From NCBI GenBank assembly GCA_964016885.1, contig OZ024765.1:15562001-15626000 (forward strand): 64,000 bases of DNA, written 5' to 3'. This document shows positions 1 through 64,000 of this stretch, piece by piece. The stretch comes from Eledone cirrhosa (lineage: Eukaryota). The notes beneath the pieces are model-generated. The model was not told the origin of the DNA. It made no database searches and worked only from the letters and a program-made list of their open reading frames with translations. Every line of letters begins with the position of its first letter. Positions within the stretch are counted from its first letter, which is position 1. Made by a program: the position numbers and the translations under genes.

Positions 1-54
<54 letters not shown>

Positions 55-186
55 ATATACGTATATGTATGTATATATATAGTTATAAATATATATATAG
101 ACATTTATATATATATATATATAGATGTGTGTGTGTATATACGTATATGTATGTATATATATAGTTATAAATATATATATATAGAC

Positions 187-228
<42 letters not shown>

Positions 229-279
229 ATATACGTATATGTATGTATATATATAGTTATAAATATATATATAGACATT

Positions 280-312
<33 letters not shown>

Positions 313-362
313 ATGTATATACGTATATGTATGTATATATATAGTTATATATATATATAGAC

Positions 363-430
<68 letters not shown>
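1..430. repeat. (TA)n tract with 4 tandem copies of a ~65-95 bp unit (GTGTATATACGTATATGTATG...AGACATTT)
   Basis: The unit recurs at about 46, 128, 220 and 305, separated by variable TA runs. Confidence 0.9.
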
Positions 431-432
<2 letters not shown>

Positions 433-729
433 ATGTGCGTGTGTTCAAGTGTGTGTCTCTCTCGGTTCACCAACATCTTGTATGTAACAACATTACAATG
501 AGTTGCTAGGCAAGGTGCATAAATTAAAAAAAAATATATTGTTTGTGAAATATCGTGTATAGTCTCATCACACGCGAATTAGTGGCAACTGAAGGAGTTG
601 GAGAGGAGGGGTAGGAGATGATGACACTGAAGATGGGGAGGGATAGGAGGTGATGATAGTGAAGATGGGAAGGAGTAGGAGCTGATGATAGAGAAGAGTG
701 AGGGTAGGAGGTTGTGATACAGAAGAGGG

Positions 730-1153
730 ACTTTTTTCTTCTTTTTTTCATTTTCTTCTTTTTTTCATTTTCTTCTTTTTCTTCTTTTGCTTCTTTTTCT
801 TTTTCTTCTCTTTCTCCTTTTTATCCTTCGACCCTTTCTTCTTTTTCTTTTGCTTCTTCTTTTTCTTTTTCTTCTTTTTCTTCTCTTTCTCCTTCTTCGT
901 CTTCTTTTTCTACTTCTTCTTCTTCTTCTTCTTTGTCTTTTTCTTCTTCTTCTTCTTTTTCGTCTCTTTCTTCTTCTTCTTTTTCTTCTTCTTCTCCTTC
1001 TCCTTCTTCTTCTTCATCTTCTTCTTCTTCTTCTTCTTCTTCTTCTTCTTCTTCTTCTTCTTCTTCTTCTTCTTCTTCTTTTTCGTCTCTTTCTTCTTCT
1101 TCTTCTTCTTCTTCTTCTTCTTCTTCTTCTTCTTCTTCTTCTTCTTCTTCTTT
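730..1153. repeat. (TTC)n-type simple repeat
   Basis: Seen directly. It accounts for the poly-F/S/L/E ORFs. Confidence 0.95.
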
Positions 1154-1219
1154 CACAGAAATTTTATTTCAATAGGAGAAAATACATTTGATATAATGTT
1201 TGATATTGAATAGAGAGGA

Positions 1220-1962
1220 CTGTGTGGTGGGTATGGTGGGGTGGTGGGGTTTTGTGTGTGTGGGTGGGTGGGGTATGCTGGCGTGATGTTGGGTATGGTG
1301 GGGTAGTTGTGGGGTGGTGTTGTGGTGTTGGCGGTAGTGCTGGGGTGGGTGGCGTTGGGGGGGTATGCTGAGGTGACGGGCTGGTGCCGGGTGTGTAGAA
1401 TATAGTAGGGGAGGGGGATGTTGGTGGTAGTAGTGGTGGTTGGTGGTGGTGGTATTAGTGGAATATCGGGTGTGTAGAGTAAGGTGGGGTGGTGTTGGTT
1501 GTGGTGGTGGTGGAGTGGTGGGATGGTGGTGGTGGTGGTGGGGATGGGGGTGGCGGGGATGGTGGGTGAGTGGTGGGGTGTTGGATCTGTAGATTATGGT
1601 GGTGTGGTGGATGTGGTGTTGGTGGTGGTATATTGGAGATGCGGTGTTGGTGGTGCTTGCTGCTGGTGGTGGTAGTCTTATATAGGGGAGGTGGTGTTGG
1701 TGGCGATGGTGATGCTGGTGATGTTAGATGGTGGTGGTGGTGGTGATGTTGGTTGTCTTCGTTGTGATAAATTGGAGTGGTGTTGTTGGTGTTGGTAGTG
1801 GTGGTGGTGGTGGTGGTGTTGGTGGTTTTGGTGGTGATAAATTGGAGTTGTGTCGTTGGTAGCGGTGGTGGTGGTGGTGGTGAGTTGATTGGTATTGTGG
1901 TGGTGTAGTTATTTGTGGTTGTGTCAGATTGGGGTTTTGTGGCGGATCCTGGGCTACGGTAT

Positions 1963-2022
<60 letters not shown>

Positions 2023-2393
2023 AATAAGAGAGAGAGGGAATACAATGTGAGAGTGAGACGACAATGAAAGAGGGAGACGACAATAAGAGAGAGAGTGAGA
2101 GAGTAATTAAGTGATATATGACAGGGAAACAGAGAGATAGAGAGGGGGGGGAGGGTGAAATAGAGTGATAGAGAGAGAGAGAGAAAAGGAGAGAGAGAGA
2201 AGGATATATATATATATGTAGAGAGAGAGAGAAAAAGAGAAAGTGTGAGAGAGGAAGAGAGACAAAGAGAGAAATAGTGTGAGAGAGAACGAGAAGGAGA
2301 TAGATAGATAGAGAGTGAAAGAAAGAGAGAGAGGGTGAAAGAAAGAGAAAGAGAGAGAGAGAGATAGACAAAGCGAGAGATAGAGTGAGATAG

Positions 2394-2460
<67 letters not shown>

Positions 2461-2570
2461 GATAGATAGATAGAGTGAAAGAAAGAGAGAGGTGGAGAGA
2501 GAAAGAGAGATAGAGAAATAAATAAATATAGAGAGAGGAGGAGGAGAAAGAGAGAAGGAGTGGACATAAA
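1220..2570. repeat. (GGT)-rich low-complexity tract followed by a (GA)n-rich tract
   Basis: GGT-rich from about 1220 to 1935 and GA-rich from about 1965 to 2570. Confidence 0.9.
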
Positions 2571-2840
2571 AGATAATTAAAGAAGGTATTGTAATTTTTT
2601 TTAATTAAAAACATGACTGGTTGGGTTTGAGTAGGAGGAGGGGAGGGCTGGTGGCGGAGAGAGAGAGAGGGGGTCGTAGGATTGGTGGGAGGAAGTTTCA
2701 GAGGGTCGTGGTGTGTGTGGAAAGGGGAGGGAGGATCATGGAATTGGTGGGAGGATTTTAGGGATGAAGGTGTGTAGAGGGTGGTTGAGGAGAGAGTGGG
2801 TCATATGATTGGTGAGAGTATGTTGAGTGAGGGGTCGTGG

Positions 2841-3375
2841 TGTGGGAGAGATGGTGGGAGAGCTGGTGAAAGGAGGGTCGCTGGGAGAGGGAGGGTATTT
2901 TAGACGTGGGGTGGGAGAGATGGTGGGAGAGATGGTGAAAGGAGGGTCGCTGGGAGAGGGAGGGTATTTTAGACGGTGGGGTGGGAGAGATGGTGAAAGG
3001 AGGGTCGCTGGGGGGGGGAGGGTATTTTAGACGGTGGGGTGGGAGAGATGGTGGGAGAGATGGTGAAAGGAGGGTCGCTGGGGGAGGGAGGGTATTTTAG
3101 ACGGTGGGGTGGGAGAGATGGTGGGAGAGATGGTGAAAGGAGGGTCGCTGGGGGTGGGAGGGTACTTTAGACGGTGGGTGGGAGAGATGGTGAAAGGAGG
3201 GTCGCTGGGGGAGGGAGGGTATTTTAGACGGTGGGGTGGGAGAGATGGTGGGAGAGATTGTGAACGGAGGGTCGCTGGGGGAGGGAGGGTATTTTAGACG
3301 GTGGGTGGGGGAGATGGTGGGAGAGATGGTGAAAGGAGGGTCGCTGGGAGAGGGAGGGTATTTTAGACGGTGGGG
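2841..3375. repeat. G-rich minisatellite, 8 units of ~57-70 bp
   Basis: The core GGAGGGTCGCTGGG..GGGAGGGTATTTTAGACG occurs 8 times, with one or two GTGGGAGAGATG subunits per unit. Confidence 0.92.
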
Positions 3376-3799
3376 TAGGAGAGGGAAGGTCATACATAGG
3401 ATTGGAGTGAGGGGGTAGTGGGTGGGTGTGTGGGTTGTGGGTGGAGGGTGGTGACGAGATGGATAGTATTGGAGAGGGTGTGGTGGGAGGGATGCTGGAA
3501 GGGAGAGGGAAGGGCATAAAATTGGTGGGAGGGTTTAGAGTGGTCGAGAGTGGGAGGGTGTGGGATGGGAGTCGTGGAAGGAATTTCGAGAGTGATGGAG
3601 AGTGTGAGGGTGTGGAGTGGTGGTGGAAGAGGGCGGGTGGGAGGTTGGGTGGGGAAGGTATAGAGGGTGAGAGAGTGGCGAGTGGGTGAGGGTGGGGAGT
3701 GGTGGTGGAAGGGAGCGCGTGGGACCTTGGGTGGGGAAGGTATAGAGGGTGAGAGAGTGGGAGTGTGTGTATGTGTGTATGTGTGTGTGTAGATATGAG

Positions 3800-3832
<33 letters not shown>

Positions 3833-4183
3833 ATGTGTGTATATGTGTGTGTAGATATGAGTATATATATATATATATATAATTCAATAATAAACAAAAT
3901 ATACAGAGGGATGTAAAACCTCAGTCTTCTATCTATCTATCTATATATTTATTTATCAACTACACACACACACACACACACACACACTATATATATATAT
4001 ATATATATATTAATATATACAAATAAATATAAATATTTACATATTTAAAATATATATATTTATATATACATACATATATATATATATATATATTTGTTTA
4101 TTTATACGTATATAAATAGACAGAAAGAGAGAGAGAAATAGAGAGAGAGTGAGAGAGACAGAGAGAGAGTGATATATATATAT

Positions 4184-4231
<48 letters not shown>

Positions 4232-4699
4232 ATATACAGAGAGAGAGAGAGAGGGAGAGAGAGAGAGACAGATTTAAAAAAAAAAATGATTTCTCTACAT
4301 CAATTATTACCTGCAGTTATTGTCAAACAGGAAATGCCGTTACAATAGAAGTTTGCCTAGTGTCCGAGCAGACGTGACCTTTTGGCAGAATTGGAGAGAC
4401 TTATAAACGGTAAATAGAAGCAGATTGTGCGATATTACTCTTGGCAATCACGTAATGCCATGAATGTAGATTCTGAAGACAAATTAACCAATTCCATACT
4501 TGGAAATATGGTTATATGTTTACATACAGGAAATAGATTGTGTCGGCTAATTTAGTTATTTATTCTCGTATCTTTTATTGCTTTTTTTTCTATTGTTTCA
4601 TTCGTTTAAGCACGTGGCTTGATGGTCAGAGAATTGGATTTGCAATTTGTGGTTTTGTTGTGTGTTCGATTCCACGACTGGGTGATGCGTTATATCTTT

Positions 4700-4915
4700 A
4701 TCAAATACCGGTCGCTCTCCGACAGGTTTGCGGTTGTACCTCTTTGGCAGTGGAGACTTCTGGTGGCCTCAGCCCTAGGGCTACCTCTCTGGCTGCAGGT
4801 GTGAGCCCCGCGAGTTACAGTGGCTCTTCCAGTGCGTCTCCCTTGCCGCCCTCCAGGGAAGGAAACGCCTTCCCTATTCTGTCGGCCCGGGGCTGTGGAG
4901 AGACAAGCCGATTAT
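4700..4915 (+). mobile_element. CRE-clade non-LTR retrotransposon, C-terminal (RLE-region) fragment, frameshifted
   Basis: Across frameshifts it reads KYRSLSDRFAVVP/AVETSGGLSPRA...EPRELQWLFQCVSLA...GNAFPILS, matching the KY..L...F.P.AVET.G..G....RGNA..IL end of CRE ORFs. It is also similar to 16400-16880. Confidence 0.7.
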
Positions 4916-5121
4916 GTTACGAATTCTGTTGAATAGTCTTTCGTATTAGATTTTGTTCTTCACAGACGTGTCTTTATCAGCAAAAGCAAAAGGATGACCA
5001 CTGGAAATAGAGTTTCCTTGGGTTGAAATGATGAGATCCTTCCCACTCGGTATTCGAATGAGGTCTGCGATCTTGTCAAACGAATCTATTATTGAATATA
5101 TGGGCATATCTATTTCAACAC

Positions 5122-5690
5122 GAGGAGACACGTGGCCTACTGACACGTGTGTTGGACTTACGATCATAATGACGTGGGTTAGATTCCTGCGTTGCATGTT
5201 GTGTTCTTGAGCAAAACACTTCATTTCACGTTGCTCCAGTATACTCAGCTGAAAATGAGTACCATCAATAGCTGGGGGTTTAACCCTATGATGTACTGGC
5301 GTGCTGTCCAGGGGGGAGTCTTGTACTCTCCGTCACTTTACACCATGAAACCGAGTTAAGCACCGGCCAAATGAGCCTTCTGGCTTAAGACAGACTTTAG
5401 ACTTTTGTGGAGGCACTTGGCCTATTAGTAAGGGTGTTGGACTTAGGATGAAAATGTCGTGGGTTGGTTCCTGGGTTGCCTGTTGTGTTCTTGAGCAAAA
5501 CACTTCATTTCACGTTTCTCCAGTATACTCAGCTGGAAATGAGTACCAGCAATAGCTGGGGGTTTAACCCTGCGATGGACTGGCGTCCTCTCCATGGAAA
5601 AGTATTGTACTATGTGTCGCTCTACGGCATGAAACCGGGATAAGCACTGGCCCAATGAGCCTTCTGGCTTAAGACAAACTTTAGACTTTT
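5122..5690 (+). mobile_element. Two tandem tRNA-derived SINEs with a CORE-like segment (5122-5405, 5408-5690)
   Basis: Two ~280 bp direct copies with degenerate A/B boxes, TGTGTTCTTGAGCAAAACACTTCATTTCAC and a short AGACTTT tail. Confidence 0.8.
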
Positions 5691-5780
5691 TTTAGATTTC
5701 AACACACGTTATATATATATATATATATATGTAAAAAAAATCAAAGAACGCACACAAACTCATACCATTTTTATTTGCTG

Positions 5781-6143
<363 letters not shown>

Positions 6144-6389
6144 CCCTGCCTTGTATTGATTATATCGATATAGTGACAGTTTTTGTATGTTTTTTCAAGA
6201 CTGCTATGTAAACGATCGATCTCTATTCGTCGAAGCTCTATGTCTCTGGTGTTTCATCTGTTTATCACAATTCGATATGCGTGGATCTGCTCAAGAAAAG
6301 CCATCCTTCTTTCACGCTCAGTGAAGTGGAAAACAGTGAGATAACAATATATTTATAGGCAGGTCGTTGAACCTAGCTAAAATACTCGA

Positions 6390-7420
6390 GTCAATTGCAG
6401 CATCTGTAGATGGTCGGACATCATGCTTTGTGGCATAGAGTTACTGCCATTTACGTTCTGATATCAAATCTGACCCAGGTTAACATTGATTTTCGTCCTT
6501 ACGTGATTGATAAAATAAAGAACCAGTATCGAACTGGGGTCAACTTAAACGATTTCCAAATACCCAAAATTGCTGCTTTGGTGCCTGAATCACTAACAAT
6601 TATTAAGGGTGATGAATTGGCAGAATAGGTAGAGCGTCGGACACCATGCTTAGCAACATAGAGTTAGGGACCTTTGGTTTCTGAGTTCAAATCCTGCCGA
6701 GGTTAGCTTTGCATTTCATCCTTACGGGGTCGATAAAATAAAGTACCAGTAATGTACTGAGATAATTGCTGACCTTGTGTCAAAGATAAAAACAATTATT
6801 ATTAATAGAGCACCAGACACGATGCTTTGCAGCATAAAGTTATGGCCTTTTGCATTCTGAGTTCAAATCCCGCCGAGATTTTGCTTTGCATATCATCGCT
6901 ACGGGGTCGATAAAATAAAGTACCAGTAACGCACTGGGGTCGATCTAATCGACTTTCCCCTCCCCCAATTACAGACCTTGTGCCTATACTAGAAATCATT
7001 ATTATCATTATTATTATTGTTGTTATTATCAGGGCGGTGGATTGGCAGTATCGGTAGAGGGTCACACGCCATGCATTGCAGCATAGGGTTACGGCCGTTT
7101 ATGATCTGAGTCCAAATCCAACCGATGTTAACTTTGCCTTTCGTGCTTACGGGGTCGATAAAATAAAGTATCAATAACGAACTGGAGTCGATTTAATCGA
7201 CTTTCCCCTCCACCCAAATGACTGTTCTTGTGCCTGGCAGTATCGGTAGAGAGTCGGACGTCATGCTTTCCAGCATAGAGTTACGTCTCTTTACGGTCTG
7301 AGTTCAAATCCCGCCGAGGTTAACTTTGCATTTCTTCCTTACGGGGTCGATAAAATAAAGTACCAGTAATGTACTGGCGTAATTGCTGGTCTTGTGCCAA
7401 CGGTAGAAACACTTATTATT
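6390..7420 (+). mobile_element. Head-to-tail cluster of five tRNA-derived SINEs with a Nin/Deu-like central domain
   Basis: Five copies, the first degenerate, carrying GAGTTCAAATCC (B box), TTTGCCTTTCATCCTTACGGGGTCGATAAAATAAAGTACCAG and mostly an (ATT)n tail. Confidence 0.85.
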
Positions 7421-7614
7421 ATCAATATGTCAGTTAACATCTTCAAAGGAACAGGGATATACAAGGATTAGTAGAAGATCAGATTCCTTCTAGAATGGCG
7501 TTTAAAAAGAGAGGCTAGGGAAAGAATTTATATGGATATCTATAATTGAAAACAGAATATCACACACGCATACAGACACACGCATACAAACACACACACA
7601 CACACAAACACATA

Positions 7615-7655
<41 letters not shown>

Positions 7656-7686
7656 AACACATACACACACACATATATACATATAT

Positions 7687-7878
7687 AGGGCGGTGGATTG
7701 GCAGTATCGGTAGAGGGTCGGACGCCATGCTTTCCAGCATAGTTACGCTCCTTTACGATCTGAGTTCAAATCCCGCCGAGGTTGACTTTGCCTTTCATCC
7801 TTACGGAGGTCGATAAAATAAAGTACCAGTAATGCACTGGGTAATTGCTGGCCTTGTGCCTAAAGTAGAAACAATTAT
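7687..7878 (+). mobile_element. Full-length Nin/Deu-domain SINE. Further copies: 12725-12910(-), 13112-13200(-), 17137-17325(+), 22181-22272(+), 27988-28248(-, x2), 32513-32585(-), 39652-39770(+), 50070-50203(-), 50439-50550(+), 50981-51165(+), 54063-54495(+, x2), 61538-61718(+), 63571-63630(-)
   Basis: A-box-like TGGCAGTATCGG, B box GTTCAAATCC, conserved CCTTTCATCCTTACGG..GTCGATAAAATAAAGTACCAG and an ATT tail. About 20 copies are in the window. Confidence 0.88.
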
Positions 7879-7899
7879 TATATATATATATATATAATT

Positions 7900-7940
<41 letters not shown>

Positions 7941-8122
7941 GTGTGTACGTATATATAAATATGTACAAAGAAGAAAAGTGATAGTTATGCTTATATGTTT
8001 ATATATCAGTGTCTCACCTACTGAAAAAAAAAAAATATATATATATATGTGTGTGTGAGTGTTTGTGTTGTATGTATGTGTATATATATATGCATGTGTA
8101 TATATATATGTATGTACATATA

Positions 8123-8161
<39 letters not shown>

Positions 8162-8164
8162 TAT

Positions 8165-8208
<44 letters not shown>

Positions 8209-8563
8209 TATATAAAAATATATATATACACACATACACACGCGCACATACACACATATATATATATTTTTTTATAACTGTATATATATTGTGCGCATTC
8301 GTGCGGACGTGTAAATGTATATATTTTTATATCTTATATATCGCTGTATATATACAGATATTTGTATAAAGAATACATAGCATGTATATCAATATAAATA
8401 AATTCAGTACAGAAATATGTTTGGTTCTCATATTTCTGTAATAACATCTCATAGTTTCAGACCAATGTTAGATCTCTATATTGCTGTAGTGTATTTCTTT
8501 ATATATTATAGGTGTATATGTGTATAGACAGATGTGTGTGTATATATGTATATATATATATAT

Positions 8564-8604
<41 letters not shown>

Positions 8605-8624
8605 TTCCCTTTGTGTACATATAA

Positions 8625-8730
<106 letters not shown>

Positions 8731-8800
8731 ATATATATTTATATATGTATATATATATAATATATATGCATATATATATATATATATATATATTTATTTA

Positions 8801-8877
<77 letters not shown>

Positions 8878-8888
8878 GTATGTATATA

Positions 8889-8927
<39 letters not shown>

Positions 8928-8946
8928 GTATATGTATATATATATA

Positions 8947-9018
<72 letters not shown>

Positions 9019-9349
9019 CAAATGTACATATGTATATACACACACACATGTTTATATATATATATTATATACATAAATATATACATATATATAGACATAC
9101 ATATATATATATATATATAAAGTTACATATATATATAAAGCTATATATGTCCGCCACGATAATGTTATTAAGATGTATTTATATATTGACATATATATAT
9201 TTTTTCCCCCATATTTATCTAAACTGTTCTAAATATTTATCTTCATCTCAACTTATCTGTTTTCATTTCATGTTTAACTAGATAACTGTTTTTTTTTTCT
9301 TTTTTTTCATATCATTCTTTCAGTTATATATCTCACCACAATTTTTATC

Positions 9350-9409
<60 letters not shown>

Positions 9410-9481
9410 TATATATTAATATATTTTTATATATCTACATTTATAATTATCTATCTATATATCTATATATATATATCTACA

Positions 9482-9600
<119 letters not shown>

Positions 9601-9931
9601 CTATGTATACATATAGATATATGAATGTATATATATGTAGATATATAAAAATATATTTATATATATGCATGTATATATTTATATATATAGATATATATGT
9701 GTGTGTTGGTGTGTATACACGTATATATTTCTTTTTTCTATCAGTTTGTTTTCTCATGTATATATATATTTCAGCAACGCTTTAAACGGTCCATTTAATA
9801 TAACTACGATATTGCCTTCGAAACCGAAGTAGGAACGACAAAAAACATATCTTATAGACATATATATAATAAATATATACATACATGTAAGGAATACACA
9901 CACACACACACACACACACACATATCTATAT

Positions 9932-9993
<62 letters not shown>

Positions 9994-10208
9994 ATATATA
10001 TTTGTATAAATATATATATATATACATATATATAAGTATATATGTATATATATATATTTGTATGTATATATATTTGTATGTATTCATATACATATACATA
10101 TATATATATATATGTTAAAGAACAGAAATAACACAGTTGCACAAGAACAAAGAAAGAAAAAAATATGCTTAACACCTAACCAAGATCTGTACACGAATAA
10201 AACTATTA

Positions 10209-10252
<44 letters not shown>

Positions 10253-10441
10253 CATGAAGGAAATGTGGTAAGGAACCAAGTGGACCATAACGCACCAAAA
10301 TACTCAATACTTAGGGTAGTAGAGTGGGTAATAGGAACGAGTAGGACCCCGACGGCTGAGCTCAAGTCGTTTCGACGCCTAATTCTGGGCTGAATTAGCC
10401 GTCGATACGGCTTGAGCTCAGCCGTCGAGGTCCTACTGGTT

Positions 10442-10446
<5 letters not shown>
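10253..10446 (-). mobile_element. Family A fold-back element in (TA)n (half-hammerhead hairpin plus ~80 bp tail)
   Basis: Inverted arms of ~57 bp across 10331-10446 plus the unpaired tail GAAGGAAATGTGGTAAGGAACC...GAGTGGGTA. Confidence 0.88.
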
Positions 10447-10502
<56 letters not shown>

Positions 10503-10728
10503 TGCGGGTATATATATATGTATGTATATGTAGGTATGTGTGTATTTATGTTAATAAGTATATGTTACTACATACATACTTACATTACAAATGTAGTTTC
10601 GTACATGTATATATATATATTAATAGATTGTCTTTCACTATTTCTTCGTCCACAACTTTCCTTTCCAATAGTGAAATATTTCCCCCCATACCTATGCATT
10701 TGATATATTTACCTTTAGATACATACAA

Positions 10729-10826
<98 letters not shown>

Positions 10827-10901
10827 ATGTATATATATATGTACATATATATGTATATATATGTATGTATATATATATATGTATGTATATATGTATATAT
10901 G

Positions 10902-10942
<41 letters not shown>

Positions 10943-10961
10943 TCATATATATATATATATG

Positions 10962-11044
<83 letters not shown>

Positions 11045-11049
11045 CTATC

Positions 11050-11372
<323 letters not shown>

Positions 11373-11375
11373 CAT

Positions 11376-11470
<95 letters not shown>

Positions 11471-11838
11471 TATTTATAAATGTATATATATATATTAATC
11501 AATATATATATATATATATTTATAAATATATATATATATATATATAGTTTTAATATAGATGAGATTCTACAGGACTAGAACTGTTTCATTCATTAGAAAT
11601 CATCAATTAAAACTTTTATACTCTGCTATGTATTGAGTACCTTACTTAATGTGGTTACCTCCGATTCAACCCGGAATAACGTATATATATATATATATAT
11701 ATACATACATGTGTGTGTGTCTGTGTGTGTATGTTTGTACATGTATTTATGTGTATACACAAACACACACATATATATATATATATCTATACATATATAT
11801 ATGTGTTTGTATATATATATATACACATACATATATGT

Positions 11839-11892
<54 letters not shown>

Positions 11893-12091
11893 ATACACAC
11901 ATATATACATATATGTGTGAATATATATACCCAGTATCAGTATGAGCGTGTCTGCCAACTGGGGAACTATACATCAAAGATTGCTGACCGTGTCAAGCGA
12001 TTGATTATCGCACATTCCCTTGGCTAATATTTGATCTGAGGTTAGTTTGATCCGGATCGGACTCCGTTCAAATACCCTCTGACTGCGGCCA

Positions 12092-12289
12092 TTGCCACTG
12101 CTACTACTACTACTACTACTACTGCTGCTACTACTACTACTACTACTACTACTGCCACTACTACTGTTGCTGCTGCTACTGCTACTACTACTACTACTAC
12201 TATTACTACTATTACTACTACTACTACTAATACTACTGCCAATACTACTGTTGCTGCTGCTACTACTACTACTACTATTACTACTGCTG

Positions 12290-12324
<35 letters not shown>

Positions 12325-12436
12325 GCCACTACTACTACCACTACTACTACTGCTACTACCATTACTACTGTTGCTGCTACTGCTACTACTACTACTACTA
12401 TTACTACTATTACCACTACTAATGTTGCTGCTACTG

Positions 12437-12481
<45 letters not shown>

Positions 12482-12532
12482 ATACTACTACTGCTGTTAC
12501 CACTAATACTGCTGCTGCTGCTACTACTACTA

Positions 12533-12564
<32 letters not shown>

Positions 12565-12597
12565 ACTACTAGTACTACTAGTACTAGCACTACTACC

Positions 12598-12666
<69 letters not shown>

Positions 12667-12730
12667 GCTGCTGCTGCTACTACTTCTGCTACGACTACTA
12701 CTGCTACTAATCGTAATAATAATAATAATT
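12092..12730. repeat. (CTA)n/(CTG)n trinucleotide repeat
   Basis: Seen directly. It accounts for the poly-S/V/L ORFs. Confidence 0.95.
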
Positions 12731-13077
12731 GTTTCCACTTTTGGCACAAGGTCAGCAATTACTCAGTACATTACTGGTACTTTATTTTATCGACCCCGTA
12801 AGGATGAAAGGCAAAGTTAACCTCGGCGGGATTTGAACTCAGAATGGCAAGGACCGTAACTCTATGCGTCAAATCATGGCGTCCGACCCTCTACCGTTAA
12901 TGCCATTTTAATAATATTAATAATAATAATAATAATAATTACATTAATTGGCCGCAAGGGCCGCCATATAGGGGACACTACAAAAGATAGGGGCAGTGGC
13001 GGTTTACATATACAACTTGTAAACAATATTTGTAACAATAACAAAATAACAATAAAAATACAACGAAAATTCCCAAT

Positions 13078-13114
<37 letters not shown>

Positions 13115-13241
13115 GTTTCTTATATAGGCACAAGCCCAGCAATTTTGGGGGAGGGAAAAATCGATTAAATCGCCCCAGTGCGTGACTGGTACTTTATTTT
13201 ATATATATAATAAATTTGAAGACTAAAATCCAAATATGTCA

Positions 13242-13272
<31 letters not shown>

Positions 13273-13273
13273 C

Positions 13274-13304
<31 letters not shown>

Positions 13305-13520
13305 TGTTCCTATCCCTTTATATCCCTGTTCCCATCCCTATATATGTTCCTATCCCTTTCTGTTTTCCTTTATTTGACCGGTAGTAGCACACTGTTTTCT
13401 TTAGCCACGTCACTCGAGGGCGACCGTCAATGGTAGAAGATGCTGGATGGCGGTCGCCCTCGGGCCCTCGATTTTTAGCCCCATGGATTTTATCTACTAC
13501 ATTCACTAATTATATTTCGA

Positions 13521-13578
13521 ATACCTGATGATATCACCGAATTCATACGGAACCCGGTCATTGAAATGATCATAGTAT
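13521..13578 (+). ncRNA. Type I hammerhead ribozyme motif
   Basis: Stem I ATAC/GTAT, core CTGATGA at 13525-31, stem II ACCG/CGGT, GAAA at 13563-66, palindromic stem III ATGATCAT, AUA cleavage triplet with the cut after 13574. Confidence 0.8.
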
Positions 13579-14123
13579 AATAAACCTTTCAAGGATTTAC
13601 ACAAATCCAGCCTCCTGTCATTACATTATAATATTTAACTCCGTAATAGCACCAACCACTACAAAAACAAAGACGGTTGAACTGCTTTACGTTGAGTAAT
13701 CTCCATATTATTACATTGAGATTGACCATACGAAATTGACCAGCTCTATCCAGTGGTGAACCTCAAACCTGAATGCATATATATATATATATAAATGAAA
13801 ATAGAGAAATTCTTTCTGTGCGAAATTCTTTCATTGCTCACATTTCGACTAGGTTTGATGGTCTTTATTCTCTCTCGTTAACGATTTCACAGAACTTATA
13901 TTCATAGATTTCTGGGACTTGACTCCTTCTTCCTCACTTTTCGTTGCATTACCATCTTTGATTGTTTACAGTCTCGCTCGTTCCCCTTATTTACGTGTCC
14001 CAACGACATTCTTTAGCCGTTGCTCGCACCAACCGGAGGTGTATGGTCATTAAAGCGATGAAATACCAATGAAGGTTGGAAGATCACTGATGAAGGACTA
14101 AATTTATTCATATATATATTTAA

Positions 14124-14239
<116 letters not shown>

Positions 14240-14429
14240 GTATATATATATGTATATATATATATAATATGTATATATATATATATATGTATATTCCGGC
14301 TTTGTAAAACATCTCATGTATTTACATTGAGCTATTTTTCTTACTGGTAATAAGGTGGTAATGAATTACTGACGTTTCCTGTTTATAATTATATATAGTG
14401 TATATATAAGTATAAATATTATTATTATG

Positions 14430-14472
<43 letters not shown>

Positions 14473-14501
14473 TCACACACATATGTATATATGTATGTAT
14501 T

Positions 14502-14580
<79 letters not shown>

Positions 14581-14641
14581 ATGTATGTGAATATATACAT
14601 CAACCCGCCCGTCACCTCAATCTATCTTATTTCTCATTCCT

Positions 14642-14677
14642 TCTTCCGATGAAGGACTAGCGCCCGAAACGTTAAGA
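14642..14677 (+). ncRNA. Minimal type I hammerhead motif (CCGAUGA core variant) in a PLE-like terminus, 14600-14775
   Basis: TCTT-CCGATGA-AGG..CCC-GAAAC-GTT-AAGA gives stem I TCTT/AAGA, loopless palindromic stem III ACGT and a GUU triplet. The element is flanked by TA tracts. Confidence 0.7.
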
Positions 14678-14773
14678 CCCACTTCCTGCTATTTCAAGCG
14701 TTAATCCAATATATCCCTTCCTTATACTGTAACGATTGTGTTGTTATTTCTGTTTACCTTTTACATACATACA

Positions 14774-14834
<61 letters not shown>

Positions 14835-16399
14835 GTATTCACACCCACACAGACAAACACACACATACATATATATATATAAACATAGATACATATACAA
14901 ATAATATATACATAATATCTACATATACACACATGATGTTAAACATATGTTTACATGATTTCTCGCTCTCCTTTGCTTGTATTACAATTTCCTATTTTTT
15001 TATATATTTCATTTATTTTTATATATTTATTTACTTCTTTATTTATATATTTTTGTTGTTTGTCTCTGTTTTCTTTATGTTTCCTTTTCGGCCATAATTC
15101 GGCTAATAAACTTCAATATTTCTCTATACCCTAATCAATAACTAATCGATTATTTCCGCTTGTAATTTGTTTCAATAACATCATATGTCGCTGGCTAGAG
15201 CAGTGTGGAGTGGGTGTAGTGTACAGTGGTGTGTGGCGGAGCGGAGTGGGTGTGGTGTGGAGTGGAGCAGAGTTGAGTGGGTGTGGAACAGAATGGAGAG
15301 GGTGTGGAACAGAGTGGAGTGGAGTGGGTGTAGTGATTGGTCTGGAGTGGGCGAGGAGTGGAGTGGGTTTAGTATGGAGTGGTGTGGACCAGAGTGGAGT
15401 GGGTGTGATGTGGACGGAGCTGTGTTGGGTGTAGTGATTGGTGCGGGGGCTAGGAACAATTGGTGTGTGGGGGGAGTAGTGATTGATGTGGGGGGTTGTA
15501 GTTATTGGTGTGGGGGCTAGTAGTGATTGGTGAGGAGTGTAGGAGCAATTGGTGTGGGAACAGCAGGGACTGGAGTGTGGGGATAGCAGCTACATTTTTG
15601 CACTTGTGAACAAACTTCACTAAATATAAAAGATATCTATTCAAAAGAGGCATAGTTACTTAATTATGTACTTATATAAACATACATAGTTTGAATATCA
15701 CCATAGAGGGTTGATGATGTCTTGCTGTGTTGCTGGCTGATGGCTGAGGGTGGTTGATGCTGATGGTTATTGGCTGCTGGCGGTGGTCTTGTACTAGAGG
15801 TGGCGTGTCTCATTTTGGACAAGATACGCTCTAGAAATATTATTCTCCAATATACAAACACGCAAAGTAGAAACATATTAAATGGTTGATGGTATCCTTT
15901 GGTGTATCTGGTGCTAGCTGGTTGGTATTGGCTAGTGCTGGCTAGGTAACGGCAATAGTAATGGCGGCGGTGGTAGTGGCGGCGGTTGTAAAGATGGTGG
16001 TGGTGGTGTCTTGCTGGTTTAGCTGGCAGATAGCTGATGGTTATTGGCTAGTGGTGGTTAGGTGATGGTGGTGGTGATGGTGTTGGATGCGGATATGGTG
16101 GTTGTGGTGGTGGTTGTGGCGGTGGTGCGGATGGTGGTGATGGTGGTGGTGTTGGATGCGGATGGTGGTGGTTGTGGCTGTGGCGGTGGTGCGGGTGGTG
16201 TTGATGGTGGTGGTGTTGGATGCGGATGGTGGTGGTTGTGGCTGTGGCGGTGGTGCGGGTGGTGGTGATGGTGGTGGTGTTGGATGCGGATGGTGGTGGT
16301 TGTGGTTGTGTTTGTGGCGGTGGTGCGGGTGGTGTTGATGTTGGTGTTGTTGGTGGTGGTGGTTTGGTCCGAGGGTGCGCCACGTTTAATAGTTAATGG

Positions 16400-16880
16400 A
16401 CACTGCAGTTAATCCTGGCTCTGCTACACATCAGGCCGAGTGGGTAAACTCTCCATATATAAGTCGTTCTCTGACAGGTTTGTGGTCGAGCCCATAGCAA
16501 TGGAAATTTCTGGTGTCCTTTGCCCATGGGTCAAATCTCCACTCACCACCATCGGCATAGAGTTTGGTACCCGTAGAAGTGGGGACTTCTGGTGTTATTG
16601 GCCATAGGGCCACCTTCCTACTCACCACCATCGGCACAGAGTTCGCTACCCATACCAGTTGTGTCTGGAGTCCTTGGCCCTAGGACAACCTTCCTACTCA
16701 ACACCATCAGCACAGAGTTGGCTACCCCTTGCAGTGGAGACTTCTGGTGTCCTTGGCCCTAGGGCCAAACCCTACTGACCACCATTGGCTACCCGCAGGT
16801 GTGAACCTTGCGAGCTGGAATGGCTCTCCGAATGCGTCATTCTCACCATCCTCTGTGGAAATGCCTTCTTTATTCTGCCT
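16400..16880 (+). mobile_element. CRE-clade retrotransposon 3' fragment with four internal ~78 bp tandem units
   Basis: Translates as DTAVNPGSATHQAE..IYKSFSDRFVVEPIAMEISGVL. A VETSGVLGPRA..LTTIG-like unit recurs at about 16500, 16580, 16660 and 16735. Confidence 0.7.
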
Positions 16881-17539
16881 TGTGGTGTACATTTTAGTAG
16901 CTGACTGGATACGGGTGGTAATTGTTTGTGTCATGTTTGGCACAAAGCCAGCGATTATTCCAGAGTATTACTTGTACATTATTTTATCGACCCAGGACAG
17001 GACGCTAGTCCATCACAGAGTTAAACCTCCAGCTATTGCTGGTACTCATTTACAGCTGGAGCAACGTAAATTGAAGCGTTTTGCTTCAGGACACAACATT
17101 CAGCCCAGCCCAGGAATCGAACCGAACGACATTATGCTGTGGATTGGCAGTATCGGTAGAGGGTCGGACGCCATGCTTTCCAGCATAGTTACGTCCCATT
17201 ACGATCTGAGTTCAAATCCGGCCGAGGTTGACTTTGCCTTTCATCCTTACGGGGTCGATAAAATAAAGTACCAGTAATGCCCTGGGTAATTGCTGGCCTT
17301 GTGCCTCAAGTAGAAACAATTATTTTATCGACCCATCTGATAATTAGCTGTAGATACGAGAAGTGGTAGTGATTTTACACTGTGGTGAGTCTGGTTGGAC
17401 AGATATGGTCGAGAAATATTTTGTTCCAAGGAGCCAGGAGGCCCCGGACGTATAGACGGCAAGTGTGTGTATGTGTGACAGCTCACACCTTTGCACGTTT
17501 AGCTAGCCTCCTCCAAAGTACATCTCGTTGATTTAATGA

Positions 17540-17705
17540 TAGGGACCCCGGTCCTATCATCTAATGTCTACAGCTGAGTAAACTGGAGCAGCGGGAAATA
17601 AAGTCTCTTGCTCAAGCAAACAACACTTCACCCGGTCGGAGAATTGAACTCACAACCTTTCGATTGCAAGCCCAATGCTCTAGCCACTAAGCTATACGCC
17701 TTCAC
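17540..17705 (-). mobile_element. CORE-like tRNA SINE (also 16990-17130 on the minus strand)
   Basis: Reverse complement of the TGAAGGCG..TTAGTGG..GAGTTCAATTC..TTGAGCAAGAGACTTTATTTC head. Confidence 0.75.
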
Positions 17706-17708
17706 ATA

Positions 17709-17903
17709 GATGGCAAGCGCCCCGACGGAATTACCATCTTCCCATTCGAAGGGGGTAGATGCCTCAACTGGTACGCCAAATGTTGTCACACGTTCTCCGC
17801 CTCCAACTTAGACGCTTCGGCCACCGACCCCAGGATTGCGACCCGCTATGTAGAGGGAAGGAAGATGAACATATACCAGAGATTGTCCGCCCGCTTTCTC
17901 CAG
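17709..17903 (+). mobile_element. CRE-clade restriction-like endonuclease fragment
   Basis: In frame it reads DGKRPDGITIFPFEGGRCLNWYAKCCHTFSASNLDASATDPRIATRYVEGRKMNIYQRLSARF, the DGKRPDG.T..P...G..L.WD.T motif of CRE elements, with the catalytic D apparently changed to Y. Confidence 0.8.
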
Positions 17904-18587
17904 ATCTGCCCTTCAATATATGCAAAGAAAGTAGAAACACCACAGGTGGCTCTTTGCGGTGGTAGCTGTTGCTTTTCGCTTCTTGTTTATCGCTGGAGCT
18001 GTTTAGATACAAGTAGTGTTAATGGTACTAGAGTGTGCTCTGATAGACAGATACAGACCAGAAATGTTTTATTTTATCGGCAGATGAGGACGAAGTGAAC
18101 TGCAGTATGTTTAAACTCTTTCGTTACCATAGCTAGTCTGAAATATCCTGTACATGTGCGCTGAAACTAAAGCAATTACAACGTCGAATAGTCTCATTAA
18201 CTTTTTTAAAACAGTTTTTTCTGATATCTTTTGAAAACCTGAAACGATTTTTCAGGCCTAATTGCTGATACTGCTTTTGGTTTTCAAATAATTTTGAAAA
18301 TAATTGGTTTGAAGAAAATCATATTAATACATTAACTTCCTACGTAATGAGAAACATTATAAAACATAAGAACGAATACTCAATCATCGCTAACCCAACG
18401 CCAGAGGCCCCGGACGGTGATGTTGAAAACTAACTGGCATGCAAACTTGGATGAATATAACCGTTGAGGACGAAATTGCATTCCCCGGGGCTGGTTGATG
18501 AAGATGTAGTATGCGTTGGTTCATTCGATCTATATATTTCATTTTTATTTTTTGTGTGCAAATTTGCTATACATACATATGTATATA

Positions 18588-18802
18588 ACGATCGACTTTC
18601 GTCAAATCGGACCGAGGAAACAGTGTTTCCGTTGGTCTTTCCAGTTGCTAATACTATCTATCGGTCGCCACTCCAGGTAGAAGGAGCAACGTGAAATAAA
18701 GTGTCTTGCTCAAGGACATAACGCATCGCCCGGTCCAGGAATCGAACTCATAACCTCAAGATTGTGAATCCAATTCTCTAACCATTCAGCCACACGCCTT
18801 CA
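18588..18802 (-). mobile_element. CORE-like tRNA SINE with a distinct tail
   Basis: Reverse complement of the element at 39989-40275. Confidence 0.85.
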
Positions 18803-18841
18803 TATATATGTATATATATATAGATATATGTGTGTGGGTGT

Positions 18842-18896
<55 letters not shown>

Positions 18897-18936
18897 TTAT
18901 ATATACAGGTATACTATTACATGTATATGTATAGAC

Positions 18937-19001
<65 letters not shown>

Positions 19002-19043
19002 TATTATATATACAGATATACTATTACATGTATATGTATAGAC

Positions 19044-19131
<88 letters not shown>

Positions 19132-19134
19132 GTA

Positions 19135-19204
<70 letters not shown>

Positions 19205-19305
19205 CATAGGTATACACACACACATATATATCTATATATATATGTGTGTGTATGTACATGTATGTATAGTATATATATATATGTTTGTATAGTATATACA
19301 TTTAT

Positions 19306-19416
<111 letters not shown>

Positions 19417-19420
19417 TTTA

Positions 19421-19560
19421 TATACTCCAGTCCCACAGTTTGTGGGACTGGAGTATGCATAATATATCTTATATTATGCATACTCCAGTCCCACAAACTG
19501 TAGAGTGCTTCTTATCCGATATCTGCATTGCTTTATTGTACTACAATAAAACTCACCTCC

Positions 19561-19562
<2 letters not shown>
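19421..19562 (+). mobile_element. Double fold-back element in (TA)n
   Basis: ATACTCCAGTCCCACA occurs sense, antisense, sense. The tail contains GTAGAGTGCT. Confidence 0.75.
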
Positions 19563-19602
<40 letters not shown>

Positions 19603-19697
19603 AAACTTGGACGGAAACAAAAACGGAGAGGCAGACAAATAAATATTGGTTTATTAGGTTCACGCTCTTGAGAGGGGGGTGTTGGTGGGGTGGTGGG

Positions 19698-19768
<71 letters not shown>

Positions 19769-20045
19769 TGTGTGTGCGAAGCCGAATTCTCGAAATTTCA
19801 CAAAGTGCTGAGAAGATATAGTAAATATCAAAAGATGGTGTAATTATGCAGGAAGATGCTAAACAAGAGTTCATGAAATAAGATCGATATTCAAGAATCG
19901 AACATATTTAGACTTCTTTTCCGTCTTAAAAATGTCCGCGTCCTCTCTTAGATCTCATTTTATAGCGTTTCCGCACATGAAAACATTGTTTTTGTATTAT
20001 ATATACTCATATATATATATATATATATATATACTTACTTATATT

Positions 20046-20145
<100 letters not shown>

Positions 20146-20386
20146 TTGTTTATATATATATGTATATATATGTATATTTAATATTATATATACAGATATA
20201 CTATTACTTATATATATGTAAGTAGATATTATATTACATATATATATAGACAATATTATATATATAAACATATATATATATATTTAAATATATATATATA
20301 TATATATATAAAATATTAAAATATATATATATATAATATTACATTATATGTATATAGATATAATGTTGTATACATATATACATATA

Positions 20387-20515
<129 letters not shown>

Positions 20516-20860
20516 ATATGTGTGTATATATATACCTACATGTGTGTGTGAGTGTGTGTGTATTTGTGTGTGAGTGTACTAAGTACCTGTCTGTGAGAAA
20601 GTGAGTCTCTGTTCAGTCTAAGTTGTAGATCGTTTATCATAGATTCCCGCTTCCGATTCAGAATCGTTATTAATTCCGGAGACTTCGTTTTCCAATAAAT
20701 ATCTTAATAACAATCCCGTCTCCCTTATAGTACTGGCTACCCCCAGTCAGTTCAATACTGTTTTACTGTAGGGCTGGCAGTAACAACGGTTACATATGTG
20801 AGAGATACATACATACATACTTATATATATATGTATGAATTTATTGTTATATATCTCTCC

Positions 20861-20921
<61 letters not shown>

Positions 20922-21040
20922 TGTAATAAACAACATAAGGCAATTATTCCATTTACCAGTGGTTTCTTAAAAGCATCACATTTTGCTTTCAATCGTCAGA
21001 ATGAAAAAAATTTGCTTTCAATCATCAGAATGAAAAAATC

Positions 21041-21086
<46 letters not shown>

Positions 21087-21092
<6 letters not shown>

Positions 21093-21303
21093 ATGTTGAA
21101 AAGGCAACACATTAGAGAGAGATAGAGGGCGCTATCAATAAGACAGGGAAAAACCACCAGTATATCGATAGCGCACTGTGTCTCTCTCTCTACTGTGTTA
21201 CCTTTTCAACATATTGTATTTTAATGAGCTCAGGATTTCCTCTCCTTTGAGCACATTATTTATAGGGAATAGTGAGAGTCTATGGCTCCGTTAATTTATC
21301 GTT
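21087..21303 (+). mobile_element. Fold-back element in (TA)n
   Basis: Arms TACAATATGTTGAAAAGG...GCGCTATC and GATAGCGC...CCTTTTCAACATATTGTA span 21087-21218, followed by an ~85 bp tail. Confidence 0.75.
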
Positions 21304-21307
21304 ATAT

Positions 21308-21501
<194 letters not shown>

Positions 21502-21541
21502 TTCAAAATATTAACAAAATAGATATTCTTGTGATCAAGTA

Positions 21542-21608
21542 TATTTTATTATACATATTTCAGGGGTACTGATTTAATTTCAAGAGTACGTCCTCATCAG
21601 ATAAAATA
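21542..21608 (-). ncRNA. Type I hammerhead motif (left arm)
   Basis: The minus strand reads TATTTTAT-CTGATGA-GGACGTACT..AGTACCCCT-GAAA-TATGTAT-A-ATAAAATA. Confidence 0.75.
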
Positions 21609-21712
21609 AGATGATGCATGAGATACCCTGACATAGTAGATGGTTAACATTCAATTATGGTAGTGACTGAATCTTAATCACCTACTATGTCAGGGTATGT
21701 CATGCATCATCT

Positions 21713-21779
21713 TATTTTATCTGATGAGGACGTACTGTTGAAGTTAACTCAGTACCTATGAAATATGTATAATAAAATA
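21713..21779 (+). ncRNA. Type I hammerhead motif (right arm)
   Basis: 8 bp stem I TATTTTAT/ATAAAATA, CTGATGA at 21721-27, stem II GTACTG/CAGTAC, GAAA, near-palindromic stem III ATATGTAT, AUA triplet. Confidence 0.75.
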
Positions 21780-21926
21780 TACTTGATCACAAGAATATCT
21801 ATTTTGTTAATATTTTGAATTAATATTAATAATTCCGGAAAACCATTGTTGTTGAGTGCTTTCAATCTATTGTAAAACTCATTCTTTGATTTATTCATTG
21901 AATCTTGAACTTTAAATATTGAACTT

Positions 21927-21979
<53 letters not shown>

Positions 21980-22017
21980 GCAAATATATATATAAATATA
22001 TATATACATTATATATA

Positions 22018-22102
<85 letters not shown>

Positions 22103-22104
22103 GC

Positions 22105-22137
<33 letters not shown>

Positions 22138-22594
22138 CATGCACATATGTATATATATGTGTGTCTATATATATATATATACTTTGCCTTTCATCCTTAC
22201 GGGGTCGATAAAATAAAGTACCAGTAATACACTGGGCAATTGTTGGCCTTGTGCCAAAAGCAGAAACAAATATATTTATATATATACACACATACATACA
22301 TGCATTTGTAATTTTATTATGTGTGATTACAAGTACATTTAGCAATAGTTTAAACACAAAATGGCTGAGTACTTCCCATGGTGTTGTTGTTACTTCACAT
22401 GGTGTTGTTGTATGTGTTGCTGTCACATCATACAAGCTCAGTAAATGACTAAGTAAGCCATTAAATGTTATATCTGCACAATTCTCTGTTATGTGTGGAC
22501 TTCACTTCCAACATGAATCCGTTCACACACATTATATAATTTTCGCATCTGTCAATGTAACTGTGTTACATTTGCAGGAAACGGTTCTATGCCC

Positions 22595-22631
<37 letters not shown>

Positions 22632-22644
22632 CATGTATATTTAC

Positions 22645-22701
<57 letters not shown>

Positions 22702-22780
22702 CTTACATATATTTGAGTATGTATTTTCTTACATGTATACACACATATATATATATATATACATGTACATACATATATAC

Positions 22781-22836
<56 letters not shown>

Positions 22837-24650
22837 TTGTATACATGTATATTTATATGTATGCATATATATATATATATATATATACATATATATACAT
22901 ATATATGTATATATATGTAATGTACATGTACACATGCGTTTATGTACGTATATGTGTTTAAAAATAAATGAATATATATTTCTCTCTTCTACACCCTCGC
23001 CCATTCTACTTTTTCCTTCACACAAACACATACATCCACACACACACACATTCATTCACAAAAACACACCCACATTCATTCACACATAAACAGCCACACA
23101 CATCCACACACACACAGCCACATTCATACACACATAAGCAGCAACACACATCCACACACACAGCCACATTCATTCACACATAAAAAGCCTCACACATCCA
23201 CACAGCCACATTCATACACACATAAACATCCACACACACACACCAACCCATACATCCACACACATAAACATCCACACACATCCACACACACACAAACGCA
23301 AACACACATACACACACACAGCCACGTTCATTCACACATAAATAGCCACACACATCCACACATACACACACACACACAGCCACATTCATTCACACATAAA
23401 CAGCCACTCACATCCACACACATCCACATACACACACAAACCCATACATCCACACACAGAAACATCCACACACATCCACACACACACACACAGCCATACA
23501 TCCACCCACATAAACATCCACGCACATCCACACACAGCCATACATCCACACACATCCACACACGCACACACACATACACACACACACACATCCACGGTCA
23601 TTCACACATACACAGCCACACACTTACACACACACACACACACAACACCCACGTATACACACACATACGTATAACACACTAACACACACAGTTTTGAGGT
23701 AATAAATATATTTTAAACTGCTACCATAGTCGCTTTATTGCACTAGCGTCTTTGATATTCAAATGAAATTTCATAGAAAGGAGGCGAAAGAAATGGGAGC
23801 AAGTTGGGAGAATCTGGGAGAAAATTCTATTTAGTACCTAATTTTATTTTACTTAGTTGAAGAGGAAGGGAGAGCATGAGGAGAGGGGGTGATGTAGAGG
23901 AGGAAGGGGGAGGAAGAGAGCAGAAGAGGGAGGGGAGATGAAGGAGAGAAGGAGGGAGAAGAAGGGAGGAGGACATGAGGAAGAGAGAGGAAGGAGAAGA
24001 AGGGAGAAGGACATGAGGAAGGAGAGGAATAGAGAAGGAGGAAGTAGAAGAGAGAAGGAGGGAGAAGAAGCGAGAAGGGCAGCAGGAAGGAGAGGAGAAG
24101 AAGAGAGGAGGGCATGAGGAAGGAGAGAAGAAGAGAGAAGGACATGAGGGGGAGGGAGAGGAGGAGAAGAGAGAGGAAGGAGAATAGAAGATGACGTTAA
24201 GAGCTTACGTAAATGAAATGGTGTAATGGTGGTGTAGTGTTGGTGGTGGTTCTGTGATGGTGGTGGTGGTGGTGGTGGTGGTGGTGGTGTAGTGTTGGTG
24301 GTGGTGGTGGTGGTGTAGTGTTGGTGCTGGTTCTGTGATGGTGGTGGTGTTGGTGGTGATTGTTGTAATGGTGGTGGTGATGGTGTGTTGGTGGTAGTGT
24401 AATGGTGTTGGTGGTGTTGGTGTTAGTGGTGGTGGTGGTGTTAATTTGATTGATTGAGAGAGAGAGAAGGGGGAGAATATTGAAAGATATATAGAGATTG
24501 AATAGAGAGGTTTAGAAGTTGTGAAAGAGAGTGAAAGAGAGAGAGAGAGGGGGAGATAGGTAGGTAGGTAGGTAGGTAGGTAGGTAGATGTGTGGGGCTG
24601 GTGGCTAGGTAGATAGGTAGGTAGGGCGTATATATATATATATATATATA

Positions 24651-24836
24651 ACGAAGGAAGTGTGGTAAGGAACCAGCTGGACCATAACGCACGAGAGTAC
24701 TCAATACTTAGGGTAGTAGAGTGGGTAATAGGAAAGTGTTTGACCCCGACGGCAGAGCTCAAGCCGTTTCGACGGCTATAGTGAAATAGCCGTCGAAACA
24801 TCTTGAGCTCTGCCGTCGGGGTCAAACATTTTCCTA
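24651..24836 (-). mobile_element. Family A fold-back element (GGCAGAGCTC subfamily)
   Basis: Same tail and hairpin as 10253-10446, with subfamily substitutions mirrored in both arms. Confidence 0.88.
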
Positions 24837-24842
24837 TATATA

Positions 24843-24998
24843 CGAGGGTAATCCCGAAAGTAAGGTCTCCAAAGCGATGGCGACGCAGAGAAGCTGTTCG
24901 TACGGCTGTTGGCAACGCTGTGGTGATTGGTGCTTCCTTCACTCCCAAACAAGCATTCGCGCGCTTCGCTTGGATGGTCCATCTTGGCTTGGTAGCCA
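24843..24998. mobile_element. Mariner-type element end, truncated
   Basis: TA-CGAGGGTAATCCCGAAAGTAAGGTCTCC matches the TIR of the MITE at 29682-29856. Confidence 0.65.
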
Positions 24999-25459
24999 CC
25001 ACCATCACCACCTCCACCACCACCACTATCACCATCACCACCTCCACCATCATCACCATCACCACCTCCAACATCACCATCACCACCTCCACCAACACCA
25101 TCATCACCATCACCACCTCCACCATCATCACCATCACCACCTCCACCATCATCATCACCACCATCACCATCACCACCTCCACCATCATCACCATCACCAC
25201 CTCCACCATCACCATCACCACCTCCACCATCATCACCATCACCATCATGACGAATGAGATGAGACAAACACAAACAAAATGAAAGAAAAGAAGAAGCAAT
25301 GTTTGTTGTTTTTATTTTCTTTAATTTGATAATTGTTGGCAATTGTTGGGAATATGTGTTTAATAGCAGTAAATAGATGATTGTAGAGTTGATGGTGTGG
25401 TGTTGTGTGGTGGCCTAGTGTAGTGTGGCATGGTGTATAGATATAAACATACTATATAT

Positions 25460-25630
<171 letters not shown>

Positions 25631-25659
25631 TATATATATATATATATATATATAGATAC

Positions 25660-25708
<49 letters not shown>

Positions 25709-25780
25709 TATATATATATATAGTATGTGTATATCTATACACATACATATATACACACACACACACGTATATACATACAC

Positions 25781-25814
<34 letters not shown>

Positions 25815-25871
25815 GTTAATTTAAAACTGCACTATTCACAGGTGTTTTTTAACCTTCATATCATGTCTACC

Positions 25872-25942
25872 TATTTTATCTGATGAAAACACAAATATTA
25901 TTGCATGATGATATTTGTTTGTGAAATGCGCATAATAAAATA
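25872..25942 (+). ncRNA. Type I hammerhead ribozyme motif in a ~155 bp island between TA tracts
   Basis: Stem I TATTTTAT/ATAAAATA, CTGATGA at 25880-86, ~11 bp stem II ACAAATATTAT/ATGATATTTGT, GAAA at 25923-26, palindromic stem III ATGCGCAT, cut after 25934. Confidence 0.85.
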
Positions 25943-25972
25943 CATGGAACTCTTTTACCCATCTTTTGATCT

Positions 25973-26070
<98 letters not shown>

Positions 26071-26234
26071 ATACGTGTGTGTGTGTATATATGTATATCT
26101 ATTTATATATATATATCTGTATGTATGTATATTTGTATATATATGTATGTATATTTGTATATATATGTATGTATATATATATATATATTTGTATATATAT
26201 ATATATACGTATATATATAAACATATATGTATAA

Positions 26235-26309
<75 letters not shown>

Positions 26310-26378
26310 TATATATATATATAGATATATATATATCTATATATATATATATATATAGAGATATATAGATATATATAC

Positions 26379-26445
<67 letters not shown>

Positions 26446-26512
26446 TATATATATAGATATCTATATATCTATATATATATATATATATATATAGATATAT
26501 AGATATATATAC

Positions 26513-26546
<34 letters not shown>

Positions 26547-26609
26547 GTATATATATATATATGTATATATATATACGTATATATGTATATATACGTATAT
26601 ATATATACG

Positions 26610-26709
<100 letters not shown>

Positions 26710-26734
26710 AATTATATATATATATATGTGTGTA

Positions 26735-26778
<44 letters not shown>

Positions 26779-27094
26779 TATATATATACATATACATATA
26801 TATGTGCGTGTGTGTGTATTTGTGTGTATATTTATGTATATATTTTTGTGTACATACAGATATTTATATTTAGTTAATTTCTATCAGAGATATATTGTCG
26901 TCTGTGGAGACTAACACAAAGCTTTCTTTCCTTTGTAATCCTCCACTACAATATTTTGTTTGATCTCTCGTTCTTGTGTAATGCCACATCTCAGAGTAAG
27001 GCTGTTTATCATTTCATGATATATTTCTGCAGCTTGCCTTTATTAACAATTTTTCTCTATATATCTATACTGCTGGGACAACTTCTTGTGTACG

Positions 27095-27237
<143 letters not shown>

Positions 27238-27309
27238 ATATATTATAATGTTAAATGACAGGAGCTCAAATATGTTGTTGTGCTTATTTTTTTATTACTG
27301 TAAACACTA

Positions 27310-27362
27310 TGCACATTTTAGATGCCAGATTGCGTAAGGACGCGGTGACCTCATCAGGCGTA
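27310..27362 (-). ncRNA. Degraded hammerhead motif
   Basis: ACGC-CTGATGA-...-AAAA (in place of GAAA)-TGTGCAT-A-GTGT. G12 is lost and stem II is disrupted. Confidence 0.45.
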
Positions 27363-27641
27363 AATTGCGTAATACATGTATACCAACGGAATAATGGCAA
27401 ACTTTATGGAAACAAATAAAGAAACAGTGTGTACTATGTTTTTGACCCAGAGACGGACAAAGTAGCATGTTGCTACATTGCTCATCCGCCCCCTCTCTGA
27501 CTCTCTCTCCCTTTATATATATATATACATATATATTGATATATGTATATATATTGATATATATGCGTATATTATGCGGGTTGTACAGTGAATTACCGGC
27601 GATATGATGATGGTGATGATGATGAAATAGTGCCAAAGAGG

Positions 27642-27740
27642 GTGTGGTAAGAAACCAGGTGGATCATAACGCACCAGACTACTCGGTACATTTTAAATTT
27701 AGCTGTCGAATCTCAGCCGGTTCTCAGCCACCGGGGACCT
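27642..27740 (-). mobile_element. Family A copy, internally deleted and degenerate
   Basis: The tail GTGTGGTAAGAAACCAGGTGGATCATAACGCACC is joined directly to a degraded short arm. Confidence 0.65.
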
Positions 27741-27747
27741 CTCTCTC

Positions 27748-27824
<77 letters not shown>

Positions 27825-27834
27825 ATATATATTG

Positions 27835-27950
<116 letters not shown>

Positions 27951-29041
27951 TGATATACATACATATATATATATATATTATATCAAATAATTATTTCTAC
28001 TTTTGCCACAAGGCCACCAATTATACCAGTGTATTACTGGTACTTTATTTTATTGGCCCCGTAAGGATGAAAGGCAAAGTTAACCTCGGCGGGATTTGAA
28101 CTCAGATCATAAAGCGACGTAACTAATATATTATATCAAATAATTGTTTCTACTTTAGGCACAAGGCCAGCAATTACCAGTGCATTACTGGTACTTTATT
28201 TTATCGACCCCGTAAGGATGAAAGGCAAAGTCAACCTCGGCGGGATTTAATAATATTGTATTCGTTTGCAAACAAAGCCTCATTGCGCTGTTTTTTTTTT
28301 ATGACCAACGTCATCTGTTCGTTATAGCGTTGACACTGAGGAACAGTCAACAACTTTCTGGGTTATTCCACTTTCTCAAGACTGTGTACGCCTCCGATTT
28401 TTCTTTCAAAAAACAAACTTTTTAAACACGACTGAATATTCTTTTACACTTTATTTTATTTACCATATTTCTTGATTAGTTTCAAAGAAATGTGAAACTA
28501 AATGGATTAGCCCTTTTATGATTGAAGCTCTTTTCGTTTCGTTTGACAGAATGAAACGATGACAAGATTGGCGTGTTGTTCACACGCTTTTCTGTAGGTG
28601 TCAAAGGGTCATGACAAGATGTTTATAGCCAATAAATTATCCAACTACGGTTAAGGTTGTTTGTCTACCAGGATTTGCGACCGGTAGATAGTATCAATAA
28701 TTGATACATTATCTCCTTGGTCAGATTTGAGGAGTTCCACCACACTCGATTAGTGAATGACGTCTGGGATATTGTCGATTCGGATAAAAAGTAGAAAAAA
28801 AACAAAAAAAAAAAACGATGGAGATCTATATCATTTGATTTCATATTTCATATGTGTAGATCACGCGCAATAAACGAATGGTGTTTGGCAGCTTGTCGAT
28901 CGATTAACAAATACAAAATGTTTATATTTCCTTATTATTGGGATGTCGGTAGATACACTTCTCAATGATTGCGGACTTTTATATAAATAGGAGAGTGTTA
29001 AAGTTTGCTTGAAGCATTGTGGAATATTAAAAATAGTTTGG

Positions 29042-29402
29042 AGGCCTCAACAATGTAGATGGGTAAATCTCCGGGTAACAGAATCAGATGGTAATGAGAG
29101 AGAGAGAGAAAGTTAGAGAGAGAGATGTAAGAGCAAGTGTGGAAAGAGACGTAGAGAGCGTAAAAGACCGTAGGAAAAGTGTAAAACAATAATAACACGA
29201 GATAGAGTTACCTTGGAAGTGATTTAATAGTTCCAATATTTCGGATGTCACATCTATCAACAGGGGGATTTCCGAGGGCAAAAACGATGTGTTGGAGAAA
29301 GAGAAGAACAACACGTGGAACTTCGTTGTTTACCGCGTGCGTACAACGAAAGCCACCTGATTTTGTTAGCCGGAGATTTACCCATCTGCATTGTTGAGGC
29401 TT
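29042..29402. repeat. ~50 bp inverted repeats around a 260 bp spacer
   Basis: GCCTCAACAATGTAGATGGGTAAATCTCCGGGTAAC at about 29044 pairs with GTTAGCCGGAGATTTACCCATCTGCATTGTTGAGGC ending at 29400. Confidence 0.75.
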
Positions 29403-29681
29403 GTTAAATTCGTGTGTCCAATAAATATACATAGTTGTATATTTATGGGATATATTCTATGTTAAATGAAAGTTATATTTTACACTCTAATAATTTCAAG
29501 GGCCAGAGAAAAATTCTGGGTTCGAAGTGGGCCATGAGAAAAAATGGGTTGGGAACTACTTCTCTTGACTACAAATTATCTCCATCCTTTCGCTGCACTT
29601 TCTAGCATAAGGAGTGACATTGTAGTGGCATCTCTATCAATATAAAGTACACACACAAACACACACACACATATATACATA

Positions 29682-29856
29682 CGAGGGCATTCCCAAAAGT
29701 AAGGTATCCTTCCGATATTGAAACTTTTCCGTTAAAATATGTGGGTGGTTCTTCGAGAAACCTCAGGAACCAAAATGCAGAGAGCATCCAGAGTGATCCA
29801 CCGATCTTTACGCATGTTTTCCTCGGAAGGAGACCTTACTTTTGGGATTACCCTCG
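29682..29856. mobile_element. Tc1/mariner-type MITE
   Basis: TA target-site duplication on both sides and ~24 bp TIRs CGAGGGCATTCCCAAAAGTAAGGT / ACCTTACTTTTGGGATTACCCTCG. Confidence 0.85.
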
Positions 29857-29900
29857 TAAATACATAATACATACATATATCTATCTATCTATCTATCTAT

Positions 29901-30138
29901 CTAAGGCGGGTAAAATTCTCGAGATCGGGGGTCGAGTTCTCTCCAGCGGTCTCTGTCCCTCATTATCGCTGCCATGTCCTGCGTCTCCAACAGACCAGTG
30001 TCTGTCCTTAGGGCATCAACATACGTTAACCTTGGTCTTCCTCTTCTAGTGTGTCCATGTAGGGGCTCCCAACGGAGCACTGAGTACAATGTCAACTCTG
30101 GATGTTGGTGAGCATGTCCAGCTTACATCAGTCTCCTA
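29901..30138 (-). mobile_element. RTE/RTEX-like LINE 3' fragment
   Basis: VLRWEPLHGHTRRGRPRLTYVDALRTDTGL...MRDRDRW followed by a (TAGA)n tail. Same family as 32199-32490. Confidence 0.8.
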
Positions 30139-30152
30139 TTTCATACTTGACC

Positions 30153-30180
<28 letters not shown>

Positions 30181-30185
<5 letters not shown>

Positions 30186-30373
30186 AGTAAGTAAGACCCC
30201 GACGGCTGAGCTCAAGCCGTTTCGACGGCTAATTCTGTACAGAATTAGCCGTCGAAACGGCTTGAGCTCAGCCGTCGGGGTCTTACTTACTCCTATTACC
30301 CACTCTACTACCCTAAGTATTGAGTACTTTGGTGCGTTATGGTCCACCTGGTTCCTTACCATTTTTCAATCGC
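30181..30373 (+). mobile_element. Family A element with a perfect 116 bp palindrome
   Basis: 30181-30238 is the exact reverse complement of 30239-30296 (centre CTGT|ACAG). The tail runs on to (TA)n. Confidence 0.92.
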
Positions 30374-30472
30374 TATATATATATATATATATATATATAT
30401 TGGGTCAAGTATGAAATTTGTGAACATTTGTATACTTTTTAGAAATTTCTACAAATGTCATACTTGACGACT

Positions 30473-30514
<42 letters not shown>

Positions 30515-30516
<2 letters not shown>

Positions 30517-30677
30517 CGATGGAACCAGGTGGACGATAACGCATCAGAGTACTCAATACTTAGGGTAGGAGAGTGGGTAATATGATAATGTCCAAGACTG
30601 AGGAGCTCAAGCCGTTTCGACGGCTATTTCTGGACTCAAAGTCCAGAATTCTGCCGTCGGGGTCTTGAACATTTTCA
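30515..30677 (-). mobile_element. Family A copy, degenerate
   Basis: Tail plus partly deleted arms, centre TTCTGGACT-CAA-AGTCCAGAA. Confidence 0.75.
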
Positions 30678-30710
30678 TATATATATACAGTATATATATA
30701 TATATATATA

Positions 30711-30891
30711 TAAAATAAAGTTAAATAAAAAGTCAAATGTTTAAAACTTAGCTTCGTTTATTTTAAACATTTGACTTTTTATTTAACTTTATTTTACATT
30801 ACTCCGGAGTAACCAAACCAACCTGCGCACTTCGTCGAGTGCTCCAGCCTGCATACTGTGGTGTTGGTATACAACCAACATATACTCAAAA
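30711..30891 (+). mobile_element. Fold-back element (36 bp perfect arms, 14 nt loop) plus tail
   Basis: Arms at 30711-30746 and 30761-30796. The tail holds ATTACTCCGG and GTCGAGTGCT. Confidence 0.75.
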
Positions 30892-30960
<69 letters not shown>

Positions 30961-31412
30961 CCAATGTAATTATCTGGCTCATAAACGAATTGTAAAACTA
31001 AAACCTCTATCATCCTCATCTATTGTACTCGTAAAAGCTGAACAACTTGCTAGACCAATAATATTAAACCTGGAGGCCACCTTAAATTTAATTCTTTGTT
31101 TTGACTGTTACTTAACGACCTACTGGAAAATTATTGCTTCAAAGTGAACAAGAGGGTTTGAGACTCGTCGAAAGTTCTTTGAGACAGATACACACATAAT
31201 TAGATTTATATATATATATATGTCTTTATGTGTATGTGTATATATATGTAGTAATGATAATAAAAGCGCAGACTAAAATCCAAAGAGCGCTCGATAAGGA
31301 TAAATAGATATCAAATATATAAGAAACCTAGAGCAAATATTTATTAAAATAACTTTACCCCTTAACTGTGAAAGCAACGATTCTTTGCTTAAACTTTAAT
31401 ATTATTTTAATA

Positions 31413-31670
31413 TCATCATCATCATCATCATCAACGTTTAACGTCCGTGTTCCACGCTTGCATGGGTTTGGACGGGGGTAGTCCCACGTGAGGCAAGAGT
31501 GATTGTCTTGCTCGCATAGGACTGTCTGGCAGGTTTTCTACAGTTGGATGCCCTTCCTAACACCAACCACATTTACAGTGTGGGGCTGGGAGGTTTTTAC
31601 CGTGTTGCCTACACGGCCACATTACAGCGTGGACTGTGTGTTTTTTTTGTCGTGACACCTACACGATCTC
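31413..31670 (-). mobile_element. SINE 3' part with a Meta-domain-like segment and (GAT)n tail
   Basis: The minus strand reads GTTGGTGTTAGGAAGGGCATCCAACTGTAGAAAACC ... CCATGCAAGCGTGGAACACGGACGTTAAAC-(GAT)n. Confidence 0.6.
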
Positions 31671-31702
31671 ATTTGTTTCAATATATATATATATATATAT
31701 AT

Positions 31703-31818
31703 ATAGGAAAAGAGTCAGGACCCGACCGCTGAGCTCTGGCCGTTTCGACTCAGAGATCCGAACTGAGTTCGGATCTAGCTGTTGAAACGGCCGGAGCTCA
31801 CCCCTCGGGATCCTGATT

Positions 31819-31823
<5 letters not shown>
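31703..31823. mobile_element. Family A relative, tail-less symmetric hairpin in (TA)n
   Basis: GGCCGTTTCGAC...AGATCCGAACT-G-AGTTCGGATCT...GTTGAAACGGCC, with both arms ending at TA. Confidence 0.75.
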
Positions 31824-31865
<42 letters not shown>

Positions 31866-32198
31866 GATACGAAACGAAAGAAGCTGTGTGGTTACTAAAA
31901 ACAAGGATTAGGATGGTGGTTAGGACGGAACAAGAGGAGAAAAGAAGAAAGAATCCTTAGTCAGCTGTAAAAAATCCACGATTAAGATGTTTCGGTACTG
32001 AATTACAGGACATATGTAGTGATCGGGAGCGCCCGAGGCCTTTTATTGATCAAAAGGCCAGGAGGAAAAAAGAGAGAAAGGAGAGAAAAAACGAAGGAAA
32101 AAGAGGGAAAAGAGGAAGAAAGAGAGAAGGGAAAAAAGGGAGAAAGTACGGAGAAAGAAAAAAACAGGAGAAAAAATATATATATAGCTATATATATT

Positions 32199-32490
32199 CT
32201 AGGGCGGGTAAAATTCCCGAGATCCGTGGACGAGTTCTCTCCAGCGGTCTCTGTCCCTCATTATCGCTGCCATGTCCTGCGTCTCCAACAGACCAGTGTC
32301 TGTCCTTAGGTCATCAACATACGTTAACCTTGGTCTTCCTCTTCCAGTCTGTCCATGTAGGGACTCCCACAGGAGCACTGAGTGCAATGTCAACTCTGGC
32401 TGTCGGTGACCATGTCCAGCTAACCTCAGTCTCCTCTGTGTCACTTTTGAGCTGACTTTTAGGAGGCTCCTGTACAGCTCTGAGGTTTTC
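32199..32490 (-). mobile_element. RTE/RTEX-like LINE 3' fragment
   Basis: ELYRSLLKVSSKVTQRRLRLAGHGHRQPELTLHSVLLWE...GRGRPRLTYVDDLRTDTGL. Confidence 0.82.
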
Positions 32491-32794
32491 ATCCCCAGTG
32501 TATACTGATTAATTATTTCGACTTTTGGCAAAAGGCCAGCAAATTAACCAGTATATTACTGGTACTTTATTTTATCGACCCCGTATATATATAGTATTAA
32601 GGATACTATTTATGGTTATGTATATACTAAAACTATTTATAGTTATATATATTTTAAACCCTAAACAGTGAAAGACAGTAATTTATTACTACCTTATTAC
32701 CAGTAAGATAAATAGCTCAATGTAAGAACATCAGTTGTTCTACAGAGCAGTTATATAGAAATCACATGAATCAAAGTTATGTTCAAACCATTTA

Positions 32795-32845
32795 TTAGCT
32801 TACAATTGTTTCATCCAAACCGACGTTTGGGGTCTTCGGAGAATT
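32795..32845 (-). ncRNA. Hammerhead motif (CCGAAGA core variant), same family as 46813
   Basis: The minus strand reads CCGAAGA-CC-CCAAAC-GTCG-GTTTGG-AT-GAAAC-AATT-GTA-AG, with stem I partly degraded. Its downstream tail (about 32665-32725) matches 14322-14385. Confidence 0.6.
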
Positions 32846-33229
32846 TTTCAATGTTTGTATACATACGTGACCTCCTTTCCAACGCAAGAGACATACTTTT
32901 TGCTTTGATTCTGTTTTAATATGATTTTAATTTTTGAATTTAAATTACCATTCAGAAATAATATAATATATGTCACCCCACTGTGCATCAATATATACTT
33001 ATGTATCTGTATGTCTCTTGCGTTGGAAAGGCAGAATTCTAGGAGAAGGAAAACTGTGATATAACACCTGCAACCCTGATGGTATCCAATGATGTTTACT
33101 TGTTCTTCTTTTTGGTAAATATCATCTTGGTTAAGAGAGTGGGACTGGCTTTGTGCAGTGCCTTTGCTCACTATAAGAGCTTCACGGCACAGGCATTGCT
33201 TTATTTCTTGAGATCTCTCTGCACTTGTC

Positions 33230-33410
33230 GTCACATGGTACCATGGGCCCAGCACTATGTGTCAATAATTGTCACAGGTGTAGTGTCTGTACCAGAGATT
33301 TCAAGTCGCTGGCTGGACTAAAAAGTCACACTCGTTCAGCGCATCGGTAGGGGTTCTCCTACATGGATATAAAGTAGTGGCCGTACTCGAAAACGAGTTG
33401 GCAGCCACCA
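33230..33410 (+). mobile_element. RTE-type LINE extreme 3' end with a C2H2-like finger
   Basis: HRCSVCTRDFKSLAGLKSHTRSAHR-stop, then a short 3' UTR with the hairpin ACTCGAAAACGAGT, then TA. Confidence 0.65.
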
Positions 33411-33429
33411 TATATATATATATATATAT

Positions 33430-33670
33430 AAAATTTAGTACAGCATCATCGAAGCTTTGGTTGCAGCCAAGCTAACGAATGCAATCTCGGTGTGCAGCCA
33501 AGCACTGAATAGGGTATATTACCCTAGAGTTTAGGGTAATATACATTACGTTTAGAGACAGCTTTGCAAATTGAAGACAGCGACCGATAGACGGGCTGCA
33601 GAGACTATAGCCACGAAAAAAACCGAACTCAGGATAAAAATATGACTACCCTGGACCATCCCGTCGACAT
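33430..33670 (-). mobile_element. TA-anchored repeat family ending ATGCTGTACTAAA(A)TT (other copies 45088-45302 +, 63061-63198 +)
   Basis: Three copies share TTTGC.AAGCTGT and the terminal ATGCTGTACTAAA(A)TT abutting (TA)n. Confidence 0.7.
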
Positions 33671-34208
33671 CATACACAACGCATGATATATACCATATAA
33701 TATACATCACATATAATATATAATATCTCCGCTAGGTTTCTGTAAATCCGAAATCGAGAAAATCCACTTGTAGGGGTCTGCAAGTTAATGGTTTTTGTAA
33801 GATAGAACAAGGAATTTACTTCATCAACAAGTTTTTCGTTCTCGTCCGCCCGGGTGTGAATGCTAGCAGTAAGCACTTCAAGAAGGCACATGGTTTTCCG
33901 GAAGGGAGGTAAGCCCCGGTTTTGGCGGTCAATTCAAATTTGGAACAAAGGAATAAAATTCCTTTACACAAACCGAATTAAGCACTCAACTAGAAGTTAT
34001 AAAACAAACATAAACAATTAATCAATCAATAGAAATGTTTCCTGTTTGCTGAACATTATGAATGTTGGATTCTTATATAATTCCGGTCATAATCAGGAAC
34101 TGTTTATACGGAGCAGTTGCCGGTCCAGCAAAAATTGAAGATTAGAATTGGTGTGTGTGTGTGTGATTGTCTGAGTGTGAGGATATATATATTTATATAT
34201 ATATATAT

Positions 34209-34399
34209 ATAGGAACGAGTAGGACCCCGACGGCTGAGCTCAAGCCTTTTCGACGGCTAATTCTGGACAGAATTAGCCGTCGAAACGGCTTGAGCTCAGC
34301 CGTCGGGGTCCTTCTCGTTCCTATTACCCACTCTACTACCCTAAGTATTGAGTACTTTGGTGCGTTATGGGCCACCTGGTTCCTTACCACATTTCCTTC

Positions 34400-34403
<4 letters not shown>
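34209..34403 (+). mobile_element. Family A fold-back element
   Basis: Arms span 34209-34324 with centre TTCTGGACAGAA, then the tail runs to (TA)n. Confidence 0.9.
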
Positions 34404-34488
<85 letters not shown>

Positions 34489-34786
34489 AAGTAGAAGTTC
34501 TATTTAAATTATAGTTTCCATTTGTTAATATATCGTATATATATGTAGGTATGTGGGTGTATATGTATATAAAGAAAAATGCGCATTTGTGTATGTGTAT
34601 TTGCGAGATATGTGGAGGTATGTGTTTATATGAGTGTGTCTGTGTGTTTGTGTGTGTGTATACGTTTGACTATGTGTGAGACGGTGTGAATGTGTATATG
34701 TATGTGTGGTTGTGTGTGTGTGACTGTGTGTATATATGTATGTATATGTGTGAGTGTGTGTGTATATATGTATGTACGTGTGCGTT

Positions 34787-34818
<32 letters not shown>

Positions 34819-34911
34819 TATATACGTGTGCGTTTGTGTGAGTGTGACTATATATATATATGTATATATGTGTGTGTATATAAGTATGTAAGTGTCTGGA
34901 TGTGTGAGTGT

Positions 34912-34945
<34 letters not shown>

Positions 34946-34979
34946 GTATGTAACTGTGTGGCTCTGTGAATGTGTGTGT

Positions 34980-35047
<68 letters not shown>

Positions 35048-35301
35048 ATGTATATGTATGTAAGTGTGTGCCTGTGTGGATATGTGTGTGTGTGTGTCTG
35101 CCTATTCAGTTAATTGTAATTAGTGTTTGTTATATAAAACAAGTCGGACTAGGTGTTACAAGATAACCGTTCATTGGAAATATAACACGACAGAGGCAGC
35201 TGTGAACAGCTTTGCTGAATATCACCGTGATATACACACACCGTGTGGTTAGGTAAATACACACATCAACACATTTAACAATACACACACACACGCACAC
35301 A

Positions 35302-35381
<80 letters not shown>

Positions 35382-35630
35382 CAATATATTAACAAATGGA
35401 AACTATATTTATAAAACCATATTTATTTCATTATATATATTTCAAGGGCCACCAGAGCAAACTATGGTGCGATTTGATCAGATAAAATATAATGTCGGTG
35501 AGTTTTATAAATAAATATTGACATACCCTTAAAAAATGCATCCATTCTGGTTGGAATCTGCCGTTGAGTGCTTTATATCAGTTATAAAAATATGTTGCTT
35601 GTTGTATCCTAACAAATTAAATATAACCTC

Positions 35631-35730
<100 letters not shown>

Positions 35731-35742
35731 TATATAATTGAA

Positions 35743-35775
<33 letters not shown>

Positions 35776-35790
35776 TCATATATAATTGAA

Positions 35791-35907
<117 letters not shown>

Positions 35908-36005
35908 GAATGTGTATATATGCATTTGTATGAATATATATGTTCATATATGTATATGTATGTATATATGTATATATGTATATATGTATATATATATATA
36001 TATAT

Positions 36006-36196
36006 AACGAAGGAAATGTGGTAAGGAACCAGGTGGACCATAACGCACCAAAGTACACAATACTTGAGGTAGTAGAGTGGGTAATAGGAACCAGTAAGAC
36101 CCCGACAGTTGAGCTCAAGCCGTTTCGGCGGCTAATTCAGTCCAGAATTAGCCGTCGAAACGGCTTGAGCTCAGCTGTCGTTGTCTTACTGGTTCC

Positions 36197-36198
<2 letters not shown>
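36006..36198 (-). mobile_element. Family A fold-back element
   Basis: Tail followed by a hairpin with centre AATTCAGTCCAGAATT. Confidence 0.9.
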
Positions 36199-36275
<77 letters not shown>

Positions 36276-36489
36276 ATGTGTATCTGTTTGTGTGTGTGTG
36301 TGTATGTGTATCTGTTTGTGTCTGTGTGTGAGTATCTCTTATTTATGTCTTTATGTGTCTGTGAGAAATGTTGAAACCTTTGCCCATGAAAATAGTTCCT
36401 CGTACAAAGATTTTGAATTTCTTCACATACATATATGTGTGTATTACTACGCGTTAGTCTCTAGCTGTTGATGGTGTGGTGCGTCGATG

Positions 36490-37388
36490 ACTGTGGTGAT
36501 GGCGGTGGTAGTGGTTGTGGTAGTTGTGGTAGTAGTGATAGTAGTAGTGGTAGTAGTGGTAGTAATGGTAGTTGTGGTAGTGGTTGTGGTTGTGGTAGTG
36601 GTAGTAGTGGTAGAAGTGGTAGTTGTGGTAGTTGTGGTAGTGGTGGTGGTGGTAGTGGTTGTGGTAGTAGTGGTAGTAGTAGTGGTAGTTGTGGTAGTGG
36701 TTGTGGTTGTGGTAGTGGTAGTTGTGGTAGTGGTGTAGCTACTAGCCGTAGTAATGGTAGTGGATATTGTGGTAGTGGTTGTGGTTGTGTCAATGGTAAT
36801 ATGGTGGTTATATTAGTTTGTGGTGTTAGTGTTGGCGGTTGTGGTAGTGGTAGTGGTGGTAGTGGTAGTAGTGGTAGTTGTGTTAGTGGTTGTGGTTGTG
36901 GTAGTGGTAGTTGTGGTAGTGGTTGTGGTTGTGTCAATGGTAATATGGTGGTTATATTAGTTTGTGGTGTTAGTGTTGGCGGTTGTGGTAGTGGTAGTGG
37001 TGGTAGTGGTAGTAGTGGTAGTTGTGTTAGTGGTTGTGGTTGTGGTAGTGGTAGTTGTGGTAGTGGTTGTGGTTGTGTCAATGGTAATATGGTGGTTATA
37101 TTAGTTTGTGGTGTTAGTGTTGGCGGTTGTGGTAGTGGTAGTGGTGGTAGTGGTAGTAGTGGTAGTTGTGTTAGTGGTAGTGGTGTTAGTGGTAGTTGTG
37201 GTAGTAGTAGTGGCAGTGGTAGAGATAGTAGTGAATGGGGTAGAGGTAGTAGTGGTAGTTGTATTAGTGGTAGTGGTGTTAGTGGTAGTTGTGGTAGTAG
37301 TAGTGGTAGTGGTAGAGATAGTAGTGGATGGGGTAGAGGTAGTAGTGGTAGTTGTATTAGTGGTAGTGGTAGTGGTTATTATTGTAGT
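36490..37388. repeat. (GGTAGT/GGTTGT) repeat with three 147 bp higher-order units
   Basis: GTCAATGGTAATATGGTGGTTATATTAG recurs at about 36789, 36933 and 37077. Confidence 0.85.
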
Positions 37389-37491
37389 TGACTGAATGTT
37401 GCGTGTCTTGTAATGGCTGCATGAAATTATTAGTTTGCACATTATTAAAGAATTTTGAAAAATGTATATTAATGCTAACTGTATGTGTGTA

Positions 37492-37584
<93 letters not shown>

Positions 37585-37690
37585 ATATGTATATCTATAT
37601 ACATATATAATATATATATGTTTATATATATACATACATATATTTATATGTATATATAAATAAATAAATATATATATATACATATATATG

Positions 37691-37805
<115 letters not shown>

Positions 37806-37914
37806 ACACATATATAGAGAGATATAGATAGCTAGATAGATGTACATATGTATGTATAAATATTTTTGTAATTATTTATTTGTATAATATACAATAATAT
37901 TTATTTGTATGGAA

Positions 37915-37965
<51 letters not shown>

Positions 37966-38123
37966 AGTATATTATCCTGTTCACTAATCTAACGGGCTGC
38001 TATGTAAGACCGCGTGTCTGTTCTCTGCAGGATATTTTATTGTTTTTATGCAGGTGTATATTTATTTCATACATACAATTATATCCATACACACTCAAAC
38101 ACACACTCACACACACACATTCT

Positions 38124-38193
<70 letters not shown>

Positions 38194-38524
38194 CGTAAAG
38201 GTAGTTGCGTTTTAATCAATCGGTTATTATATTTCTGGTTGTGGGTGATGATCAGCAAATAGATATGTAATCAGGATGAAGCACTCGACGTTTTCAGAGC
38301 CATATTTAATGGGGGGTGGGGTGGGGGGCATGAGGTAAAATGTCCCGGCCTTCCTGCAGTGGGGAGCCCCTCCAACGACAGTCGTAGGAATTTATAGCAC
38401 AGGAACGAAGTTGGCTAAAAGGCAAATTTGAGAATGGTGGCATTTACCTTTGAATGTAAATAGCCATAAGTATATATACTTTAACACCCCAGCTAATTTT
38501 CCAAACACTGTGCTCAAATATAAT

Positions 38525-38995
38525 GAATCAGCGACCGTATCTGTATCAGTGAGCAGCTCAACATTACCAAACTCAGACCAATTACATTAATTGTCAAATC
38601 AAGAGTACTCAAACTATACGGTTATATAAAAATATCAACCCCTAGTGTGAGTAGGTTTAGCCTGGAAGGAAGTTTGGCTTGCAAGAAAAGCAGAGGCCGG
38701 CAGACAAAACGATGGTTTGATAATGTCAACTAATGGACTGGACTTGATCTTTGCTCTTTAAACTCTGCTGTTGGTGAGCGAAAGTTATTGTATATTCCTG
38801 GAAGGAAGGTTGGCTGGTAAGAGAAGCAGAAGCCAGCAGCCAAATCAATGGCTTGATAATGTCAACCTATGGACAGGACTTGATCTTTGCTCTTTAAACT
38901 CTCTTGCTGGTGATCGAACTTTGTGTAGAAAAAAATCTCATTTTGATGTGATGCCCAGTCTGCAACTGGCAGAGTTTAGCGTCAAAGAAGAAAGG
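38525..38995 (+). mobile_element. RTE LINE 3' fragment with two 136 bp tandem units
   Basis: LRPITLIVKSRVLKLYGYIK...LEG...KKSRGRQTKRWFDNV. CCTGGAAGGAAG occurs at 38661 and 38797. Same family as 55015-55815. Confidence 0.8.
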
Positions 38996-39988
38996 AAAAT
39001 ACACGGTCATCAAATTGGTTCAAGGAACCTCTGTTTCCATTGGTCTTTACATTAATGATAATATCTGCCAATCGTAACCAGGGCCGGATTTCATGGGGCT
39101 CGATGCAGTGGGGCCGCCTCACCAGCGACAGCCGTAGTAATATATTTGTGCCTTTAGCTGGGCTTTTTAATTTTCACATGGTTATAATTTTTGAATTTAA
39201 TACCTGTATGTATAACTCTTTAGTTCCAATTATTTGCACTAAACTAATTTTGATATGAAAAATTGGAGGGCCTGCTGTGCATTTTAATTTTTGTGTATGA
39301 GGCTGCTACCAAATCTGGAGAACACCCAACCCCCGAAAGTTTAAATGGAATCATTGTCGCAACTCCTTGCTGAAAAAAACTCAAAGGTTTTTTTCCTATA
39401 ATATAGGCGGAAATTGAACTCAGAACTTACAGTGCTATATTAAATATTCCACCTGACACTTTAACATGTCTACAAATTCAACGCCAATGGGACAGTACTT
39501 TATTCATCGACCCCGAAATAATATATAAATCAAACTTGGCCTTGAGTGTATATGAACTCACTGCTAATGTAACCCTGCTCTCCATTAATCCATTGCGCTT
39601 CCTACTCCGCGTATACACAATATTTTCATTATTATTATTTTATTATTATACATCTGAGTTCAAATCCCGCCGAGGTGGACTTTGCCTTTCATCCTTACGG
39701 GGTCGATAAAATAAAGTACCAGTAATGCACTGGGATAAAGCCTGGCCTTGTGCCTAAAGTATAAACAATTATTTTATTATTATACACACGCACATATGTA
39801 TATCATGATTCATACACTGTTCACTTTCCTGACATATCTACTTTATTCTATGTACTATACATGCACATTTGATGAGTAGTAGTGCACCTGAGCACTGTAT
39901 AAAATAAATTATCATTATCATCATTTTTATATAAAGGAAAAAAAAACATCGTTAGCAACAGAAAAAAAATATATATAGTTCTTTTGTA

Positions 39989-40273
39989 GTGAAGGCGTGT
40001 GGCTGAGTGGTTAGAGAACTGGATTCGCAATCGTGAGGTTGTGAGTTCGATTCCTGGACCAGGCGATGCATTATGTCCTTGAGCAAGACACTTTATTTCA
40101 CGTTGTTCCTACTACCTGGAGTGGCGACTGATAGATAGTACCTAGCAACTGGAAAGACCAGTTATTTCACGCTGTTCCTTCTACCAGGAATTGCGACCGA
40201 TAGATAGTATCAGCAACTGGAAAGAGCAACGGAAACATTGTTTCCTCGGTCCGATTTGACGAAAGTCGATCGA

Positions 40274-40275
<2 letters not shown>
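39989..40275 (+). mobile_element. Full-length CORE-like tRNA SINE with an internal duplication
   Basis: A box TGGCTGAGTGG, B box GTTCGATTCC, TGTCCTTGAGCAAGACACTTTATTTCAC. The segment of about 40093-40159 is duplicated. Confidence 0.85.
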
Positions 40276-40307
<32 letters not shown>

Positions 40308-40379
40308 TGTATTGGTCTTGGAAGGTTTTTTGAGATGAAATTTTGTGTTGAAACAGATATTGTTATATTTGGGGAAGGT

Positions 40380-41540
40380 CAGTGTGTGTTTGTGTGAAGA
40401 TATGTATGTGTGTTTGTGTGAATGTATGTGTATGTGTGTGTTTGTGTGAATGTATGTGTGTGTTTGTGTGAATGTATGTGTGTGAGTGTGTGTGTGTGAA
40501 TGTATGTGTGTGAGTTTGTGTGAATGTATGTGTGTGTTTGTGTGAATGTATGTGTGTGTTTGTGTGAATGTATGTGTGTGAGTGTGTGTGTGTGTGTGAA
40601 TGTATGTGTGTGAGTTTGTGTGAATGTATGTGTGTGTTTGTGTGAATGTATGTGTGTGAGTGTGTGAATGTATGTATGTGAGTGTGTGTGAATGTAAATG
40701 TCTGTGAGTGTGTGTGAATGTATGTGTGTGTTTGTGTGAATGTATATGTCTATGTTTGTGTGAATCTATGTCTGTGAGTGTGTGTGAATGTATGTGTGTG
40801 TTTGTGTGAATGTATATGTGTGTGTTTGTGTGAATGTATGTATACTGATAATAATAATAATGAAATATTGTGTACAGTGCTCAGGTGCACTACAAATCAT
40901 CAAAAGTGTATGTATAGTACATAGGGTAATGTACAAACGTCAGGAACATGAAACGTGAATGAGTCATGATATACACATGTGTGCATGTGTATGGAAGGGG
41001 TGCATCAGGTGTAGTTTTGGTGTATTTCGGGAAGCATGAGTGTCTTAAAGGATGCAGTGTCTCGGCAGCTAACAACTGACGCAGGCAGTTTGTTCCATGC
41101 TTCAGCAACTTTAAGCGTGAAAATATGTTTCCGAAAGTCATGGGAGCTCTGCTGTTTTCTGATTTTGTAGGCATGTCCACGTGTGTTAGACACATGGAGT
41201 GTGTGTGCGTGTTAATGTATGTGCGTGTTTTTGTGAGAATGTATGTATGTGTGTTTGTGTGAATGTATGTCTGAGTTTGTGTGAATATATGTGTGTGAGT
41301 TTGTGTGAATGTATGTGTGTGTTTGTGTCAATGTATGTCTGTGTATTTGTGTGAATAATATTGTGTTTGTGTGAATGTATGTCTGTGTATTTATGTGAAT
41401 AATAGTGTGTGTTTGTATGAATGTATGTCTGTGTATTTGTGTGAATAATAGTGTGTGTTTGTGTGAATGTATGTGTGTGAGTTTGTTTGAATATATGTGT
41501 GTGTATTTGTGTGAATGTATGCGTGTGTTTGTGTGAATGT
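40380..41540. repeat. (TGTGTGAATGTA)-type minisatellite interrupted by a CR1 fragment
   Basis: The ~20 bp unit lies on both sides of 40847-41197. Confidence 0.85.
40847..41197 (-). mobile_element. CR1-clade LINE 3' end (a second 3' UTR copy at 39781-39925 +)
   Basis: TRGHAYKIRKQQSSHDFRKHIFTLKVAEAWNKLPASVVSC...FK is the TRGH...WN.LP..VV motif. The 3' UTR carries GTAGTGCACCTGAGCACTGTA and a (TTA)n tail. Confidence 0.85.
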
Positions 41541-41939
41541 ATAAGTATTCCTCTGAATGTATATCTGTGAGCTTGTATTTATCTAAGTGTGTTTGTGTTA
41601 TATAATCGTATTCAATGTACTTATATGCATATACACACACGCAAACACACATACACATATAAGTCAGCGTGTTAAAAAAAAAATCCTACTAGAATCTAAA
41701 GAGCTGAGATAGACAAAACACAAACGGTTTAGCAATGTTGCTTATATACATACAGAGAACCGCGTCAACAGATATATAAATATATTAGTTGGCAACCGAA
41801 CTGAAATGGTGAAGGGGTTTCGGACTTGATTCAACCCCTGTGTCTAGATACACCAATATATATATATATATATATATGTATTTATATATATATATATATA
41901 TGTGTGTTTGTGTGTGTGTGTGTGTGTATAACTATATAA

Positions 41940-41987
<48 letters not shown>

Positions 41988-42038
41988 TTATATATATATA
42001 TATATATATATGTTTGTGTGTGTGTGTGTGTGTATAAC

Positions 42039-42133
<95 letters not shown>

Positions 42134-42246
42134 GTATGTATATACATGTGTATGTATATATAAATATATATATATATATATTTATATATGTATATATAGG
42201 TATATATATGTATATATATATATATATATATATGTATATACATATG

Positions 42247-42295
<49 letters not shown>

Positions 42296-42347
42296 GAAAA
42301 AAAATGAAAAACGAAATCCATGATTTTTTAAATATTTCTTTTCTTCG

Positions 42348-42394
<47 letters not shown>

Positions 42395-42441
42395 TGGCTA
42401 CTACCCACTCAAGACCGTAAAATCAATCAGAGAGAGAGAGA

Positions 42442-42572
<131 letters not shown>

Positions 42573-42839
42573 GGGGAAACAACCGTATATCGATTTAAAA
42601 TTAATATTGGGAAATAAATCAGTTTCACTTCTGTGATTACAGTCTGCTGTGTTTGAATATAATTTTTCACCCTCGTTTGTTTGTTTGTTGTTTGTGTGTG
42701 TGTTTGTTTGTTTGTATGTAGTTATGTTTTTAACTGTTTTTTATCATTATCGTTTCTGTTTTTTTATTTTAGTTTTAATAATTTCAATTTTTCTTAACTG
42801 TTTCTGTCTCCACTCTCACTGTAATGAGGTATTGTGTTA

Positions 42840-43775
42840 TAGATGTGTAGGCTTATACCTATTGATGTGCTGTGCTATAGAAGGTGTGTAAATCTATATC
42901 TAAGGCTGTGTAAATCTATGTCTATAGATGTGTAAATGTGTGTCTGTAGCTGTGTAAATCTATGTCTATAGAAGGTGTGCTGTGCTATAGAAGGTGTGTA
43001 AATTTATGTCTAAGGCTGTGTAAATCTATACCTACAGAAGGTGTGATGTGCTATAGAAGGTGTGTAAATCTATGTCTAAGGCTGTGTAAATTTATGTCTA
43101 TAGATGTGTAAATGTGTGTCTGTAGCTGTGTAAATCTATATCTATAGAAGGTGTGCTGTGCTATAGAAGATGTGTAAATCTATGTCTAAGGCTGTGTAAA
43201 TCTGTCTATAGATGTGTAAATGTCTGTCTGTAGCTGTGTAAATCTACATCTAAGGCTGTGTAAATCTATGTCTATAGATGTGTAAATGTGTGTCTGTAGC
43301 TGTGTAAATCTATGTCTATAGAAGGTGTGTAAATCTATATCTAAGGCTGTGTAAATCTATGTCTATAGATGTGTAAATGTGTGTCTGTAACTGTGTAAAT
43401 CTATATCTATAGAAGGTGTGTTGTGCTATAGAAGGTGTGTAAATATATATCTAAGGCTGTGTAAATCTATGTCTATAGATGTGTAAATCTGTGCCTATAG
43501 CTGTGTAAATATGTCTATTGCTGTGTAAATCTATATCTACGGCTGTGTAAATCTGTGTCAACTGTGATTATAGATGTGCTATGAGTTAGAACATTCGGAA
43601 ACCAGTAAATCTGTGTAAACCTATAGCTGTGTAACGTTGAGTCCTCAGATGTGTTGGGATTTAGATGTGTAAATCCCTTTCTAAACCTGTGTAAATCTCT
43701 ATCTATAAATGGGTATAGCAATGTCTATAGCTGTGTAAACGTGCGTTTAAAGATGTGTAAACACCTGTCTATAGA
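42840..43775. repeat. Minisatellite of ~21-22 bp units (TGTGTAAATCTATGTCTA..) with higher-order structure
   Basis: Seen directly. Confidence 0.9.
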
Positions 43776-43809
43776 TTTATATACATATTTGTATATATAT
43801 ATATTTATA

Positions 43810-43949
<140 letters not shown>

Positions 43950-44142
43950 TTCTGAAGACAGCATATATATGTGAAGGTATGTATATTCCCCTCTGATAGT
44001 TTGTATAAATATTGTACATAGATCTATAGAATATGCATGCCAATTCTAACAACATATATATCCTAGAAACGATCGTAAAATAATGAACTTTTTTTGTTTA
44101 ATATAAGGAACTGTTTCTTTGTTTATTCATTATTTTTTAATA

Positions 44143-44222
<80 letters not shown>

Positions 44223-44251
44223 TACGCATACATATATATATTATATATATA

Positions 44252-44303
<52 letters not shown>

Positions 44304-44535
44304 CATTGCAAGTTTGAAGAAATATTAGATAAAATATATACAGTATTTCTTCTCCCTAGTCCGTATAAATCAACCACATAAAAAATCATTTAAACGAGGC
44401 TAAAATTTGAAAATGTAACAATAAAGATATAATAGACAATGATACAGACTATCTTCCGCGATGTACAGCCATATAATATTTATCTAGTTATTCTATTAGC
44501 CTCTAGAAATTGACTAGACAAATAATGTATATATA

Positions 44536-44602
<67 letters not shown>

Positions 44603-44632
44603 AAATGAAAATCCGAAGGCAAGATAAAATTC

Positions 44633-44726
44633 CAATCATTTAATCACGACGCATGTTTCAATAAGAGATAGATCGATTGTGAAGCCATGATCGATTATCA
44701 CTTATCTCATCAGGTGAAAATGAATT
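44633..44726 (-). ncRNA. Type I hammerhead ribozyme motif with long stem II
   Basis: The minus strand reads TCATTT-TCAC, CTGATGA, stem II GATAAG.GATA.ATCGAT/ATCGAT.TATC.CTTATT, GAAAC-ATGC-GTC, GTGA-TT-AAATGA. The canonical GUC triplet is at 44650-44648. Confidence 0.88.
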
Positions 44727-45298
44727 GTCTTCAAATTCTTGATATGAGGGAGAAAAATAACGATGTTCTCTGACAGATTTCATTCCCTCATATGAAGACA
44801 CACCAGTCAGAGACACGGCAACTGCTATTAACTTCAGTTGATGGTCATAAAAGTTGTCAGATTTCTATTGCTGCAAAAGACGCTGGACATCAATCAAATC
44901 TGTAGGGATATAGCTGGTCGCAAGTTAATGATACTTATACTCCGTTTTACATCATCTGGCTGTTCCCTTGAATGGAATTGGAGATATACAAAATCGTGAA
45001 GAACTTATATATTGCTGAGATAAATTTATTGGATCATTTTACACATCCAATAATGCACCTTACTATATAACAACTATATATATATATCAGGTCAGTAAAA
45101 AATCTTTTCCTGGGTCCTGTATTTTCGTTGCTCTGGTATTGCGGTCGGACTGCCGACCGCTATATCTGATTTGCTAAGCTGTTTGAACATAATGTTATTA
45201 CTCCGGGGTCTTACCTGATCTGAGTGCTAAAGCTACAATCGAATAAGCATACACGCTACCTTGGCCGTGTACTAGAGCTTCGTCTATGCTGTACTAAA

Positions 45299-45350
<52 letters not shown>

Positions 45351-45356
<6 letters not shown>

Positions 45357-45772
45357 TAAATCATGTCCTTAGAATTATTAGATAAAATATATACCATTTC
45401 CTTGGTTATTTATCAAATATTTTCGGTTATTTATCAAATATTTCTTCATAGGAGCCTTTATTCTTATAGGCCTGGTCTAATTGATTTTTTATATGGTTAA
45501 TTATGTTAATTAATTTTTTATATGGTTAATTATGCTAATTGATTTTTTATATGGTTAATTATGGTAATTGGGAGAGGAAATGGTTATATTTTTATATGGT
45601 TAATTATGCTAATTGATTTTTTATATGGATAATTATGCTAATTGGGAGAGAAATGGTATATATTTTATCTAATAATTCTAAGACATGATTTATGATATAT
45701 TGCTCTGATTATTTAATTTATTAATTCTTCATTGAGCCACAACGTGACCGGTTGCCACATATATATCTATGA
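45351..45772 (+). mobile_element. Fold-back element with internal ~30 bp tandem repeats
   Basis: Arms ATATCATAAATCATGTC..ATACCATTTC (45351-45410) and GAAATGGTAT..GACATGATTTATGATAT (about 45650-45700). Confidence 0.7.
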
Positions 45773-45790
45773 CTTTATGTATATGTAAAT

Positions 45791-45826
<36 letters not shown>

Positions 45827-46309
45827 GCAAGTTTGAAGAAATATTAGATAAAATATATACAGTATTTCTTCTCCCTAGTCCGTATAAATCATCCACATAA
45901 AAAATCATTTAAACGAGGCTAAAATTTGAAAATGTAACTATAAAGAAATAATAGACAAATGATACAGACTATCTTCCGCGATGTACAGCCATATAATATT
46001 TATCTAGTTATTCCTATTAGCTTCTAGAAATTGACTAGACAAATAATTAACTAAACGTAGTTAGGTACAAAATATGAGTTTGAAGAAAAAATGCACATAA
46101 ATTTTACCAAAATTCCTCTAGATACATGTGCTCTGATGATCGCCTACCAGTGTGAACAGACTGTCAGCCTCTCTCCCTTGTTTCGCCGAAAGTAAGTAAG
46201 TGACATTTCCACTAATTTAAAACTAATAGCGTATGGTCTTCTAAATGTTTTTAATTAAACATACAGTATATTGCTAAATATACTATACATACTTTCATAT
46301 ATCTATAAA

Positions 46310-46410
46310 TAAAGGAAGTGTGGTAAGGAACCAGTTGGACCATAACTGGTTTAGTTCTGAACTAGCTGTCGAAACGGCCAGTGCTCAGCCGTCGGGGACC
46401 TGACTCTTTT

Positions 46411-46413
<3 letters not shown>
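46310..46413 (-). mobile_element. Family A copy, internally deleted
   Basis: The tail start AAGGAAGTGTGGTAAGGAACC is joined to GTCGAAACGGCC..GCCGTCGGGGACC. Confidence 0.75.
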
Positions 46414-46459
<46 letters not shown>

Positions 46460-46464
<5 letters not shown>

Positions 46465-46676
46465 CAAGTTTAACCCCGACGGCAGAGCTCAGGCCGTTTC
46501 GACGGCCATTTCTGGACTCCTTAGTCTGGACTTCTGGAGTCAGAAATAGCCGTCTAAACGGCTTGAGCTCTGCCGTCGGGGTTAAACTTTTTCCTATTAG
46601 CCACTCTACTACCTTAAGTATAGAGTTCTCTGGTACGTTATAGTCCTTCTGGTTCCTTAACACACTTCCTTCGTTA
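46460..46676 (+). mobile_element. Family A element with the longest central stem-loop
   Basis: Centre ATTTCTGGACTCC-TTAGTCTGGACTTCT-GGAGTCAGAAAT, tail ending CCTTCGT. Confidence 0.88.
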
Positions 46677-46693
46677 GAGAGATATATATATAA

Positions 46694-46772
<79 letters not shown>

Positions 46773-46812
46773 GTTGAAAAGGTGGTCAAGTATGTTATAG
46801 ATCAGTAAATAG

Positions 46813-46861
46813 TTGCTCCGAAGAACCCAAACCTCGGTTTGGAGGAAACAATTGTAAGCAA
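46813..46861 (+). ncRNA. Type I hammerhead motif (CCGAAGA core variant)
   Basis: Stem I TTGCT/AGCAA, CCGAAGA at 46818-24, stem II CCAAACC/GGTTTGG, GAAA at 46845-48, palindromic stem III ACAATTGT, GUA triplet with the cut after 46856. Confidence 0.75.
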
Positions 46862-46922
46862 ATAAATGACTTAAACTGAACTTTGATTATTGTAATCTCT
46901 CTCTCTCTATATATATATATAT

Positions 46923-47120
46923 AACGAAGGAAATGTGGTAAGGAACCAAGTGGACAATAACGCACCAAAGTACTCAATACTTAGGGTAGTAGAGTGGGTA
47001 ATAGGAACAAGTAAGACCCCGACGGCTGAGCTCAAGCCATTTCGACGGCTAATTCTGTACTCAATTAGTCGAATTAGCCGTCGAAACGGCTTGAGCTCAG
47101 CCGTCGGGGTCTTACTTGTT

Positions 47121-47124
<4 letters not shown>
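46923..47124 (-). mobile_element. Family A fold-back element
   Basis: Tail plus near-perfect arms with a 17 nt loop. Confidence 0.9.
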
Positions 47125-47191
<67 letters not shown>

Positions 47192-47375
47192 GTGTATATA
47201 TATATATACACACAGGGAGAACCATGTGTATTGTGGAGCAGTGAAACGTGATTGTAGAATCAACACGTGAGATATTGTAGGCTGAGATATATAGAAAAAA
47301 TATATAATCAATCTGAATGAAAGAAATTAACATATCAAAGGAAATCTGACAATAGTTACTATATATATGTGTATA

Positions 47376-47525
<150 letters not shown>

Positions 47526-47580
47526 CATATATATAGCGGCGATATAACAATATAATATATATATATTATGTATCTATATG

Positions 47581-47660
<80 letters not shown>

Positions 47661-47692
47661 CTATCTATCTATATATATATATATGTACATAT

Positions 47693-47725
<33 letters not shown>

Positions 47726-48035
47726 CGTATATGTATATATATGTATATACATGCATATGTATATGTACATATATATACATATATATATATGTATATATAT
47801 ATATTTATATATTGTTTATGTGTATATATATATGTATATATATATATGTATATATATGTATATATGTATGTATATGTATATATATATATATTTATATATG
47901 TATGTATATATATATATATATTTTTATATGTATATATATACATATATATATATATAATATATATATATGTATGTGTGTGTGTGAGAGTGCGTGTGTGAGA
48001 GAAAGAGAGAGTAGAAGAATGAGATAGGGAGAGTA

Positions 48036-48076
<41 letters not shown>

Positions 48077-48492
48077 AAGATTGAAAGCAGAGAGAGAATA
48101 TATACAGCTTATTTGTGTGTGTGTGTGTATGTGTCTGTGTGTGTCTGTTTGAAAGAGAGAGAGAGAGAGAGTGAGAGATAGATAGAGAGAGAGAGAGAGG
48201 GAGAAAGAGAGCGTAAGAGATAGAGAGAGGGTTTGTAAGCAAGAGTGAGAGGGAGGGAGGTAATGACTTATTTTAAATATTATTTGTGTATGTTTTGTTA
48301 AAGTCAGTCTTTCTTTGAAATTGTAATGAATATCAAATTATAAAGAATAATCTTCTCCGGAAATACTGTAAACCGCCTACATATAGGCTGCGTGACACAC
48401 AGACATACATATATATAGACTGGGAGACAGCCAGACAGAGAGACATATATATAGCCTGAGAGACAGACAGCATATATATATATATATATATG

Positions 48493-48611
<119 letters not shown>

Positions 48612-48664
48612 CACATATATAAATACATGTATATATATATACATATGTATATATGTATGTATAT

Positions 48665-48695
<31 letters not shown>

Positions 48696-48724
48696 CATAT
48701 ATATATATATATATAGATATATAC

Positions 48725-48798
<74 letters not shown>

Positions 48799-48803
48799 GT
48801 ATA

Positions 48804-48857
<54 letters not shown>

Positions 48858-49166
48858 TATATAGTAATAACAATAAATTTGAAGACTTAAATCCAAAGAG
48901 TGCTTGGTGATGCATGTATTGTGCATGATATGCACTAATATAAATAGAAATATTTATATTCTATTACAAAAAAAATTACCTCATACCTTATAAATATATA
49001 ATCCAATATTTATCTTGAAATATATTTTCTTTCCTAGTATATACATATATATATATACATATATATATATATACACATATATATTTTCGATTTCATCTCT
49101 TTTTCTTTATACTTTCACTCGTGTAGGACACCTCGGTTATTTTTCAATTTGTAAAGAAAACCTCAC

Positions 49167-49203
<37 letters not shown>

Positions 49204-49212
49204 TATAAATAT

Positions 49213-49431
<219 letters not shown>

Positions 49432-49508
49432 TATATAAATATATATATATATATAAATATATATAAATATATATATATATAAATATATATAAATATATAT
49501 ATATATAA

Positions 49509-49539
<31 letters not shown>

Positions 49540-49550
49540 AAAATATATAC

Positions 49551-49611
<61 letters not shown>

Positions 49612-49922
49612 TGTCGGGTGAAATCTCATTGCGCACTAATCAGTCGAAATGTGCGGTACATTTTTATCTGTAAATATGCAAGCAATGCTGTGTGTAGCTG
49701 CGAATTTGCCAAAGTGTAAATATAAACGCAATTTAAGGATATAGGCAGTTTAAGTTGTCACGTTTACGTATTTATCTCTAAATTCCGAAAATAATGTATA
49801 TAGTTAATGGATTCGTGAACTAATGCGGGTTGTGGACAGAGAATGTGTAGGTACACAAACATTTCAAAAATACTGACAAATATATAATTGTTTCTACGTT
49901 AGGCACAAGGCCAGCAATTACC

Positions 49923-50688
49923 CAACAACAACAACAAAAACAATAGGAAAAGGAAGAAGAAAAAGAAGAAAAAAAAGTAGTGTCATAACAAACAATAAAC
50001 AATAAACTGATAATACTTTCTTTAATTCCGACATTTTGGTAATTTAGTTTCGTTTTGTAGAATAATAATAATTGCTTCTACTTTTGGCACAGGGCCAGCA
50101 ATTGACCCCAGTAAATTACTGGTACTTTATTTTATCGACCCCGTAAGGATGAAAGATAAAGTCAACCTCGGCGGGATTTGAACTCAGATCGTAAAGGGAC
50201 GTACGATATATATATATATATATATAGTAATAATAATAAATTTGAAGACTAAAATCCAAAGAGCGCTCGATAAGGATAAATATATATCAAATATATAAGA
50301 ACCGTAGAGCAAATATTTATTAAAATAACAGATTAAAGTTTAAGCAAAGAATCGCTGCTTTCACCCTTAACGAGATTGACTTTGTTAGTTTCAGAAGATC
50401 CCGTTAAGGGTGAAAGCAGCGATTCTTTGATTAAACTTAAATCCCACCGAAGTTAACTTTGCCTTTCATCCCTACGGGGTCGATAAAATATAGTACCAGT
50501 AATGTACTGGGGGTAATTGCTGGCCCTGTGCCAAAAGTAGAAACAATTATTATTATTCTACAAAACGAAACTAAATTACCAAAATGTCGGAATTAAAGTA
50601 TTATCAGTTTATTGTTTATTGTTTGTTATGACACTACTTCTTTTTCTTCTTTTTTCTTCTTCCTTTTCCTCGTGTTGTTGTTGTTGTT
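49923..50688. repeat. ~255 bp inverted duplication of SINE plus flanking DNA, around a fold-back element
   Basis: 49923-50179 is the reverse complement of 50439-50688. The inner element at 50236-50443 has its own arms at 50331-50376 and 50398-50443. Related ends lie near 13210, 31270, 48875 and 59100. Confidence 0.85.
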
Positions 50689-51269
50689 CTTCTTCTTATT
50701 ATTATTATTCTCCTTCTCCTCCTCCTTCTTCTTCTTCTTCTTCTTCTTCTTCTTCTTCTTCTTCTTCTTCTTCTTCTTCTTCTTCTTCTTCTTCTTCTTT
50801 TTCTTCTTCTTCTTCTTCTTCTTCTTTGCCTTCTTCTTCTTCTTCTTCTTCTTCTTCTTTGCCTTCTTCTTCTTCTTCTTCTTCTTCTTCTTCTTCTTCT
50901 TCTTCTTCTTCTTCTTCTTCTTCTTCTTCTTCTTCTTCTTCTTCTTCTTTTCCTTCTTTGCCTTCTTCTTCTTCTTCTTCTGGTGAATTGGCAGTGTCGG
51001 TAGAGAGTCGGACGCCATGCTTTCCAGCATAGTTACGTCCCTTTACGGTCTGAGTTCAAATCCCGTCGAGGTTAACTTTGCCTTTCATCCTTACGGCGTC
51101 GATAACATAAAGTACCAGTAATGCACTGATATAATTGCTGGCCTTGTGCCAAATGTATAAACAATTATTATTATCAATATTATTACAAATAGTCTTCATC
51201 TTATTAGTATTATCTTTATTACCACAACCCTTACTACGATTATTATTATTATTACCATTAACATGCTGT

Positions 51270-51760
51270 CACGTGTAGGACGGTCCGGCTATCAGCTGAG
51301 TCCTTCTTGAAATGGCCCTGCCACCTTCCTTTAGCCGGGAAGGGCAGGCAGTTTTTAATTGCCTGGTGACCATGGTAATAGAGGCCGTATGGTGGACGCG
51401 TCTGAAAGGATTGAAGACGTGTGCTTTCCCTTCGGTGACGTCCTCATTAACTTTTTCAGGTTTCACCAGAAAAAAGAAAAAGAGGGTAGAGAAGGAAATG
51501 CTGCCTTCCAGCCAGTTTGTTGAAAGGTGGGTGAGAGAGGCAAGAATGGCCCGTGTGAATGGGCCTACCCTGAGCATGTGCCTGTAGCATCGTGGGAGGA
51601 AAACTGGAATAGGGCACTTGCGGTCAGAGTAACCGTGGCTTTCTTGTGGGCTTTCTCCACGAGTGACCCTCGAAAGTCTCCCGCCTATTGGCGAATGTTT
51701 CCTTGTTTCATTTTTTGTTACATCCTCTGTTTTTTTCACACACAATTGAGCATTTGTACC
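51270..51760 (+). mobile_element. L1/Tx1-like LINE ORF2 C-terminus and 3' UTR
   Basis: LSAESFLKMALPPSFSREGQAVFNCLVTMVIEAVWWTRLKGLK...RVEKEMLPSSQFVERW fits the K..IW..R....F..RW pattern of Tx1/L1 ORF2 ends. Confidence 0.65.
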
Positions 51761-52242
51761 GTCCAGTACTATCCTGTACAGTCCCCTACAGTCCTGTACA
51801 GTCCCGTACCGTCCTGAACAGTGCTCTGCTGTCATGTACCGTCCTGTACAGTCCCGTAGTCCTGTACCGTCCTGAACAGTCCTCTGCTCTCGTGTACCGT
51901 CCTGTACAATCCAGTACTGTCATGTACCGTCCTGTACAGTCCAGTACTGTCATGTACCGTCCTGTACAGTCCAGTACTGTCATGTACCGTCCTGTACAGT
52001 CCAGTGCTGTCCCGTACAGTCCTGTCCCGTCCAGTACCGTCCTGTACAGTCCCGTACCGTCCTGAACAGTCCTCTGCTGTCATGTACCGTCCTGTACAGT
52101 CCTGTCTCGTCCAGTACCGTCCTGTACAGTCCCGTACACTCCAATGCTGTCCCGTACAGTCCCGTACATTCCTGTACAGTTCCGTACAGACCTGTCCCGT
52201 CCTGAACAGTCCCCTGCTGTCCTGTACAGTCCAGTACTGCCC
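51755..52242. repeat. ~30 bp minisatellite (GTACCGTCCTGTACAGTCC...)
   Basis: Seen directly. Confidence 0.92.
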
Positions 52243-52679
52243 TTAACGTTATCTTTTGTGTCAACTCTTGTGGTTAATAAGAAAGCATTATTACCATTAA
52301 TATTAGTATTATTACCATTTATAGCTCCATGTTAGTCTTATTATTAAATATTATTAATACATTCATTTTATTAATATTTATTACAAATCTTTTCACAAAA
52401 ATCTTAATTTAGACAAAAGAGTCACATTTTTCGCAATGTTCTTTTTTTGGTTCCTTTTCTTTTTTTTTTTATGCATTTCTTCCTCCGCCACCGCCACTCT
52501 TTTATTTTATTTATTCTAATTTATTCTATTTTTATTTGTTATGTTTTTGTTTTGTTTTTTCTTTTGATTTGTTTTTGTTTTCATTTTTTAATTTTTATTT
52601 TCATTGTAATTTTTCAAATAATGTTTTCTTTTCATCTTGCTTGCTTGACATCGTCTCCCCCACCACCACCACCCATTTC

Positions 52680-53230
52680 TGCTTCTTCTTTTGTTTCTTC
52701 TTCTTCTTCTTCTTCTTCTTCTTCTTCTTCTTCTTCTTCTTCTTCTTCTTTGTATGTCTTTCTTGTTCATCCTATTTCTTCTTCTTCTTCTTCTTCTTCT
52801 TCTTCTTCTTCTTCTTCTTCTTCTTCTTCTTCTTCTTCTTCTTCTTCTTCTTCTTCTTCTTCTTCTTCTTCTTCTTCTTCTTCTTCTTCTTCTTCTTCTT
52901 CTTTGGCTTCTTCTTCTTCTTCTTCTTCTTCTTCTTCTTCTTCTTCTTCTTCTTCTTTGTCTGTCTTTCTTTTTCATCCTATTTCTTCTTCTTCTTCTTT
53001 TTCATCCTATTTCTTCTTCTTCTTCTTCTTCTTCTTTGTCTGTCTTTCTTTTTCATCCTATTTCTTCTTCTTCTTCTTCTGTTCACGCGCCCCACTCCCA
53101 GTTCTTTCTCACCGTTGTCGTTATTCCTGTGTGGATGCTGTATCAGTTGGTATGTCATTGTGTTGTTATTGTTGTTGTTGCTGTTATTGTTGTTGTTGGT
53201 GTTGTTGTTGTTGTTGTTGTTGTTGTTCTC
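52680..53230. repeat. (TTC)n and (TTG)n repeats; another (TTC)n lies at 50710-50980
   Basis: Seen directly. Confidence 0.92.
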
Positions 53231-53401
53231 CACTGTAGATTTCACGGCTCAATCACCCGTTGACCATCCTTCATTACACACGTCTGGGGAGTCTCGTCTC
53301 TTTCTCTCACCTACCAACATCTTATCAAACAGCGTTTGAAAATATTTATGAAATTTCTCTTTCCAAATATCAATGACAATTCAACCAATATATGCGTATA
53401 A

Positions 53402-53439
<38 letters not shown>

Positions 53440-53603
53440 GTGTGTGTGTGGGTATGTGTGTGTATGTGTGTGTGTGTGTGTGTACAAATATATATACATA
53501 TATGTACATATATGTACATATATGTATATATATATGTATATCTATAAATATATATATATTTTTAAATGCGTATATATGTATGTAGTTATGTATGTATGTA
53601 TAC

Positions 53604-53647
<44 letters not shown>

Positions 53648-53648
53648 A

Positions 53649-53772
<124 letters not shown>

Positions 53773-54689
53773 AACGGTAATATCGATACCAACAGCGCCA
53801 TTTTCATTTTAATCCAACCACTCCATCTGCTGACTATTCAGCGTTGCGTGAATATTCCAGTCGTATCACGTGATGTTTGAAATTAAAGTAGATTCTTATT
53901 CACTGATTTAGGACAGAGAGTGGCTTTGTGGTTAGTGTGTTGGACTTCCAACCATATGGTCGCTGGTTTGATTCCTACACCAGGCGGCGTGTTTATGTTG
54001 TTATGAATCATGCTGCTTTACATGACAGGACTTGTGAGTCTTCTATCATTAATGACTTCTACTAGGGTGGTGGATTGCTAGAATCGGTAGACCGCCAGAC
54101 ACCATGCTTTTCAGCATGGAGTTATGGCCCTTTAATTTCTGAGTTCAAGTCCCCCCGGGGTTAACTTTGCCTTTCATCCTTACGGGGGTCGATAAAATAA
54201 TATACCAGTAATGTACTGGGGTCGATTTAATCGACTTTCCCCTCCGCCCAAATTACTGGCGTTCTGCCTATAGTAGAAACCATTATTTAGGGTGGAGGAT
54301 TGGCAGTATCGGTAGAGGGTCGGACACTATGCTTTTCAGCATAGAGTCATAGCTCTTTACTTTCTGAGTTCAAGTCCCCCCCCCCCCCCCCCGAGGTTAA
54401 CTTTGCCTTCATTCTTACGGTGTCGATAAAACTGAAGAACTAGTAATACACTGGCATAATTGCTACCCTTGTGCCAAAAGTAGAAACGATATTACCCAAC
54501 ATGAAACTTCCATAGAGGCCAGCAAAACCTGCATCGTTGTGAGGTCTAGAAAGCTCGCGACCATCCTTCTATTGTATATATATGAATTTCTCTAACGTGA
54601 CGAATCTCATGCTACCAGACATAATTTCACAACCAATGACTACTAAGTTTCAAAAAGCCTGTACAATGTTGTAGAAATATATACAGATT

Positions 54690-54975
54690 ATATAAAACAA
54701 AACGAAAAATAATGTATTACCCAATCTATTTCAACATGATATTTCGGAGCTCAATCACTATTTTCAAATATGAAACGAATTTGGAAGAAAACAATAACGA
54801 ACGATCGATGTCTCCGCCCCTATCTTGTCTACATGTCTGAAAGGGACGAACACATCGATCGTTCACTTTTGATTTGAACCATTTTTCGTTTCACATTTGA
54901 AAAGGGGTTTGTTTCTCTGAAATATCATGTTGAAATATATTGGGTAAAACATGACTTGTTTTGTATCATTTATAA
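54690..54975. mobile_element. Long imperfect palindrome (fold-back or MITE-like)
   Basis: Nested pairings TTACCCAAT.TATTTCAACATGATATTTC / GAAATATCATGTTGAAATA.ATTGGGTAA, TGAAACGAA/TTCGTTTCA and GAACGATCGATGT/ACATCGATCGTTC. Confidence 0.7.
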
Positions 54976-55014
54976 CCCTTTGCCCTTCATATATTTCTTC
55001 CTCATTGGACCGCA

Positions 55015-55815
55015 TTTTAGAAACTTCTTGTGACGCTAAACTCCGCCAGTTGCAGACTGCGTATCAACATGTGATATCTCTCTCCACAAGGTCGATCACC
55101 AACAGCAGAATTTAAAGAGCAAAGATAAAGTCCAGTCCATAGGTTGACATGGTCAAGCCGCCGTTTTGGCTGCCGGCCTCTGCTTCTCCTACCAGCCGAC
55201 CTTCCTTCCAGGCATATATAATACATTTCGATCACCAACAGCAGAGTTCAAAGAGCAAATATCTAGTCAAGTCTATAGGTTGACATTATGAAGCCATAGT
55301 TCTGGCTGCCGGCCTCTGCTTCACCTAGCAGCCAACCTTCCTTCCAGGAATATATAATACATTTCGATCACCAACAGCAGAGTTCAAAGAGCAAAGATCT
55401 AGTCCAGTCCATAGGTCAAGCCATAGTTCTGGCTTTCGGCATCTGCTTCTCTTACCAGCCAACCTTCCTACCAGGCATAACCTACTCACACCATGAATTG
55501 ATCTTTTATATGACCGTATAGTTTAAGTATTCTTGACTTGACAATTGATGTAATTGGTCTAAGTCTGGTAATGTGGAGCAGCTCACTGATAGAGATACGG
55601 TCGCTGAGCCACTTGCCAGTCATAAGTCTCATGATGTGGTTCTGGAATGTAGAGAGCTTCTGAAGTGACCTTGTCGTCCAATTAACACAGTCAAGACCAT
55701 ATAACACAACTGGTAGGATGTAAATATCGAAGATCTTAGCCTTCAAATAATAGAAAACTCGTTTTGATGTTAGTACTTCCTTGTTCTTGTTGAAAGCTGC
55801 CCAACCTAGAGCGAT
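55015..55815 (-). mobile_element. RTE LINE 3' fragment with three tandem terminal units (136 bp period)
   Basis: IALGWAAFNKNKEVLTSK...LKAKIFDIYILPVVLYGLD...LKLYGHIK is typical post-RT RTE sequence. Units start at 55094, 55230 and 55366. Confidence 0.88.
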
Positions 55816-56379
55816 GCAATACTGCGCAGCAACCATTCCATTGTTGTTTGATGATAGTTTGTGGCCAAGATATATTTACAAACTCCGTGACTTGAGCAAT
55901 TTGCTGGTCGTAGATTGTTCTTATCAGTTGTCATACATTTTGTTTTGCAGTTGTTGTGATTTTAGAAACTTATCAGTCATTTATTACGTATCCCACAATG
56001 ATTTGTATTAACTAAACTAATTTCAGAACAAAACAGCTACGACAAGAAACATATTTCTTTGTCAGAAAAGTTGTTATCAGAAATAGCAATATATATTTCA
56101 ACTTCTGAGATATAAGTCGATTTTATAAAAGCTTAAAAAAAAACAAACCCTAGAATAACCAGTTAAAAATCTGCCATAGAAGAATGTGATGTAAAGGTAA
56201 GCAAGCTGCTACCTCCATTATACAACTCTCGTATATCATCGTGAGAATCTCATCCGACAGGTGGGATTCTGGGATATATAGAGCTTAGAAAGAAAAAAAA
56301 CAAATTATTTTAAAAAGAAAATTTGCAAAAAGGAAATGCTCACATTTTCACTCCCTTGTCGTTGTATGGCAGCGTTTGT

Positions 56380-57940
56380 TTCTTTGTTGTGTTGTGTGTG
56401 TGGCATGTGTGTGTGGGGGCATATTTGTGTATGTGGAGGGGGTTGTGGGCGTGTGTGTGTATATGTGGGTGGGAGTGGGGGGACGTGTGTGTGTGCATGT
56501 GTTCGGTTGTGTAAGTGAGTGAATGAGTGGGTGTGGGTTTATGTGGGTGTGTGTGTAAGTGGGTGTGTGTGTGTGAATGTGTATGTGTGAGTGAGTGTGT
56601 GTGTGGGGGTATATGAGTATATATGTGTGGGTGTGAATGAGTGTGTATGAGTGAATACGTGTATATGTGTCAGTGTATGCGTATGAGTGAGTGTTTGTGT
56701 GAGTGTACCTATCTCTTTCTTTGTGTGTATGTATGTGTGTATGTGAGTGTGTCTGTGTATGTCTGAACGTGTAAGAGTGTTGGTGTGTGTGTGTCTATCT
56801 ATCTCTCTGTATCTATCTACGTGAGTGTGTATGTGTCTGTCTGAGTGTGTGTATGTGAGCGTGTCTTGGTGTGTATATCTCAGTGGGTGTTAGTGTGTGT
56901 GTGTGTGTCTATGTATCTATTTCCCTCTGAATGTATGTGCGTGTGTGAGTGTATATGTGTCTATGTGTATATCTGAGTGTGTGTGTGTGTGTGTGTGTAT
57001 GCCTGAGTGTGTGTGTGTGTGTATGCCTGAGTGTATTTGTGAATGTGTGTGTGTGAGTCTGTTTATCTCTTTCTGTATGTATGTATGTATGTGCCAATGT
57101 GTCTGTGTGTGTATATGCCTGAGTGTGTGTATGTCACTGTGTGTACCTCTTTCCCTCTGTATGTGTGTGTGTGTGTGTGTGTGCCTAAGTGTGTGTGTGT
57201 GTGTGTGTGTGTATGTGAGTGTATATATGAGTCTGTTTATCACTTTGCCTCTGTATGTTTGTGTCTATCTCTGTGTCTGTGAGTGTGTGTGTACTTGTGT
57301 GTGTGTGTGTGTATGTATGCCTGAGTGTGTGCGTTTGCGTGTATGTGCGTGTGTGTGTATGTGAGTATATGTGTGAATCTGCATCACTTTCCCTCTATGT
57401 TTGTGTGTATCTCTGTGTCTGTGAGTGTGTATGTACGTGACTTGTGTTTGTGTGTGTGTGGGGGTGTATGTGTGTATGTGAGTATATGTGTGAATCTGTG
57501 TATCACTTTCCCTCTATGTTTGTGTGTATCTCTGTGTCTGTATATCTGACTGTGTGAGTGTGTGTGTACTTGTGTGTATGTGTGTGTGTATGCCTGAGTG
57601 TGTGTGTGGGTGTGGGTGTGTGTGTGAGTATATGTGTGAATCTGTGTATCATTTTCCCTCTGTATGTTTGTGTGTATCTCTGTGTCTGTATATCTGACTG
57701 TGTGAGTGTGTGTGTACTTGTGTGTATGTGTGTGTGTATGCCTGAGTGTGTGTGTGGGTGTGGGTGTGTGTGTGAGTATATGTGTGAATCTGTGTATCAT
57801 TTTCCCTCTGTATGTTTGTGTGTATCTCTGTGTCTGTGTATATCTGACTGTGTGAGTGTGTGTGTGTGTGTGTGTGCGTGTATGTGAGTATATGTGTGAA
57901 TCTGTGTATAACCTTCCCCCTGTATGTCTCTGTATGTATG
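56380..57940. repeat. (TG)-rich low-complexity region with tandem higher-order units
   Basis: Repeated GAGTATATGTGTGAATCTG..TTTCCCTCT blocks. Confidence 0.85.
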
Positions 57941-58285
57941 TCTTAAAGAGAATATGGCGGCAGGTGACTCCCCACATGCTGTTATTTATGATATATGAAA
58001 TGATATGTGGATTATTATTGAACAATTACAACCTGCTTCTACATAGCTTCCATCATTGTTAAAAACCTCCAAAAATGTCTAAAAACTCTATTGGTTATCT
58101 GAAATAAATCGTGATGAAGAAATATTTCATCATAACGAACCCCAGTTAATAACATATGGTGGAGTTATATAAGGAATAAGTGAAGAAAAAAACAAAACAA
58201 TATGAACAGCAACGAACGCTGAGCCGAGCGGACATTGAACTAACGACATATTTTAGATGAGCAATGTTCGTGACATAACAACTAC

Positions 58286-58675
<390 letters not shown>

Positions 58676-58706
58676 GTGGATGGATACTTCAACAGGTACA
58701 ATGTAC

Positions 58707-58737
<31 letters not shown>

Positions 58738-59176
58738 TTACCACCATGTTGTTTGTTTACTTTCCTCTGTCCCGATAACTTAATTTAGTTATTGCTCGCA
58801 CTGCTTTTAGGTATCTAGTCTTTAGTGCGAAGAAATACCAATGAAATACCAGACTACTGATGATGGACATTCCTGTTTCTCGGTCTATTTCCATTCATAT
58901 GTTCATATTCGCAACAACGCAGCACGCCATTTTTCATTCATATATATATATATATCTATATCTATATATATATATATACTCGCTACCCAAGGAGACCTCT
59001 TGTTGGGTCAAACAACGCCGTACGCTAAAACTATCCACAATACGGAGTATTCACAACCTCTAACTGGATTACCTATAACGATAACTTGTTATCACTGAGG
59101 GCTCGATAAGGATAAATATATATCAAACATAGGAACCCTAGAGCAAATATTTATATTTTAATATATATATTATCAA

Positions 59177-59265
<89 letters not shown>

Positions 59266-59276
59266 TATATATATAT

Positions 59277-59838
59277 TGTTATACTTTGGGAGGGTCATGT
59301 TGCCAATAAGAAACACACGCACCAGTTGCTTTCACTTCAATTTATTATAATAAATTTATAAATTTAGGAATTTATAAATTTCCGGTTGGTTGGTTGGTTC
59401 CACAATCAGATGATTGTTCATATATTGTCAAAGTTATTTCGTCACACATTCTGTCACCTCTTCAGTGACTGGGGATTCGTTTCTTTGTTTTTGTGCCTCT
59501 CCTTTGTTCTGTCCTAAGCCATCTTGTTTTTGTGTGTGTTGTGTGCTTAGTTTGCGCATGTGTTACATCCGTGTGTCTGTGTGTGTTTATATTTGTTTAT
59601 TTATTTGTTTATTTACATGTTACTGGTTTGTTGTTTGTTCTATGTGCGTGTGTGTTTTCATTTTGTCCTTAATTGTAAGTTGTGATGTTGCTGTTCCATT
59701 CACGTTTTCTATTTAATTTTGGTTGGAGTTCATTTATGTTTATTGCCTCTGTGATTTGTCTAAAGATTCCGTCTTTTCTGTGTGTAGATTCTATTTTTAT
59801 TTCTATGTTCTCTAATTTACCCTTATGTTCTATTTTAA
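59277..59838 (-). mobile_element. 5'-truncated Penelope-like element: GIY-YIG endonuclease C-terminus plus 3' terminus with hammerhead
   Basis: EHKGKLENIEIKIESTHRKDGIFRQITEAININELQPKLNRKREWN matches the R.I.EA..I....P.LN...EW end of PLE GIY-YIG domains. A degraded HHR lies at 59427-59469 and the 3' end abuts (TA)n. Confidence 0.8.
59427..59469 (-). ncRNA. Degraded type I hammerhead in the PLE 3' terminus
   Basis: GTCA-CTGAAGA-GGTGACA..TGTGAC-GAAA-TAACTT-TGAC has intact stem I and core, with mismatches in stems II and III. Confidence 0.55.
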
Positions 59839-60520
59839 CTACATTATCTAATGTGTCCTGTCTTATATACAGACACAATGTATCTAGGACTACATTATCT
59901 AATGTGTCCTACCTTATATACAGACACAGTGAATCTAGGACTACATTATCTAATGTTTCCTGTCTTATATACAGACACAGTGTACCTAGGACTACATTAT
60001 CTAATGTATCCTGTCTTATATACAGACACAATGTATCTAGGACTACATTATCTAATGTGTCCTGTCCTATATACTGACACAGTGTATCTAGGACTACATT
60101 ATCTAATGTGTCCTGTCTTATATACTGACACAGTGTATCTAGGACTACATTATCTAATGTGTACTCTCTTATATTCAGACACAGTGTACCTAGGATTACA
60201 TGATCTAATGTGTCCTATCTTATATGCAGACACAGTGTACCTAGGACTACATTATCTAATGTGTCCTGTTTTATATCAGACAGTGTATCTAGGACTATGT
60301 ATCTAGACAGTGTATCTAAGACTACATTATTTAATGTGTCTGTCTTATATACAGACACAGTGTATCTAGGAGTACATTATCTAATGTGCCCTGTCTTATA
60401 TTTAGACACAGTGTATCTAGGACTACATTATCTAATGTGTCCTGTCTTATATATAGACACAGTGTATCTAGGTGTACACTATCTAATGTGTCCTGTCTTA
60501 TATTTAGACACAGTGTATCT
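59838..60520. repeat. 51 bp minisatellite, about 13 units
   Basis: ACTACATTATCTAATGTGTCCTGTCTTATATACAGACACAGTGTATCTAGG, which also gives a 17 aa period in the ORF track. Confidence 0.93.
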
Positions 60521-60715
60521 TCTGATTCGGCCGAGTTTACGCTCCCAAAGATTAAGCACGCATTCTCCAATTGTCTCGGTCTAGCAAGACATTTCTCAGT
60601 TCGCCGATGTTATCAATGTTGGCATATCTCAGCAGGGTATCAATGAATGAGAAGGCATGTCTTCCCACGCTACTTCGTCTGACCGCGGGTTTCCAGAAGA
60701 GAGCTACATTATGGG
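60520..60715 (-). mobile_element. RTE/RTEX-like LINE 3' fragment; related tails near 61150, 61285 and 61830
   Basis: ALFWKP...VGRHAFSFIDTLLRYANIDNIGELRNVLLDRDNWR, then the terminal GTAAACTCGGCC. Confidence 0.6.
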
Positions 60716-60799
60716 AAGTTACCTCGTAGAGCATTAACAGTTGTTGAGTTTCTACAAAGATTCACTGATGAGTAAATTTACCAGAAACTATGGTAGGCT

Positions 60800-61120
60800 A
60801 GAGTGACATGCAAAAATTGACTTGATGTAGCAGTTACCGAATATTATAGCCAAGAACGAAAACATTGACTTGGTATAAAAATATTGCCTGCCGAGACATT
60901 ATGTACAAACTTTACGCAAGCTGTCTCAATTAATTCCTCCAAGACCATTGCGTGTCCAACGTTATAGTGATTGATGAGATGCAGGCAGGTGGGAAAAAGA
61001 GAGTGTGGGGATTTGCTGAACAACTTGTGGATAAGTAAAGATGTGCTTTGTGGTACTTTGATGTCTGAAGTAAGAAAACATCGCAGAAAACTTGTTACGA
61101 TGTGGCGTGATTACAGAAAA
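60800..61120 (+). mobile_element. R4/Dong-clade reverse transcriptase fragment, decayed
   Basis: IACRDIMYKLYASCLN*FLQDHCVSNVIVIDEMQAGGKKRVWGFAEQL...EVRKHRRKLVTMWRDYRK corresponds to RPIAC.N..YK...EQ.G....G..EQL...W.DY.KA. Confidence 0.75.
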
Positions 61121-61873
61121 AAAACAACAACCAAACAAACAATCTAATATAATCTAATCTGGCCGAGTTTACACTCACACATATGCTGAAACAGAGCCAG
61201 CCCTAGGAGCATTGGATTTGGTGCACTTCATATTTGTTTATACTCCATTATACACCATTATATATACAGCATTATATATCTTTCTAATCTAATCTGGCCA
61301 AGTTTACACTCTCAAATAAGAAGAAGCAAGTTTAGCCCTAGGAGCGTTGGATTTGGTGTACTTCATAACTGTTTCGGTTGCTGAATACAATCAGGGGTCG
61401 TTGCTTCTCCGGAAGGTCAATAGTTCTCTTCTAACTCGAGCGGGAGCACCTTTCCATTGTCAATTTTTATTGATCATCTGCAAAGCCTCATTGTTATATA
61501 CGTTATATACACTATTATATATACACCATTATATACTTGGCAGTATCGGTAGAGGGTCGGCCACCATGCTTTGACGCATAGTTATGGCCCTTGCCATTCT
61601 GAGTTCAAATCCAGCTGAGGTTAACTTTGCCTTTCATCCTTACGGGGTCGATAAAATAAAGTACCAGTAATGCACTGGGTAATTGCTGGCCTTGTGCCAA
61701 AAGTAGAAACAATTATTATATACACACCATTATATACACCAATAGACACACATCATTATATATACACTATTAAATATACACCATTATATACACACTATTA
61801 TGTATACACCATTATATATCTACCCTACTTTAATCTGGCCATGTTACACTCACAAATAAGAAGAACCAGGGCC

Positions 61874-62560
61874 GCCCATATTATCGGAGCTGCGATTCCT
61901 CAATTCGGATAAATAGCAGCTCTACCTGGAGGGACTCTCTGATCTCCGAGCTGCAAATATGTCCAGCCATTCTTCCCCGAGACATTCTAATCACATGCCC
62001 ATAGTATCAGAGCTGTGATCTCTCAATTCAGAGAAGGGGCAGCTCTACCTGGAGTGACTCTCTGATCTCCGAGCTACAAATCTGTCCAGCTATTCTTTCC
62101 TGAGACATTCTAACCACATGCACATAGTATCGGAGCTGTGATTTCCAATACGGATAAATAGCAGCTCTACCCGGAGGGACTCTCTGATCTACGAGCTTCA
62201 AATCTGTCCAGCTATTCTTTCCTTAGACATTCTAACCACATGCCCATAGTATCGGAGCTATGATTTCTCAATTCAGAGAAGTAGTAGCTCTACCTGGAGT
62301 GAATCTCTGATCTCCGAGTTACGCACTTTATTGAGTAACATTACTGAAGGACCGTTCGGGGGAACCCTATTTCGGCTACTTGTATTCGCGATCGTATTCT
62401 TTCGGTCATTATCAAGTTTCATGACCATAGGTATGGTTTGGGGTGTAACCCAATTGAAGACAGCGAGTTTTGTTTTAACTCCTACCTCCTTTCTTCTGAT
62501 TACTGAATACTGAAGTTGGCGCTTTACTGCAAGGGATTTTGCGTAGTCGCTGTCATCAAA
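61874..62560 (-). mobile_element. RTE LINE fragment with four ~123 bp tandem units
   Basis: KTKLAVFN...KVRNSEIRDSLQVELLLL..EKS.LRYYGHVVRMS. Units start at 61874, 61997, 62120 and 62242. Confidence 0.8.
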
Positions 62561-62952
62561 TATGCTTACAAGGACAAATATGCTTACAAGCTCAACAATC
62601 CTCATATATATAAGAGAAAACGGAAGGTTTTCTCCGACGTAATACATATTTGAGAGGGAATATTCCAAGGAGACAGAATGTCTGTGCCTCTGTTTAGTTT
62701 TAGCAGTAAATTCTCTGTCAACTTCAGGTTTTATCATATAGGACCTTTAACAGCAGGAGATACCTATGTAACTCATGGCAACAACAACTGCAGCAACAAT
62801 GGCAGCAATAACGAAGGCAGAAATCGTTGATGCAGCCTCTCCATGAGTGCTCATTCGGAAAATCAGTGCAGCGAAAGTGTGCAAATCTGCCAGATATCAA
62901 ACGGAAAAGATTGTATATATATATATATATAGATGTATGTATATATACATGA

Positions 62953-63061
<109 letters not shown>

Positions 63062-63196
63062 TGATTTGCTAAGCTGTCTAAACGTATTGTTATTACTCTG
63101 GGGTACTCTTCCCATTCAAGTGGTAAAGCTACATACCGAATTTGCATTCGTTAGCTTGGCCGCAAACTAAAGGTTCGATAATGCTGTACTAAAATT

Positions 63197-63281
<85 letters not shown>

Positions 63282-63282
63282 G

Positions 63283-63452
63283 TAAATATGTTTTGAAACA
63301 GTGAGCAGGTTTGAAATTAGAAAATAGAATAGCTTTCAACGTATTTTTTTAGTAAAGGAATTTTAGTCTGATAATGGGGGATCAATACTCATTTTTTCCC
63401 ATTTATCTGAGGGTTCTTAACCCCATTATCAGACTAAAATTTCTTTAGTCAT
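63283..63452. mobile_element. Fold-back element in (TA)n, family B copy 2
   Basis: Same left flank as 5926-6105, arms TAAAG.AATTTTAGTCTGATAATGGGG, spacer inverted relative to copy 1. Confidence 0.8.
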
Positions 63453-64000
63453 ATATATATATATATATATATCAATCTAAACTATAATAAAGGGGGCAGC
63501 GCGGGACTGCATACGCTTTATAATTGTTTATCCCATTAGTAAAATAAGTTGGATTACTTTGAATAAATACTTGTTTCTACGTTTGCACAAGGCCAGCAAA
63601 TACCCAGTACATTACTGGTACTTTATTTTATAATGAATCAATATTACATAATTTATCTACTAAATTTCGTGGATGTTGATTAAATATGTTTTGCTTATTT
63701 AAAGATTCACTTATTTAATATTTCTGAAATGTCAACACTTCCGCTTGGAGATCGCCTAAAAATAATACTAATTTTCTGTTGCTACTTTTTTCTTAATGCA
63801 GTTTATATATATTATCGTCTTTTTTAATGTATCATGGATTACGTTACTGATTAAATAAGACAGTGTAACACAGTCTTCGTTCAATTTCTGTGTATATTGT
63901 CAATTACGATTTTATTTAATGTATCATATCTACATTGTATATATACTTGCCTATAATATCAACATACACACTAGAAACGTTAGCAGAAAACCACCCGAGG

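What the first reader, a model, noticed from the sequence alone, without database searches (positions are those of the whole stretch)
30181..30373. 11-copy TA-inserted family whose palindrome is a hammerhead ribozyme folded back on its own stem II
Seen: copies at 10253, 24651, 27642, 30181, 30515, 31703, 34209, 36006, 46310, 46460 and 46923, nearly all abutting (TA)n. Intact copies read short inverted arm - central stem-loop - C GAAAC GGC TTGAGCTCA GCC GTC GGGGTC - ~95 nt tail. That is the 3' half of a type I hammerhead: GAAA core, stem III ACGGC/GCCGT with a palindromic TGAGCTCA loop, a GUC triplet and the stem I 3' strand. No copy keeps CUGANGA, and its place is taken by the antisense of GAAAC/stem III. 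Copy-specific substitutions are mirrored in both arms (GTAAGTAAG at 30186, ACAAGTAAG at 47007, GGCAGAG at 24751 and 46481), while the loop differs between copies. Known: Penelope-like elements carry type I HHRs in their pseudo-LTRs and often show inverted 5' ends. Inference: the cDNA snaps back at ribozyme stem II during target-primed reverse transcription, copies itself, and rejoins the target at a TA microhomology (TTCCTA|TA). The result would be a fixed-size, MITE-looking, catalytically dead element made afresh at each insertion. I do not know of this ribozyme-defined fold-back being described.
Basis: partly seen in the sequence, partly recalled or inferred. Interest (0 to 1): 0.82.

Follow-up and report, generated by a model that had tools for sequence, protein, structure and literature searches.

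The report
Penelope-made palindromic repeats in TA microsatellites
This is an abundant 190-base repeat, an inverted arm plus a direct copy with a tail, sitting in TA microsatellites; its tail carries a hairpin shared with Hydra-type Penelope retrotransposons, so it is likely a non-coding passenger of such an element, probably made by copying one RNA from both ends of a DNA cut rather than by a ribozyme folding back.

Summary
The family is real: 11 copies, arms mirrored within copies (p=0.0004), very abundant in same-label runs. The tail holds a bulged hairpin (RCTC-stem-NN-GAGYACT) seen in published Hydra-clade consensi and in 73 of 120 metagenome loci with intact hammerheads, some attached to a Hydra-type RT/GIY-YIG ORF. 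In those relatives the inverted arm ends 3-7 nt before the hairpin (mode -6), exactly as here. The proposed mechanism fares worse. Mirrored variants are common subfamily alleles, not private. No CUGANGA parent was seen; unfolded copies begin at the central loop. Either arm can be the longer one, and in two window copies the inverted arm shares nothing with the direct part, which one cDNA snapping back cannot give. Best reading: a roughly 140-nt Hydra-mobilised RNA is reverse-transcribed from both ends of a cut in (TA)n, from two fixed start sites, and the two cDNAs join head-to-head at or near the RNA's 5' end. Inverted pseudo-LTR plus tail is known; the conserved hairpin, the fixed -6 start and hammerhead-less passenger families were not found in print. 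The parent ORF was not found.

The parts
30156..30183 (.). left (TA)n target
30182..30238 (-). inverted arm: reverse complement of unit positions about 2-60; outer end at a fixed TA
   Evidence: 10 of 11 inverted arms end at unit position 60
30239..30295 (+). direct arm (5' part of the unit RNA, inferred)
30254..30282 (+). hammerhead-like 3' half: GAAA, stem III, GUC, GGGGTC; CUGANGA missing, so predicted inactive
   Evidence: sequence; shuffle chance 0.6%; no Rfam hammerhead hit
30282..30291 (+). hypervariable segment, mirrored at 30186-30195; predicted to be a loop closed by GGGT/ACCC in the unit RNA
30296..30373 (+). tail, present on one side only
30302..30328 (+). bulged tail hairpin RCTC-4bp stem-TT-GAGYACT shared with Hydra-clade Penelope-like elements
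30374..30399 (.). right (TA)n target
10253..10443 (-). intact copy; direct arm complete, inverted arm shorter (mirror image of the 36006 junction)
24651..24834 (-). intact copy, older subfamily, short loop
27630..27745 (-). decayed copy: inverted arm joined directly to the tail
30516..30676 (-). copy with internal deletions in both arms and a shorter 3' end
31706..31821 (+). two arms, no tail
34212..34401 (+). intact copy, used as query for read laying
36007..36196 (-). intact copy; inverted arm complete, direct arm shorter
46305..46412 (-). complete inverted arm joined to only the last 35 nt of the tail
46462..46676 (+). intact older copy with short pieces of the unit's 5' end repeated in the junction
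46924..47122 (-). intact copy with both arms reaching the unit's 5' end

Best explanation
The repeat is an inverted arm joined head-to-head to a direct copy with a tail, and it is likely a non-autonomous passenger of a Hydra-clade Penelope-like retrotransposon, probably made at insertion by two reverse transcriptions of one short RNA. Shown: a unit of about 140 nt starts at AGT(C/T)C in the central loop, carries a hammerhead-like 3' half and ends in a tail with a conserved bulged hairpin; the inverted copy always stops 6 nt before that hairpin; either arm may be truncated at the junction. Inferred: the Hydra RT/GIY-YIG protein binds the hairpin, cuts both strands of (TA)n, primes one cDNA at the tail end and one at the -6 site, both run to or near the RNA's 5' end, and their 3' ends are joined by microhomology or template jumping. 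Arms are mirrored because both come from the same source gene. CUGANGA is missing because the RNA likely begins downstream of it (the start resembles an initiator, TTAGTY; untested), so the ribozyme would be a dead remnant, not the cause of the fold.
For: Tail hairpin seen by eye in Hydra-2_Amil, Hydra-2_Ajap and (with one mismatch) Hydra-1_Crog consensi. Strict motif: 6 hits in the window (4 family, 2 unrelated), all 41-48 nt before (TA)n, against 0.04 expected in 300 shuffles. A hammerhead-plus-motif pattern returned 120 loci; 73 have stem II and the inner stem, which the pattern did not ask for; 21 representatives covary (21 double-changed cells vs 5.2, 0 of 500 shuffles). L001 holds a 741-aa open frame with Hydra motifs (RWR, DKT, YRDD, CxCX5C, YIG) between two hammerhead repeats, with the hairpin in its 5' leader; 9 other loci of the 120 hit it by tblastn. 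In 22 of 25 loci with an inverted copy the arm ends 3-7 nt before RCTC, 13 at -6; here -6 in 10 of 11. Those arms are mirrored too (0.9 vs 3.1 mismatches per 48 nt, 0 of 20000 permutations, 19 loci). Inverted arm longer than direct: L038 by 228 nt, 46310 and 27642; three read joints leave from the unit's 5' end into different tail positions. Junction loops 0-2 nt in 7 of 17. In vitro a Penelope protein cuts and extends both strands from two RNA start sites that delimit the tail (PMC11167929).
Against: No parent ORF is linked to this family: no genome held, no Hydra-like hit in the window, family patterns absent from three collections. The locus set was chosen with a pattern built knowing this element, so the model search (top 5 window hits are family copies, E 1e-5 to 2e-3) is partly circular; unselected columns alone give only p=0.025. 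Longer inverted arms and flipped spacers could also come from later recombination or deletion between arms. The short-loop junction is common genome-wide (depth about 284,000 at the loop vs about 1.2 million beside it in X1), which also fits inheritance from palindromic masters. Only 1 of 20 inverted copies in the main related family has the longer inverted arm. The tail (78 nt) is longer than the 30-40 nt given for Penelope elements. No target duplication can be read inside (TA)n.
Confidence: 0.58

Rival explanations
1. Hydra-mobilised, but the palindrome is inherited: a few palindromic master copies per subfamily are transcribed whole and copied straight through; flips and asymmetric copies arise later by recombination and deletion between the arms.
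For: Mirrored variants are common alleles at similar frequency in both arms; the 16-nt loop class is abundant with two main alleles; perfect palindromes are known to be unstable (general knowledge).
Against: Five young copies show four or five different junctions; breakpoints fall exactly at the unit's 5' end in 46310 and in three read joints; unfolded copies start at the loop; related families with visible 9-15 nt target duplications show the same variable junctions; repeated mirroring across subfamilies still needs arm re-copying.
Confidence: 0.2
2. One reading: a parent with a full hammerhead is copied from the tail, the cDNA snaps back at stem II, copies itself and rejoins the target at TA.
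For: GAAA-stem III-GUC follows the central stem directly and lies 63 nt before GAGYACT, inside the 60-78 nt range of intact relatives (range partly set by the pattern); a second window family (50331-50443) also has GAA plus a stem right after its central palindrome and a 29-nt spacer; self-priming was proposed for Penelope inverted repeats.
Against: The inverted arm cannot exceed the direct arm under this model but does (46310, 27642, L038); spacer in both orientations; 0-2 nt loops in relatives; none of the 18 loose-end rows shown has CTGANGA or lies at the start of stem II (472 rows hidden); relatives with intact hammerheads join mostly upstream of the ribozyme, not at stem II.
Confidence: 0.13
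3. A DNA element: a Helentron-type (HINE) or MITE-type non-autonomous transposon with a 5' hairpin end.
For: Fixed size, inverted repeat at one end, a 9-nt complement between the 5' end and the 3' subterminus in two copies, TA flanks.
Against: HINEs have 12-15 bp subterminal repeats 38-60 nt from the 3' end and insert at TT (PMC4067079), not met; no terminal inverted repeats; 5' truncation, unfolded and tail-less forms; shared hairpin and -6 end with ORF-linked Hydra loci.
Confidence: 0.06

Closest known systems
Hydra clade of Penelope-like elements (Craig et al. 2021, PMC8557442)
   Same: (TA)n target; hammerhead near the 3' end with GAAAC and a paired stem III; tail hairpin in the published consensi; inverted 5' copy noted for Penelope-13_HM; an octopus member, Hydra-1_Obim, is listed.
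   Different: No ORF, no CUGANGA; about 190 nt; no match of three family motifs in the held part of the supplement (file cut). The paper passages read do not mention the hairpin.
Inverted pLTR + pLTR + tail of Penelope in Adineta vaga (Arkhipova et al. 2013, PMC3846280)
   Same: Head-to-head inverted copy lacking the tail, palindrome at the junction, TATA and initiator-like motif in the pLTR.
   Different: They infer self-priming on an antisense template; tail 31 nt; low copy and ORF-bearing.
Poseidon PAc in vitro (Frangieh et al. 2024, PMC11167929)
   Same: Both strands cut and extended; two RNA start sites bound the tail; hammerhead cleavage not needed.
   Different: Start sites lie inside the ORF in an AC-rich stem-loop; in the two parts read, inverted products are not modelled.
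Non-LTR retrozymes (PMC7229834 listing; bioRxiv 10.64898/2026.07.22.740005, part 1 read)
   Same: Non-autonomous, Penelope-derived, type I hammerhead.
   Different: Retrozymes are tandem with complete ribozymes; this is dispersed, inverted and lacks the core.
L1 twin priming (recalled, no call)
   Same: Two primers on one RNA give an inverted 5' segment joined by microhomology.
   Different: In L1 the second primer lands internally and the segments do not overlap; here both starts are fixed and the arms overlap, giving a palindrome.
DINE-1/HINE (PMC4067079)
   Same: Short, abundant, inverted repeat at the 5' end.
   Different: TT target, 12-15 bp subterminal repeats and rolling-circle partner not met.

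Membership tests
Hydra-clade PLE (autonomous) | single RT + C-terminal GIY-YIG ORF with RWK, DKT, CxCX5C | tested here: not met
   element is 190 nt; no tblastn hit of Hydra-type ORFs in the window; Pfam on 150 of 187 window frames found no RT or GIY-YIG, but Pfam also misses the L001 ORF
Hydra-clade PLE (autonomous) | canonical hammerhead near the 3' end | tested here: not met
   3' half only; Rfam none while control L011 hits Hammerhead_1 at E 0.001
Hydra-clade PLE, non-autonomous passenger | insertion in (TA)n | tested here: met
   10 of 11 copies; the window is very TA-rich
Hydra-clade PLE, non-autonomous passenger | inverted 5' copy without tail plus direct copy with tail | tested here: met
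Hydra-clade PLE, non-autonomous passenger | shared cis signal (tail hairpin, arm end at -6); feature derived here | tested here: met
   circularity caveat
Hydra-clade PLE, non-autonomous passenger | same tail on an autonomous partner in the same genome | not testable with these tools
   no genome held
Hydra-clade PLE, non-autonomous passenger | target-site duplication | tested here: inconclusive
   unreadable in (TA)n here; 9-15 nt duplications in several related loci
Type I hammerhead | CUGANGA core | tested here: not met
   absent in all 11 copies and in the 18 loose-end rows shown
Type I hammerhead | GAAA, stem III, NUH | tested here: met
   sequence; 0.6% in shuffles
Type I hammerhead | stems I and II with 5' strands independent of the palindrome | tested here: inconclusive
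   the only 5' strands are the inverted arm itself; GGGT can instead pair with ACCC of the tail
HINE/Helentron | 12-15 bp subterminal repeats, 38-60 nt from the 3' end; TT target | tested here: not met
   9-nt complement in two copies only, about 20 nt from the end; TA flanks
MITE (TA-duplicating) | inverted repeats at both termini | tested here: not met
   the inverted repeat covers only the first 114 nt
Non-LTR retrozyme | tandem units each with a complete hammerhead | tested here: not met

The most novel reading that the evidence does not exclude
Hydra-clade Penelope elements use one conserved bulged hairpin to set two reverse-transcription starts, prime from both ends of the cut, and join the cDNAs at the RNA's capped 5' end; this genome holds many unrelated hammerhead-less families that keep only this hairpin, forming an unrecognised class of Penelope-dependent, MITE-looking short elements rebuilt as palindromes at every insertion.
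Probability: 0.45. Interest if true: 0.7.

Novelty: new variant of a known kind. Interest (0 to 1): 0.52.

Why it matters
How Penelope elements make their tandem and inverted insertions and pick microsatellites is named as open by Craig et al. 2021. A 27-nt hairpin with a fixed start 6 nt upstream gives a direct substrate for the in vitro assay that now exists, and a way to tell twin priming from self-priming. It also gives a diagnostic for reclassifying abundant 'unknown' or MITE-like repeats: this one family covers 2.9% of the window and eight unrelated TA-flanked window elements carry the looser motif.

Tried and rejected
Own genome not held. Family-specific patterns: 0 matches in metagenome, genome and viral contigs. 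Earlier scan notes: nothing by sequence or place. Run search: no RNA holder listed; 16 small-share rows in other labels were not interpreted; one laid (X19) gave 0. The raw reads are reduced-representation and many end at AATT in the loop (34262/34271), so they rarely span the young loop and are weak for finding parents. Rfam on the window and the element gives only microRNA-type hairpin noise (150 of 324 rows shown); it also misses the by-eye hammerhead at 21721. Pfam and PDB sequence searches do not recognise the L001 or L011 ORFs; identity rests on motifs and Atlas neighbours. One search had an off-by-one error in arm register; one search replaces it. An initiator 6-14 nt before CTGA is clear in the main related family and L001 but absent in most other related families, so that step stays weak. 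A cap-derived G before AGT in four junctions was noticed, not tested. Literature: searches found no description of the hairpin, of twin priming in Penelope elements or of this family; Repbase/Dfam entries and subscription papers could not be seen, and the Craig supplement is cut.

Full report
Observation. The window is animal-type, microsatellite-rich DNA (41% masked); I take it for an octopus-like genome from recalled repeat motifs only, untested. No genome is held. All 11 listed copies are present, 7 intact, covering 2.9% of the window. Copy 30181 is a perfect 114-nt palindrome followed by a 78-nt tail, between (TA)n runs; 10 of 11 copies have TA runs within 14 nt of both ends. Arms resemble their own partner more than others: 20 mismatches against a mean of 42 over all 5040 pairings of 7 copies, p=0.0004. 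But 13 of 16 mirrored changes lie in a 10-nt outer segment that is about five times more variable than the tail among the 5 young copies, and the core alone is not significant in those 5 (p=0.2).

Genome-wide view from reads. Laid on 34200-34413 at 80% likeness, the family drew 19,051 contigs in X1, 483 in X4, 25,345 of 12.5 million reads in X21 and none in X19. Seven left/right variant pairs among the 40 rows shown (191 hidden) occur at similar frequencies in both arms, 11-42%, so most 'copy-specific' variants are subfamily alleles. Of 18 loose-end rows shown (472 hidden) none holds CTGANGA or lies at the start of stem II; rows before 34268, 34270 and 34274 show AT-rich or (TA)n flank followed by TTAGTC or TTAGTTC, that is unfolded copies that start in the central loop (consensus agreement only 0.44-0.72). 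Three of 15 joints shown (52 hidden) leave from 34268, the unit's 5' end on the inverted arm, into different tail positions. The reads are reduced-representation and cut at AATT in the loop, so a rare parent is not excluded.

Link to Hydra-clade Penelope elements. Craig et al. (PMC8557442; passages, section 11 and supplement parts 2, 52, 53 read; supplement cut) describe Hydra elements as TA-targeting with canonical hammerheads and list an octopus member. By eye, three of the six consensi given end in RCTC-stem-NN-GAGCACT 65-75 nt after GAAAC, and Hydra-1_Ajap has it at its 5' end. This element has ACTC TACT loop AGTA TT GAGTACT 63 nt after GAAAC. The strict motif occurs 6 times in the window (4 family, 2 unrelated), all 41-48 nt before (TA)n, against 0.04 in 300 shuffles; a looser version, widened after seeing the data, occurs 12 times (8 unrelated), all 39-74 nt before (TA)n, against 1.2 in shuffles and an 11-12% positional background. 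Twenty-one representatives that I picked for diversity covary in the inner stem (relatedness inflates this control). L001 is a 741-aa open frame between two hammerhead repeats, with RWR, DKT, YRDD, CxCX5C and YIG motifs, Atlas neighbours carrying GIY-YIG and RT families, and the hairpin in its 5' leader; the downstream repeat stops just before the hairpin. Nine other loci hit this ORF. A model from these loci ranks five family copies top in the window (E 1e-5 to 2e-3), but the pattern was designed knowing the element, and unselected columns give only p=0.025.

Same architecture in the relatives. I examined 25 of the 73 loci with an inverted hit (five with only short or in-motif hits left out). 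In 22 the inverted arm ends 3-7 nt before RCTC, 13 at -6; the script reported ends only within -15 to +3, and 3 loci had none there. Here 10 of 11 inverted arms end at the same site, 6 nt before ACTC. Their arms are mirrored too (0.9 vs 3.1 mismatches per 48 nt, 19 loci, 6 of the 25 left out; 0 of 20,000 permutations). Among 43 distinct copies of the main family with enough upstream DNA (of 60), 32 direct copies start 5-14 nt before CTGA, mode -11, which is the A of an initiator-like TCATT about 28 nt after a TATA run; the pattern hides copies truncated further in, two rows are one locus, and three or four are a diverged subfamily. Twenty have an inverted arm: in 5 the direct arm is longer by over 15 nt, in L038 the inverted arm is longer by 228 nt; perfect centres have 0-2 nt loops in 7 of 17; several show 9-15 nt target duplications.

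Mechanism. One cDNA primed at the tail and snapping back can only mirror what it has already copied, needs a loop, and leaves the spacer in sense. In the window, 46310 has a complete inverted arm (unit -2 to 60) joined to unit 101-135 only, 27642 is similar, 10253 and 36006 are mirror-image junctions, 46923 has both arms reaching the start, and 31703 has two arms and no tail. Frangieh et al. (PMC11167929, parts 1-2 of 4 read) show a Penelope protein cutting and extending both strands from two RNA start sites that bound the tail, with hammerhead cleavage dispensable. The simplest reading is therefore two cDNAs, one from the tail end and one from -6, joined at or near the RNA's 5' end. Shown: anatomy, fixed ends, variable junctions, shared hairpin. 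Inferred: protein binding to the hairpin, two-ended priming, RNA start in the loop. Later recombination or deletion between arms can mimic the asymmetries, and the abundant short-loop class may be inherited, so that rival keeps 0.2.

The hammerhead. GAAA-stem III-GUC sits where Hydra relatives have it and arises in 0.6% of shuffles, so a remnant is plausible. But Rfam sees none (control L011 hits at E 0.001), the only 5' strands of stems I and II are the inverted arm itself, and in the unit RNA GGGT is predicted to pair with ACCC of the tail, putting the hypervariable segment in a loop. Of nine other motif-related window elements tested only 21499 has a full hammerhead, so the ribozyme looks dispensable.

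Prior art. Inverted pLTR plus tail, palindromic junctions and self-priming are in Arkhipova et al. 2013 (PMC3846280, passages) and Craig et al. 2021, who call the formation of these structures unresolved. Cervera and de la Pena 2014 (part 1 of 4) note hammerhead pairs on opposite strands 100-700 bp apart. Retrozyme preprint part 1 of 5, HINE paper passages and a curation guide's passages were read; other papers only as listings. Searches found no account of the hairpin, the -6 start, twin priming in Penelope elements or this family; Repbase, Dfam and subscription papers were not visible.

Verdict. A real, abundant repeat; likely a non-coding passenger of Hydra-clade Penelope elements; a new variant of a known architecture. 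Interest 0.52.

Noticed in passing
window 21497-21930 (+); relative at 25815-25979: 328-nt palindrome with an intact CTGATGA...GAAA hammerhead in each arm; arm ends about 7 nt before a looser tail motif; a likely Hydra-type insertion with the ribozyme kept.
   Followed up: partly
window 50240-50443 (-), 31248-31411 (-), 59097-59154: Second family with a central palindrome followed directly by GAA and a stem, no CTGATGA, a 29-nt spacer and a tail motif; 31248 is an inverted arm joined to a truncated direct copy.
   Followed up: partly
window 21089-21302, 30713-30891, 19411-19563, 11547-11681, 35441-35633, 45088-45301, 11237-11373: Unrelated TA-flanked elements, some palindrome plus tail, that carry the strict or loose tail motif and no hammerhead.
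   Followed up: partly
window 5927-6103 and 63276-63450: Two copies of another palindrome-plus-tail family whose 40-nt spacer is in opposite orientations; no tail motif found.
   Followed up: no
window 44601-44800 (-), 14571-14776, 58735-58939, 13306-13776, 20918-21043 (-): Hammerhead-like cores near TA-flanked ends, without the tail motif; probably ends of other Penelope clades.
   Followed up: no
window 29680-29858, 24841-24870, 30401-30474: Small TA-flanked elements with true terminal inverted repeats; copy 24651 abuts one such end and copy 30181 lies between inverted ends of another.
   Followed up: no
window 7690-7878 and many copies; 29904-30137, 32203-32435, 55489-55875; 17691-18095: An abundant 180-nt dispersed repeat and fragments that look like non-LTR retrotransposon ORF ends (recalled resemblance; Pfam negative).
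   Followed up: no
window 33177-33347 (+): Weak C2H2 zinc-finger match (E 0.0004, below cut-off).
   Followed up: no
L001:136-250; L046; L089: L001 has the tail hairpin twice in its 5' leader; L046 and L089 have hammerhead and motif upstream of a Hydra-type ORF start.
   Followed up: partly
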